DNA from: Eledone cirrhosa
Lineage: Eukaryota
NCBI GenBank assembly: GCA_964016885.1
Contig: OZ024749.1
Coordinates: forward strand, 21,018,001-21,082,000
Direction of reading: 5' to 3'
Length of the DNA stretch: 64,000 bases
The position numbers were made by a program, and so were the translations under genes. Under the pieces are notes generated by a model. That model did no database searches. It saw nothing but the letters and a program-made list of their open reading frames with translations, and was not told where the DNA came from. Positions within the stretch are counted from its first letter, which is position 1. Each line of letters opens with the position of its first letter. Below are positions 1-64,000 of the stretch, one piece after another.

Positions 1-277
1 CGCCTATTTTATAACCAGCAGACGTCTTTTATCATACTCTGAAAATATTAAAATATTTAAGGCTGTGCTTTTCTCTTAATATTTTCCGTTGTAACAATCC
101 TTGTAAATATTCTCACTTCCTTTCAATATTCAGTTTTTTATCTTAGCGATTGCACCGATACAGCGTGATTCCGAATAAAGTGATATGAGACACTATTATA
201 CAATATTTTTATGTAACGTTTGGCTAAATCAGGTTTCGTCTAATTTAATCACTTCCCTCCCTCATTGATGAGGGTAG

Positions 278-638
278 GGGACCATGGGCAATAGCACCAA
301 TGCTAATATATATGATGTTGTATGTCGGCGACCATGGACTATAACAGCAATGCTCATATATATGATGTTGTATGTCGGGGACCATGGACAATAGCACCAA
401 TGCTAATATATATGATGTTGTATGTCGGGGATCATGGACAATAGCACCAATGCTATGTATGTCGGGGACCATGGACAATAGCACCAATGCTAATATATAT
501 GATGTTGTATGTCGGGGACCATGGACAATAGCACCAATGCTAATATATATGATGTTGTATGTCGGGGACCTTGGACAATAGCACCAATGCTAATATATAT
601 GATGTTGTATCTCGGGGACCATGGACAATAACACCAAT
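278..638. repeat. Minisatellite, ~49-bp unit, ~7 copies
   Basis: Unit gggaccatggacaatagcaccaatgctaatatatatgatgttgtatgtc repeated head-to-tail; one unit internally deleted. Confidence 0.95.
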
Positions 639-640
639 AG

Positions 641-689
<49 letters not shown>

Positions 690-883
690 ATTAGCGTTTA
701 GCTTCAGGCATAGCTTTATACAGATGTGTGTAGAAATTTCGTATTTCTAAAGAAACAGGGTATGTTTACTGGTAAACATTTAGGAAGCCGTAACTATGAA
801 AAAACACCGGGGCTTACGCCCTCTGGTGGTGTCCAGCAGAAGCAAGGGGGACAATCGTCAATGCATTTTTGACTTTACTGGTC

Positions 884-973
<90 letters not shown>

Positions 974-1005
974 GCATGTACATATATATATACATATATA
1001 TATAC

Positions 1006-1100
<95 letters not shown>

Positions 1101-1126
1101 AATAATTATATTTATATATAAGTATA

Positions 1127-1510
1127 TCTATATATATAAAGTTTTTGTTTGTTTGTTTGTTCACGAACTCCTCCTATGGTTTTGGAGAGAGACCCCCATA
1201 ACCATATATATTCTAAAACTACATTGTCCAGGGTACTTGGATAAGTATATTTCATTTTAATCAAAGGGTTCCTCGGGTGCACAAACCCCCGCTGAAAATG
1301 TTTTCCCTTCGATTTATATGAAATTTAAACCATAGGTAAATGACAAGATATGATGCATATTCACAATATTTCAGCAAATTTAAATAATATGAAGACACCC
1401 TAACGGAGTTTTTCTCCATAAATTATATCACTGATTTAAAATCAATCATCATTTTCTTACAAAAAAAAAAGTGTGTCACGCAGCAAGGCGCAGCTAATTC
1501 GGTTACTAAG
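1127..1510 (+). mobile_element. Possible degenerate non-autonomous Helitron
   Basis: Starts a|TCtatatatataaa followed by (gttt)n, like the Helitron at 46885; ends near cgcagcaaggcgcag...actaag, resembling a decayed Helitron 3' hairpin/CTAG. Confidence 0.35.
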
Positions 1511-1741
1511 GGTAATATTAGATGTTACCCAATTACCAGTAAAAAGGTAGCTCAATTATAATACAGAGCAGAAATACAACATAAATTACAATCAAATGGT
1601 GTTTAAAACATTTAATAGCTTACATATATATATATATGGATGTACGGATGGATGAATGTATGGAAGTATATGTGCGCGCGCGCTCGATGTGTGTGTGTGT
1701 TTATATATATATATATGTATATTTATATATGTATATATGTA

Positions 1742-2161
<420 letters not shown>

Positions 2162-2354
2162 CACATATATTTCTGATAGAAAAATATATATGATGTGGAT
2201 GATAGCAAGATAGGGTTGGAAACGATGAAGAAGTGAAATATTTTGCGTTCTTTGGAATGGAAGGCAATTCCAGAATTGACATGGAAAGGGGGCCATTTAT
2301 GAACGATAACTGGATTTTAGGGTGCACCAACAACAAATCTACATCATTCACGTA

Positions 2355-2399
2355 TTTATATATATGATATACAGATATATTTATACATACCTATAAATA

Positions 2400-2431
<32 letters not shown>

Positions 2432-2896
2432 CATATACATATATATATATACATATATATATACATATACATATATATATACATACATACATATACGTAT
2501 ATATATATATATACATACACATATATATATATATATACATACATATACATATATATATACATATACATATATATACATACATATACATATATATATATAT
2601 ACATACATATACATATATATATATACATACATACATACATATACATATATATATATACATATACATATATATATACACATATATATATATACATACATAT
2701 ACGAATATATATATATACATATATATACATACATATATATATACATACATATACATATATATATACATATATATACATATACATATACATATACATATAT
2801 ATATATATACATACATATACATATATATAAATACATACATATACATATACATACATATAGATATACATATATATATATACATACATATACATATAC

Positions 2897-2927
<31 letters not shown>

Positions 2928-3307
2928 CATATATATATACATATATATATACATATATATATACATATATATATACATATATATATACATATATATATAC
3001 ATATATACATATATATATACATATATATATACATATATACATATATATATACATATATACATATACATATATACATATATATACATATATATATATACAT
3101 ATATATATATACATATATATATCGATATCCAAAATTAAGATAAATTAAATGAATTCAATCTAAATCGAAATTGAGGGTATCATGTCATAATGGCATGCGC
3201 CATATCGCCTGGATTCATGTATATTTATATGTTAATCAATTTCTAGTTATTATATATATATACATACATATATATACATATATATATATATATATACATA
3301 TTTATAC

Positions 3308-3342
<35 letters not shown>

Positions 3343-3448
3343 CATATATATACATATATATATATATATACTATATATATACTATATATATACATAATAT
3401 ATATATATATATACATATATACTATATATATACATATATACTATATAT

Positions 3449-3481
<33 letters not shown>

Positions 3482-3553
3482 TATATACTATATATATACA
3501 TATATATATATATACATATATATATATACATACATATATATATATATACATAC

Positions 3554-3604
<51 letters not shown>

Positions 3605-3686
3605 CATATATATATATACATATATATATACATACATATATATATATATACATATATATATATACATATATATATATATACATTAC

Positions 3687-3727
<41 letters not shown>

Positions 3728-3728
3728 A

Positions 3729-3818
<90 letters not shown>
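2355..3818. repeat. Long (TA)n/(TACA)n microsatellite fields; similar fields recur throughout the window (e.g. 11480-12190, 27610-28160, 56220-57100)
   Basis: Directly visible; source of the YI/IY/CV/TH pseudo-ORFs. Confidence 0.98.
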
Positions 3819-3824
<6 letters not shown>

Positions 3825-4683
3825 CGTAAAATAAGAAAATTATAAAATTAACTTACTTACTAAAATATCACTTCCAACTAATTAGTTTCTGAAATGGAAT
3901 AAATATATTTTCCGAAGAAAACATAGAGAATCATTTCGTCGTCATTCGTCTAAGTATCCAGGCAAAGCGGGGACTCTGGAAACTTATTCAAAAATAATTC
4001 AGTGGATAGAAAGTAGCAAAGCGTGGACTGAATTCCTAGCCATTGAGAAAATCACTGCCTCTGCGTCGGTGGCAAATTCAAAAAGAATCAATCACGTGAA
4101 ATCGAGGTCAATCAGTGGAAAGTGGTTTGCTAATAAGACAGCGGCCTGCCTGCTACCATAGCAGCAGTCGTGGCCAATATTGCTCGACAAATAATTTGGA
4201 GATAATTATAAAGAATTAATATCTAGTAACATATATATACATACAGATGCATATCAATGCTAGCAAATATATAGGTTTTGTCTTAGTAACTTTGTGGTTC
4301 AATGCATGGGGTTGCAGAACAATAATATGAGAGACGTAAAATAAGAAAATTATAAAATTAACTTACTTACTAAAATATCACTTCCAACTAATTAGTTTCT
4401 GAAATGGAATAAATATATTTTCCGAAGAAAATATAGAGAATCATTTCGTCGTCAGGGAAGACTATTCTCATCTAAGTATCCAGGCAATGGAAACTTATTC
4501 AGTAAGTTAATATTTTAGTAAGTAAGTTAATTTTATAATTTTCTTATTTTACGTCTCTCATATTATTGTTCTGCAACCCCATGCATTGAACCACAAAGTT
4601 ACTAAGACAAAACCTATATATTTGCTAGCATTGATATGCATCTGTATGTATATATATGTTACTAGATATTAATTCTTTATAAT
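3818..4683 (-). mobile_element. PLE-type partial tandem plus inverted terminal segment with degenerate hammerhead
   Basis: Direct repeat 3818-3990 / 4328-4500; 4512-4683 is the reverse complement of ~4203-4378; minus strand CTGACGA-cgaa...ttcg-GAAA-atatattt at ~4410-4455; (TA)n flanks. Confidence 0.55.
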
Positions 4684-4740
4684 ATATATATATATATATA
4701 TAAACATATATACATATACATATATATATATACACATATG

Positions 4741-4800
<60 letters not shown>

Positions 4801-4846
4801 CACATGTATATATACATATATATATATATACATATATATATATACA

Positions 4847-5699
4847 TATAAACGGAAAAATGAAACGAAATTTCATTTCCCACTCTTAGTACGGCTGTTA
4901 CTTAAATATAAGTATGTATACGTACATACATATATGTATACAGACGTACAGTAGTATGTATATATATATACATGCACACATATATATATGTACGTATGGA
5001 TTCACCGAACATTTATTATAATGCTCGGTGTGTTTGTAAGCAAACATCCCGTATTAAGCCATATGGTCTAGCAACCATCGTTGCTCGTTTGTTCAACACT
5101 GACAAAGGAACGCTGTACTAGTTTCAAGCTTATTAGCTATCGTCAGCAACGTATACCTTCCTGCCAGATGATTGAACGTCTGAAAGTATATACTTTCCTT
5201 ATGCATATTAACGGCTGAGTAGCCCAATTTGCATATCGAGTGGGTTAATCGGCCGGGTGCACCGAAAACGATAAACGAAAAAAATGAAACGAAATTTCAT
5301 TTCCCACTCTTAATACGGCTGTTACTTAAATATAAGTATGTATACGTACATACACATATGTATACAGACGTACAGTAGTATGTATATATATATACATACA
5401 TGCACACATATATATATGTACGTATGGATTCACCGAACATTTATTATAATGCTCGGTGTGTTTGTAAGCAAACATCCCGTATTAAGCCGTAGTGTCTAGC
5501 AACCATCGTTGCTCGTTTGTTCAACACTGATAAAAGAACGCTGTACTAGTGTCAAGCTTATTAGCTATCGCCAGCAACGAATACCGTCCTGCCAGATGAT
5601 TGAACGTCTGAAAGTATATACTTTCCTTATGCATATTAACGGCTGAATAGCCCAATTTGCATATCGAGTGGGTTAATCGGCCGGGTGCACCGAAAACGT
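4847..5699. repeat. Two tandem copies of a ~424-bp unit
   Basis: ataaacg(g/a)aaaaatgaaacgaaatttc... starts at 4847 and 5271; both copies end ccgggtgcaccgaaaacg; near-identical. Confidence 0.9.
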
Positions 5700-5715
5700 T
5701 TTCGGTGAAAGCAAA

Positions 5716-5897
5716 TATTTATTAAAATAACAGATTCAAGTTTAAGCAAAGAATCGCTGCTTTCACCCTTAACGGGATCTTCTGAAACGAAAAGAGTCAA
5801 TCTGTGAACGAAGAAGTAAATATTTCAAAAAGATCCCGTTAAGGGTCAAAGCAGCGATTCTTTGCTTAAACTTTAATCTGTTATTTTAATAAATATA
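5716..5897. mobile_element. Fold-back element with degenerate hammerhead (PLE-type end)
   Basis: ~72-bp inverted arms around a ~35-bp spacer; arm contains cAgaaga-tccc-gttaa-ggg-t-GAAAgcagc. Confidence 0.55.
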
Positions 5898-5925
5898 CAT
5901 ATATATATATATATATATATGTATG

Positions 5926-7049
<1,124 letters not shown>

Positions 7050-7470
7050 TTGCTGTAGTGGAGTCTGTGCTGCTGTATGGGTCTGAGACTTGGACACTGA
7101 CCAAGAAACTCACTCAGATGGTGGATGGGTGCTACACGAGAATGCTGAGGATGGCTCTGAAGATTAATCAGTATACACTGCGATGAAAAACTCAGAGCTG
7201 TATGGGAGCATCCCAAAAGTCAGCTCAAAAGTGACACAGAGGAGACTGAGGTTAGCTGGACATGCTCACCGACATCCAGAGTTGACATTGCACTCAGTGC
7301 TCCTTTGGGAGCCCCTACATGGACACACTAGAAGAGGAAGACCAAGGTTAACGTATGTTGATGCCCTAAGGACAGACACTGGTCTATTGGAGACGCAGGA
7401 CATGGCAGCGATAATGAGGGACAGAGACCGCTGGAGAGAACTCGTCCATGGATCTCGGGAATTTTACCCG

Positions 7471-7474
<4 letters not shown>
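7050..7474 (+). pseudogene. RTEX-like LINE 3' part, inverted relative to the 5' part
   Basis: Encodes VESVLLYGSETWTLT...DGCYTRMLR...RRLRLAGH...GRPRLTYVD; ends in (TA)n; same 3' end at 34056-34213 (-). Confidence 0.85.
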
Positions 7475-7506
<32 letters not shown>

Positions 7507-7719
7507 CGTTTCTGAATTTGTTTAGCAAGATTCTTTATCTGAAATCGTGTGTTGAAACCGATATTGTTATACTTTGGGAGGGTCATGTTGCCAATAAGAA
7601 ACACACGCACCAGTTGCTTTCACTTCAATTTAGTTTATTAAATATTTATAAATTTACAAATTTATAAATTTCTGGTTGGTTGGTTGGTTCCACAACCAGA
7701 TAGTTGTTTATATATATAT

Positions 7720-7764
7720 AGTCATAGTTCTTTCGTCACACACTCTGTGCCCTCTTCAGTGACT
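7720..7764 (-). ncRNA. Minimal type I hammerhead ribozyme in PLE pLTR
   Basis: agtca-CTGAAGA-gggcac agagtgt gtgac-GAAA-gaacta-tgact; one stem II mismatch. Confidence 0.7.
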
Positions 7765-8071
7765 GGGGATTTCTTTCTTCGTTTCTGTGCCTTTCCTTTC
7801 TTCTATCCTACGCCATTTTGTTTGTGTGTGGGTTGCGTGCTCAGTTTGCGCATGCGCCACATCCGGGTGTCTGTGTGTGTTTGTGTTCATTTTTCTATTT
7901 TTCTATTTATATTTTTCTATTTGTTTGTTTATTTATTTATTTATTGTTGGTTGGTTGTTTGTTCTATGTGTGTGTGTGTGTTTTCATTTTGTCTTGTGTG
8001 TGTTTTCATTTTGTGTGTGTTTTCAATTGTAAGTTGTTTGTTCTATGTGTGTGTGTGTTTTCATTTTGTCC

Positions 8072-9296
8072 TTAATTGTAAGTTGTGATGTTGCTGTTCC
8101 ACTCATATTTTCTATTTAATTTTGGTTTTAATTCTTTTATGCTTACTGCCTCTGTAATTTGCCTAAACATTGCGTCTTTCTTGTGTGTGGATTCTATTTT
8201 TATTTCTATGCTCTCTAATTTACCCCTGTGTTCTATCTTAGCATGTTGGTAGAGCACAGATGATTCTTTACTATCTTGGAGGTCTCGCCAGTGTTCATTT
8301 ATTCGTTCCCCTATACTACGAGCTGTCTCACCTATGTACACTACATTTTTGTTTCTACATTGTCCTTCAGTACATCTTATGCTATATACCACATTTCTAG
8401 TTTTACAGTTAATATGGGGGCTTATTTTACAGGTTATACATTTCTTATCTATACATGAGGGTCTTTGGAACGGGTATGTCTTGCTAATAAGTGTTTTTAC
8501 GGAGGTACCAGGTCTTTCTACTATCTTAATATTGAGATTATGTTTCTTTAGGGCCCTTCTAAATTTGTAGGCTAGTTCGCCTCTAGGGGTTGTATTGATG
8601 AACATTACACTCTGGTATTTATTGCTATCATACCATGAGTTTATTCTATTGGCCTTGTTCTTAGTTCTTTCTATTCTATTCCAAAATTTGCTCCTATACA
8701 AGGGGCAGGTCCCATTTATGTCATTATTTACCATTTTTTCCCATTTGGTTCTGGCTCCTTTATACACTCTGATTCTATCTCTCTGATTGTAGCCAGAGAA
8801 CTGCATACGGTGGATGAAGTGTTGTATGTGTCTCTCTAGTTCTTCGGGGTTGCACATGCGGGACACATTTCTCATCACCCGTACCAAATCCGCAATCAGT
8901 ATGTTGATTTTGGTATGGTCCGAAATGGCCGAGTTTCGGTGGATCAGATGTTTGGAAGTCATGGGTTTGGCATAATGGGAATGGAGGATTTGTTTTTGGT
9001 TGTTAATAGTATCTAACCAGAGCTCTGTGTCTAGTACAGGTAATCGATGGTTGGGGTGTCTACTTGGGTAGTCTATAGTAACTCTAATGCTCTGGTGGAT
9101 GGAGTTTGCTATTTGCTGGATGCTTTCCATTGTGTTTTTCTCTAGTTCCTGACTGTTCTTTAGTGGGGGTGTCTTAACTACGATGTTTATATCATCTACG
9201 TAGCGGGAGTACATTATCAGGGTTAAGCTGTCTTCTAATTGTTCATTAAGTTTTTGTTTAAGTCTACTGTCCCACCATACCATGAATAAGTTAGCT
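8072..9296 (-). CDS. PLE polyprotein C-terminal half: RT (YVDD), CxxxxCxxC linker, GIY-YIG endonuclease
   Basis: RYVDDI, LPVLD, CIDKKCITC, NVVYSIRC...YIGET.RS..ER..EH, terminal KPKLN. The first ~60 aa of ORF 8072..9475 are read-through from the inverted pLTR. Confidence 0.9.
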
Positions 9297-9394
9297 ATGT
9301 GGCGCATGCGCAAACTGAGCACGCAACCCACACACAAACAAAATGGCGTAGGATAGAAGAAAGGAAAGGCACAGAAACGAAGAAAGAAATCCCC

Positions 9395-9439
9395 AGTCAC
9401 TGAAGAGGTCACAGAGTGTGTGACGAAAGAACTATGACT
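9395..9439 (+). ncRNA. Minimal type I hammerhead ribozyme in inverted pLTR
   Basis: Stem I agtca/tgact; CTGAAGA; stem II gtcac/gtgac; GAAA; CUA triplet. Confidence 0.78.
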
Positions 9440-9590
9440 ATATATATATAAACAACTATCTGGTTGTGGAACCAACCAACCAACCAGAAATTTATAAATT
9501 TGTAAATTTATAAATATTTAATAAACTAAATTGAAGTGGAAGCAACTGGTGCGTGTGTTTCTTATTGGCAACATGACCCTCCCAAAGTAT

Positions 9591-9680
<90 letters not shown>

Positions 9681-9684
<4 letters not shown>

Positions 9685-9821
9685 TGAACGAGTGTGACTT
9701 TTTAGTCCAGCCAGCGACTTGAAAACTCTGGTACAAATATTACACTTGTACAAACACTACACATAAAGCAATGCCTGTGCTGTGAAGCTTTTATTGTGAG
9801 CAAAGGCACTGCACAAAGCCA
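9681..9821 (-). mobile_element. Internally deleted RTE-derived non-autonomous element
   Basis: Matches 15720-16131; minus frame [22 protein letters not shown] is an RTE C-terminal zinc-finger relic. Confidence 0.75.
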
Positions 9822-9912
9822 TGTATGCATATATATATATATGTATGTATATATATATGTGTATATATATATATATATATATACATATATATATACATAC
9901 ATATATGTATAC

Positions 9913-10588
9913 ATATTGTTACACTTTGGGAGGGTCATGTTGCCAATAAGAAACACACGCACCAGTTGCTTTCACTTCAATTTATTATAAAAAATTTATA
10001 AATTTAGGAATTTATAAATATCCGGTTGGTTGGTTGGTTCCACAACCAGATGGTTGTTTATATATTGTCAAAGTTCTTTCGTCACACATTCTGTGACCTC
10101 TTCAGTGACTGGGGATTCTTTTCTTTGTTTTGTGTGCCTCTCCTTTGTTCTGTCCTACCCCATCTTGTTTTTGTGTGTGTGTTGTGTGTTTAGTTTGCGC
10201 ATGTGTTACATCCGGGTAACATGCAAATGAACAAATAAATAAACGAATATAAACACACACAGACACGCGGATGTAACACATGCGCAAACTAAGCACACAA
10301 CACACACACACAACCAAGATGGCGTAGGACAGAACAAAGGAGAGGCGCAAAAAACAAAGAAAAGAATCCCCAGTCACTGAAGAGGTCACCATCAGGTTGT
10401 GGAACCAACCAACCAACCGGAAATTTATAAATTTCTAAATTTATAAATTTATTATAATAAATTGAAGTGAAATCAACTGGTGGGTGTGTTTCTTATTGGC
10501 AACATGACCCTCCCAAAGTATAACAATATCGGTTTCAACACACGTTTTCAGATAAAGAATCTTGCTAAACAAATTCAGAAACGAAATA
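9913..10588 (+). mobile_element. Solo PLE pLTR pair (inverted plus direct with tail), same family as 7503-9597
   Basis: 9913-10217 inverted to ~10262-10530; hammerhead core on the minus strand at ~10067-10110, deleted in the plus copy. Confidence 0.85.
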
Positions 10589-10595
10589 TATATAC

Positions 10596-10629
<34 letters not shown>

Positions 10630-10635
10630 ATATAC

Positions 10636-10669
<34 letters not shown>

Positions 10670-10695
10670 ATATACATACATACATATATATATAT

Positions 10696-10726
<31 letters not shown>

Positions 10727-10727
<1 letters not shown>

Positions 10728-11480
10728 GATAAAGAACACAAGAGCGTCTACAACATCAAAAGATTTTTATTGGCTTACAATGTTTCTTCCTTACGTAACC
10801 GTAGGATTCGTCAGAGCTATAAAAGGGGTTTGATTGGTGTTATGGACTCTACCAACCAAACATTCAAGAACAAAGAGTAAAGAGAGTAAAGAGAAAAAGT
10901 AGGGGACGATAAGACTAATTTTGGTGTGGGAGGGTGGGGTGTGGGTCCTTGTTTACTAGCTGCGGTCATATTCATTCCCGGGAGTCGAGTGGTTAGCTGA
11001 ACCATAGATGGGGTGGCGTCGATAGTATGGTGCAGAGGGTGTGCAGAGGCTACACAAACACAAAGGGCATACAATATATATATATATATATAACAGAGGA
11101 GAAAGTACATGAGGTAATTAGAAATGGAAAAAGAGTAATAATAATAATCTATAATTAATAATGTATAATAAGGCATGGGGAAGATTACACTATAATAAGG
11201 TATAAAAGTAAGAATAAGGTAAAATATAAAGGAGGATAAAAGTGGAAATAATAAAGATAAAAAATATATATGTAAAAAAATATATAGAGAATATATAAAG
11301 AAATATAAGCGAGTATTTGGAGGGGAAAACACAATGTAAAAAAACCGATTTTTTTCAAATAAAAATAAAAATATTATAATTATGGGGGGAGAAAACGGGA
11401 TAGAGAAATATGATCAAATGTGATTAGTTGAGAGAATATAAGATGATAATAGTTATGTCAAGTTTATACATCTTAATAAT
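10727..11480 (-). mobile_element. PLE 3' fragment (possible EN end, pyrimidine-rich UTR, hammerhead)
   Basis: Hammerhead near the 3' end; [10 protein letters not shown]-like relic at ~11450-11480; (TA)n flanks. Confidence 0.55.
10773..10817 (-). ncRNA. Minimal hammerhead ribozyme
   Basis: gct-CTGACGA-atcctacg gtta cgtaagga-a-GAAA-cattGTA-agc; stem I gct/agc; GUA triplet. Confidence 0.72.
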
Positions 11481-11491
11481 AAATACATATA

Positions 11492-11532
<41 letters not shown>

Positions 11533-11654
11533 ACATACATATATATATACATATATGTATATATATATATATATACATATTTATATATATATGTATGTAT
11601 TTATATATATGTATATATATATGTATGTATATATATATATATACACACTTATGC

Positions 11655-11695
<41 letters not shown>

Positions 11696-11851
11696 CATAT
11701 ATATATACATATACATACATATATATATACACACACATGTATATATATGTATATGTATGTATATATATACGTATGTATATATACATATATACATACACAC
11801 ACATATATATATATATACATACATATATATATATATATATATACATATATG

Positions 11852-11897
<46 letters not shown>

Positions 11898-11942
11898 CAT
11901 ATATATATATACATATATATATATACATATATATTTATATAC

Positions 11943-12013
<71 letters not shown>

Positions 12014-12100
12014 TATTTATATACATATATATATATACATATATATATATACATATATATTTATATACATATATATATATATACATATATATTTATATAC

Positions 12101-12135
<35 letters not shown>

Positions 12136-12145
12136 CATATATATT

Positions 12146-12191
<46 letters not shown>

Positions 12192-15100
12192 TTCAGGTTT
12201 GAGGTTCACCACTGTATAGAGCTGGTCTATTCCGTATGGTCAATCGTAATGCAATAATATAGAGAGTACTCAACGTAAAGCAGTTCAACCGTCTTTGTTT
12301 TTGTAGTTGGTGGTGCTATTACGGAGTTAAATATTATAATGAAATGACAGGAGGCTGGATTTGTGTAAATCCTTGAAAGGTTTATTATACTATGATCATT
12401 TCAATGACCGGGTTCCGTATGAATCCGGTGATATCATCAGGTATTCGAAATATAATACGTGAATGTAATAGGTAAAATCCATCGGGCTGAAAATCGAGAC
12501 CCGAGGGCGACCGCTATTCTGTTCCTTCAACTTCAGCCGGTCGCCCTGGAGTGACGTGGCTAAATTTTATAGTATGCTACTACCGGTCAGATGAACGAAA
12601 ACAGAAAGAGATGGGAGCATAGGTTAACGTCGATCCCATGACACAAGGTAAAAGAAAGAAAGAAAGGAAGGAGAAGAAGGGGGAAGAAAGAAGAAGAGAA
12701 GTCAGGGTTAATGTCAGCTAAAAGAGGAAGGTAACTACTACTGGTCAGATATAGGCAAGCAAGAGGGGGAAGGAAGATAAGTCTGCAGGGAGGAGGAGAG
12801 GAGAGAAGGAAGGGAAGAGAGAAGTAGAAAAGTAAGGGTTGATGGCTACAAGAAGGAAGATAGAAAGGAAGAGGAAGAAAGGTCGATATTAATGTCAGAC
12901 CACAGTCAAGCCAGGAGTGGCCCAGTTCGCCTGGCCCTTTGCTACTCCCCTCACAGAATATCCGAACTTCGACGAAACTCCACGGACTGGACCATAACAT
13001 GTATTGTACTGCACTGAATTAACTAAATGGCTACCCTATACTTCTGGGCATAACTCACACTGAACTCCCAGACTCGAACACGCACTGTTTCCACATCTAT
13101 ATGCATTATCTGACTGCAACTTGAACTATATTGTATTTCTCCTGTGTCTTGAACTCTCCATTTAATAGACAACGACTCTTGTTTATTTATTTATATCTTT
13201 ACATCTTTATTTGCTGTATTAATGCTCCTCCACGTATTCTACCTCTATACATCCATGTACTTTCTACTTCCCTTATTCGGACTTTTACTCGCGTGTACCC
13301 TCAGCACACGTCACTGGAATATTTCCCCCTGGGAACATAAATACCGCAACCCGAACTATATTGTATTTCTCCTGTCTCTTGAACTCTACATTTACTAGAC
13401 AACGACTATTGTTTGTTTATCTATATCTTCACATCTTTGTTTGCTGTATTAATGTCCTGATTTCTCCATCTTACTCCAACACCACTCTTGTTGGTTTATT
13501 TACATGTTTATACCTATATATTGATATGTTTATATATTTATACCTCTGCTGTACCAATGTGCTCTTCCACGTATTCCACTTCTATGTATCCATGTATTTC
13601 TACCCCTCACATTGGGACCTGTACCCATTAGCTCTTCCACGTATTCCACTTCTATGTATCCATGTATTTATACTCCTCACATTGGGACCTGTACCCATTA
13701 GCACACGACACTAGAATGTCTCCTCCTGAGAACAAAAATTAAACATTACACGACTATATCCCGTACTCTACATCCCACTAGGATAAATTACAGATCTACA
13801 TAATACAATTAACGTTTCTTCATAAAAGACTATTTAATTAAACCCCGCAACCCAAAACCTCATAGAAGTTATTTGAATGTCTAATCTTCAATTTTCTGCT
13901 TGTTCAATTCTCAATCCTCTTACTCCTTAGTTTCATAATGTTATTCTGAATTCTTTCAACTTCATCCGATAGAGTTAAGCAACATTCTAAAGTTCCAACT
14001 TTCTGTCGGACCGTTGGGTGGGTTTTAGCGGCGACGCGACCAGCTCCCTGGCGAACGGGCTCACCTGGAGTGCTTGGAAAAATAAATTCCCCTTCTTTCA
14101 GTAAATGAAAATACTCGGCGTGGCTTAATTAGCCATGGGGCCTGGGGCGCGGCCGGTGTTTTAACCGCCAAATAGTACCTTTAAATTACAGAACAAATCG
14201 GAACTATTATATATATCAACCTGAAACTGTTGAGCTTTAAGTTTTCTAACCTCTTTAATATGGAATATTGATTATTAATTTATTAATTTCTTAACTTCAT
14301 CCTATAAGTCTAAACATTGTAACACACTGACCCCCAATATATTCACCTCTGCTAAGATGCGAGTCCCTGTGAAAATTTTGTCGCGCCACTCCTGGCCCGA
14401 CTGTGGTGTGACATTAATATCGACCTTCCTTCCCCTCTCTTTCTATCTTCCTTCTTGTAGCTATCAACCAGTACTCTTTTACTTCTCTAAGCTAAATTTT
14501 AAAGTTCCAACTTTCTGTCGGACTGTTGGGTGGGTTTTAATGGCGGCGCGACCAGCTCCGTGGCGAACGAGCTCACCTAGAGTGCTTGGAAAAATAAATT
14601 TCCCCTTCTTTCAGTAAATGAAAATACTCGGCGTGGCTTAATTCGCCATGGGGCCCGGGGCGCGGCCGTTGTTTTAACCGCCAAATAGTACCTTTAAATT
14701 ACAGAACAAATCGGAACTATTATATAATTAATTGTTAAACTGTTGAACTTTAAATTTTCTAACCTCTTTAATATTGAATATTGATTATTAAATGTTTTTA
14801 ACCTCATCCTAGAAGTCTAAACACTGTAAAACACTGACTCCCAATATATCCATCTCCGCTAAGATGCGGGTCCCTGTGCACATTTTCTCGCGCCACTCCT
14901 GGCTTGACTGTGGTCTGACATTAATATCGACCTTTCTTCCTCTTCCTTTCTATCTTCCTTCTTGTAGCCATCAACCCTTACTTTTCTACTTCTCTCTTCC
15001 CTTCCTTCTCTCCTCTCCTCCTCCCTGCAGACTTATCTTCCTTCCCCCTCTTGCTTGCCTATATCTGACCAGTAGTAGTTACCTTCCTCTTTTAGCTGAC

Positions 15101-15478
15101 ATTAACCCTGACTTCTCTTCTTCTTTCTTCCCCCTTCTTCTCCTTCCTTTCTTTCTTTCTTTTACCTTGTGTCATGGGATCGACGTTAACCTATGCTCCC
15201 ATCTCTTTCTGTTTTCGTTCATCTGACCAGTAGTAGCATACTATAAAATTTAGCCACGTCACTCCAGGGCGACCGGCTGAAGTTGAAGAAACAGAATAGC
15301 GGTCGCCCTCGGGTCTCGATTTTCAGCCCCATGGATTTTACCTATTACATTCACGTATTATATTTCGAATACCTGATGATATCACCGGATTCATACGGAA
15401 CCCGGTCATTGAAATGATCATAGTATAATAAACCTTTCAAGGATTTACACAAATCCAGCCTCCTGTCATTTCATTATA
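12192..15478. mobile_element. Non-coding PLE-type element with 587-bp inverted arms and hammerheads
   Basis: 12335-12921 is the reverse complement of 14892-15478 with few mismatches; tail 12192-12334; internal ~512-bp tandem (13989/14501) and ~230-bp tandem (13115/13345). Confidence 0.8.
15369..15426 (+). ncRNA. Minimal hammerhead with palindromic stem III (mirror copy 12387-12444, -)
   Basis: atac-CTGATGA-tatcaccgg...ccggtcatt-GAA-ATGATCAT-A-gtat; stem I atac/gtat; ATGATCAT palindrome typical of dimer-acting PLE hammerheads. Confidence 0.8.
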
Positions 15479-15616
15479 TTATATATATACATATATATTT
15501 ATATACATATATATACATATATACATATACATATATATATACATATATATATATTTATATACATATATATATACATATATATATATACATATATATATAT
15601 ACATATATATATATAC

Positions 15617-15665
<49 letters not shown>

Positions 15666-15667
15666 CA

Positions 15668-15719
<52 letters not shown>

Positions 15720-15722
<3 letters not shown>

Positions 15723-16131
15723 TGGCTGCCAACTCGTTTTCGAGTATGGCCACTACTTTATATCCATGTAGGAGAACCCCTACTGATGCGCTGAACGAGT
15801 GTGACTTTTTAGTCCAGCCAGCGACTTGAAAACTCTGGTACAAACACTACACTTGTGACAATTATTGACACATAGTGCTGGGCCCATTGTACCCTGTGAT
15901 GACAAGTGCAGAGAGATCTCCAGATATAAACCAATGCCTGTGCCGTAAAGCTTTTATAGTGAGCAAAGGCACTGCACAAAGCCAGTCCCACTCTCTTAAC
16001 CAAGATGATATTTACCAAAAAGAAGAACAAGTCAACATCATTGTATACCATCAAGGTTGCAGGTGTTATATCAGAGTTTTCCTTCTCCTAGAATTCTGCA
16101 TTGACAAAGGCTAAGGGGTCATCTCTCCCGG
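15720..16131 (-). mobile_element. RTE-derived bipartite non-autonomous element (subfamily 1), 5'-truncated
   Basis: RTE 5'UTR-type motif ctaggagaaggaaaactctga joined to an RTE 3' end; copies at 38813, 53882, 58960. Confidence 0.8.
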
Positions 16132-16166
<35 letters not shown>

Positions 16167-16403
16167 CATACATATATATATACATATATATATACATATT
16201 TATATACATACATATATATATATATACATATATATTTATATACATATATATATACATATATATATATATACATATATACATACATATATATATATATATA
16301 CATACATATATATATACATACATATATATATACATATATACATATATATATATATATACATATATATATAAACATATATATATACATACATATATATATA
16401 TAC

Positions 16404-16439
<36 letters not shown>

Positions 16440-16645
16440 GATGGCTGCCCCCTCGTTATCGAGTATGGCCATTGCACAAGAAAAAAAAAAAAAAATAAAT
16501 AAAATAAAATAAAATAAAATAAAATAAAATAAAAGAAAAAAAAATATAATAATAATAATAATAATAGCAATAATAATAATAACGACAACAACAATAATAA
16601 TATACATATTCATATATATATACACACACACGCACGCACATAAGC

Positions 16646-16677
<32 letters not shown>

Positions 16678-16685
16678 GATAGCAA

Positions 16686-19600
16686 CTAACAGTGCTGCGA
16701 TCGAATGTGGCTTTTTAGCCCAGCCAATGATCTAAAATGTCTTGCACAGAGTCGGCAACCAAAACATTCACTGGGAATAGTCGGCTGTGGTTGGAGTACG
16801 TGTACTTTTGCATGTCGCTTGAGCCCTCCTGCTGATTTACATTCTCTACCACATGTTTGGCAAGCATGATGAGTAGCATCTCCAACAACAGCCTGGTAGT
16901 CAACCACTGGTCTTACTTTATGACTGCGAAGATGACTTTCGAGTCCAGCTTTGCTTAGGCAGAGTCTCGCACAGACGCTGCATGTCAGAACCATAGGAGG
17001 ACCCTCGCCGTCTGGAAGTGCAACAGCAATGCCCTTCCTCACGTCCTGCTTTACTTTCTTGTGTGCGATTCGAGATGCCTCAAAGGCAACTTTTCCCTCA
17101 TATACAGTCTTTCTCCACTTATTACGATCAGCAGCAATATTTTCCCATGTATCAGCAGAGATGTTGGCGTCTTTCAGAGAGGCTTTCAAGGAATCCTTAT
17201 ACCTCTTTTTTGGTTTATGTGGCGGTCGTTTTCCTTTAACCAACTCTCCATAGAAGAGTTGTTTTGGTATTCTAGAATCCTTCATCCTGGCAAGGTGACC
17301 TCTCCAACGGAGTCGTTGCTTAAGCACAAGAGCTTCTATACTGTCACACATAGAGCTTTCCAAAATCTCGACATCACTGATGTGGTCCCTCCAGTGAACG
17401 CCATGGATCCGTCTGAGACACATCTGATGGAAACGCTCCAATTGCTTAAGGTGGCGTCGATATGTGACCCAGGTCTCGCAGGCATAAAGAAGACAAGAGA
17501 GTACACATGCCCTGTACACCTTTACCTTTGTCCTCCTGCATATGTCTCGCTGACCCCAGAGTCGCCTTTCTAGCTTTCCGAAAGCATCACTTGCTTTCCT
17601 AATCCTAAGTGAGATTTCACCGTCAAGGTTGCCGTATCGATTGACAGTGCTTCCCAGGTAGACAAACTGATCAACCACTCCGAGTCGTTTGCCATACACA
17701 TAGATGTTTGGTTCAGTGTACTGCTTACTAGGGGCAGGTTGGTACATGACGACGGTTTTCTTGAGACTGACAGCCAAACCCAGGGCAGTGCAAGCGTCAG
17801 AAAATACATTCAAAATGTGCTGCATATCACTCTCTGTGTGCGCTACAAGATCGCAATCATCTGCATACAAGAGGTCTCTTATGACTGATGTAAATACTTT
17901 TGTCTTCGCAGCAAAGCGCCTGATGTTAAATATGCTGCCTGAGGTTCGATATCGGATGTAAACACCATGCTCGCAATTCCTGAATGCAATACAGAAAACC
18001 ATTGCAAAGTATATGGCAAACAGGGTCGGTGCTGGAATATCCCCCTGTTTCACTCCATTTTTTACTGAGATAGGCTCCGACATTAACCCAAGCCTTCATG
18101 TCGTCATGGAAAGACCTAACTAAAGCAAGGAACTTATCAGGGCAACCAAGTTTCTGGGGAACCTTCCATAATGCATCTCTGTTGACAGTATCGAAAGCCT
18201 TTGTCAGATCGACAAAAACCTGATACAGATCCAAGCCCTGTTCAATGCACTTCTCCTGGAGCTGTCTAGCTGAGAAGATCATATCAGCAGTGCCGCGTCC
18301 AGCACGAAAACCAGATTGACTTTCAGGAAGGACACAATCTGCAATGTGTGTCAGCAGACGGTCCAGAAGCACCCTACATAAAACTTTCCCTACGACAGAA
18401 AGCAATGATATACCTCTGTAGTTCCCACAATCATTCCTGTTACCCTTTCCCTTGTACAAGACCACCATTACTGCATCTCTCCAGTCCTCAGGCACGGATT
18501 CATTAGCCCATATCCCTCCAAACAGAGAGTGAAGATGTTGCAGGAGTCTCTCACCACCATATTGTAGGAGCTCAGCATGTATGCCATCCATACCTGGAGA
18601 TCTTCCACTGTTCAGCTTCGAAATAGCCACTGCAACCTCCACAAGCGTCGGAGGTTCTGCGAGAGCTACTTTCACAGGACTTTCCGGAATGAGATTGAGG
18701 AAATCTTCACTGACGACAGACGGATTCAAAAGATCATCAAAGTGCTCTCGCCACCTTCGTAGAATTCCCTGTGAGTCACGAAGAAGTTCTTTGCCATCCT
18801 TGCTGCGAATCGGTGTCACCAGAGAAGAAGACGGTCCATAAACCTCACGCAAGAGACTGTACAACAGCTTTGTGTTATTGCAATCAGACGCAGTTTGTAT
18901 CTCACCAGCCTTCTCACTCCACCACTGATCCTTCATCTGAGAAAGACTCCGCCTAACACGTGATTTTACATCCCTGAGCCCCTCATGCAACGTATTCCTC
19001 TCCTGTGGTTTTGCCGTCAAGTAGCGTGACAGAGCACGCCTCTTATCAGCCAACAAGTCTTCTATATGTACATCATTCTCATTAAACCAGTCCTGATGTT
19101 TTCTCTGCACCAATCCCAGAACACGTCTGCCTACATCATAAACCGACTTTTTAAGGGTCGGCCAATCCTCACCAAGATCTGCAGCCTGCATCTCTTCTTC
19201 CAATGTCCTCTTCACATTTTTATCCTTAAGACGAGCAGCATTCAATCTTTTGGGCAGGGCAACACCAGGAGCCCGGATTTTACGTTTGGTGATTAGATTC
19301 ACTTTTGCGCGTACCAGGCGGTGGTCCGTCCAGCATTCAGCTCCACGAAGAACACGAACACACTGCACATCCTGTCTGTCACGCATCCTGACTAGGACGT
19401 AGTCCAAAAGATGCCATTCCTTAGATGCAGGATGCATCCATGTGGTCTTGAATTTGTTCTTTTGTTGGAACATGGTGTTGGTAACACACAGATCCAGCTC
19501 CTCACACATCTGCAGCAAGAGCATACCATTGCTGTTACACTTTCCCACCCCATGCCTTCCGATTACATTCCATGTCACCAAGCACGATGACTTTGTCTGC

Positions 19601-20182
19601 CTGAGGGATATTTCTTAGAACACCTTTCAAGGCATGGTAAAAGGACAGTTTTTCTTCATCGACAGAATTCATAGTTGGAGCATACACACTCACCAGGGTA
19701 GCATATCTTCCCTTGTCCAGCGGAACTCTCATGGACATAAGACGCTCACTAATCCCTACTGGGAATTCTTCTAATTTATTCACCAGTACAGTCTTAACAG
19801 CAAATCCTACCCCAGCCTCTCTTCTGGTTCCTTCATCTCTTCCTTTCCAGAAGAATGTATATTCTCCACAAAATTCCGTAAGATGACCATCTCCAGCTAA
19901 CCTCGTCTCAGATAAAGCCACGATGTCAAGATCGTAACGTCGAAGCTCCTTTGCAACAAGAGCGGTCCTTCGTTCAGGACGCTCCAAAGAATCCCTGTCA
20001 AGCAGCGTCCGTACGTTCCAGCAGCCAAGACTAAATGCCCTGTTTGGCTCTATTACAATGGCACGATGACGGGCGGGCCCAGGTTGTGATAACTTGGGGC
20101 CCCTGCCCTTATTGCCAATGATCTTTTTGGTTCCAGAACCCAAATTGGCAATTATCTCGTTTACATTGTTCTGGAACATCAT
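16686..20182 (-). pseudogene. RTE ORF (APE-RT-C2H2 x3) with two frameshifts (~19580, ~18075)
   Basis: WNVRT, ALSETR, YAPT, DHRLV, YRGISLL, QSGFR, FVDLTKAFD, GVKQGD, LYADD; C-terminal CSVC..H, CQTC..H, CRLC..H fingers. Confidence 0.93.
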
Positions 20183-20494
20183 TGAATTGGAAAAAAAAAA
20201 AAAAAAGTAATAATAATAGTAATAATAATAATAATAATAATGATTTCATTTATTGGCCACAAGGGCCGACATATAGGGGACAACACAATAGACAGGGACA
20301 GTGGGGGTTTACATAGAGATCGAGTAAGTATAAATAACAAAAAAACAAAATAACAATAAAAATACAACAATGAAAGTTCCCCAATAAGAGGGATCACCAC
20401 CCAGGGTTGACTCAAGCACCCCACCAGTCCTGAGCCACCCGACGCTCCTAGGGCACCCGGGAAGGGCACCCCTCTCCTTCTCGAATTCACCAGC

Positions 20495-23400
20495 CTACAG
20501 GCGCATGATCAGAGTAGGCCCACTCACGCGGGCCATTCTCGCCACATTCACCCACCTTTCAGTAAATGTACTGGGGGGCAGCACTTCTCTCTCCACCCTC
20601 ACCTTCCTTTCCAAGTGAAACTTGAAGAAGTTGATGAGGGATTGGCCGAAGAGAAAAGTGTCTGTCTTCAGTCCTTTCAACCTGGTCCACCATGCAACCT
20701 CTTTCGCTACTGCCACCAGGCAGAGGAAAATTGCCTGCCCTTCCTGACCAAAAGAAGGCGGCGGGTCAATCTTCACTATGGACTCGGACGATAGCCGGAT
20801 CCGTTCTACACGCGACAATAGCTGTTCGACATAACCCCACAAGTCAGCAATGCACGGACACTGGACGAGTGCGTGCAGAACGGTTTCGTCGCTCTGCGCG
20901 CATCTCGGGCAGGTTCGTCTGACAGCACTTCCGTGCCTGTAGAGTTTATCCCGAACCGGCAGCGCCCCCCGGTAGCACTGCCAAGCGAGGGATTTCTGGA
21001 AGTTATCCATCGTCCCCGGCTCGAAAGTCCTCCGGAACATACTGGTCAGTTCTACTTCGTTGACGCCCAGAGCCTCTCCTAGTACGTCATCGCACTTGCC
21101 CTCCACTAATCCTCTATAGAAATCTTGAGTGGAAGTTCCACTGACCGCATTGCCCACCTTGCAGAGTGCAGTGAGCGCCTGGCAACATTCCAGATGCCAG
21201 TCGCCCAGTCTCGGTCTCTTCTTGACCCAGGACTGCAGCTCAGTCAAAGAGATGAGCTGCGGAAAGGCCCGTCTAACAAACGGCGACCACACCTGTTCAC
21301 CGTTTAGGCAAAATATCTGGAGATGTCGCAGCCTCAGCGCATGTCTGCGCATCATTAGCCACGGCATGCCCAGCCCTCCACGAAGAGGGTGCTGGCAGCA
21401 GATGGACCGCCTCACCAACGGGACCCGTCCCCTCCACAAAAATTTGAAAAGGAGCCGTTCTAAATTGGCGAGGCGTGGACGGGGGCAAGGCACGACGGTC
21501 AGGCGGTAGTAGATGACGGACGCGATGTACGCGTTCGCCACCTCCGCCCGCCCTTTCAGTGATAGCTTTCTCTCAGCCCATTTCTGGGTGAGGTTGGCTA
21601 TCCTGCTCGTCACCTCGTCCCAATTCTTATCCACCTGGAGGTCTGGTCCGAACCAAACCCCGAGCAACTTTACCGGTCCGTCTGTCCAGCGCCCAACGAC
21701 GCTGTTGGACGGCATGGACTTGCCTCTCCAGGTGCCGAGCTGCAAGCCCACCGACTTTTCCGGGTTAAGTTTTGCTCCCGTCAACCTTTCATATTCCTCC
21801 AAATGGGTGCGGATCACCTCGATTTCCGAGGTGTCCGACACCATCACGGTGATGTCGTCCGCATAAGCGGACGCAGCCTTTCTACGTCCCGGTTCGAGCG
21901 GGATGCCCTGCAACAACTCCAGCTTCCGCAGTAGAGGCTCAAGAGTCAATACGTACAGAAGTGAGGAGAGAGGGCACCCTTGACGGACCGATCGAGAGAT
22001 CTGAAACGGTTCCGAGAGGTGGCCATTAACTTTGACCACCGAGCGGATGCCGCTGTACATTGCAGCGATCCAGCTTCTGAAGACGGGGCCGAAGCCAGCC
22101 GCCTCGAGGACAGCCTCCAAGTACCGATGGTCGACCCTATCGAATGCTTTCGATTGATCTAAATTGATCAGAGCCCCACCGAAGCCAGGTTTGCACCCAA
22201 CCCTCTCTATGATGTATCGCATGAGGTGGAGGTTGTCGTGTATGGACCTGGTCGGGATTGCGCAAGTTTGCGCCTCCCCAACCAAATCTTTGACGACAAG
22301 CGCCAACCTTTTCGCTAACACCTTGGCCAAAATCTTAAACTCTGTGTTGAGCAGGGTTATGGGCCTGAAATTATCTAGTGTGTCCCTCTTGTTCTCGTCT
22401 TTCCTTATCAGCGTCACTACGCCACGGCTCACAGAACTGGGAATGCTCCCGTTCTGCTGCCAGTTGCAGTAGAGCGCTTCGAGGAGATCGGAGAACAAGT
22501 CTGGCATATTTACGTAAAGCTCGTAGGGCAGACCATCCAAACCGGGTGACTTGCGACTCGAGCAGCCGACAAGGGCGTCCTGAATTTCGGCTGATGTTAT
22601 CGGCTCTTCGCAGCGCTCAGCGTCGGCCGTCGAGAGGCGTGGCAAGCCGTCGAGGTAGGGACTGAAGTCCGCCGCCGTCTCCGACTCACCCATCCTCCCG
22701 AACAATCGAGCAAAGTGCTGGCGAAAGGCCTCACACATCTGCTTGGAATCGCTCAGTTCGTGTCCATCTCGATCCGTCAAAGACCGAATTGTGGTTTTAT
22801 TTCCACGCTGCGTCTCTGCAAAGCGAGCCCATCGGGCAGCTTTGGTTCCCTCGTTCCTCAGAGCACGCGCCTTAGCTCTGACAATGCAACCTTCGTGTTT
22901 CGCATTGAAGAAATGGTCTAGTGCCATTCTCGCCGCTAGCACGTCTGTTGCAATGCCACTACAAATAGCCTCGTCTAACTTAGCTATCAGCCCCTCCTCC
23001 TTTCTATTTTTCTCTATTGCTACTTCTTTGCTAAATCCTATCGAGGTTGCTCTAATCTCTCTTTTGAGTGCCCCCCACCACCTGTTGTTGACAACCCCCC
23101 CTGTCAACTTTTGCTTAACTAAGTTGTTGACCCGGTCCCTGTAAGCTTTACGTGCCGGAAACGACATGTTTAGCTTCCAGTAGCTAGGTCCTAACCTACG
23201 TGTCTTATCTAGGTCGACCATACAGATCACAAGCTTGTGATCTGAATAGGCAACCGTTTTAAAATGTGGACATCCTACACTATTTCTATCTCTTTTCCTA
23301 ATGAAAATCCTATCTATGTACGATCTAGATGACCCTATGCGATTGGTCCAGGTCCATACTGGCGCATTAGGGAAATCTAGTCGGTACCTGTCAGACAGTT

Positions 23401-23914
23401 GAAACTGGCTGATCAGGTACTTGAGGCTTTTGCACCCCCCGCTCCTATCAGATACTCCCACACAATCCCAGCGTGCTTCTAAGATGCCATTCCAATCCCC
23501 TATTAACAGTAAAGGGCGAGACGTAAGCAGAAAGTTTTCCAGGCGCCTAAAGAAGTCCGGCCGACCGGCCCCAGTAGGGGCGTAGACGGCCACCAGTCTA
23601 AAGGCACCACCTTCGCTATTGCTCACGTCCAGGACCACCAACTTTCCGTCAGGATCCCGGAAGATTGACCTTACCTCGAGATCCAGACATTTCCTAAACA
23701 GCACAGCCACTCCACCTCCCATTCCCGGCCGACTAACAGATGCAAAGATCTGATAATCGTCGAAAATCGGCGCCAGTGCGCGTGTGTCGGAAATTCTGGT
23801 CTCGCTGATGGCAATTACATCCATTCCTAGTGACCTGAGGTCGTTGAGCAAGTGACCTTGCTTCCAGGGCGACCCCAGGCCACGAACATTTAAACTTCCT
23901 ACTCTTATGGCCAT
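20495..23914 (-). CDS. Tx1/L1 ORF2 (APE endonuclease, RT, C-terminal Zn finger), intact 1139 aa
   Basis: LNVRGL, ISET, YAPT, GDWN, SDH; FRPITLLN, DQSKAFDRV, QGCPLS, AYADD; CPRC...ETVLHALVQC. Confidence 0.96.
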   Translation of the reverse strand: MAIRVGSLNVRGLGSPWKQGHLLNDLRSLGMDVIAISETRISDTRALAPIFDDYQIFASVSRPGMGGGVAVLFRKCLDLEVRSIFRDPDGKLVVLDVSNSEGGAFRLVAVYAPTGAGRPDFFRRLENFLLTSRPLLLIGDWNGILEARWDCVGVSDRSGGCKSLKYLISQFQLSDRYRLDFPNAPVWTWTNRIGSSRSYIDRIFIRKRDRNSVGCPHFKTVAYSDHKLVICMVDLDKTRRLGPSYWKLNMSFPARKAYRDRVNNLVKQKLTGGVVNNRWWGALKREIRATSIGFSKEVAIEKNRKEEGLIAKLDEAICSGIATDVLAARMALDHFFNAKHEGCIVRAKARALRNEGTKAARWARFAETQRGNKTTIRSLTDRDGHELSDSKQMCEAFRQHFARLFGRMGESETAADFSPYLDGLPRLSTADAERCEEPITSAEIQDALVGCSSRKSPGLDGLPYELYVNMPDLFSDLLEALYCNWQQNGSIPSSVSRGVVTLIRKDENKRDTLDNFRPITLLNTEFKILAKVLAKRLALVVKDLVGEAQTCAIPTRSIHDNLHLMRYIIERVGCKPGFGGALINLDQSKAFDRVDHRYLEAVLEAAGFGPVFRSWIAAMYSGIRSVVKVNGHLSEPFQISRSVRQGCPLSSLLYVLTLEPLLRKLELLQGIPLEPGRRKAASAYADDITVMVSDTSEIEVIRTHLEEYERLTGAKLNPEKSVGLQLGTWRGKSMPSNSVVGRWTDGPVKLLGVWFGPDLQVDKNWDEVTSRIANLTQKWAERKLSLKGRAEVANAYIASVIYYRLTVVPCPRPRLANLERLLFKFLWRGRVPLVRRSICCQHPLRGGLGMPWLMMRRHALRLRHLQIFCLNGEQVWSPFVRRAFPQLISLTELQSWVKKRPRLGDWHLECCQALTALCKVGNAVSGTSTQDFYRGLVEGKCDDVLGEALGVNEVELTSMFRRTFEPGTMDNFQKSLAWQCYRGALPVRDKLYRHGSAVRRTCPRCAQSDETVLHALVQCPCIADLWGYVEQLLSRVERIRLSSESIVKIDPPPSFGQEGQAIFLCLVAVAKEVAWWTRLKGLKTDTFLFGQSLINFFKFHLERKVRVEREVLPPSTFTERWVNVARMARVSGPTLIMRL

Positions 23915-23943
23915 GCTGGCAGGATGAATGGGAGAGGAAAGGT

Positions 23944-25853
23944 TTACTTACCTTCCGGGGTCTTGTGAAGGTCGGGTGGTTCGACCTCCATGGTTTGTGG
24001 GGTTTCTTTTGGGAACCCCTTTAATAGTCTTGACGTGGGTTTTACGTTCGGGGTTCCCACATCCCGAGGAAAGCTCTTTCGAATTTCTTTGTATGAAGCG
24101 AGCGACATTCGCATCAGAAGCAAATTATCTGGTACGCGAAATGTGCTCGCTTCAAATGTTTCCCCGTCTTTTTCGATGTTTGTGCTTCGTGCTACATGGG
24201 CCATCAATTCCTTGTTGGCCCTTCTGGCAAGCACGAAGTTTTTAATGTTTTGTTGCTCGGGTTTTATTTGTTCGTGTGATTGTGGTGGTGATAGCTTTGT
24301 TAGTGTTGTTTCTATTGTGTCTGCGTTTGTTGTGGGTGGGGTGTCTGTAGTTTCTGATGTTTGTGTGTCTATTTGTTCTTGTGTCTGTTTAGCTTGTTTG
24401 CGTTTGGGGGATTTTGGTGGTTGTGTTGGTGATGCTGTGGGGAAAATGTTTGTGTGGGTGGTGTGTGTATTTTTTTTTGTGGGGGTGTTTGTGCTTTGTG
24501 GATTTCTTTTTTTTTGTGTTTTGTTTTTTGTATTTTGGGGGACTTTGGTTTTCCCTCATCTTCACTGCTGGAGGATGAGGGGTCTGTGGCTGTGAGCGTG
24601 TTTGTGTCTGAGTGAGTGTTTATGTTCTTGTTCGTGTGTGTATTTTTGAGGGGAGGGGGAATGGGAGAGCTTTCCTCGTTTCCCCCCTGGGTGTGCAATT
24701 TTGGTGGTTCCATTGTTGACGGTGTTGCTGGTGGTCCTTGTCCCGGCGTCGCCAGCAGTGGAATCTTTCGACCCCTTGCGCTTTTCGGCAGTTGAGGGCA
24801 GAAGGCTCGCAAGTGTGTCGTTTCCCCACAAAGGAAACAATGCGGCCTTTTGCCCTCAGTCATTATATGCAACACCCTCCCGTTTTGGAGGCGGATGTGG
24901 TCCGGGATTGTTTTTACGTTTTCGGGTCTGATTTGGAGCAGTATCTCCAGATCAACCCCGGACCAGTCGTCCCTGGCAGTTCTCGTTGCCTCTACCGGGA
25001 CTGTATCCGTTCCTTCCACGATTACGCAACCCAGGAGCCACCACATATCAAGTCCTGGTGGAATCCTGGGAATGCGCACACGTGCTATTCGTTTTCCCAT
25101 GTGGGAGGGGTACATTATGACCTTGCTGGTTTTGCAAGGGGTCATTGAATGCTTCACAGCGAGGGCTTCAGACTTGAACAGCACCGAAACGGTGCCGTAT
25201 TGCCTGCCCCTCTCTATGAAGTCTGTGTCCTCTCTGATGTATTTCAGTGCGGCTTCTATGTCAGCTTGGGCGATTATCGCTGCCCTCTTTGTCTCTACTG
25301 AGATGCATCTGAAATGCACCGTTCTTTTTTCCACTGCCTCAATGGCTTCTGCCGGGACAGTTAAGTTTGCCCAGGTCTGCTCTTGATTTATGATTTTCCA
25401 GGCCTGGGCCAACTTTTCCTCTCTGTTGGTTAAGTCGATGCTGTAGCATGGTCTCCTTTTAGCCGCTGCCACAGCAGCGAAAGTGTTCTTGTTGGTGTTG
25501 TCACTGTTGTTGTTCTTGTTGGTGTTGCTGCTGCTATTGCTGTTGTTGTTCTCCCCTGTGTCGTGGTTACCTTCTGTGCTGTTGGCCTTGTTGGTGCTGC
25601 TGCTGTCGCTACTATTACTCTCTGTGCTGTTCGTTTTGTTGGTGCTCTCGTTATTACCACCTTCTGCGCTGTTCGGCTTGTTGGTGTTGGTGTTGTCGCT
25701 GTTACCACCTTCCGCGCCGCTCGGCCCGTTGGTGCTGGCACTGTCGCTGCTCACATTCGTGCTGGTGGCGCTCCTCGCCTCACCTCTCCTCTCAACGCTC
25801 AAGTCGCCGTTGCACGACAGCAGACCCGCCTCTAGGGGGCGTGGCTCCGCCAT
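23944..25853 (-). CDS. Tx1 ORF1 (N/S/T-rich N-terminus, CCHC zinc knuckle), split by a frameshift near the poly-T runs at ~24470-24530
   Basis: CFLCGETTHLRAFC knuckle; C-terminal piece 23944-24234 (DVGTPNVKPTSRLLK) aligns with ORF1 of the 61-63 kb copy (DVGNSCVKPLNRVLLK). Confidence 0.85.
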
Positions 25854-26534
25854 GTTTTTTTGAGAAAAAAATTATTATTTTTTTTTTTTTCAAAATAAAG
25901 TTCAAATATTTGGGCCAAAAGGCCCAAATATTATGAGTTATTCCTTCACAGGATACAAATTAATGTCTTATAATGCTTCAGCGGTACAAAAAATAAACAA
26001 TTCTCTACAATTAATCCTCAAAAATTGCTTACTCACGGAGCTTCAAAAAACGTACATCCACTTTCGTCAATAATAATAATAATAATAATAATAGTACACT
26101 ATTAATAATTATTAATGCACTCGTGCAATGCCTGTGCGTGACGAATATTTTTAAAGTGAGGAAAGACTGTGCACTGAGCCAATCCCACTCTCTGAGCGAC
26201 AGTAGCTATAACCCGAAAAGAAGAAAAGATCAACATCATCGGTAACTACTGAGCCGCAGGTTTTATATCGGAGTTAACCCAGTTTCCTGAGATGCCTTCT
26301 CCTAGAAGAATACCCTGACAAGGGCTAGGGGTTCTTCACTCCCAGTGGTTTAACTGCGCGATCGGGCATCCAGCCCGATTATTTCTGTCCCCGCGCGCAA
26401 AAAAAAAAAAAAAAAAAAATCACTTATTGACACTTATACGTACGACATACACACACACGCATACATATGCGCGCACACAGCAACACTCATACATACAACA
26501 AACACACACACACGCTACTCTACTCACTTACACG

Positions 26535-26585
<51 letters not shown>

Positions 26586-26902
26586 CCGTCATTACTGATA
26601 CAAGATTACAAGATTATGTCAACTGTTGACTTTCAAGAGTTTGTATAGTTGAAGCCGATCGTATTACAGTCCAGTATTACTATAATTGCTTTACAGCATA
26701 GAGTTATGGCTCTCCACGGAGTCAACAAAAGAGAGTACCAGTGATGCGCTGGTCCAGTCGCTGGATCCGTCCCAAAAGCAGAAAAATTATTATTAAAGTT
26801 GTTCTTAAGGCCAGGTCGCTGGTGATGGTGATGGCGGCGGCGGTGGCGGTGGTGGTGGTGGTGGCGGTGGTGGTGGTGGCAGTTGTTGTTGTTGTTGTTG
26901 TG

Positions 26903-26949
<47 letters not shown>

Positions 26950-27872
26950 GTTATTTTGAGGGGGGGGGTTCCTTTTTTTTTTTTTTTCCCTTCCCCTTTT
27001 CTTTTTTCTTTTCCTTTCCTTTTTTTATGTTTTGATGCCGCTGTTGTTGTTGTAATTGTTGTAAATGTTCATTTCAGTTCATTCTGAAGCTGTTGTTGCT
27101 GTAAACATTAGTGCCGGTGTTGTTGTTGTTGTAGATGTTGGGATTGAAATCTGGTTGTTTGACTGAGTGATGTATATACACACATATACATACACACACA
27201 TATATATATATACATTCAACAGAGAGTAGAGAGTTTGACAACAGGTCGATGACTTTAGTCTCGATAGGGTATGGTATGGTAATGACATGTGATGGTGGGG
27301 AGAGAGTGTAGACGTTATTGTGGTGGTGGGGACAGTGAGATGTATCTAGTTCATTTGACCGTTTTCTTCTCTTAGCAGAATTTGAATTCTAGCCATGTTA
27401 TATTGAGATGTAAGTAAATGTAAAATATAAATAAGGATTGCTCTGCTAAAATATACTAAAATATTTGTGTAACTTCCACAAACTTCTGTCGTGACATTCC
27501 CGAGTCCAGTGACCAAAAAATTGTTGTATTTTGATGTTTCAGAATACAAAAATTAATTAAAAACTTACCCCACGAAAAGACAGCGTGTGTTGTCCTATCT
27601 ATAAGCTCCTTCATATATATACATATATATATACATACATATATACATATATATATATACATATATATATACATACATATATACATCTATATATATACAT
27701 ACATATATATATACATACATATATACATACATATATATATATATACATATATATATACATACATATATACTTATATATATACATATATACATATACATAC
27801 ATATATACTTATATATATATATATATATATACATATATACATATATATATACATACATATATACTTATATAT

Positions 27873-27905
<33 letters not shown>

Positions 27906-27924
27906 TATATACTTATATATATAT

Positions 27925-27959
<35 letters not shown>

Positions 27960-27961
27960 AG

Positions 27962-27997
<36 letters not shown>

Positions 27998-28102
27998 TAT
28001 ATGTATATATGTATATATATATATATAAGTATATATGCATATATATATATATACATACATATATACATATACATATATATATATATACACATATATATAT
28101 AT

Positions 28103-28160
<58 letters not shown>

Positions 28161-28163
<3 letters not shown>

Positions 28164-28362
28164 GGAACAAGTAAGACCACCCCGACGGCTGAGCTCAAGC
28201 TGTTTCGACGGCTAATTCTGGACTCAGTCCAGAATTAGCCGTCGAAACGGCTTGAGCTCAGCCGTCGGGGTCTTACTTGTTCCTATTACCCACTCTACTA
28301 CCCTAAGTATTGAGTACTTTGGTGCGTTATGGTCCACCTGGTTCCTTACCACATTTCCTTCG

Positions 28363-28364
<2 letters not shown>
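28161..28364 (+). mobile_element. PLE-type fold-back mini-insertion (family A)
   Basis: Near-perfect palindrome centred at 28225 inside the putative hammerhead stem II loop; ~80-bp unpaired tail ending ccttcgtt(TA)n. Confidence 0.72.
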
Positions 28365-28425
<61 letters not shown>

Positions 28426-28911
28426 TTTACCCTTAATTTTATTCTGAGATAAGATTTTTTCCCTGTATTACACAAAATCTGTGGATAAAATTTCTGTCTT
28501 GACTTTTTTGAATTGAGATTGAATTATTTTCCTATATCTTACGTTAAATATTTTCCATCTTGACGTAATAGTCACTTATATGTGTATACAACAGTACAAA
28601 TAAAAACATATTCGACCATCTTAAAAAACTGGCAACAATGTGATATCTTGTGAGATCTGTATATATTAAAGATATTGAGGCACAATAGAATGATATACTG
28701 TAATGATATCACATTACTGTTGTATATGGTGGCATTGTACACACATGTATATATATATATATATATATATATACATACGTATATATAAAAACCCACATAC
28801 ACATTTATACATACGCATTTATATATATATGTAATTGTGTATATGTACTTATTTTTGCATATATTGCGTTTATATAGATATGTGTGTGCGCGTGTATGTG
28901 TGTTTATATAT

Positions 28912-28956
<45 letters not shown>

Positions 28957-29039
28957 GTATATATAATGAATGATATTGGCGAGATTCTAAGGATGTAGCC
29001 CTCTTAAAAAAACACACTACTTTGACAACAGAAAACCAT

Positions 29040-29238
29040 AATAATAATAATAATAATTGTTTCTACTTTTGGCACAAGGCCAGCAATTAGTCAGTGTATT
29101 ACTGGTACTTTATTTTATCGACCCCGGAAGGATGAAAGGCAAAGTTAACCTCGGCGGGATTTGAACTCAGTCCGTAAAGGGACGTAACTGTGCTGCAAAG
29201 CATGGCGTCCGACCCTCTACCGATACTGCCAATCCACA
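29040..29238 (-). mobile_element. tRNA-head SINE with Meta-like central domain
   Basis: A box tggcagtatcgg, B box gagttcaaatcc, gcctttcatcc..ggggtcgataaaataaagtaccag, (ATT)n tail. Confidence 0.85.
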
Positions 29239-29694
29239 ATGATTTCATTTATTAGCCACAAGGGCCGACATGTGGCTAATAAATGAAATCATTGTTAACT
29301 TTGCCTTTCGTCCTTACGGGGTCGATAAAATAAAGTACCAGTAATACACTGGGATAATTGCTGGCCTTGTGCCAAAAGTAGAAACAATTATTATTATTAT
29401 GGTTTTCTGTTGTCAAAGTAGTGTGTTTTTTTACAACAACAACAACAACAACAACAACGATGGCAACAATGCCAATAAATGAAGAGATATGTATGTCTTG
29501 CTAAATTTATGTCCATTATGGAGAATCCCAAGAAAGAGATTCACATAATAAATAAAGAAAGAAAGAAAAAAGAAAGAAAGAAGAAAAAGAGAAAGAAGGA
29601 GAAGAGAAAGAAGAAAAAAGAAAGAAAAGATTATTTTTTAAGGGAATATATGTGATATTTTCCGTATTATATAGGGGTATAAATTCAATAATTT

Positions 29695-30014
29695 GTGTTT
29701 AGATGTTAAATATTACGATAGTTAACATCTAAATTTACCATCGAAAGAAAATTATATAGATTTTTGTGAACATGATGTGTACACACACACATATATATAT
29801 ATATACACACACATACATATATTTATACACACACACAGACACACACACATATATATATACACAGATACACACACATACAGACATATTTATACACACACAG
29901 ACTCACATATATATACATACACACACATATATATATATACACATACACACACACACACAGATATATATATATATATAGATATATATGTATATATATTTGT
30001 ATACATATATATAC

Positions 30015-30082
<68 letters not shown>

Positions 30083-30308
30083 ATACATATATATATGTAT
30101 ATATATATATATATGTATATATATGTATATATATATTTACATATATATATATATGTTATGTATATCCATGTATATATCCATATTCCTTCTAATGTATGAT
30201 GCATGTATGTATAATGTATTTCTGTTTAGATGTTTAATATTACGATAGTTAAGAACCTAAATTTACCATCGAAATAAAAATATATAGGTTTTTGTGAACA
30301 TAATGTAC
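29695..30308. repeat. ~90-bp direct duplication flanking a microsatellite (29695-29780, 30223-30308)
   Basis: tgtttagatgtt..atattacgatagttaa...tttttgtgaacat occurs twice. Confidence 0.75.
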
Positions 30309-30340
30309 AAATATATATATATATATACATCATGTATCTA

Positions 30341-30402
<62 letters not shown>

Positions 30403-31059
30403 GTATCTATATACACCATATATATATATGATGTATATATAGAGAGAACTTTGTGTACATGATGGCAATTTAATGGGACGGAGAAAAGGATTTAGAAAGT
30501 CTAAGAAAACAATATATATATGTATATGATATGATATTCAGATATTCATCCATCTATCTATGGGCTCTTAACTGTCTGTGGAGTCGCAGGGGCTCCGTCG
30601 TGCGTTTGAAATCTGGTTGAGGCCATCATTTTCCACGCTTGATCACAAATGATTTCTTCCAAAGAGAGAGATGGAGAGAAATGAGGATTACAGAGATCAA
30701 TCTACGGGCCCTTACCTCTTGGTTCAGTCGTAGAGACGCCTCCATGACATAGATCGTGTACTAAAAAATATTTTAAAAATCTGGCAAATACGAATCCTTT
30801 GCTAAGTCTAAATAGTTAATTATTTCTCGAGAGCATGAGAGAGAGAGAGAGGCGTGATAGATAAGAGATAGATAGATAGAGAAAGAGAGAGGGTAAGAGA
30901 GAGGGAGACAGAGAGATAGTGGAGAGAAGAGAGAAAGGGACATAGAGAAAAAGAAGTAACTACAGCACTTGACTGGTTCTTTATTCATGTATCTCGAGAG
31001 GACAAAAGCAAAGTTGACAACAGGTGGGATCCGAACTCAGAGTGCAGAGGGCTGCGATA

Positions 31060-31400
31060 AATACTGAATCTTGGGTAAGGACCGAAAGTATATGATCGTG
31101 AATACAAACGGCCGAAATAGAGTTTCCAAGAAGGGCCTTTGGAGTAACGTACTCGATAGAATGCGAGGCTGGGAATCAGAGAGTCGCTCCAGGTAGAGCC
31201 GCTACTTCTCTGATTTGAGAGTGATACTATGGACATGTGGTTAGAATGTCTCAGGAAAGAATCTCTGGACAGATTTTACTGGCAAAACCAACCGGCGAGT
31301 GATCCAGAGCAAGTTGGTTGGATAATATCCATGAGCTTGATTGGTTCCGATTGGGAGTCCGGCTGGGTCATTTGGATACAGTTGCTACAGAGAGGACCCA
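31060..31400 (+). pseudogene. Rex3/Expander-type RTE 3' fragment
   Basis: IRESLQVEPLLL...YGHVVRMS relic; homologous to 55140-55760. Confidence 0.65.
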
Positions 31401-32849
31401 CTGGGGGAAGTAGTGTTTGAGAACTCTGTCCCCACGACCCTCTCAGAAATAAGTAGGCGAAGAGAAGTACTAATAAGCAGTACTAACACCATCACCAATC
31501 CTCGTCACCCACCACCACCACCGCCGCCGACACCAATGCCACCACCGCCGCCACCATCGTCACCAACACCACCACTGCCATGAATAAATAACGAGAGAAA
31601 TAGACAAAGATAGAAAGAAAGAATGTTGACCTACATAGCAATACATTCTTTCCTTATTTTCTTTCTCTCTTTCTTTCTCTTTCACACACACACACACACT
31701 CTCCCTCTCTCTCATAAACACTCACTCTTTCTCTCTCTCTCACTCTCTTTCTGTCACATATTCATCTATGACCCTAACACACTTTGTTTAACTCCTTTAC
31801 ACATATCTTACACACACACACACACACACATACACTCATACACACACACACAGTCGTATTTTGCCCTAACACTCCTTTCTTAGTCACCTCTCTCTCACAC
31901 TCACACAAACACACATTCACACAAACACACACTCACACAAACACACACACATGTATTCATATTTGGCCCTAACAATCTTTTCTAGCACCCCCTCTCTCTC
32001 TCACACACTCACACATACACACGTACGCACTTTTTTCTTAGCCCTCTCACTAACTTTCTCACACACCCACACAAACCCATACAAACATATACGCACACAT
32101 ACACAAATACACATATAGTCATCTTTGGCCTTAACGCTTTTCTTAGTCCCCTCTCTTTCACTAACACACACATACAAATACACATACACAAACACACACA
32201 CACACGTGTATTTATATTTGGCCGTAACAACCTTTTCTAGCACCCCCTCTCTTTCACAATAACACACACACACACCAACACACACACATATACACCAACA
32301 CACACACACATATATACCAACACACACACATACACCAACACACACATACACCAACAAGCACACATACATACACAAACACACACATACACCAACACACATA
32401 TGTATTCATCTTTGGCCATAATGATCTCTCTCACACATATACACACACATACACACCCACACATACACCCACACACATAAGAATTCCTCTTTGGCCATAA
32501 CAATCTCTCTCTCACACACACACACATATATATTCATCTTCTCACACACATGCATTCCCCACATTTATTCATCTTTGGCCCTAACAATCTCACACACACA
32601 CATATTCATCTTTGGCCCTAACCTGACCCTACCCAGCTAACCTACTCCAACCTGCCTATCCCAACATTCACTCGTTTGTCCTCTTCAGAATTCTTGTCAC
32701 ACACCACCTCCCTCACTCCTTAGCCTCTCTACCGCCGCCTTATCATCTATGTGTGTGGGTCTGTGTGTATGTATGTGTATCTGTGTGTTTGTACATGTAT
32801 GCATATATGTATGTATGTATATATGTGTATGTACGTATGTGTATGTTCT

Positions 32850-33344
32850 TCTGGTTTTATAATTTTATAAATGTTTACCAATACAGAGAGAGTCGGTTTC
32901 TAACAGATACAAGACTCTTCCATTGGAATTTAAACATAAACTAGGTAGATATGTATGCATGTCAGCATGTGTGCGGGTGTGTGTAGATATGGATGTTATT
33001 GTATGTGTGAATGGATGTTTTGAGTTATATGGGTGCATGTGCATATGCTTTGATCTATTTATGTGTACATGCAGTTATTAGATGCAGAATTTGGGGAATG
33101 TTTTACATATTTTTACTGGTCCATTAATGGATTGTACTTGTAATTTCCTAACTAGTCGTGTTCTTACTGTTTCTGTGAAGCCTAGCTTCTCAAGATTTGT
33201 ATTGAGGCAGTTACTAACATACCCCAGGGCCCCAATAACCACAGGCATAAAACTGAAGGTGTAATCAGGGTGGAGTATCTGTAGATTCCTCATTAGTTCT
33301 GCACAGATATTCTTCTCATGAGTTCTGCATAGATATTCTCTCAT
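32850..33344 (-). pseudogene. RLE-type (R4/NeSL-like) non-LTR retrotransposon 3' fragment
   Basis: PVVIGALG...LQ...G..KI.K.F C-terminal motif. Confidence 0.75.
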
Positions 33345-33397
33345 TAGTTGTATGTACGTACGAACGTACGTATGTATGTATGTGAATATATATATAT

Positions 33398-33561
33398 ATG
33401 AAAATGTTTAACCCCGACGGCTAGCCCAGAAATAGCCGTCGAAACGGCTTGAGTTCTGCCGTCGGGGTTAAGCATTTTCATATTACCCACTCTACTACCA
33501 TAAGTATTGAGTACTCTGGTGTGTTATGGTCAATCTGGCTCCTTACCACACTTCCTTCGTT
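33398..33561 (+). mobile_element. PLE-type fold-back mini-insertion (family A variant)
   Basis: Stem gacggcta/tagccgtc followed by GAAAC; the inverted arm joins at gacggc; same tail as 28161. Confidence 0.7.
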
Positions 33562-33781
33562 ATATATATATAACGAAGGAAGTATGTATGTATGTGAATA
33601 TATATATATATATATATAATATATATATATATATATTCACATACATACATACGTACGTTACATATATAATAGTTATGTAATAAACAACATAAGATAATTA
33701 TTTCATTTACCAGTGGTTTCTTGAAAGCAGATATTGTATCTGTTGTATCTGGTACATAGAGCATTTTTTTGACGGAATTAC

Positions 33782-33935
<154 letters not shown>

Positions 33936-34000
33936 AAGATGAGAAAGTATACTAACGAGTATTAAACGGATAGAGCCACCCATTGTAACCAGGGACTATA

Positions 34001-34055
<55 letters not shown>

Positions 34056-34213
34056 CTAAGGCGGGTAAAATTCCCGAGATCCATGGACGAGTTCTCTCCA
34101 GCGGTCTCTGTCCCTCATTATCGCTGCCATATCCTGCATCTCCAACAGACCAGTGTCTGTCCTTAGGGCATCAACATATGTTAACCTTGGTCTTCCTCTT
34201 CTAGTGTGTCCAT
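34056..34213 (-). mobile_element. RTEX-like 3' end fragment
   Basis: Near-identical to 7318-7474. Confidence 0.85.
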
Positions 34214-34559
34214 GTATAGACAGATAGATAGATAGATATATAGGCAGTCCCCGAATCGAATTTTCTATTTTTCTTTTTCTATTTTCTATCATCCATGATA
34301 TGTTTGGGTTCAACATAACCCTGTTAAGTAATTCTGTGGATGTCACCTGATGAGATCGCCATGTTTTACATCATAATTGGATGATGGAGATGGGCCATCA
34401 AAATACTTATAGTGATTTCATGGAATTATAATTTTAAAACACATTTTCCAGTCCAGCCTACTGTTGTTGTATTAATATATCTGTATATATATGTGTGTGT
34501 GTGTGGGGGGGGGGTATGTGTGTGTGTAGTATACATGTATGTGTGTATGTATGTTTTGA

Positions 34560-34832
34560 CTCACAACTTTGATGGTTCTACCGCCACACACTCCACGGTA
34601 CATTTGCAGTGTGTATGGCTTAATTTGCAAGTCAGCAAGTGGATTGACCAGACAGGGTAACATGCATGAAGACACCCCAGCTGGTTTTACCAGGAGACAG
34701 ACAGTTCAAGTGTCACATCTGTGAACGTATCTGCAAAACGGACGCCTGTCTGAAAAGTCACCTGCGTGAACATGATCGTGTTATGTTCAATGAAGGGATG
34801 GCATTCTTCTGACAAGAAGTAGCAATCAGCAT
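34560..34832 (+). mobile_element. RTE-type 3' relic with a C2H2 finger
   Basis: KCHICERICKTDACLKSHLREH, followed by an RTE-like terminal hairpin. Confidence 0.55.
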
Positions 34833-34899
34833 GTATCTATGTACGTTCTGACTTTAATTTTGAGTGGCCACCTCCCCGGTGGTAAGATTGTAAAGAAAA

Positions 34900-35533
34900 T
34901 AAATTGTCATCGTCTCATCCTTTGAATCATAAAAAAATGTTTTTCAAATTTTGAAGGTTCCAGATATCGCGGCCATTTGCAGCTTATGAATTAAGAAACA
35001 ACGTTCTTTCTCCACACATTCAAGCTCAGTTATAATTTGGTCCAGACAGGTTGGTATATAACCTGTTGCTCCAATAAGAACGGGCATGCATCTTGTATAG
35101 TAGATCTGTAAACTCTTCGTCAATTGTCCGTAGATATCCTCCTTCTCTTGTATTTTTCTGATATATACATTGATATCAAGAAGACAGCTGACTTCTACAA
35201 CAGAGCACGTTTTAACCCTTTAACATTTGCATTACTCTATATTTACTATTGTACTTTTGTGGTAAAGGTTTTACCTCACATAATTATCTTACATAATATC
35301 GAATCTATGAGATTTTGATATTATTTATTTTGAGAACAATACTTTAACATCAGTATGAGTGGCTGGTTATGGCCAGTTTGAACAGAAAGAGGTAAGAGAA
35401 TTCTGGCCGGATATGGCCGGTTTAACTGCTATAGGGTTAATGTATGGTCCCAAACAACAATATCAGGCCGGTTGTGTTTAAATTTGTGGCAGTTTTATTT
35501 TTAGGTTCCACCAGTATTCCTTTGAGCTATTAG
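34900..35533 (-). pseudogene. Second RLE-type fragment, split by a piggyBac-like MITE
   Basis: KHNRPDIVVWDH | (K)TCSVVEVSC...EKEDIY..L...PVLIGATG. Confidence 0.7.
35216..35436. mobile_element. piggyBac-like MITE
   Basis: TTAA on both sides; imperfect TIRs ccctttaacattt / aactgctataggg; cleanly interrupts the RLE relic. Confidence 0.8.
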
Positions 35534-36015
35534 TCTCAACATATTCCTCCATATATACAGACTTTCACCTGTTCCGGCCTAGAGTCTGCGGCCATGCTGG
35601 GGTATCCGCATATACAATATGCGTGTGTGTGAATGTAGGTGTCTATGTCTGTGTGTGTGTATTTAAACAATTTGTCCGTGTATATGATGTGTGTATGTAC
35701 GTGTGTGTGTGTATATATACACAATTTGCGTGTATATCTGTGTGTGAGTTTATACAATTTGCGCATGCATCTCTCTCTCTCCCTCTCTCCCTCACCCCCT
35801 CTCTCTGCGTTTATACAATGTGCTCGTGTATATGGTGTGTGGGGGTTTATACAATATGCGTGTGTATCTGTGTGTGTGTGTATATACAATATACATGTGT
35901 ATCTGTGTGTGTGTATGTATGTATGTATGTACATATGTGTATGCGTGTGTAAGTGAGAGAGAGAGAGAGTATGTAAATGTGCTATTTGTGTACTGTATAC
36001 ACACAGGCACACGCA

Positions 36016-36139
<124 letters not shown>

Positions 36140-36746
36140 CAAGTATGTTCGTTTGTTGGTCTGCTTGTGTGCGTTTGTTTCAGTGTGTGTGTATGTGTGT
36201 GTAAATGTGCTATTTGTGATATACATATATGTATATATCATATATACAAGTATGTTCGTTTGTTGGTCTGCTGGTGAGCTGGTCGGCTGGTCAGCCGAAC
36301 GTTCGATCGTCTGCCATTGTTACATTACTAACAATATCAAAATGTTATTGTATCAAAAACAATGGGATGTGGCGGGCTTCATTAAAATAAAAGCTCCTAC
36401 GTCACATAGCTTTTACGTGTTTCAATGGAAAGAATTTATCATTCCATTCTCTTCCATTCTTGTACATATGGAATGCTACACAGAGTCGTCTTCTACAGAA
36501 AAACCACAAACGCTTTATTAAGAGTCTTTCCATTTTTGATGTTTCTTTTGCTGGCAAACACTTCCGAGATATTTCTTTCGCTATGAAATATATTCAGTAG
36601 AGAAAAACATCGATTTTTTTGGCATTTGTAATAGGATAAAAGCTCTCTTGTCAATTTCGAGTGGAACACCAGACGTTCAAAGACAATCCAAAAACAAGCC
36701 ATGTTGCTGTTTGATTTTAAATATTATTGACTTCCGAGGTTATATA

Positions 36747-36806
<60 letters not shown>

Positions 36807-37074
36807 CATGCATAAATACATGCATACACACATACATGCATACATACATACATACATAGATGCATGCAAGCATACATACATATATATATATACATTCATA
36901 CATATATGCATACGTACATACATACATGCATACATACGTACATACATACATACACCCATACACACATACATATGTATATATATAGGTACGTGCATACATA
37001 CATTCATACATATGTACATACATTACAAACATATATATATTTATGCATATTCATAGATACATACATACATACAT

Positions 37075-37512
37075 GATGGCTGCAAACTCTGCTAAGAGAA
37101 TTACAATCGCTTGTCAGATTACAGAAAATGGTACACTTTTAGGCTACAGCCTGGCACACAAACCTATAACATATCCTGAACAAGCAATGCCTGTGCTTTG
37201 AAGGTGTTTTAAGTGAGGAAAGGCCTTGCACTCAACCAATCCCACTCTCTGAGCATCACAGACACTACCCAAAAAGGAGAACTGGTCAACATCATCGGAT
37301 GCCTCCGAAGCAGCAGGTTTTTTTCAGAGTTTCCCTCTCTTATAAAGGTGTTGTGACAACAACTGGGGGCCTTTCACGCCCAGGTGAAAAGAAAAAAAAG
37401 TACTATTTGGATGGCCGTTGGCTCTGCTGAGTTCCTCCGCCCTTTGCCGGGTCTTGTATTTCATCCCGCAGGGTGTCCAAATATCACCCTCCCCACCAAG
37501 AGTGACCTGACT
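37075..37512 (-). mobile_element. RTE-derived non-autonomous element (subfamily 2); second copy 40590-41048
   Basis: Shares the gcaatgcctgtg / aatcccactctct / cagagttt blocks with subfamily 1 and the RTE 5'UTR. Confidence 0.75.
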
Positions 37513-37517
37513 TACAT

Positions 37518-37663
<146 letters not shown>

Positions 37664-37670
37664 TGGTTGT

Positions 37671-37845
37671 TTTTATTTTAGGCACAAGGTTAGCAATGTT
37701 TGAAAAGAAAAGGAGATTATACCGGCCCGAGTACCTTACTGGTACTTTATTATATCGAACCCGGTTGAATAAAAGGCAAAGCTGACCTCGGCGGGATCTG
37801 AACTCAGAACGTAAAGAGCCGTAAATAAACACCGCAAGTAGAGTG
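37671..37845 (-). mobile_element. Diverged tRNA-SINE copy; other minus-strand fragments at 39592-39710 and 43650-43760
   Basis: ggtactttat..tatcgac...gaaaggcaaag..acctcggcggga.ttgaactcag. Confidence 0.75.
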
Positions 37846-38547
37846 TACAGGAATTGAAGGTACAATTCCTCACGGTTAATCCTATATCCTCTCCTAATTT
37901 CCATACATCCATACACCACCCCTCCTTACTTCCATATATCCCTTCCTTGCTTCCATACATCCCTTCCATACATAAACCACTTCTTCACTTCCATACATCC
38001 ATACACCACACATTATTCAATTCCAAACACACCAATCCTTACTTCCATGCACACGCAACCACACAAATTCAAACAATAAGCCTCAAAACAACAATCCAAA
38101 CTAGAAATGAAGCTTATAAATAAGCATGTTTCTGATAATCAACGCAGCCAGATGAAGCAACATGGCTGAAACTGCAAAGTCGCCGCCATTTGTTACTTTA
38201 GAAATTAAATTTTACATTCTGCTTACACCTATTTTAATTGCTCAATTAGTGATTGTTTGAATATTTTATAACCCTCTTCAGGACATATATATATATACAT
38301 ACGTGCATACATAAATATATTTATCTACATATATACAATAGATACGTACATACATATACACACACACAGACACATATGTATGTGTATGTGTGTGTGTGTG
38401 TACTTGTGTGTGTGTGTACTTGTGTGTGTGGGTGGGTGTTTGAATAAATATGTATATATCTTTACGTCTCTCTGTAACCCTTTCTTTCTCTTCCCCCTCT
38501 CTCTCTCTGTCTCTCTCTCTCACTCTCTCTCTCTCTCTATATATATA

Positions 38548-38618
<71 letters not shown>

Positions 38619-38812
38619 AGAGAGGGAGAGAGAAAGAAATTCAGATATACGAACATACACACATATAGAAACCCACACACACATATAGATACCATATACG
38701 CGTAAGGACCGTTACATGCGCACACATATATTAACAGATAACAATACATATGTAAATATGAGCGTTCACACATACAGACATATATACATACATATATATA
38801 TATAAATACATA

Positions 38813-39357
38813 TGGTGGCTGCCAACTCGTTTTCGAGTACGGCCACTACTTTATATCCATGTAGGAGAACCCCTACCGATGCGCTGAACGAGTGTGACTT
38901 TTTAGTCCAGCCAGCGACTTGAAAACTCTGGTACAAACACTACACTTGTGACAATTATTGAGACATAGTGCTGGGCCCATGGTACCATGTGAGGACAAGT
39001 GCAGAGAGATCTCCAGATATAAAGCAATGCCTGTGCCGTGAAGCTTTTATAGTGAGCAAAGGCACTGCACAAAGCCAGTCCCACTCTCTTAACCAAGATG
39101 ATATTTACCAAAAAGAAGAACAAGTCAACATCATTGGATACCATCAGGGTTGCAGGTGTTATATCAGAGTTTTCCTTCTCCTAGAATTCTGCCTTGACAA
39201 AGGCTAAGGGGTCATCCCGGTGATTTTGGATGGCCATTGACTCTTAAGAGCTCCTTTGCCCTTTGACAGGTTTTGTTTTTAGTCCTGCAGGATGTCCAAA
39301 GTCACCCTCCTCACCAAGAAACCTTGGTGGGGTTGCCAGTTTAGTCGCCAACGACCT
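38813..39357 (-). mobile_element. RTE-derived non-autonomous element (subfamily 1)
   Basis: Near-identical reverse complement of 53943-54490. Confidence 0.85.
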
Positions 39358-39790
39358 ATCTATGTATATGTATATACATACATATACATACATACATACT
39401 TGCATACATACATACCTGCATACACAAATACATACATACTTAGATAGGTAGCATAGATAGGTATGCATACATACATACGTGCATACATTCATACATACGT
39501 GCATACATTCATACATACATTGCCCTATACGTCCATATTTTCGCTGCAGTGTTTTCTATACCTTTCATTTATATATATATATATATATATATAATTGTTT
39601 CTACTTTTGGCACAAGGCCAGCAATTACCCAGTGTATTACTGGTACTTTATTTTATCGACTCCGTAAGGATGAAAGGCAAAGTTAACCTCGGCGGGATTT
39701 GAACTCAGAATGGCAATGAATACTAAACATATTTCAATCATGCACACACACAACAAACAAACACACACACATATATGTATATATATCTAA

Positions 39791-39891
<101 letters not shown>

Positions 39892-40274
39892 CTCACATAT
39901 CACTAAAGTATTAGTGCTTAGCATTCTTTATGGTGATAGGAAGCAGCTGGTTTTTTGGTCCATGGAGGCTAGTTATTAAGTGGGAGGAGGGGGGGGGACA
40001 GAGGGACAGGAACGGCAACTGAGAAACTATAAAAATCACGAATGGCGGTCATCTTGAAAACAGAAGAAAAATATAAAAAAAACATTGAAATATCGTAAAG
40101 ATGATAAAAACATATTAGGTATGATGATGATGATGGTGGTGGTGGTGGTGGTGGTGGTAGTGGTGGTGATGATGGTGGTGGTGGTGGTGGTAGTGGTGAT
40201 GGTGGTGATGGTGGTGGTAAGCTGATAAATATTTATATACTCAAATATATGCGTATATACATACATATATACAT

Positions 40275-40580
40275 GATGATGGCTTCCTCCTCGTTATCGA
40301 GTATGACCATTGCACGATATAACATTAATAATTATCAATTAAGCTATCGTTCAATGCCTGTGCGTGAAGATTTTTTTAAAGTGAGGAAAGACTGTACACT
40401 GAGCCAATCCCACTCTCTAAGCGACAGTAGCTATAACCAGTAAAGAAGAAAAGATCAACATCATCGGTAACTATTGAGCCGCAGGTTTTATGTCGGAGTT
40501 ATCCCAGTTTCCTGATTTGCCTTCTCCTAAAAGAATGCCCTGACAAAGGTTAGGCGACTTTTACTCCCAGTGGTTTAACA
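40275..40580 (-). mobile_element. Internally deleted derivative of the 16.4-26.4 kb RTE
   Basis: 40275-40315 matches the RTE 3' end (16438-16478); 40325-40580 matches 26100-26355. Confidence 0.85.
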
Positions 40581-41119
40581 TACATACATGATGGCTGCAA
40601 TTGCTTGGAGGATTATAGAGTTTGGTGCACTTCTAGGCTACGGCCAGTCACACAAACCTATAACATATCCTGAACAAGCAATGCCTGTGCTTTGAATGTT
40701 TTTTAAGTAGGGAAAGGCCTTGCACTCGACCAATCCCACTCTCTGAGCATCGAAAACACTACCCAAAAAGGAGAACAGGTCGACATCATCGGATGTTTTC
40801 GAAGCCGCACGTTTTTTTTTCAGAGTTTCCCTCTCTTAGAAAGGTGTTGTCCAACAACTGGGGGCTTTTCACTCCCAGGTGAAAAAAAAAGTACTATTTG
40901 GATGGCCGTTGGCTCTGTTGAGTTCCTTCGCCCTTTGCCGGGTTTTGTATTTCATCCTGCAGGGTGTCCAAATATCACGACGACCCGACCATGAGACAGG
41001 TTTTACTGGGTTACATGTTACCAGTAGCACTTGAGAGCGACCTGGCATCCATACATCCATACATACACACACATATGAGCGTTTTAGACGACCCTATATA
41101 TATACATATATATATATAT

Positions 41120-41330
41120 ATATTCCTTCCCCATCCCAAATGGCTGACTTAATACACATGTTCCTTCTTCTTCTCATTCTTTTTCTATTTCATCTTTTAT
41201 TCCTCATTCTATTTTCTGATGAAGTGCGAAACGTAACACGGTTTTTCTGTTATATCAAGTGTAAAACTAATATATTTCTTGATTCTACTGCGATGTTTGC
41301 TTTGTTGTTTACGTTTGCTTTTTCCATATA
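41120..41330 (+). mobile_element. PLE 3' fragment with collapsed hammerhead; same family as 42388-42790 (-)
   Basis: cattctattttCTGATGAagtgcGAAACGT; upstream sequence matches the reverse complement of 42610-42650. Confidence 0.55.
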
Positions 41331-41362
41331 TGTATATTTATCACTCTCTCTCTCATATATAT

Positions 41363-41471
<109 letters not shown>

Positions 41472-41593
41472 CATATATATATACAGTATTTTCCGTTGTG
41501 TTGTAATATAAATATTACACACAGTAGATTATCAGCTCACGTAGAGTTTGCTCGACGGTTCCAGTTGTAGTTCCAAAAGTAATCCGGAGAAAA

Positions 41594-41906
41594 ATAGAAA
41601 GATTTGAATGGATACAGTTTAGTTGAAAGGAATTTATTGACACGTGTTTCTATAACAGTTACATAACCTAAAACAGCTGCTATCTACAAACTTTTAGTTA
41701 TGCAGACATTCAATATTTCAATGTTATTATTTACTGTCATTTCATCAGAAATTCTGATGAAATGACAGTAAATAATAACATTGAAATATTGAATGTCTGC
41801 ATAACTAAAAGTTTGTAGATAGCAGCTGTTTTAGGTTATGTAACTGTTATAGAAACACGTGTCAATAAATTCCTTTCAACTAAACTGTATCCATTCAAAT
41901 CTTTCT

Positions 41907-41908
<2 letters not shown>
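41594..41908. mobile_element. Palindrome with 157-bp arms and 1-nt spacer, axis at a hammerhead core
   Basis: Axis 41751; CTGATGA-aatg...catt-GAAA-tatt begins 3 nt from the axis on each strand. Confidence 0.85.
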
Positions 41909-41963
<55 letters not shown>

Positions 41964-42219
41964 CATACACACACATACATACATATTACACACAGATTCA
42001 TGCATACACACACATACATATATACATACATACATTACATACACACATATACACATATATACACACATACACACACATGCACACATATACACAGACATAC
42101 ATACACAGACATACACACACACACATATATATATACAGACAAAAAACCCTTTTCCCTACTTTTCACACTCACATTTATATACATACAAATACATGCACGC
42201 ATGCGCACACGAACAAACG

Positions 42220-42269
<50 letters not shown>

Positions 42270-42447
42270 CACAAATCACCCTTCTTCCACTCCTCAGTGA
42301 CGCCCCTCCCCCTAAATATATATACTACCCACCAACAAAACCCTTAACAAAACGAAACCCGGCGAAGAAACACAACGAAAAGGTATGATGCAGTACAACG
42401 CTTGTATATATGATGGTAGTTTATCCTTTGATATAGCTGGGAAAGAG

Positions 42448-42483
42448 CTTTAACGTTTCGGACGTTTGTCCTTCATCAGAAAA
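42448..42483 (-). ncRNA. Minimal hammerhead ribozyme (PLE type)
   Basis: CTGATGA-aggac aaac gtcc-GAAACGTT with palindromic AACGTT. Confidence 0.75.
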
Positions 42484-43123
42484 ATAGAATGAAAGAAATA
42501 AAAGAATATATAGAAAGATAGAAAGATAGACGAAAGTAAGAAGCGGAAAAATAGAAGGACCCCCCCCCCCCAATAAAAGAATAAAAAAGAAACCTTTTTT
42601 ATTAACGGGAGGAAATCACATGTGTGTTTAATCGGTCATTTTTGGTATGAGAGAAGAAGAAAAAAAAGAAGAAAGAAGAAGAAGAAGAAGAAGATGAGGA
42701 AAAAGAAGAAAGAAGAAAAAGAAGAAAGAAGAAGAAGAAAAAGATTACGGATTCCATTAAAAGTCGTAGACTGGCTTTAATTCTTGGAAGATGAAGAATT
42801 GGTCAGAAAGAAAGAAAAATAGAAAAAAGAAGTATAAATGGAAGAGAGAATAAAGACAAACAAAACAACAACAAAACAAATATGGAAGTTGAGTGTGGCA
42901 GAGACAGACAGAGAGAGAGAGAGTGATAGAGAGTAACAGAGAGTGATAGAGAGAGAGAAAGCGATAGAGGGAAAGGATGGGTGTCTCTGAGGTGGAGAGA
43001 GAGAGAGAGTGAGAGAGAGTGAGAGAGAAAGAGAAAGAAAGAGAGAGAAAAAGAGAGAAAAAGAGAAAGAGAGAAAGAGAGAGAGATAGAGAAAGAGAGA
43101 TAGATAGATAGATAGATAGATAG

Positions 43124-43208
<85 letters not shown>

Positions 43209-45385
43209 ATATACTATATGTGTCTCTGAGGTGGAGAGATAAGACTAGCCAGCTTCCCTTGTAATAAGGAACAGATCATTAGTTTCTGATCAAAGCTTTT
43301 TCACTACAAACCAAAACCAATCAATCAGAAACTAACGTATCAATATTCACTCACCATAAGAACTTTCCAGTTAGCCCTGGGGGGCGTGACACGGGTGAGG
43401 ACGTATTGCTGCGAGGAAGAGCAGTGTGTGTGTAGTATACCTCCAACTCTCTGTGTGCAGCATGTATGTATGTATGGTCCCGTAACTCCTGATAGAGTCG
43501 TAGGGGTGCCGTATTGACATACGGCGTTTCTTGAGCATGGCGGAGTCCATCCCTCTCTAGGACTGAGTACAGCAGATTTCTTCAGCAGATTTCTTCCACA
43601 GAAACATAGAAAGTGAGAGAGGGGAAATGAGAAAGAGATATAGAGGAAAAATCGACCCCAGTACTAGACTGGTACTTTTTTTTTTGTTTTGTTATCGACC
43701 TCGAAAGTATGAAGGGCAACGTTGACCTCGGAGGGATTTGAACTCAGAAAGCAGAGAGCCATGTGCAGGTATGAAGACGTACAAAATGTCCTTTGGTCTA
43801 TCTATCATGCTTTGGAGAGGAGACGGGCGCCGCCATGTATTTATTTGTAAAGCTCACTGAAATTCCACGATGAGTAAATACCCAGTCAAAAGTCTAGAGT
43901 GCTCCACCCCCATGACTGGTTGTACCAGCTATGAGTAGATGGGCACCGCCAAGCATTTCTAAGGCCTGCTGAAATTCCATGATGGACATCACAGACAAAC
44001 TTCAAGTGCGGAGCCTCAAGGACTTCCTGCATCATTACAGAGAGATACGGGAAATACTTGGGTATCACCAAGTATTTCCTTGGCTCATTGAAATATCATG
44101 ATAGACACAGTCAAACTTTAAATGTGGCACCCCAACGATTGGCTGCACCAGTTGTGAGATGGGCACCCCCAAGCATTTAGTTCTGAGGACCTCTGAAATA
44201 CTATGATGGATAACACATAGTCAACACCTAGAGTGACTCCCCAACGATTGGCTGCACCAGTTGTGAGATGGGCACCCCCAAGCATTTAGTTCTGAGGACC
44301 TCTGAAATATTATGATAGACAACACACAGTCAACACCTAGAGTGACTCCCCAACGATTGGCTGTACCAGTTACAGGAAGATGGGCACCGCCAAGCATTTA
44401 CTTCTAAGGACCTCTGAAATAGTATGATAGATAACACACAGTAATGTTTAGAGTTGCACCCCAACGACTGGCTGCACCGGTTACGGGAAGATGGGTATCA
44501 CCAAATAGTTCTAAGGCTCACTGAAATGTCATGTTAGACACAGTCAAACATCTAAAGTAGCCACCTAAAGACTAGCTGCACCCAGAGGTGTAACAAGGGA
44601 AAATAGCGCATATAACAAACATTGAAATTATGCCCCTGCCATTGCAGCAAGCTATATAGTAGTTGTTAGACAATGGGATTGGCAGTGTAGTTTAGATAAA
44701 TGAGGGTCTAGGGTATAAAACTGCATTTTCATTTGTTCTACAGGTATCCTTTATGCTTAAGTATATGTAAAGTATTGCAAAAGTGTTAGTGTATTTAAAG
44801 GGAGTGATCTGTGTAATATTGATCTTTGACAAATATTAAAACCCTATTAAAATAGCTGACAAGTTGTACCATGAGGTATGCCTCGGTGGTCATGTAGTTC
44901 CCAGCACTGTATTTTTACCTATGGAGACCTAATCTCCTTATAATATATAACCAGCAATTTCTCTGTCTGTCTGTCCGACAGTGGAAACACGTGCGCGCGT
45001 GCGAATGTTTTTTGCGCACGCGACGCGTAGAGAGAGAGTGAGAGTGAAAGAAAGAGACAGACTACAAGAGGGGGATAGCGGGAGGGAGAGAGGGGGAATT
45101 GAGGAGTGCTACAGAAACATATATACATTTCTGTGTGTGTGTAAAATATATATATATACACACACAGAAATATATATATATACACACAGAAATATATATA
45201 TACATTTCTGTGTGTGTAATATATATATATATATATACACACAGAAATATATATACATTTCTGTGCGTGTAATATATATATATATATATACACACAGAGA
45301 AATATATATAGATTTCTGTGTGTGTAATATATATATATATATATACACACACACAGAAATATATATACATTTCTGTGTGTGTGTA

Positions 45386-45416
<31 letters not shown>

Positions 45417-45741
45417 GAAATATATATATATTTCCGTGTGTGTATATATATATATTACACACACAGAAATGTATATATATATACACAGAAATATATATAC
45501 ATCCCTTAGCTACTGTACTGTATCTGTTGCTATCTCTCTCTCTCTCCAGCTATCCCTCTCTTTTAGTCTGTCTGTTTCTCTCACTCTCACTCTTTCTCTT
45601 TGTAACACATTAACATTCCTCCCCTCTATCGCTGTGACGAATGGGGAGATGGAGGAGGAGGAGGAGGTGAGAGTCACTTCGTCACTTCACCTCTGCCTTT
45701 CTTTCTCTCCTCTCTCACTCCCTCATTACGTACAGACATTA

Positions 45742-45934
45742 GGGCGGTGAATTGGCAGAATCTGTAGAGAGTCGGACACCATGCTTCATAGCATGGAGTT
45801 ACGTCCCTTTACGGTCTGAGTTCAAATACCGCCGAGGTTAACTTTGCCTTTCATCCTCACGGGGTCGATAAAATAAAGTACCAGTAATGTACTGAGTAAT
45901 TGCTGGCCTTGTGCCAAAAGTAGAAACAATTATT
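45742..45934 (+). mobile_element. tRNA-head SINE
   Basis: A and B boxes, Meta-like domain, ggccttgtgcc tail. Confidence 0.85.
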
Positions 45935-46207
45935 AGAAACATTGCTTCATTTTTACATATCTAAGCATTAGTAAAATAACTAATAATTTCAAAAGTAATT
46001 TTTCAATTCCAATTGTTATGAACAGCAAAACATTAATAATAATTTTGTTCTAAGAAATATATATACATTTCTGTGTGTGTAATATATATATATATACACA
46101 CACAGAAATATATATACACACAGAAATATATATACATATATATACATTTCTGTGTGTGTAATATATATATATATACACACAGAAATATATATACATTTCT
46201 GTGTGTG

Positions 46208-46272
<65 letters not shown>

Positions 46273-46345
46273 GAAATATATATACATTTCTGTGTGTGTA
46301 ATATATATATATATATATACACACACAGAAATATATGGGCATTTC

Positions 46346-46379
<34 letters not shown>

Positions 46380-46884
46380 CTTCCCTAAAACTCAAATGTA
46401 GGTGCTACAGAAATATTACCTTCCCCTTCCTTTCTCCACTTTGGTACTACCAAGAGAAACACTGTTGCTATAGAAACATTACCTTCCCATCTCCACTGAC
46501 TTTGGTCACTGAGGCCGAGGGAATCGCTGGTTGCTATAGAGACACCTTGCACAAGCCAGAAGTAACCAGTTCGAGGCGGTTCTGACTTGACACCATGCCA
46601 AGGACCATTTGAAGATATATTTCCATCGTTATATCATAACGTTTATGTATTATAACGTTTATATTTCCGTCACTAATCTCTTTTTCTCCTTTTTCGTTTT
46701 AACATATATTTATTTCAAAGATTTCACCGTATAGATAACATATATATTTATACATGCATAAAAGACACACCGAGAGACGGTGAACATGTGGTGCCGAAAA
46801 CATTTCTCATCCAAATCTCAACAATATCAGTATATACACTAGATTTGCTAGCAGAAAACCGCCCAGCGGGTGGTTTTCTGCTAG

Positions 46885-47174
46885 TCTCTATATATATAAA
46901 ACTGAGGATGTCTGTCTGTGTGTGTGTGAGTTTGAATCCCTAAAACTCGAGAAACACCCAACCGACTCTTTTCAAACTTTACACATGTAATACTTATGCT
47001 TCAGGGAGTGTTCTGAGCAAAAGTTTTCAATGCCCTAGGGACCGCATTAGGTGGTTTAGCGATCTCTCTCTATAATTCCTAGTCTTTCTCTTTTTAGATA
47101 CATACATATAACGTCGCGCCATTATAATATCTGTCTGTATGTCTGGCTGTTTGCATTACGTCACTTCCATGAAG

Positions 47175-47211
<37 letters not shown>

Positions 47212-47785
47212 TTTGAATCCATAAAACTCGAGAAGTACCCAACCGATCTTTTTCAAACTTTACATGTGTATTACTTATGTTTCAGGGAGTGTTATGCACA
47301 TAAAACATACAACTTTTTGATCTCCTAGGGCCCGCATTAGGTGAAAAACTGCGTTTTTTCAGCTTTTTAGGAGTTTTTTGAAGCGTTACTTCAGACCGAT
47401 TTCCTTGAAATTGTAACTATGTATTAGTCAGTCTCTTCTTCATACCGTGAGAAAAGAAAATCCAACTTTTTTTTATGGCATTAGGTGAAAAACTTCATTT
47501 TTTCAGCTTCTTAGTGCTCTTTGGAGGCGTTACGTCTAGCCGATTTTCCCGAAATTTCAAGGCATATTATGCACATAAAAAAAATTCATTTTCTTGATCC
47601 CCTAGGTGAAAACCTGCATTTTTCCTGCTTCATCGAGGAAAATCTTAAAGATTATCCAGCCATCAGAGTATTCGGTTTATTTTCTTTACATATTGTCATG
47701 GCATGCAGTTTTTCCACGATTAGGTCTGTTGGCGGCCCGCGTTCCAAAATACCTTATCCCGTGCAACGTCGGGTACCACTGCTAG
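46885..47785 (+). mobile_element. Non-autonomous Helitron
   Basis: 5' TC-tctatatatataaa; 3' hairpin cccg-tgcaacgt-cggg then CTAG|T; internal duplication ~46920/47200. Confidence 0.8.
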
Positions 47786-48224
47786 TAATTTATAAAAATG
47801 GTTTAATGATCCAGCCACCACAGTGTTTCTCAGCTATGATAATCAAAGACAGATCATACATCTGAAGAAGTTTCTTTTTCCACTCTCTGACGATAGCCTA
47901 TCTGACTTTAATAGAAAGTGCTCCTAGTCCAGGTGGTGCCCCCTACATGTGGCACCCATGGCACGTGACATGTAATAGCCTAGATACGTCTCTGGCTGCA
48001 CCAGATACGGGGGGAAGGGCACTGCTAAGCATTTAGTTCTAAGGACCTCTGAAATGCCATAGTGGTATCAGAAAAATGTCTTGAGTGGCTGTACCCGTTA
48101 CGAGGGGAGAGGCACGGCCAAGTATTGTAAGAATTACGTTAGGTTTGGTACACGTGTCTGTGGTGCACTCAGACGCCTATAACGAGTAGTCCGTCCGTTT
48201 TGTTGATGGAACAATTGGAATACA

Positions 48225-48278
48225 TCCACCAAAACCACTACTACTACTACTACTACTACTACCAGCGACACCACCCCG

Positions 48279-48322
<44 letters not shown>

Positions 48323-48416
48323 CAGCGACACCACCCCGACTACTACTACTACTACTACCAGCGACACCACCCCGACTACTACTACTACTACTACTACTAC
48401 CAGCGACACCACCCCG

Positions 48417-48451
<35 letters not shown>

Positions 48452-48467
48452 CAGCGACACCACCCCG

Positions 48468-48516
<49 letters not shown>

Positions 48517-48536
48517 ACACCAGCGACACCACCCCG

Positions 48537-48589
<53 letters not shown>

Positions 48590-48800
48590 CAACACCAGCG
48601 ACACCACCCCGACTACTACTACTACTGCTACTACTATCACCACCAGCGACACCACCCCGACTACGACTACTACTACTACTACCAGCGACACCACCCCGGC
48701 TACTACTACTACTACTATCACCACCAGCGACACCACCACCACAACTACTACTACCACCATCACCACCATCACCACCATCACCACTACCACTACTACTGAG
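48225..48800. repeat. Compound (ACT)n array with interspersed 18-nt accagcgacaccaccccg units
   Basis: Directly visible; frame-preserving throughout. Confidence 0.9.
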
Positions 48801-49009
48801 ATGTCGAATTGGTTTCGTTGTTTCTTGCGCTGTATAAGGGGAGGGGTAATAGAAGGGTAGGAGAGGGGAATGAGAGGGGGGGGGCTAGAGATGATGGGAA
48901 GACAAATCGATATTTTTGTTGATATCGGATAGACATCAATATCATTTAGCCAATGTAATAATACTGGATATAGCATGTATGTTGATAAAAATCGGTGAGT
49001 CAGATATAC

Positions 49010-49057
<48 letters not shown>

Positions 49058-49263
49058 TGTATCTCTGAACTGGAGAAATATAGAGAGGAAGAGAAAAAGA
49101 GAGAAAAACAGAGATGAGAGTGTGTGTGTGTGTGTGAGAGAGAGAGAGACTAAGAGAAGACGTGAAATCAGAAAAAAACCCCAGAATTATATGAGGATAT
49201 ACCAGGGTTTGTTTATCAGATAAGTTCACATGGGTATTGAGAGGTAAGTGATCTCTCTCTCTG

Positions 49264-49296
<33 letters not shown>

Positions 49297-49930
49297 ACAC
49301 ACACATATATATATACCCACACACATATATATGCATACACATATACATACATACATACATATATATATACATACACACTCACATATATATATATACATAC
49401 ACGCACATATACATACACACACACACACACATATATATAATATATACACTATATATATATATCAGAATTTAACCAGTATTAAACCAGTCAGTCCATTATC
49501 CAACAGAGTAATTGATACTTGGGAGAGTAGAGTGTAACTATATTACAAGAAGTCGGAGCTCGACGGCTGATCTTGCCGTTACGTTAGCTAATTCCAGACT
49601 GTTAACAAACCTACCTGCAGTGGAATTGCCATCTCATCGGGGGCGTGGCCTAGCTGATTGACTTGTCGGTAAATTGATAAGCTGTCCATATAAGGATAAT
49701 AGTTCTTTATAGATTGTTAATGAAAAGGTTTAGAATAAATTGTTCATTTTTAAAATATATTTTATATATATATTTTTTTTCCGGGAGTGGTTGTGTGTAC
49801 GTGCATATGACTTCGCAAGTGTGTGTGAGTGTCTGTGTGTTGCGTTACTTACGTGGGGATGAATGTGAAAAACTGGTATTGTAGTGGTGAGGGTAGAATG
49901 TGGCTGAGTTGAATGTATGCATATGGGTAT

Positions 49931-50054
<124 letters not shown>

Positions 50055-50560
50055 AAGAAATTAAAAGAGGGTTAAAAAAGTTCCATATATTTTATAACCA
50101 TCTTTAATTTCTTCTTTAATATATACTCCAGTTCTACCAACTGTTGAGTGTTACTTATCTGATATATGTATAGTTTTATTGTTCTACAATATTACTCACC
50201 TTCTACATACATACACACACACACATATATATATAGAATAGAAAACGAAAAATCAGTGATGCATCGGAACTCAATTTGTTGTGTGTTACAATTGTTTCCC
50301 TGGCGATTAGCTCGAGTGCGATCCGTGTGTGGATCTACCTGACTCTAGACTCGCAGGTTCCTCGGAAACGTCTATTGATTTCGGATCATATCCTCTTTCT
50401 GGGGGTTTCTGGCTCTACAAGCCTATATTGTCCACCTTCATCCGCTTTGGGCGTCCTTGGGTTGGTCACTGGTTAGTGACGTCATCATTATTCTGACCAC
50501 TTGTAGTAGCCCGCTGACCGTCAGGGCGTGAGCTGTCACTCACCCATAGCTACCTTTAGA

Positions 50561-50668
50561 CATCATCATCATCATTTTACGTCCGCTTTTCCCTGCTTGC
50601 AAGGGTGGGACGGGACCTGATTCTGGCTTGATTTCTACAGCTGGATGCCCTTCCTAACACCAACCTCC
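50561..50668 (-). mobile_element. Internally deleted SINE 3' part (ggatgcccttcctaa type) with (GAT)n tail
   Basis: ctggatgcccttcctaacaccaacc block plus gcggacgtaaaatgatgatg on the minus strand. Confidence 0.6.
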
Positions 50669-50743
<75 letters not shown>

Positions 50744-50782
50744 GTATGTAAGTAAGGTAATCAATACATAGCAGAGTATAAG

Positions 50783-50898
50783 TGTTTTAATGTAGACAGC
50801 TTCTACGGGACTAGAACTGTTTCATTCGTGAGAAATCATGATGATTTCTCACGAATGAAACAGTTCTAGTCCTGTAGAAGCTTTTCTATATTAAAACA
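50783..50898. mobile_element. Fold-back element with axis at a partial hammerhead
   Basis: ~57-bp arms, axis 50840, followed by TGATGA-tttctcacgaat-GAAAC. Confidence 0.65.
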
Positions 50899-50900
50899 AT

Positions 50901-50979
50901 ATATAACAATATCTGTTTCAACAAACGATTTCATTCCAAGAATCTTGCAAAACAAATACAAAAGGAAAAGTATGCACAT

Positions 50980-51026
<47 letters not shown>

Positions 51027-51141
51027 ATTATACATATATATATGGGTCTGTGCATACTTTTCCTTTTGTATTTGTTTTGCAAGATTCTTGAAATGAAATC
51101 GTTTGTTGAAACAGATATTGTTATATTTTGGGAGGGTCATA
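50901..51141. mobile_element. Tail-to-tail inverted pair of PLE pLTR tails (7503 family)
   Basis: 50901-50977 inverted to 51049-51126; continues into tttgggagggtcat as at 7573. Confidence 0.7.
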
Positions 51142-51330
51142 CTGTCAAACATTGGGTTGGTGTTATTTATTCATCACACATATATTATTTTATTTGTCGA
51201 AGGCAAACATGAGAGGGTCAACTGGCACACACACACACACGCCCCCCCCACACACATACACACACACACACACACACGCACACACACAAAGTTGAGTTTC
51301 ACTTCAGTTTATTATTAGTTGAATACCTAA

Positions 51331-51553
51331 GGGCGGTGGATTGGCAGTATCGGTAGAGGGTCGGGCGCCATGCTTTGACGCATAGAGTTACGGTCCTTTA
51401 TGATCTGAGTTCAAATCCCGCCGAGGTTAACTTTGCCTTTCATCCTTACGGGGTCGATAAAATAAAGTACCAGTCACGCACTTGGGTCGATTTAATCGAC
51501 TTTCCCCTCCCCCCAAAATTGCTGGCCTTGTGCCTGTATAAGAAACTATTATT
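51331..51553 (+). mobile_element. Full-length tRNA-head SINE
   Basis: A box tggcagtatcgg; B box gagttcaaatccc; degenerate TSD agttgaatacctaa / agttgagaaactaa. Confidence 0.88.
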
Positions 51554-51901
51554 AGTTGAGAAACTAATACATTCGTTGGTTAGTTTAGTAAGACATTGTT
51601 CTTTAGTCGTTATATTTAATTTTCAAAGCTCTTTCATCATAGATTTGGAGTAAACACACTTGGAGTAAACATACATACATACATATATATATATTCATAC
51701 ATACACACACACGTACACACCTTCTCTCATCCTTACCCCCTACCACACACCTATATAAGAAAGATACACCCACTAACAGACAATTACACACCCACACATA
51801 TATATATATATATATGTATGTATATATACTTATACACACCTACAGCCCCTCTACCCCACCAAAACACTTAAACAAACACAGAAATACAAACACACACATA
51901 T

Positions 51902-51961
<60 letters not shown>

Positions 51962-52059
51962 ACTTAATCACACAAACTCCTCTCTTTCCCACACACGCAG
52001 AGAGCCACACAAATAAACACACACAGCCACGCATACACACACACACACACACACACACA

Positions 52060-52532
52060 TTCTGACACACTAACAGGCACACACACACACATACAAACAC
52101 ATACACATTAACACACACACAGCCACGCACACGCACACAGACACACATTCTGACACACATACTGACACAGAGTCAACAACACACACACAGCCACACACTG
52201 ACACATACACACACAGCTACACACTGACACATACACACACAGCCACACACTGACACATACACACACAGCCACACACTGACACACACAGACACACACTGAC
52301 ACACACAGCCACATAGTCAGCCACACACACATACACACAACCACACACACAGCCATACACACAGCCACACACACACACAGCCACATACACACGGCCACAC
52401 ACACAGCCACATACACACACAGCCACACGCACAACCACACTGAGTCAGCCACACACACAGCCACACACAGCCACACACACAGCCACACTGAGTCAGCCAC
52501 ACACACAGCCACACAGCCACACAGCCACACAC
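52060..52532. repeat. CA-derived minisatellite (acacacagcc / acactgac)
   Basis: Directly visible. Confidence 0.85.
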
Positions 52533-52962
52533 CGTTCTATGTTGTTCAGTAAAACTAAGATTCTCTGTAAAACCACCAACGTGAGACGATGACCAAATAC
52601 TAGATCGATAGTAACTTCAAAACCTCCTCAACACTATTGAAATGGTAAATGATGGTAGATTTTCTATTGAAGAGTACACAAGACATTTCACTGCCCTTCA
52701 TTCTCTCGCTCCCTCCCTCTCTCTCACTCACTCTATCACACCCTCTCCCCTTTTCAATGACTCCCTCTCTCTCATCGCCTCTCCCTCTACCTCACTGCCT
52801 CTGCCTCTCTGTCTCTCTCATCGTCACTCCCTCTCTATCACCCTCTCTCTCTACCTCACTGCTTCTCCCTCTGTTGTTGTTGTTGTTGTTGTTGTTCATA
52901 ACCTAGCCTTGAAGCATGAAGCCGGACACTGCAGACAATGCTAATCGAATTACCTAGATAAG

Positions 52963-53144
<182 letters not shown>

Positions 53145-53149
53145 GTGTG

Positions 53150-53241
<92 letters not shown>

Positions 53242-53243
<2 letters not shown>

Positions 53244-53642
53244 AAAGTGTTAAACGATATTCAATGATTATGTCAAAGAATGAGTTTTACAGTAGATTGG
53301 AAGCACTCTACGAAAAAATAATTTTCCGGAGTTATTAATATTAAAATATAAATATTAATAAAATAGATGTTCTTTTGATCAATTACATTTTATTATACAT
53401 ATTTCGGATGTACAAGAGTACGTTCTCATCAGACAAAATATAATGATACATGACATACCCCGAGATGTTAAATGATTAAGATTTAAGATGGTTAAGATTA
53501 AATCTTAACCATTTAACATCTCAGGGTATGTCATGTATCATTATATTTTGTCTGATGAGGACGTACTGTTGTACATGCGAAATATGTATAATAAAATGTA
53601 ATTGATCAAAAGAACATCTATTTTATTAATATTTATATTTTA
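53242..53642 (-). mobile_element. PLE-type fold-back element with a hammerhead in each arm
   Basis: Arms ~53342-53486 and ~53497-53642; tail 53242-53341; (TA)n flanks. Confidence 0.8.
53545..53597 (+). ncRNA. Minimal hammerhead (mirror copy 53387-53439, -)
   Basis: attttgt-CTGATGA-ggacgtac tgtt gtacatgc-GAAA-tatgtaTA-ataaaat; 7-bp stem I. Confidence 0.75.
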
Positions 53643-53655
53643 TTATATATATATG

Positions 53656-53786
<131 letters not shown>

Positions 53787-53819
53787 GTGTATATATATAT
53801 ATATGTGTGTGTATATATA

Positions 53820-53854
<35 letters not shown>

Positions 53855-53881
53855 GAGTGTGTGTGTGTATATATATTTATG

Positions 53882-54490
53882 TCAGGTCACCAGTTGGTGC
53901 TACTGGTAACATGTATCCCAGTACAACCTGTCTCATGGTCGGGTCGTTGGCGACTAAACTGGCAACCCCACCAAGGTTTCTTGGTGAGGAGGGTGACTTT
54001 GGACATCCTGCAGGACTAAAAACAAAAACCTGTCAGAGGGCAAAGGAGCTCTTAAGAGTCAATGGCCATCCAAAGTCACCGGGAGAGATGGCCCCTTAGC
54101 CTTTGTCAAGGCAGAATTCTAGGAGAAGGAAAACTCTGATATAACACCTGCAACCCTGATGGTATCCAATGATGTTGACTTGTTCTTCTTTTTGGTAAAT
54201 ATCATCTTGGTTAAGAGAGTGGGACTGGCTTTGTGCAGTGCCTTTGCTCACTATAAAAGCTTCACGGCACAGGCATTGCTTTATATCTGGAGATCTCTCT
54301 GCACTTGCCGTCACATGGTACCATGGGCCCAGCACTATGTGTCAATAATTGTCACAAGTGTAGTGTTTGTGCCAGAGTTTTCAAGTCGCTGGCTAGACTA
54401 AAAAGTCACACTTGTTCAATGCATTGGTAGGGGTTCTCCTACATGGATATAAAGTAGTGGCCGTACTCGAAAACGAGTTGGCAGCCACCA
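53882..54490 (+). mobile_element. Longest RTE-derived non-autonomous element (subfamily 1)
   Basis: RTE 5'UTR motif plus zinc-finger-relic 3' end; (TA)n tail. Confidence 0.85.
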
Positions 54491-55139
54491 TATATATATA
54501 TGAGTGTGTATATGTGATATTTATGGGCAGCACAGTGTGTATTAGAAGACATATAATGATTTTAACATAGATATTATTTACTCTGTACAAAACCTTCAGG
54601 ATCCTTTATAGCTGATGAAAGCAAGGTGACGGATGAAAACAGTTCCCGTATTATGTAGTTCAAATCATGTTTTGACATCTCATTATCACAGTTAAATCGA
54701 AGGTCCATGCGGCTGAGAACAAAGGGAAGTAACTTCCATTGGTCAGCAGATGCCTCGTTTTGATGAATTTTTTTTAGCACCCGTTAGCTCAAATCACGTT
54801 TTAATCTCGCAAAATCGCAGTTAAATCGAGAGTTTCATATGGTTTAGCAGAAGTCTTGTTTTGATGAAAGCTTTCATATCATTAGTTAGTCGAAGTCTCG
54901 TTTTAATCTCGCGATATCATAGTTAATCGAGAACTTCACGCGACTGGGAGCAAGGGAAGTAACTCGCATTAGTTAATAGAGGTCATTTTTTTGTCGCATT
55001 AATTACAGGCATGACTCAGCAATAAATTGCAAACGTCATTCGGTTTAAAATAAGGGAAATCACTCTTAAGGAATTAAATTTTGACTCTAGATGTGCCGCA
55101 TGCGTGTTGGTATTCTTGCCTGCAATTACCTATGGTCAT

Positions 55140-55760
55140 GAGTTTTGGGTAATGGCCGAAAGAATACCACCGCGAATAAAAGTGACCGAAATAGGGTTGC
55201 TCTGAAGACTCTTTAGAGCAACGTTACTCGATAGGATGCGTAGATTAGCGATCAGAGAGTCACTCCAGGTAGAGCCGCTACTCTTCCGAATAGAGAGATC
55301 ACAGCTCCGATACTATGGACATGTGGTTAGAATGTCTCAGAGAAGAACCACAGGAGAGATTTGTAGCTCGGAGATCAGAGAGTCACTCCAGGTAGATCCG
55401 CTACTGCTCTGAATTGAGAGATCACAGCTCCGATACTACGGACATGTGGTTAGAATGTCTCAGGAAAGAACCACTGGAGAGTTTTATAGCTCGGAGATCA
55501 CAAAATCACTCCAGGTAGAGCCTCCTCTTCTCTGAATTGAGAGATCACAGCTCCGATATTATGGGCATGTGGTTAGAATGTCTCCGGAAAAATCGGTGGA
55601 CAGATTTTGCGGGCAAAACCAATTGGCAGGAGACCTAGAGTTAGACCCTCAAGTAACATGGTTGGATAACATCCATAAGCTCGATTGGTCTCGTTTGTGG
55701 ATGCAGCAGAATTATTTGGAGACAATTGCTCATGACAGGACCCTCTGGAAGGCGTGTCTT
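55140..55760 (+). pseudogene. Rex3/Expander-type RTE 3' fragment with internal triplication
   Basis: IRESLQVEPLLFRIERSQLRYYGHVVRMS coded three times at a ~123-bp period. Confidence 0.75.
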
Positions 55761-56249
55761 AGGACTTAGCTCTTATGACCCTAATATGTAAAGTTTATTA
55801 AAAAAAAAACTTGAATGTAATGACGGTGGTGGGAACATAGTGGATTTGACGAGTGTTTCGTAGAGTCTCGTTTATTTACAATGATGCAATGATGGGCCCA
55901 AATTAAATAATGAAAAAAAAAATCACACGTAGGCGAAACCCCGTGCAGCGACAGGAAGTATGAACACATTAGCACATTGATGTAAGAGAGTATATATTTA
56001 TACACGCATTGCATAGATTGCCCAGACATATACACAGCAGGAAGACCCAGTAATTATTAATATATGTAGCGTTAAATCTGTATATTACATTGGGTTGGTG
56101 GTATTTATTCATCACACATATATTATTTTATTTGTCGACGGCAAATATGAGTGGGTGAACTGGCGGAACATTGCCACACACACACGTATCTCTCTCTCTC
56201 TCGCTCTCTCTCTCTCTCTATATATATATATACATATACACATACATAC

Positions 56250-56319
<70 letters not shown>

Positions 56320-56516
56320 CATATACACATACATACATTATATATATATACATACATTATATATATATATATATATACACATACATACATTATATATATA
56401 TATACATACATTATATATATATATACATACATTATATATATATATATATACATACATTATATATATATATATATATATATATACAGACACACATACATAC
56501 ATACATAATATATATA

Positions 56517-56564
<48 letters not shown>

Positions 56565-56573
56565 CACACATAC

Positions 56574-56652
<79 letters not shown>

Positions 56653-56684
56653 ATATATATATATATACACATACATACATACAT

Positions 56685-56717
<33 letters not shown>

Positions 56718-56745
56718 ATATATATATATACACATACATACATAC

Positions 56746-56781
<36 letters not shown>

Positions 56782-56856
56782 CACACATACATAATATATA
56801 TATATATACATACGTACGTACATATATATATATATACACCATACATACATACATAC

Positions 56857-56940
<84 letters not shown>

Positions 56941-56977
56941 CATATATATACACACATACATACATATATATACACAC

Positions 56978-57100
<123 letters not shown>

Positions 57101-57184
57101 TTAATTTAAATAATGCTAAGAGTCCTTGGGAATGTATTTTTAGGTTGGAAAATATTTCTAAATAGGCTTCTCTTATATAAACAC

Positions 57185-57600
57185 CACATTTAACTATGCC
57201 AAATAGACCACATATCTGTCTGTATAGTGGTTATGGTGAAAGAAGTTATATGGTGGACGAGATTGAGCGGCCTGAGGACAGATGCCTTTCTCTCCGGACA
57301 ACAACTCATTCCCTTCTTTAGGTACCACTTTAGAAGGAGAATCAGAGTGGAGAGAGAGGCACTGCACCCCAGTAAATTTACTGAAAGGTGGGCGAATGTG
57401 GCAAAAATGGCCCGAGTGATTGGGCCTTCTCTGTATATTAAACCTGTAGGTTGAAGAAGAGAGCAAAAGGAAGAAAGGAGCACTTGCACAACACGCTCTT
57501 GAAGTTGAGGGTTGTTCTATCTATGGGGTATTAAACAACCAATTTGTAACGCCTCCCCTCTATTGGGGATTTTGTTTGTTTAAATTTATCTATCTATCAA
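57185..57600 (+). pseudogene. Tx1 ORF2 3' fragment plus UTR, (TCTA)n tail
   Basis: KEVIWWTRL...ERWANVAKMARV homologous to the ORF2 C-terminus. Confidence 0.85.
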
Positions 57601-57680
57601 TCAATCTATCCTTCTGTCTGTCTATGTAGGTATGTACCTATCTATCTATCAATCTACCCATTTATCTATCTATCTATTTA

Positions 57681-58625
57681 CTGTCAGTGGAGAATCCACC
57701 TCGTCATTCTATAGAGGGCTGGTGGTTAGCAGGTGCGACGACGCCCTCGGAGAAGCCCTAGGCATGGAGGAAGACGGACTGGCCAACCTGTTCGGTAGGA
57801 CATTCAGCCCGGGACCCATGGATAACTTCCAGAGGTCCCTGGCCTGGCAGTGCTACCGAGAGGCTCTGCCCGTTCGAGAAAGGCTCTACAGACACGGGCG
57901 CCCGGGTAGGGACCCCTCGAAAAAGATCTGTCCCAGATGCGTGTGCGACGAGGAAACCGTTGTACACGCATTGGTACACTGCTTGGGCATTGCCGATCTG
58001 TGGGGCTATGTCGAACAACTGCTATCAAGGGTGGGACCGATCCGGTTGACCACCGAGTCTATTGTAACGATCAAGCCGCCTCCCCTCTTCAACAACGAAG
58101 GAGAGGCGGTGTTTCTGTGCATAATAGCCATGGTGAAAGAGGTTGTATGGTGGACGCGTCTGAAAGGACTGAGGTCAGACACCTTTCTCTCTGGCCAACA
58201 ACTGGTCCGTTTCTTCCGATATCATTTCGGAAGAAGGATCAGGATGGAGAGAGAGGTGCTGCACCCCAACCGTTTTTATGAAAGATGGGTGAAAGTGGCG
58301 AGAATGGCCCGTGTGAATGGGCCTTCACTCTACATCAGACTATAGGTGAGGAAGATGAAAGATCAAGGGAGCACCCCCTCTCTGTGCTCCTAAGGAGAAG
58401 GGTTGCACACTTTTTTTCGAGGGTGTGTGCGACCCCCAAGGCGCCTCCTCCCTATTAAGGATTTTGTTATTAAATTTATTTTTGTTATATTTTATTTTAT
58501 TTTTATATTTTGTTATTGCCTCCTCCTTATTGAGGACGCCTTTTTATGTAAACTCCCCCCATTGTACTTGTCCCACTTTTTGATGCCCTGGTGGCAAATA
58601 AAAAGAAAGTTATCTATCTATCTAT
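57681..58625 (+). pseudogene. Tx1 ORF2 3' fragment plus 3'UTR, (TCTA)n tail
   Basis: FQRSLAWQCYREALPVR...CPRC...HALVHC; stop at 58345; AATAAA. Confidence 0.9.
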
Positions 58626-58756
58626 TTACTCATCTATCTATATATATATATACATACATTATATATATATATACATACATTATATATATATATATACATG
58701 CATTATATATATATATATATATATATACAGACACACATACATACATACATAATATA

Positions 58757-58868
<112 letters not shown>

Positions 58869-58877
58869 CACACATAC

Positions 58878-58960
<83 letters not shown>

Positions 58961-59099
58961 GGTGGCTGCCAACTCGTTTTCGAGTACGGCCACTACTTTA
59001 TATCCATGTAGGAGAACCCCTACCGATGCGCTGAACGAGTGTGACTTTATATATATATATATACAGACACACATACATAAAAGAAACATATCTATCTAT

Positions 59100-60950
59100 C
59101 TCTGGGATGGACACACGCGTGTAGCTTGCTGAGTAAGTTCTGTTTAAATTTCTATAGAAATTCTTGACTGTAAACTTTAATTTTTGTACCATTTTGTAGA
59201 GGGACTGCCAGGTCAAATTTTGATCTGGTCAGTCTCTCAAAATATTCTACGCCTTTAGGCGAAATAGTTAACAAAAAGTTTTTTTTTTGAAAAGTTAACA
59301 TTTTTTAAAAATGGCTGAAGCTTCTTCACCAAAATTCGAAGGAGGAAAGGGGAAGATAAGCTTACAGCTTCCCCCTGTCACTGTCACAGTAGCAGAGGTC
59401 AAAGACAAAGGTCAGCCAGAGGAAGGATTTTCTCCACCTGCTGACCGACAACTTGACGTTGCCATGGCAACAAACCAAACAACCAGCGGCACCAGCAACA
59501 ACGACAACAACAACAATGCTACGGACGAAAACAACAACAATAACAATAACAATAACAACAAGACCAATAACTGTGATAACAACAACAATGATAACAACAA
59601 CACCACCAACTACAACAGCAACACAAACAAGGAAAAGGTCTCCTTCGCCCAGACAGCAAGGAAAACCCTCGACTATCTGCCAGTAGACATAACCAAAGCG
59701 AAGGAGCTACTGGCAGATGCCAAAAAATACATAATGTACGGGGAAAATGGTGCATTTTCGATCCACTCCCCACCGGAACTAAAAAGCCAGAGACTCCTAA
59801 ACACTGTCATGTTTAGGACAATCTCAAACAAAAGCAAAAAACCAGCTCAACCATCACAGAGTGAGATAGAGCTGGTTTTAAAAGACGTCATGAAAGACAT
59901 CACATTCATTCAGAAGGATAGACTCTACGGGAGTCTATCCATTCTCATGAAGGACAGGGACACAGCAGTGAAACTGTCCATAAAACCAATTACATCCACC
60001 GCATAAACCTTCTACCCTACGTACATGGGTAGAAGGACACAAAAAATAAAAATCCACACCATCCTGCCGATTATGGACATATGGTGGGTTTTGACAGGTT
60101 TCCTGAACCTGGATGATGACACGCTGGTGTCCATGGGAAAGGCATCGGGTGACGCGTTCAGTGGAACGAGCCTCGAATTTGTAGTTCAAATGAGGCCCGA
60201 AAGGATTGCCCAGATCCCTGAACGCGTCATACTGGATGATCAAACTTTCATCAACATTACCGTTGAGGGTAGGCGGTCCTCGTGTTACCTCTGTGGAACC
60301 AGAGGTCACCTGAGGGCTGTCTGTCCCCAACTTAAGAAAACCCCAATCCTGCCGACACCACCAACAACTGCACAACCAACACAATCACCACAACCACCAC
60401 TACAAAAACAACAACCACAGCTCAAACCAAAACAAAACAATGTCCAACCCCCCCCCCCACTCAGAAAAAAAACAATTTCCAAAACACCCGCACCGCAAAT
60501 ACAACCCGAAAATCTACCCCTCCCCTCCAACGCGGAAGATGACCCTCGTTCGTCGTCAGATGAGGAGGAGCACTTCCACATAATCAAAAGAAAAAAAGAA
60601 AACACACCTCAGACACACAAATGAAAACAACCCCTCCCCAAAACATAACACTGACACCAACACAAAAGAGCACACAACACCAAACAAAAAACACCACACA
60701 AAAACAAAAACATGCATACACATACATAAACGCAAGAAATAAAAAAACTGTTAAACATTGTGTACAACTACAATTTGATAAAAACCCAAGGGCCTAACTT
60801 CACCCAGGCAGGGGATTTCCCCCACCTCAAAATGATTAAGGCCCCAGAGGACACATATAAAACACTAAAACACAACTTTAAAGAGGACGTGCCCCCCCAT
60901 GCGTCGGGCCCATTAACCGCGTCCTCCTAAAAAACTATCCCACCCCCTCC
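59100..60950 (+). pseudogene. Tx1 5'UTR plus ORF1 with internal stops, 3'-truncated
   Basis: Asn-rich N-terminus; CYLCGTRGHLRAVC knuckle; stops at 60006 and 60624. Confidence 0.85.
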
Positions 60951-61092
60951 CCTACCTACCTACCCACCCACCCACCTACCTACCTACCTACCTACCTACC
61001 TACCCACCTACCTACCCACCCACCCACATACCTACCCACCTACCCACCTACCTACCTATCTATCCACCTACCAACCTACCTACTTACCCACA

Positions 61093-61159
<67 letters not shown>

Positions 61160-61161
<2 letters not shown>

Positions 61162-63330
61162 GCAGTGTGTAACTTCTCGGAGAAGTTTCCGTTAATTTAT
61201 GTAAGAAAAAAACGTGAGTTTCCAGTTAAATTTTATATTATTGTGTAACTTGACCCCCCCCCCGTCTGGACCTTTAGGTGGTGGGTCAACTCATTTCGCC
61301 CCTACAGGGTCGAAATATCCGTTTGAAAAATTTTTTCTCCATCGAATCTTGGAAAAAATATTTAAAAAGTTTGATTACGTTATGAACGCTGCGTCCAACG
61401 ATAATGGTGGTGGAGAGGCGGTAAGACTACAAAGCTCGCAGTCAACATCGTCTTCTTGACTAGATACTATAAAGATGGAAAGACGAAATGAAAATGCAAA
61501 AACAAATTCATATCCAAACAATACAAATGACACCAAACAGTTCAATGACAACAAAAATAACAGCAACACCAATAATGATGATAAAAAACAACAATGATAA
61601 TAACAACAAAGAAAAAAATAAAGACAACACCAATAACACCAGCATCAAAGACAACAACAACACCAAGGAAAATACGAATAATATCAACATCGGTGACAAC
61701 AAGAATAACAACAACAATAACAACAATAATGACAACACCACCAACACGGATAATTCCACAAAGGAACCAAAATCTCCTTTGCAGAGACAGTTCAATAAAA
61801 GGAGGAACTGATATATCTCGACATAAAAAATGCTGAACAACTTTTAAAGGACGCTAGGAGATATGTCACTTTCGAAAAAAATGGTGCTTTCAGCATCAAT
61901 TCTCCGGTAGAAATTCGCAAGGAAACTGCTCTCAAAACGATAGTTTTTAGGACAGTTTCCAATTCTACCCGAAAACCAGTCCAATTGTCACAGAAAGAAA
62001 TTGAACTGGTTTTCAAAAATTCAATGAATGATATTGCATTCATTCAAAGAAGCAAACTTTTTGGGAGTATTTCGGTACTCATGAAGGATCAATTGACGGC
62101 CCAAAATTACTCTGTGTCGCCAATTGTATCCAACCTGTACACCTTTTTCCCTACATACATGGGAAAAAGGACACAAAAGATCAAAATCACGAGTGTCACA
62201 CCAAAGGTGAACATATGGTGGATACTGTGCGGCTTCATCAATTTTGATGAAGACAGAATACTGTCAGTAGGAAAGTCCCCCAGAGATGTATTCAATGGGA
62301 CTAGCATTGAAGTTCTGGTGCAAATGAGCCCAGAGCGAATAGCTATGATCCCACAACGTGTACTCCTGGACGGACTCACCTACATAAACTTTTCGGTTGA
62401 GGGTAGGCGGCCTTCACGTTACCATTGCTTTAGCAGAGGTCACCTGAGGGCTTCCTGTCCTAAATTAATGAATCAAAAGAAGGCTCTTCTGCCGACACCC
62501 ATCAAAACAACACAGCCACCAACACCACCACCACAACAACAACAACACCAACACACAAAAATAACCACAACAAACACAGTCCCACCCAACCCCACTCCAC
62601 CTAAAACCACTGCAAAATCACATACAGACACAACAGCTCCCCAAGACATACCCCTCCCCAATCACACAGACGATACAACAGATGAGGCTATCTCACCATC
62701 ACCCAGTGAAGACGAGGGAGAACCCCATCGCTCGAAAAGAAAGAAAAGACATCACAAAAGCAAAAATCCAGCAAACACTACCACAAACATACAACCACCA
62801 ACACAAACAACAAAAATATCACAAACAAAACCCCCACCTCCTGAAAACAAAATACCTACAACAAGACGAAAGCACACACAAGAACTACAGACAAAAACAA
62901 ACACAACACAAGAAAATTACACTTACACTTACATAAACACTGAAAACAAAACACTAATGGAGACGATCACGAACGACCCTTCGGTTTGCACCGAAAGGAA
63001 AACTTTCGCCCACTCTATTAAAAATAGCAAAAAACTGAACCTAAAACTGATTAGGGTCCCTATACAAACTTATAGGTCCCTAAAAGAAACATTTGAGAAG
63101 GATGTGGGGAATTCCTGCGTGAAACCACTCAACCGCGTCCTTCTCAAATGTCTCCCCACCCCAGACACCCCCATCCCACCAGACCCACCCCACCAAACAT
63201 CTCCGTCCCCACCCCGCCGGAAACCACCACCCATCCAGACAACCCCTCCAACACCCCCATGGAAATCGTGCGGCCTGGTCCCCAGGAGACGAAGGGTGAG
63301 CGATCTCTTTTCCTTTTTTAACTTTTCAGT
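61160..63330 (+). pseudogene. Tx1 5'UTR plus ORF1 (disrupted)
   Basis: ATG at 61382; Asn-rich tract; degenerate knuckle RYHCFSRGHLRASC; homologous to the other ORF1 copies; follows (TC)n. Confidence 0.85.
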
Positions 63331-63336
63331 ACCAAC

Positions 63337-64000
63337 ATGGCCAATATAAGAGTTGGATGTGTGAACGTACGCGGCCTGGGGATGCCCTGGAAACAGGGCA
63401 AACTCTTAAACGACCTCAGGTCGCACAGTATGGATGTGGTAGCCATTTGCGAGTCCAGGATCCACAGCAAGCGACAGCTGGCCCCCATCTTCGATGACTT
63501 TGAGATCTACGCATCTCTCTGTCAACCGGGGGGTGGGGGCGGAGTTGCCGTTTTGCTGCGGAAACACCTGGGCCTCGTAACACAGACGGTACATCTGGAC
63601 CCGGAGGGTCGACTGGTGGTCCTAGACGTTGACGGTAGTGAAGGTGGAGCCTTCAGGCTGGTGGCCGCATATGCCCCATCCGGGACACCGCGGCCAGACT
63701 TCTTCAAACGTCTAGAGACTTTTCTGGGAACGTCCCGCTCCTTGCTTTTAGTGGGGGACTGGAATGGAATCCTAGATGCACGTTGGGACTATGTGGGAAC
63801 ATGTCCCGATAAAGGGGGGTGTAACAGCCTCAAACAGTTAATCGACCGATTTGACCTGGCCGATAGATATCGACTAGATTTTTCGACTGCGCCACTGTGG
63901 GCGTGGAGTAATCGTAGCGGAACATCTAGATCGTACCTAGATAGGGTTCTAGTTAGAAATAAGGATAGGGACATGTTAAGCTGTCCACAAATGTTCATGG
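63337..64000 (+). CDS. Tx1 ORF2 N-terminal APE endonuclease, runs off the window end
   Basis: MANIRVGCVNVRGLG..WKQG.LLNDLRS...YAP...GDWNGILD...SYLDR; collinear with the ORF2 at 23914; absent from the ORF track because it has no stop in the window. Confidence 0.92.
   Translation, partial: MANIRVGCVNVRGLGMPWKQGKLLNDLRSHSMDVVAICESRIHSKRQLAPIFDDFEIYASLCQPGGGGGVAVLLRKHLGLVTQTVHLDPEGRLVVLDVDGSEGGAFRLVAAYAPSGTPRPDFFKRLETFLGTSRSLLLVGDWNGILDARWDYVGTCPDKGGCNSLKQLIDRFDLADRYRLDFSTAPLWAWSNRSGTSRSYLDRVLVRNKDRDMLSCPQMFM

What the first reader, a model, noticed from the sequence alone, without database searches (positions are those of the whole stretch)
20490..26068. Tx1 LINEs carry splice-consensus sites bracketing both ORFs: candidate splicing-based ORF1/ORF2 expression switch
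Seen in copy 1 (-): GAAG|GTAAGT at the ORF1 end (GT at 23951), then a pyrimidine-rich tract and CAG|C-ATG one base before the ORF2 start (23916). The divergent copy 3 (+) has AAGG|GTGAGC (63296), a polypyrimidine tract, then TTTTCAG|TACCAAC-ATG (63329). Each 5'UTR has a donor consensus within ~30-60 nt of the 5' end: GTGAGTAAG at 26036, GAGTAAGT at 59131, GTAAGA/GTGAGT at 61201/61214. All three ORF2 ends read YTRTAG|G (20495, 57449, 58345). Inference: the 34-36 nt inter-ORF segment is short for a metazoan intron, so the sites may pair crosswise. 5'UTR donor to pre-ATG acceptor would give an ORF2-only mRNA; ORF1-end donor to ORF2-stop acceptor would give an ORF1-only mRNA (copy 1 would end ...EGW*). 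If the micro-intron itself is spliced, the ORF1 stop moves just past the ORF2 ATG (AWP*; VPTWPI* in copy 3, assuming one upstream poly-C frameshift), a stop/start-coupling geometry. L1-clade ORF2 is normally thought to be translated from unspliced bicistronic RNA.
Basis: partly seen in the sequence, partly recalled or inferred. Interest (0 to 1): 0.78.

Follow-up and report, generated by a model that had tools for sequence, protein, structure and literature searches.

The report
Splice donor marks LINE ORF1 end
In a young family of microsatellite-targeting jumping genes, the best splice-donor-like motif of the element sits at the end of the first gene in most subfamilies and in a distant relative, and it likely lets the element make a short messenger for its packaging protein, but no spliced RNA was examined and no exactly spliced copy was found.

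Summary
The quoted motifs are all there. The elements are young L1-superfamily (Tx1-like) LINEs inserted in (ATT)n or (TATC)n arrays.

The ORF1-end donor is real and selected. It ranks first or second among 274-366 GTs in 6 of 6 elements, and 7 of 8 subfamily representatives keep it while flanks diverge. A 41%-identical outgroup has TAA G|GTAAGT one base after the ORF1 stop (54 of 54 units).

The pre-ATG AG is missing in 4 of 8 subfamilies, the outgroup spacer is only 7 nt, and the ORF2-end AG is the stop codon (TAA in group B). No exactly spliced retrocopy turned up among 342 + 547 copies, which argues against the micro-intron and ORF2-only forms.

The outgroup also has a donor after the ORF2 stop and a 3'UTR acceptor (45 of 45 units). 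Best reading: a U1 site, mostly unused in the template RNA, that likely sometimes splices ORF2 out to give an ORF1-only mRNA, as Copia elements do for Gag (0.42). A splicing-independent U1 role is close (0.30). No RNA reads were available.

The parts
20235..26068 (-). Copy 1: full-length LINE of subfamily A, between (ATT)n runs; unit about 5.84 kb
   Evidence: 342 copies share the 18-mer before the donor
26031..26036 (-). 5'UTR donor-like core GTGAGT at +33, followed by a U-rich tract; weak on its own
23944..25853 (-). ORF1 (one frameshift in this copy; 636 aa in intact copies), one CCHC-like knuckle, ends ...PEGK*
23946..23954 (-). ORF1-end 5' splice-site motif AAG|GTAAGT, overlapping the ORF1 stop; best-scoring donor of the element
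23915..23945 (-). Pyrimidine-rich inter-ORF spacer and start-codon context; the AG at 23917-23916 is not conserved across subfamilies
20495..23914 (-). ORF2, 1139 aa, APE endonuclease + RT + zf-RVT; its TAG stop (20497-20495) is the candidate terminal acceptor
20249..20254 (-). AATAAA just before the (ATT)n tail
57230..57590 (+). 5'-truncated 3' fragment of another subfamily (ORF2 stop 57447-57449); ends approximate
57690..58610 (+). 5'-truncated copy of another subfamily (ORF2 stop 58343-58345, TAG|GTGAGG); ends approximate
59100..60940 (+). Copy 2: 5'UTR (GTAAGT at 59133) and broken ORF1; breaks off before the ORF1 end; ends approximate
61161..64000 (+). Copy 3 (subfamily C, after a (CT)n/(TATC)n run): 5'UTR cores at 61201 and 61214, ORF1, junction, start of ORF2 (ATG 63337)
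   Evidence: 547 copies share the 21-mer before the donor
63293..63301 (+). ORF1-end donor motif of copy 3, AGG|GTGAGC (GTGAGT in intact relatives)

Best explanation
The GTRAGT motif at the ORF1 stop is conserved across these LINEs and is likely a true 5' splice site that is mostly left unused, so that the full-length RNA would serve as template and ORF2 message, while occasional splicing to an acceptor near the 3' end would remove ORF2 and give an ORF1-only mRNA. Shown: the motif, its rank, its conservation against flanks, its independence from the stop codon in the outgroup, the loss of the pre-ATG AG, and the absence of exactly spliced DNA copies. Inferred: U1 binding, actual splicing, and the partner acceptor (the 3'UTR acceptor in the outgroup and group B; possibly the ORF2 TAG|G in A, C and D). 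Also inferred: the purpose (excess ORF1 protein from a message with a short 3'UTR) and ORF2 translation by re-initiation on unspliced RNA. The pyrimidine tract is read as part of the donor (a U-rich enhancer or a weakly masking stem), not as a 3' splice-site tract.
For: Rank: first, tied first or second among all GTs in 6 of 6 elements.

Conservation: positions -1..+6 have mean pairwise identity 0.75-1.0 over 8 representatives, against 0.18-0.57 in flanks and 0.49-0.62 at ORF2 four-fold sites (the alignment is anchored on the motif). The ORF1 stop lies at +2 in B, D and G but at +6 in A and C, so one stop position does not explain it.

Out-of-sample confirmation: the outgroup at 41% ORF2 identity has TAA G|GTAAGT in 54 of 54 units, leaving ORF1 whole. 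It also has a GTRAGT donor 14 nt after the ORF2 stop in 45 of 45 units with variable exonic bases, and the unit's best acceptor about 235 nt further on in 45 of 45.

Partner acceptors: group B lacks AG at the ORF2 stop but has its first- or second-ranked acceptor in the 3'UTR. In A, most A2 copies, C, one four-G relative of C (L305) and D, a join to TAG|G meets a stop within 0-1 codon in the donor's phase.

Precedent: Arabidopsis EVD/Copia, where U1 both makes the Gag-only RNA and protects the full-length RNA (PMC5580714, passages).
Against: No RNA evidence was obtained.

No exactly spliced retrocopy from this donor among 342 A and 547 C copies (the probes cover about 89% and 56% of arbitrary acceptors), nor in the outgroup arrays (2 deletions, neither at these sites). 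This is weak against an RNA lacking ORF2 in cis, but it is not support. The one deletion starting at the donor (L167, 132 nt) is one base off an exact splice for its likelier parent (29 vs 7 diagnostic sites), and about one such deletion is expected by chance.

No single acceptor is homologous across families. The stop-in-phase pattern fails in G, F and one C variant (L173), and such stops are common in this purine-rich context.

In the outgroup's commonest 5'UTR type the donor is kept while the acceptor near ORF1 is lost. A sister family at 43% identity has only CCT|GTAATG at the ORF1 end. Only 3 of 11 distant loci (29-33% identity; one lineage) show GTRAGT near the ORF1 stop. The masking stem at the junction is mostly compositional (p 0.03-0.55).
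Confidence: 0.42

Rival explanations
1. The donors are U1 landing pads that are not spliced. One sits at the start of each non-coding segment (5'UTR, inter-ORF, and in the outgroup the 3'UTR), followed by a U/C-rich tract. U1 binding would support transcription of the full-length RNA, suppress cryptic poly(A) sites, or hold RNA in the nucleus.
For: Donors are kept while acceptors come and go. No spliced retrocopies, including 0 of 28 family-C 5'UTRs. AATAAA/ATTAAA hexamers lie 110-380 nt upstream of the ORF2 ATG in A, B and D. Splicing-independent U1 roles are documented (PMC5580714 passages; PMC9074902 abstract). [quoted passage not shown]
Against: The outgroup keeps a complete donor-acceptor pair in its 3'UTR (45 of 45) and intron-like 5'UTRs ending in Y-tract-AG in most types. 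One 5'UTR group buries its donor in a 13-bp stem (z -5.6), which makes more sense if the site can splice. Family C has no such hexamer near the donor.
Confidence: 0.3
2. The motif is not read by U1. It is a termination/re-initiation signal or a protein-binding loop around the ORF1 stop, and the AGs are by-products of the start-codon context and the TAG stop.
For: GTAAGT, GTGAGT and GTAGGT each contain a stop codon, and the ORF1 stop falls inside or at the edge of the motif in every own-genome family checked. L1 and SART1 ORF2 are translated by termination-reinitiation (PMC5972666, passages). No splicing trace in DNA.
Against: In the outgroup the stop lies before the motif, and the same motif recurs in the 5'UTR and after the ORF2 stop, where no ORF follows. 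The exonic bases also match the donor consensus (G at -1 in 8 of 8).
Confidence: 0.13
3. One reading: a 5'UTR donor joins the pre-ATG acceptor to make an ORF2-only mRNA, or the 34-36 nt micro-intron is removed to couple the ORF1 stop to the ORF2 start.
For: A, A2, C and E have Y-tract-AG before the ATG (scores 7.4-12.2). Human L1 makes a spliced ORF2-only RNA (PMC2896524, passages).
Against: No AG in B, B2, D, F, G and a 7-nt spacer in the outgroup. By my reading of the A2 junction, the frame after micro-intron removal differs from that in A and C. Zero retrocopies, whereas spliced copies are about 2% of full-length human L1 (PMC5860796, passages). No clustering of 5' ends just upstream of ORF2 among 107 copies traced.
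Confidence: 0.07
4. Neutral inheritance: an ancestral stop context happened to look like a donor and has simply not decayed.
For: The families share an ancestor. All four of A-D are identical at 95 of 308 four-fold sites, so a few bases can persist by chance. The motif was chosen after seeing it.
Against: By my estimate, keeping five such positions has a chance of about 0.003-0.03. The outgroup confirmed the prediction independently and has three such donors among its top four, all at the starts of non-coding segments.
Confidence: 0.08

Closest known systems
Tx1 clade of non-LTR retrotransposons, microsatellite-specific members Kibi (TC)n and Koshi (TTC)n (PMC4494074, passages)
   Same: Two ORFs; APE endonuclease-RT ORF2 closest to human L1 ORF2p among solved structures; CCHC-like ORF1; insertion into microsatellites.
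   Different: Targets here are (ATT)n and (TATC)n, with long head-to-tail arrays. No conserved splice donor at the ORF1 stop was found described in my paper searches (listings only).
Ty1/Copia subgenomic Gag splicing (Arabidopsis EVD; PMC5580714, passages)
   Same: A donor near the end of the structural-protein ORF; an unspliced genomic RNA and a proposed structural-protein-only mRNA; dual U1 role.
   Different: EVD is an LTR element with one ORF, a conserved intron and early termination shown by RNA data. Here there are two ORFs, no homologous acceptor, and splicing is not shown.
Human L1 splicing: SpORF2 (PMC2896524, passages) and SpIREs (PMC5860796, passages)
   Same: An L1-superfamily element carrying conserved splice-site motifs, including a donor near the 5' end.
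   Different: Human products start from a 5'UTR donor and leave retrocopies (131 of 6,609); that donor is explained by a RUNX3 site. Here the strongest donor is at the ORF1 stop and no retrocopies were found.
Termination-reinitiation in L1 and SART1 (PMC5972666, passages)
   Same: A short stop-to-start spacer (17-40 nt between the ORF1 stop and the ORF2 ATG in the families checked) suits ORF2 translation from unspliced RNA.
   Different: No overlapping UAAUG, and it does not account for a donor motif.

Membership tests
Tx1 clade (L1 superfamily) | ORF2 with N-terminal APE endonuclease and RT, L1-like | tested here: met
   Pfam Exo_endo_phos, RVT_1, zf-RVT; best PDB match human L1 ORF2p, E 1.7e-88, against R2 at 5e-33
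Tx1 clade (L1 superfamily) | Type I ORF1 with zinc knuckle/RRM rather than Transposase_22 | tested here: inconclusive
   An aligned CCHC pattern; zf-CCHC only below cut-off (E 0.015 and 0.24); no RRM or Transposase_22 match
Tx1 clade (L1 superfamily) | Target-sequence preference | tested here: met
   A and B copies lie in (ATT)n, C and D in (TATC)n-type runs
Tx1 clade (L1 superfamily) | RT phylogeny groups it with named Tx1 elements | not testable with these tools
Copia-like subgenomic splicing switch | Conserved donor at the end of the structural ORF | tested here: met
Copia-like subgenomic splicing switch | Conserved acceptor that pairs with it | tested here: inconclusive
   Present in the outgroup 3'UTR (45 of 45); not homologous across own-genome families
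Copia-like subgenomic splicing switch | Spliced structural-protein-only RNA detected | not tested
SpIRE-forming L1 splicing | Spliced retrocopies with exact GT-AG deletions in the genome | tested here: not met
   0 exact among 342 and 547 copies; 0 of 28 5'UTRs; 1 of 50 distinct deletions is GT/GC..AG-compatible and lies at no predicted site
Micro-intron between ORF1 and ORF2 | GT...AG pair conserved between the ORFs | tested here: not met
   AG in 4 of 8 representatives; 7-nt spacer without AG in 54 of 54 outgroup units

The most novel reading that the evidence does not exclude
This LINE lineage runs a retrovirus-like alternative 5' splice-site switch. Donors just after the ORF1 stop and just after the ORF2 stop compete for one 3'-terminal acceptor. 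That would give an ORF1-only mRNA and a bicistronic mRNA, while only the unspliced RNA is copied into DNA, which would explain why the introns are never lost from new copies.
Probability: 0.28. Interest if true: 0.8.

Novelty: new variant of a known kind. Interest (0 to 1): 0.55.

Why it matters
LINEs need far more ORF1 than ORF2 protein and are thought to get both from one unspliced RNA. A donor held at the ORF1 stop across 41% protein identity suggests that a non-LTR lineage reached the same solution as Copia elements, or uses U1 to protect its RNA. Hundreds of nearly identical, ORF2-intact copies make the question directly testable with existing transcriptome reads, using one sharply defined junction.

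Tried and rejected
RNA reads: none obtained, so splicing itself stays open.

Retrocopy probes: nothing exact. Subfamily D and the outgroup host genome were not probed genome-wide.

Near misses: L167 (132-nt deletion, would fuse ORF1 in frame to ORF2) was examined by tree and diagnostic sites and left ambiguous, more likely a microhomology deletion. The 23-nt deletion in L126 ends in TG, not AG.

Acceptor inside ORF2: of 120 AG columns kept in at least 4 of 5 families, the best follow Arg codons and are not distinctive.

Internal ORF2 promoter: no cluster of 5' ends upstream of the junction.

Donor-masking hairpin at the junction: predicted in 10 of 10 folds but not beyond composition (a coding-region control reached p 0.03).

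Empty searches: Rfam on four loci, viral contigs, ORF1 homologues, earlier scan findings.

One search's script stopped before scoring its last locus; that junction was read from the printed sequence. Splice scores use a weight matrix from recalled metazoan frequencies, not from this host. No supplements were read.
Full report
What the locus is. Copy 1 (20235-26068, minus strand) is a full-length LINE with a frameshifted ORF1 and an intact 1139-aa ORF2 carrying APE endonuclease, RT and zf-RVT domains. Its closest solved relative is human L1 ORF2p. The 3.0-Gb own genome holds at least 150 copies identical over the first 120 ORF2 residues, many in head-to-tail arrays with a period near 5,840 bp; 342 copies share the 18 bases before the ORF1-end donor. 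Copies sit in (ATT)n runs. Copy 3 belongs to a second family, C, with 547 copies by the same kind of count, in (TATC)n runs. 'Tx1' fits the domains and the targeting but was not tested by phylogeny.

Observation. Every quoted motif is at its coordinates, with the corrections given under the observation check. With a weight matrix from recalled frequencies, the ORF1-end donor is the best of 292 GTs in copy 1. It is best or tied best in B, B2, C and D, and second of 366 in the outgroup. The 5'UTR donors are weak one by one in the own genome (p 0.08-0.36), but a GTRAG core occurs in the first 100 nt of 6 of 6 elements.

Donor conserved, acceptors not. Neighbouring array units gave subfamilies that are 68-76% identical in ORF2 DNA between A, B, C and D, with ORF1 cores mostly about 30-35% identical (46% for C-D). 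Over 8 representatives, positions -1 to +6 have mean pairwise identity 0.75-1.0, flanks 0.18-0.57, and four-fold ORF2 sites 0.49-0.62 (anchored on the motif). Seven of 8 have GT; F is a single decayed copy with AT. The ORF1 stop lies at +2 in B, D and G and at +6 in A and C. An AG between donor and ATG exists in A, A2, C and E, and not in B, B2, D, F or G. In A it is one letter of the start-codon context (CCAGC versus the usual CCAAC). The ORF2-end 'acceptor' is Leu plus TAG, followed by a purine tract, and is TAA in group B.

Independent test. A scan of genome contigs returned 41 loci, most from one assembly that carries long tandem arrays of a LINE family 41% identical in ORF2, presumably animal DNA binned with a bacterium. 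Its ORF1 ends GAG TAA G|GTAAGT, then 7 nt without AG, then ATG, in 54 of 54 units matched by my anchor. Left out of that count are a 43%-identical family with only CCT|GTAATG and one decayed copy with ATAAGT. The donor is therefore separate from the stop, and a micro-intron is impossible. The same family has GTRAGT 14 nt after the ORF2 stop in 45 of 45 units, with five different exonic triplets. Its best acceptor lies about 235 nt downstream in 45 of 45 (39 by pattern, 6 variants). Its several unrelated 5'UTRs carry GTAAGT or GTAAGA followed by U-rich sequence, most ending in a Y-tract-AG. The commonest type has lost that AG, and one group buries the donor in a 13-bp stem. Among 11 more distant loci (29-33%), only three, of one lineage, show GTRAGT near the ORF1 stop, so this is a lineage trait and not general to the clade.

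Retrocopies. Probes that exclude the unspliced sequence found 0 and 2 hits among 342 A copies, both point variants. Among 547 C copies they found 6 hits: 5 unspliced variants and one 132-nt deletion. Probes for a 5'UTR donor joined to the pre-ATG AG found nothing (no denominators measured), and 0 of 28 family-C 5'UTRs were spliced. The deletion L167 ends at CACAG but starts one base late for a three-G parent. Its tree position lies between three-G and four-G subfamilies, with 29 versus 7 diagnostic sites favouring three-G. Deletions of 20 nt or more occur about once per 10 kb in C, so about one near the donor is expected; 1 of 50 distinct deletions was GT/GC..AG-compatible, at no predicted site. 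For forms that keep ORF2 in cis this absence is informative, given 131 of 6,609 spliced human L1s (PMC5860796, passages). For an ORF1-only RNA it is weak, by inference from L1 cis preference (recalled).

Mechanism. The donor lies where splicing would least disturb ORF1: one base after the stop in the outgroup, and over the last codons of a low-complexity tail in the own genome. The likeliest partner is 3'-terminal: the conserved 3'UTR acceptor in the outgroup, the top- or second-ranked 3'UTR acceptor in group B, and possibly TAG|G elsewhere. A join to TAG|G meets a stop within one codon in the right phase in A, most A2 copies, C, L305 and D, but not in G, F or L173; I count that as inconclusive. 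Arabidopsis EVD shows the same logic, with U1 both making a Gag-only RNA and protecting the full-length RNA (PMC5580714, passages). I give an occasionally spliced ORF1-only mRNA 0.42, a splicing-independent U1 role 0.30, a translation or protein-binding signal 0.13, neutral inheritance 0.08, and the ORF2-only or micro-intron forms 0.07. The pyrimidine tract is predicted to pair with the exon end in 10 of 10 folds, but this is mostly composition. A TIA-type enhancer role (PMC2964331, abstract) is a lead only.

What is known. Splicing of human L1, including an ORF2-only RNA, is published (PMC2896524, passages). ORF2 translation by re-initiation is reviewed in PMC5972666 (passages). Microsatellite-specific Tx1 families are known (PMC4494074, passages). 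Searches (listings and abstract starts) showed no report of a conserved donor at the ORF1 stop of a Tx1-type element; subscription papers and supplements were not covered. Also opened, as passages and without bearing on the claim: PMC11203168, PMC13282606, PMC4176376, PMC5203782.

Verdict. A real, selected feature of an ordinary kind of element. Splicing is not demonstrated. Interest 0.55.

Noticed in passing
L255-L294 (contigs of CAXXMW01), L295 (CAXXGD01): Bacterial genome bins in the genome collection contain tens of kb of tandem eukaryotic LINE arrays, likely host DNA mis-binned.
   Followed up: partly
G000 C1:423.36-423.42 Mb and many other sites: Head-to-tail arrays of up to about ten near-identical 5.84-kb units, plus mixed arrays of different subfamilies sharing one microsatellite target.
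   Followed up: partly
L167 / L171 (G000 C3:364829165): Family-C copy with a 132-nt deletion from the ORF1-end donor to CACAG in early ORF2, in frame with ORF2; exact splice only if the parent had four Gs.
   Followed up: yes
L260, L268, L280, L287 5'UTRs: A perfect 13-bp inverted repeat buries the 5'UTR donor GTAAGA (fold z -5.6 for L280).
   Followed up: partly
window 25850-26068 (-), 59100-59315, 61161-61380: 5'UTRs fold more stably than shuffles (z about -3 to -4; for C folded on relative L117), with tandem hairpins. The AG-like 'acceptors' in C, D and F 5'UTRs lie in a CCCT..AGGG hairpin.
   Followed up: partly
L054:6334: Subfamily E has a B-like ORF2 (94% DNA identity) behind a different ORF1 end and spacer, suggesting 5' module exchange.
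   Followed up: no
window 20249-20266 (-) and outgroup 3' ends: A GGCC..GTG..AATAAA motif closes the 3'UTR in own-genome families and in the 41%-identical outgroup; a candidate ORF2p recognition signal.
   Followed up: no
window 16686-20245 (-): A second, frameshifted endonuclease-RT element with C2H2-like fingers at its end (RTE-like from recall, not scanned) lies directly beyond copy 1's ATT tail.
   Followed up: no
window 8072-9517 (-) and 6025-6693 (-): A 481-aa ORF resembling a Penelope-type RT end with GIY-YIG motif, and an endonuclease fragment (both labels from recall, not scanned).
   Followed up: no
P0001: Outgroup-family ORF2 whose first half is unusually rich in Gly/Arg/Cys relative to its second half, as expected from A-to-G hypermutation.
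   Followed up: no
window 59100-60940: Copy 2 has a 5'UTR and ORF1 but breaks off into simple repeats shortly before the ORF1 end; its family's junction was not found.
   Followed up: no
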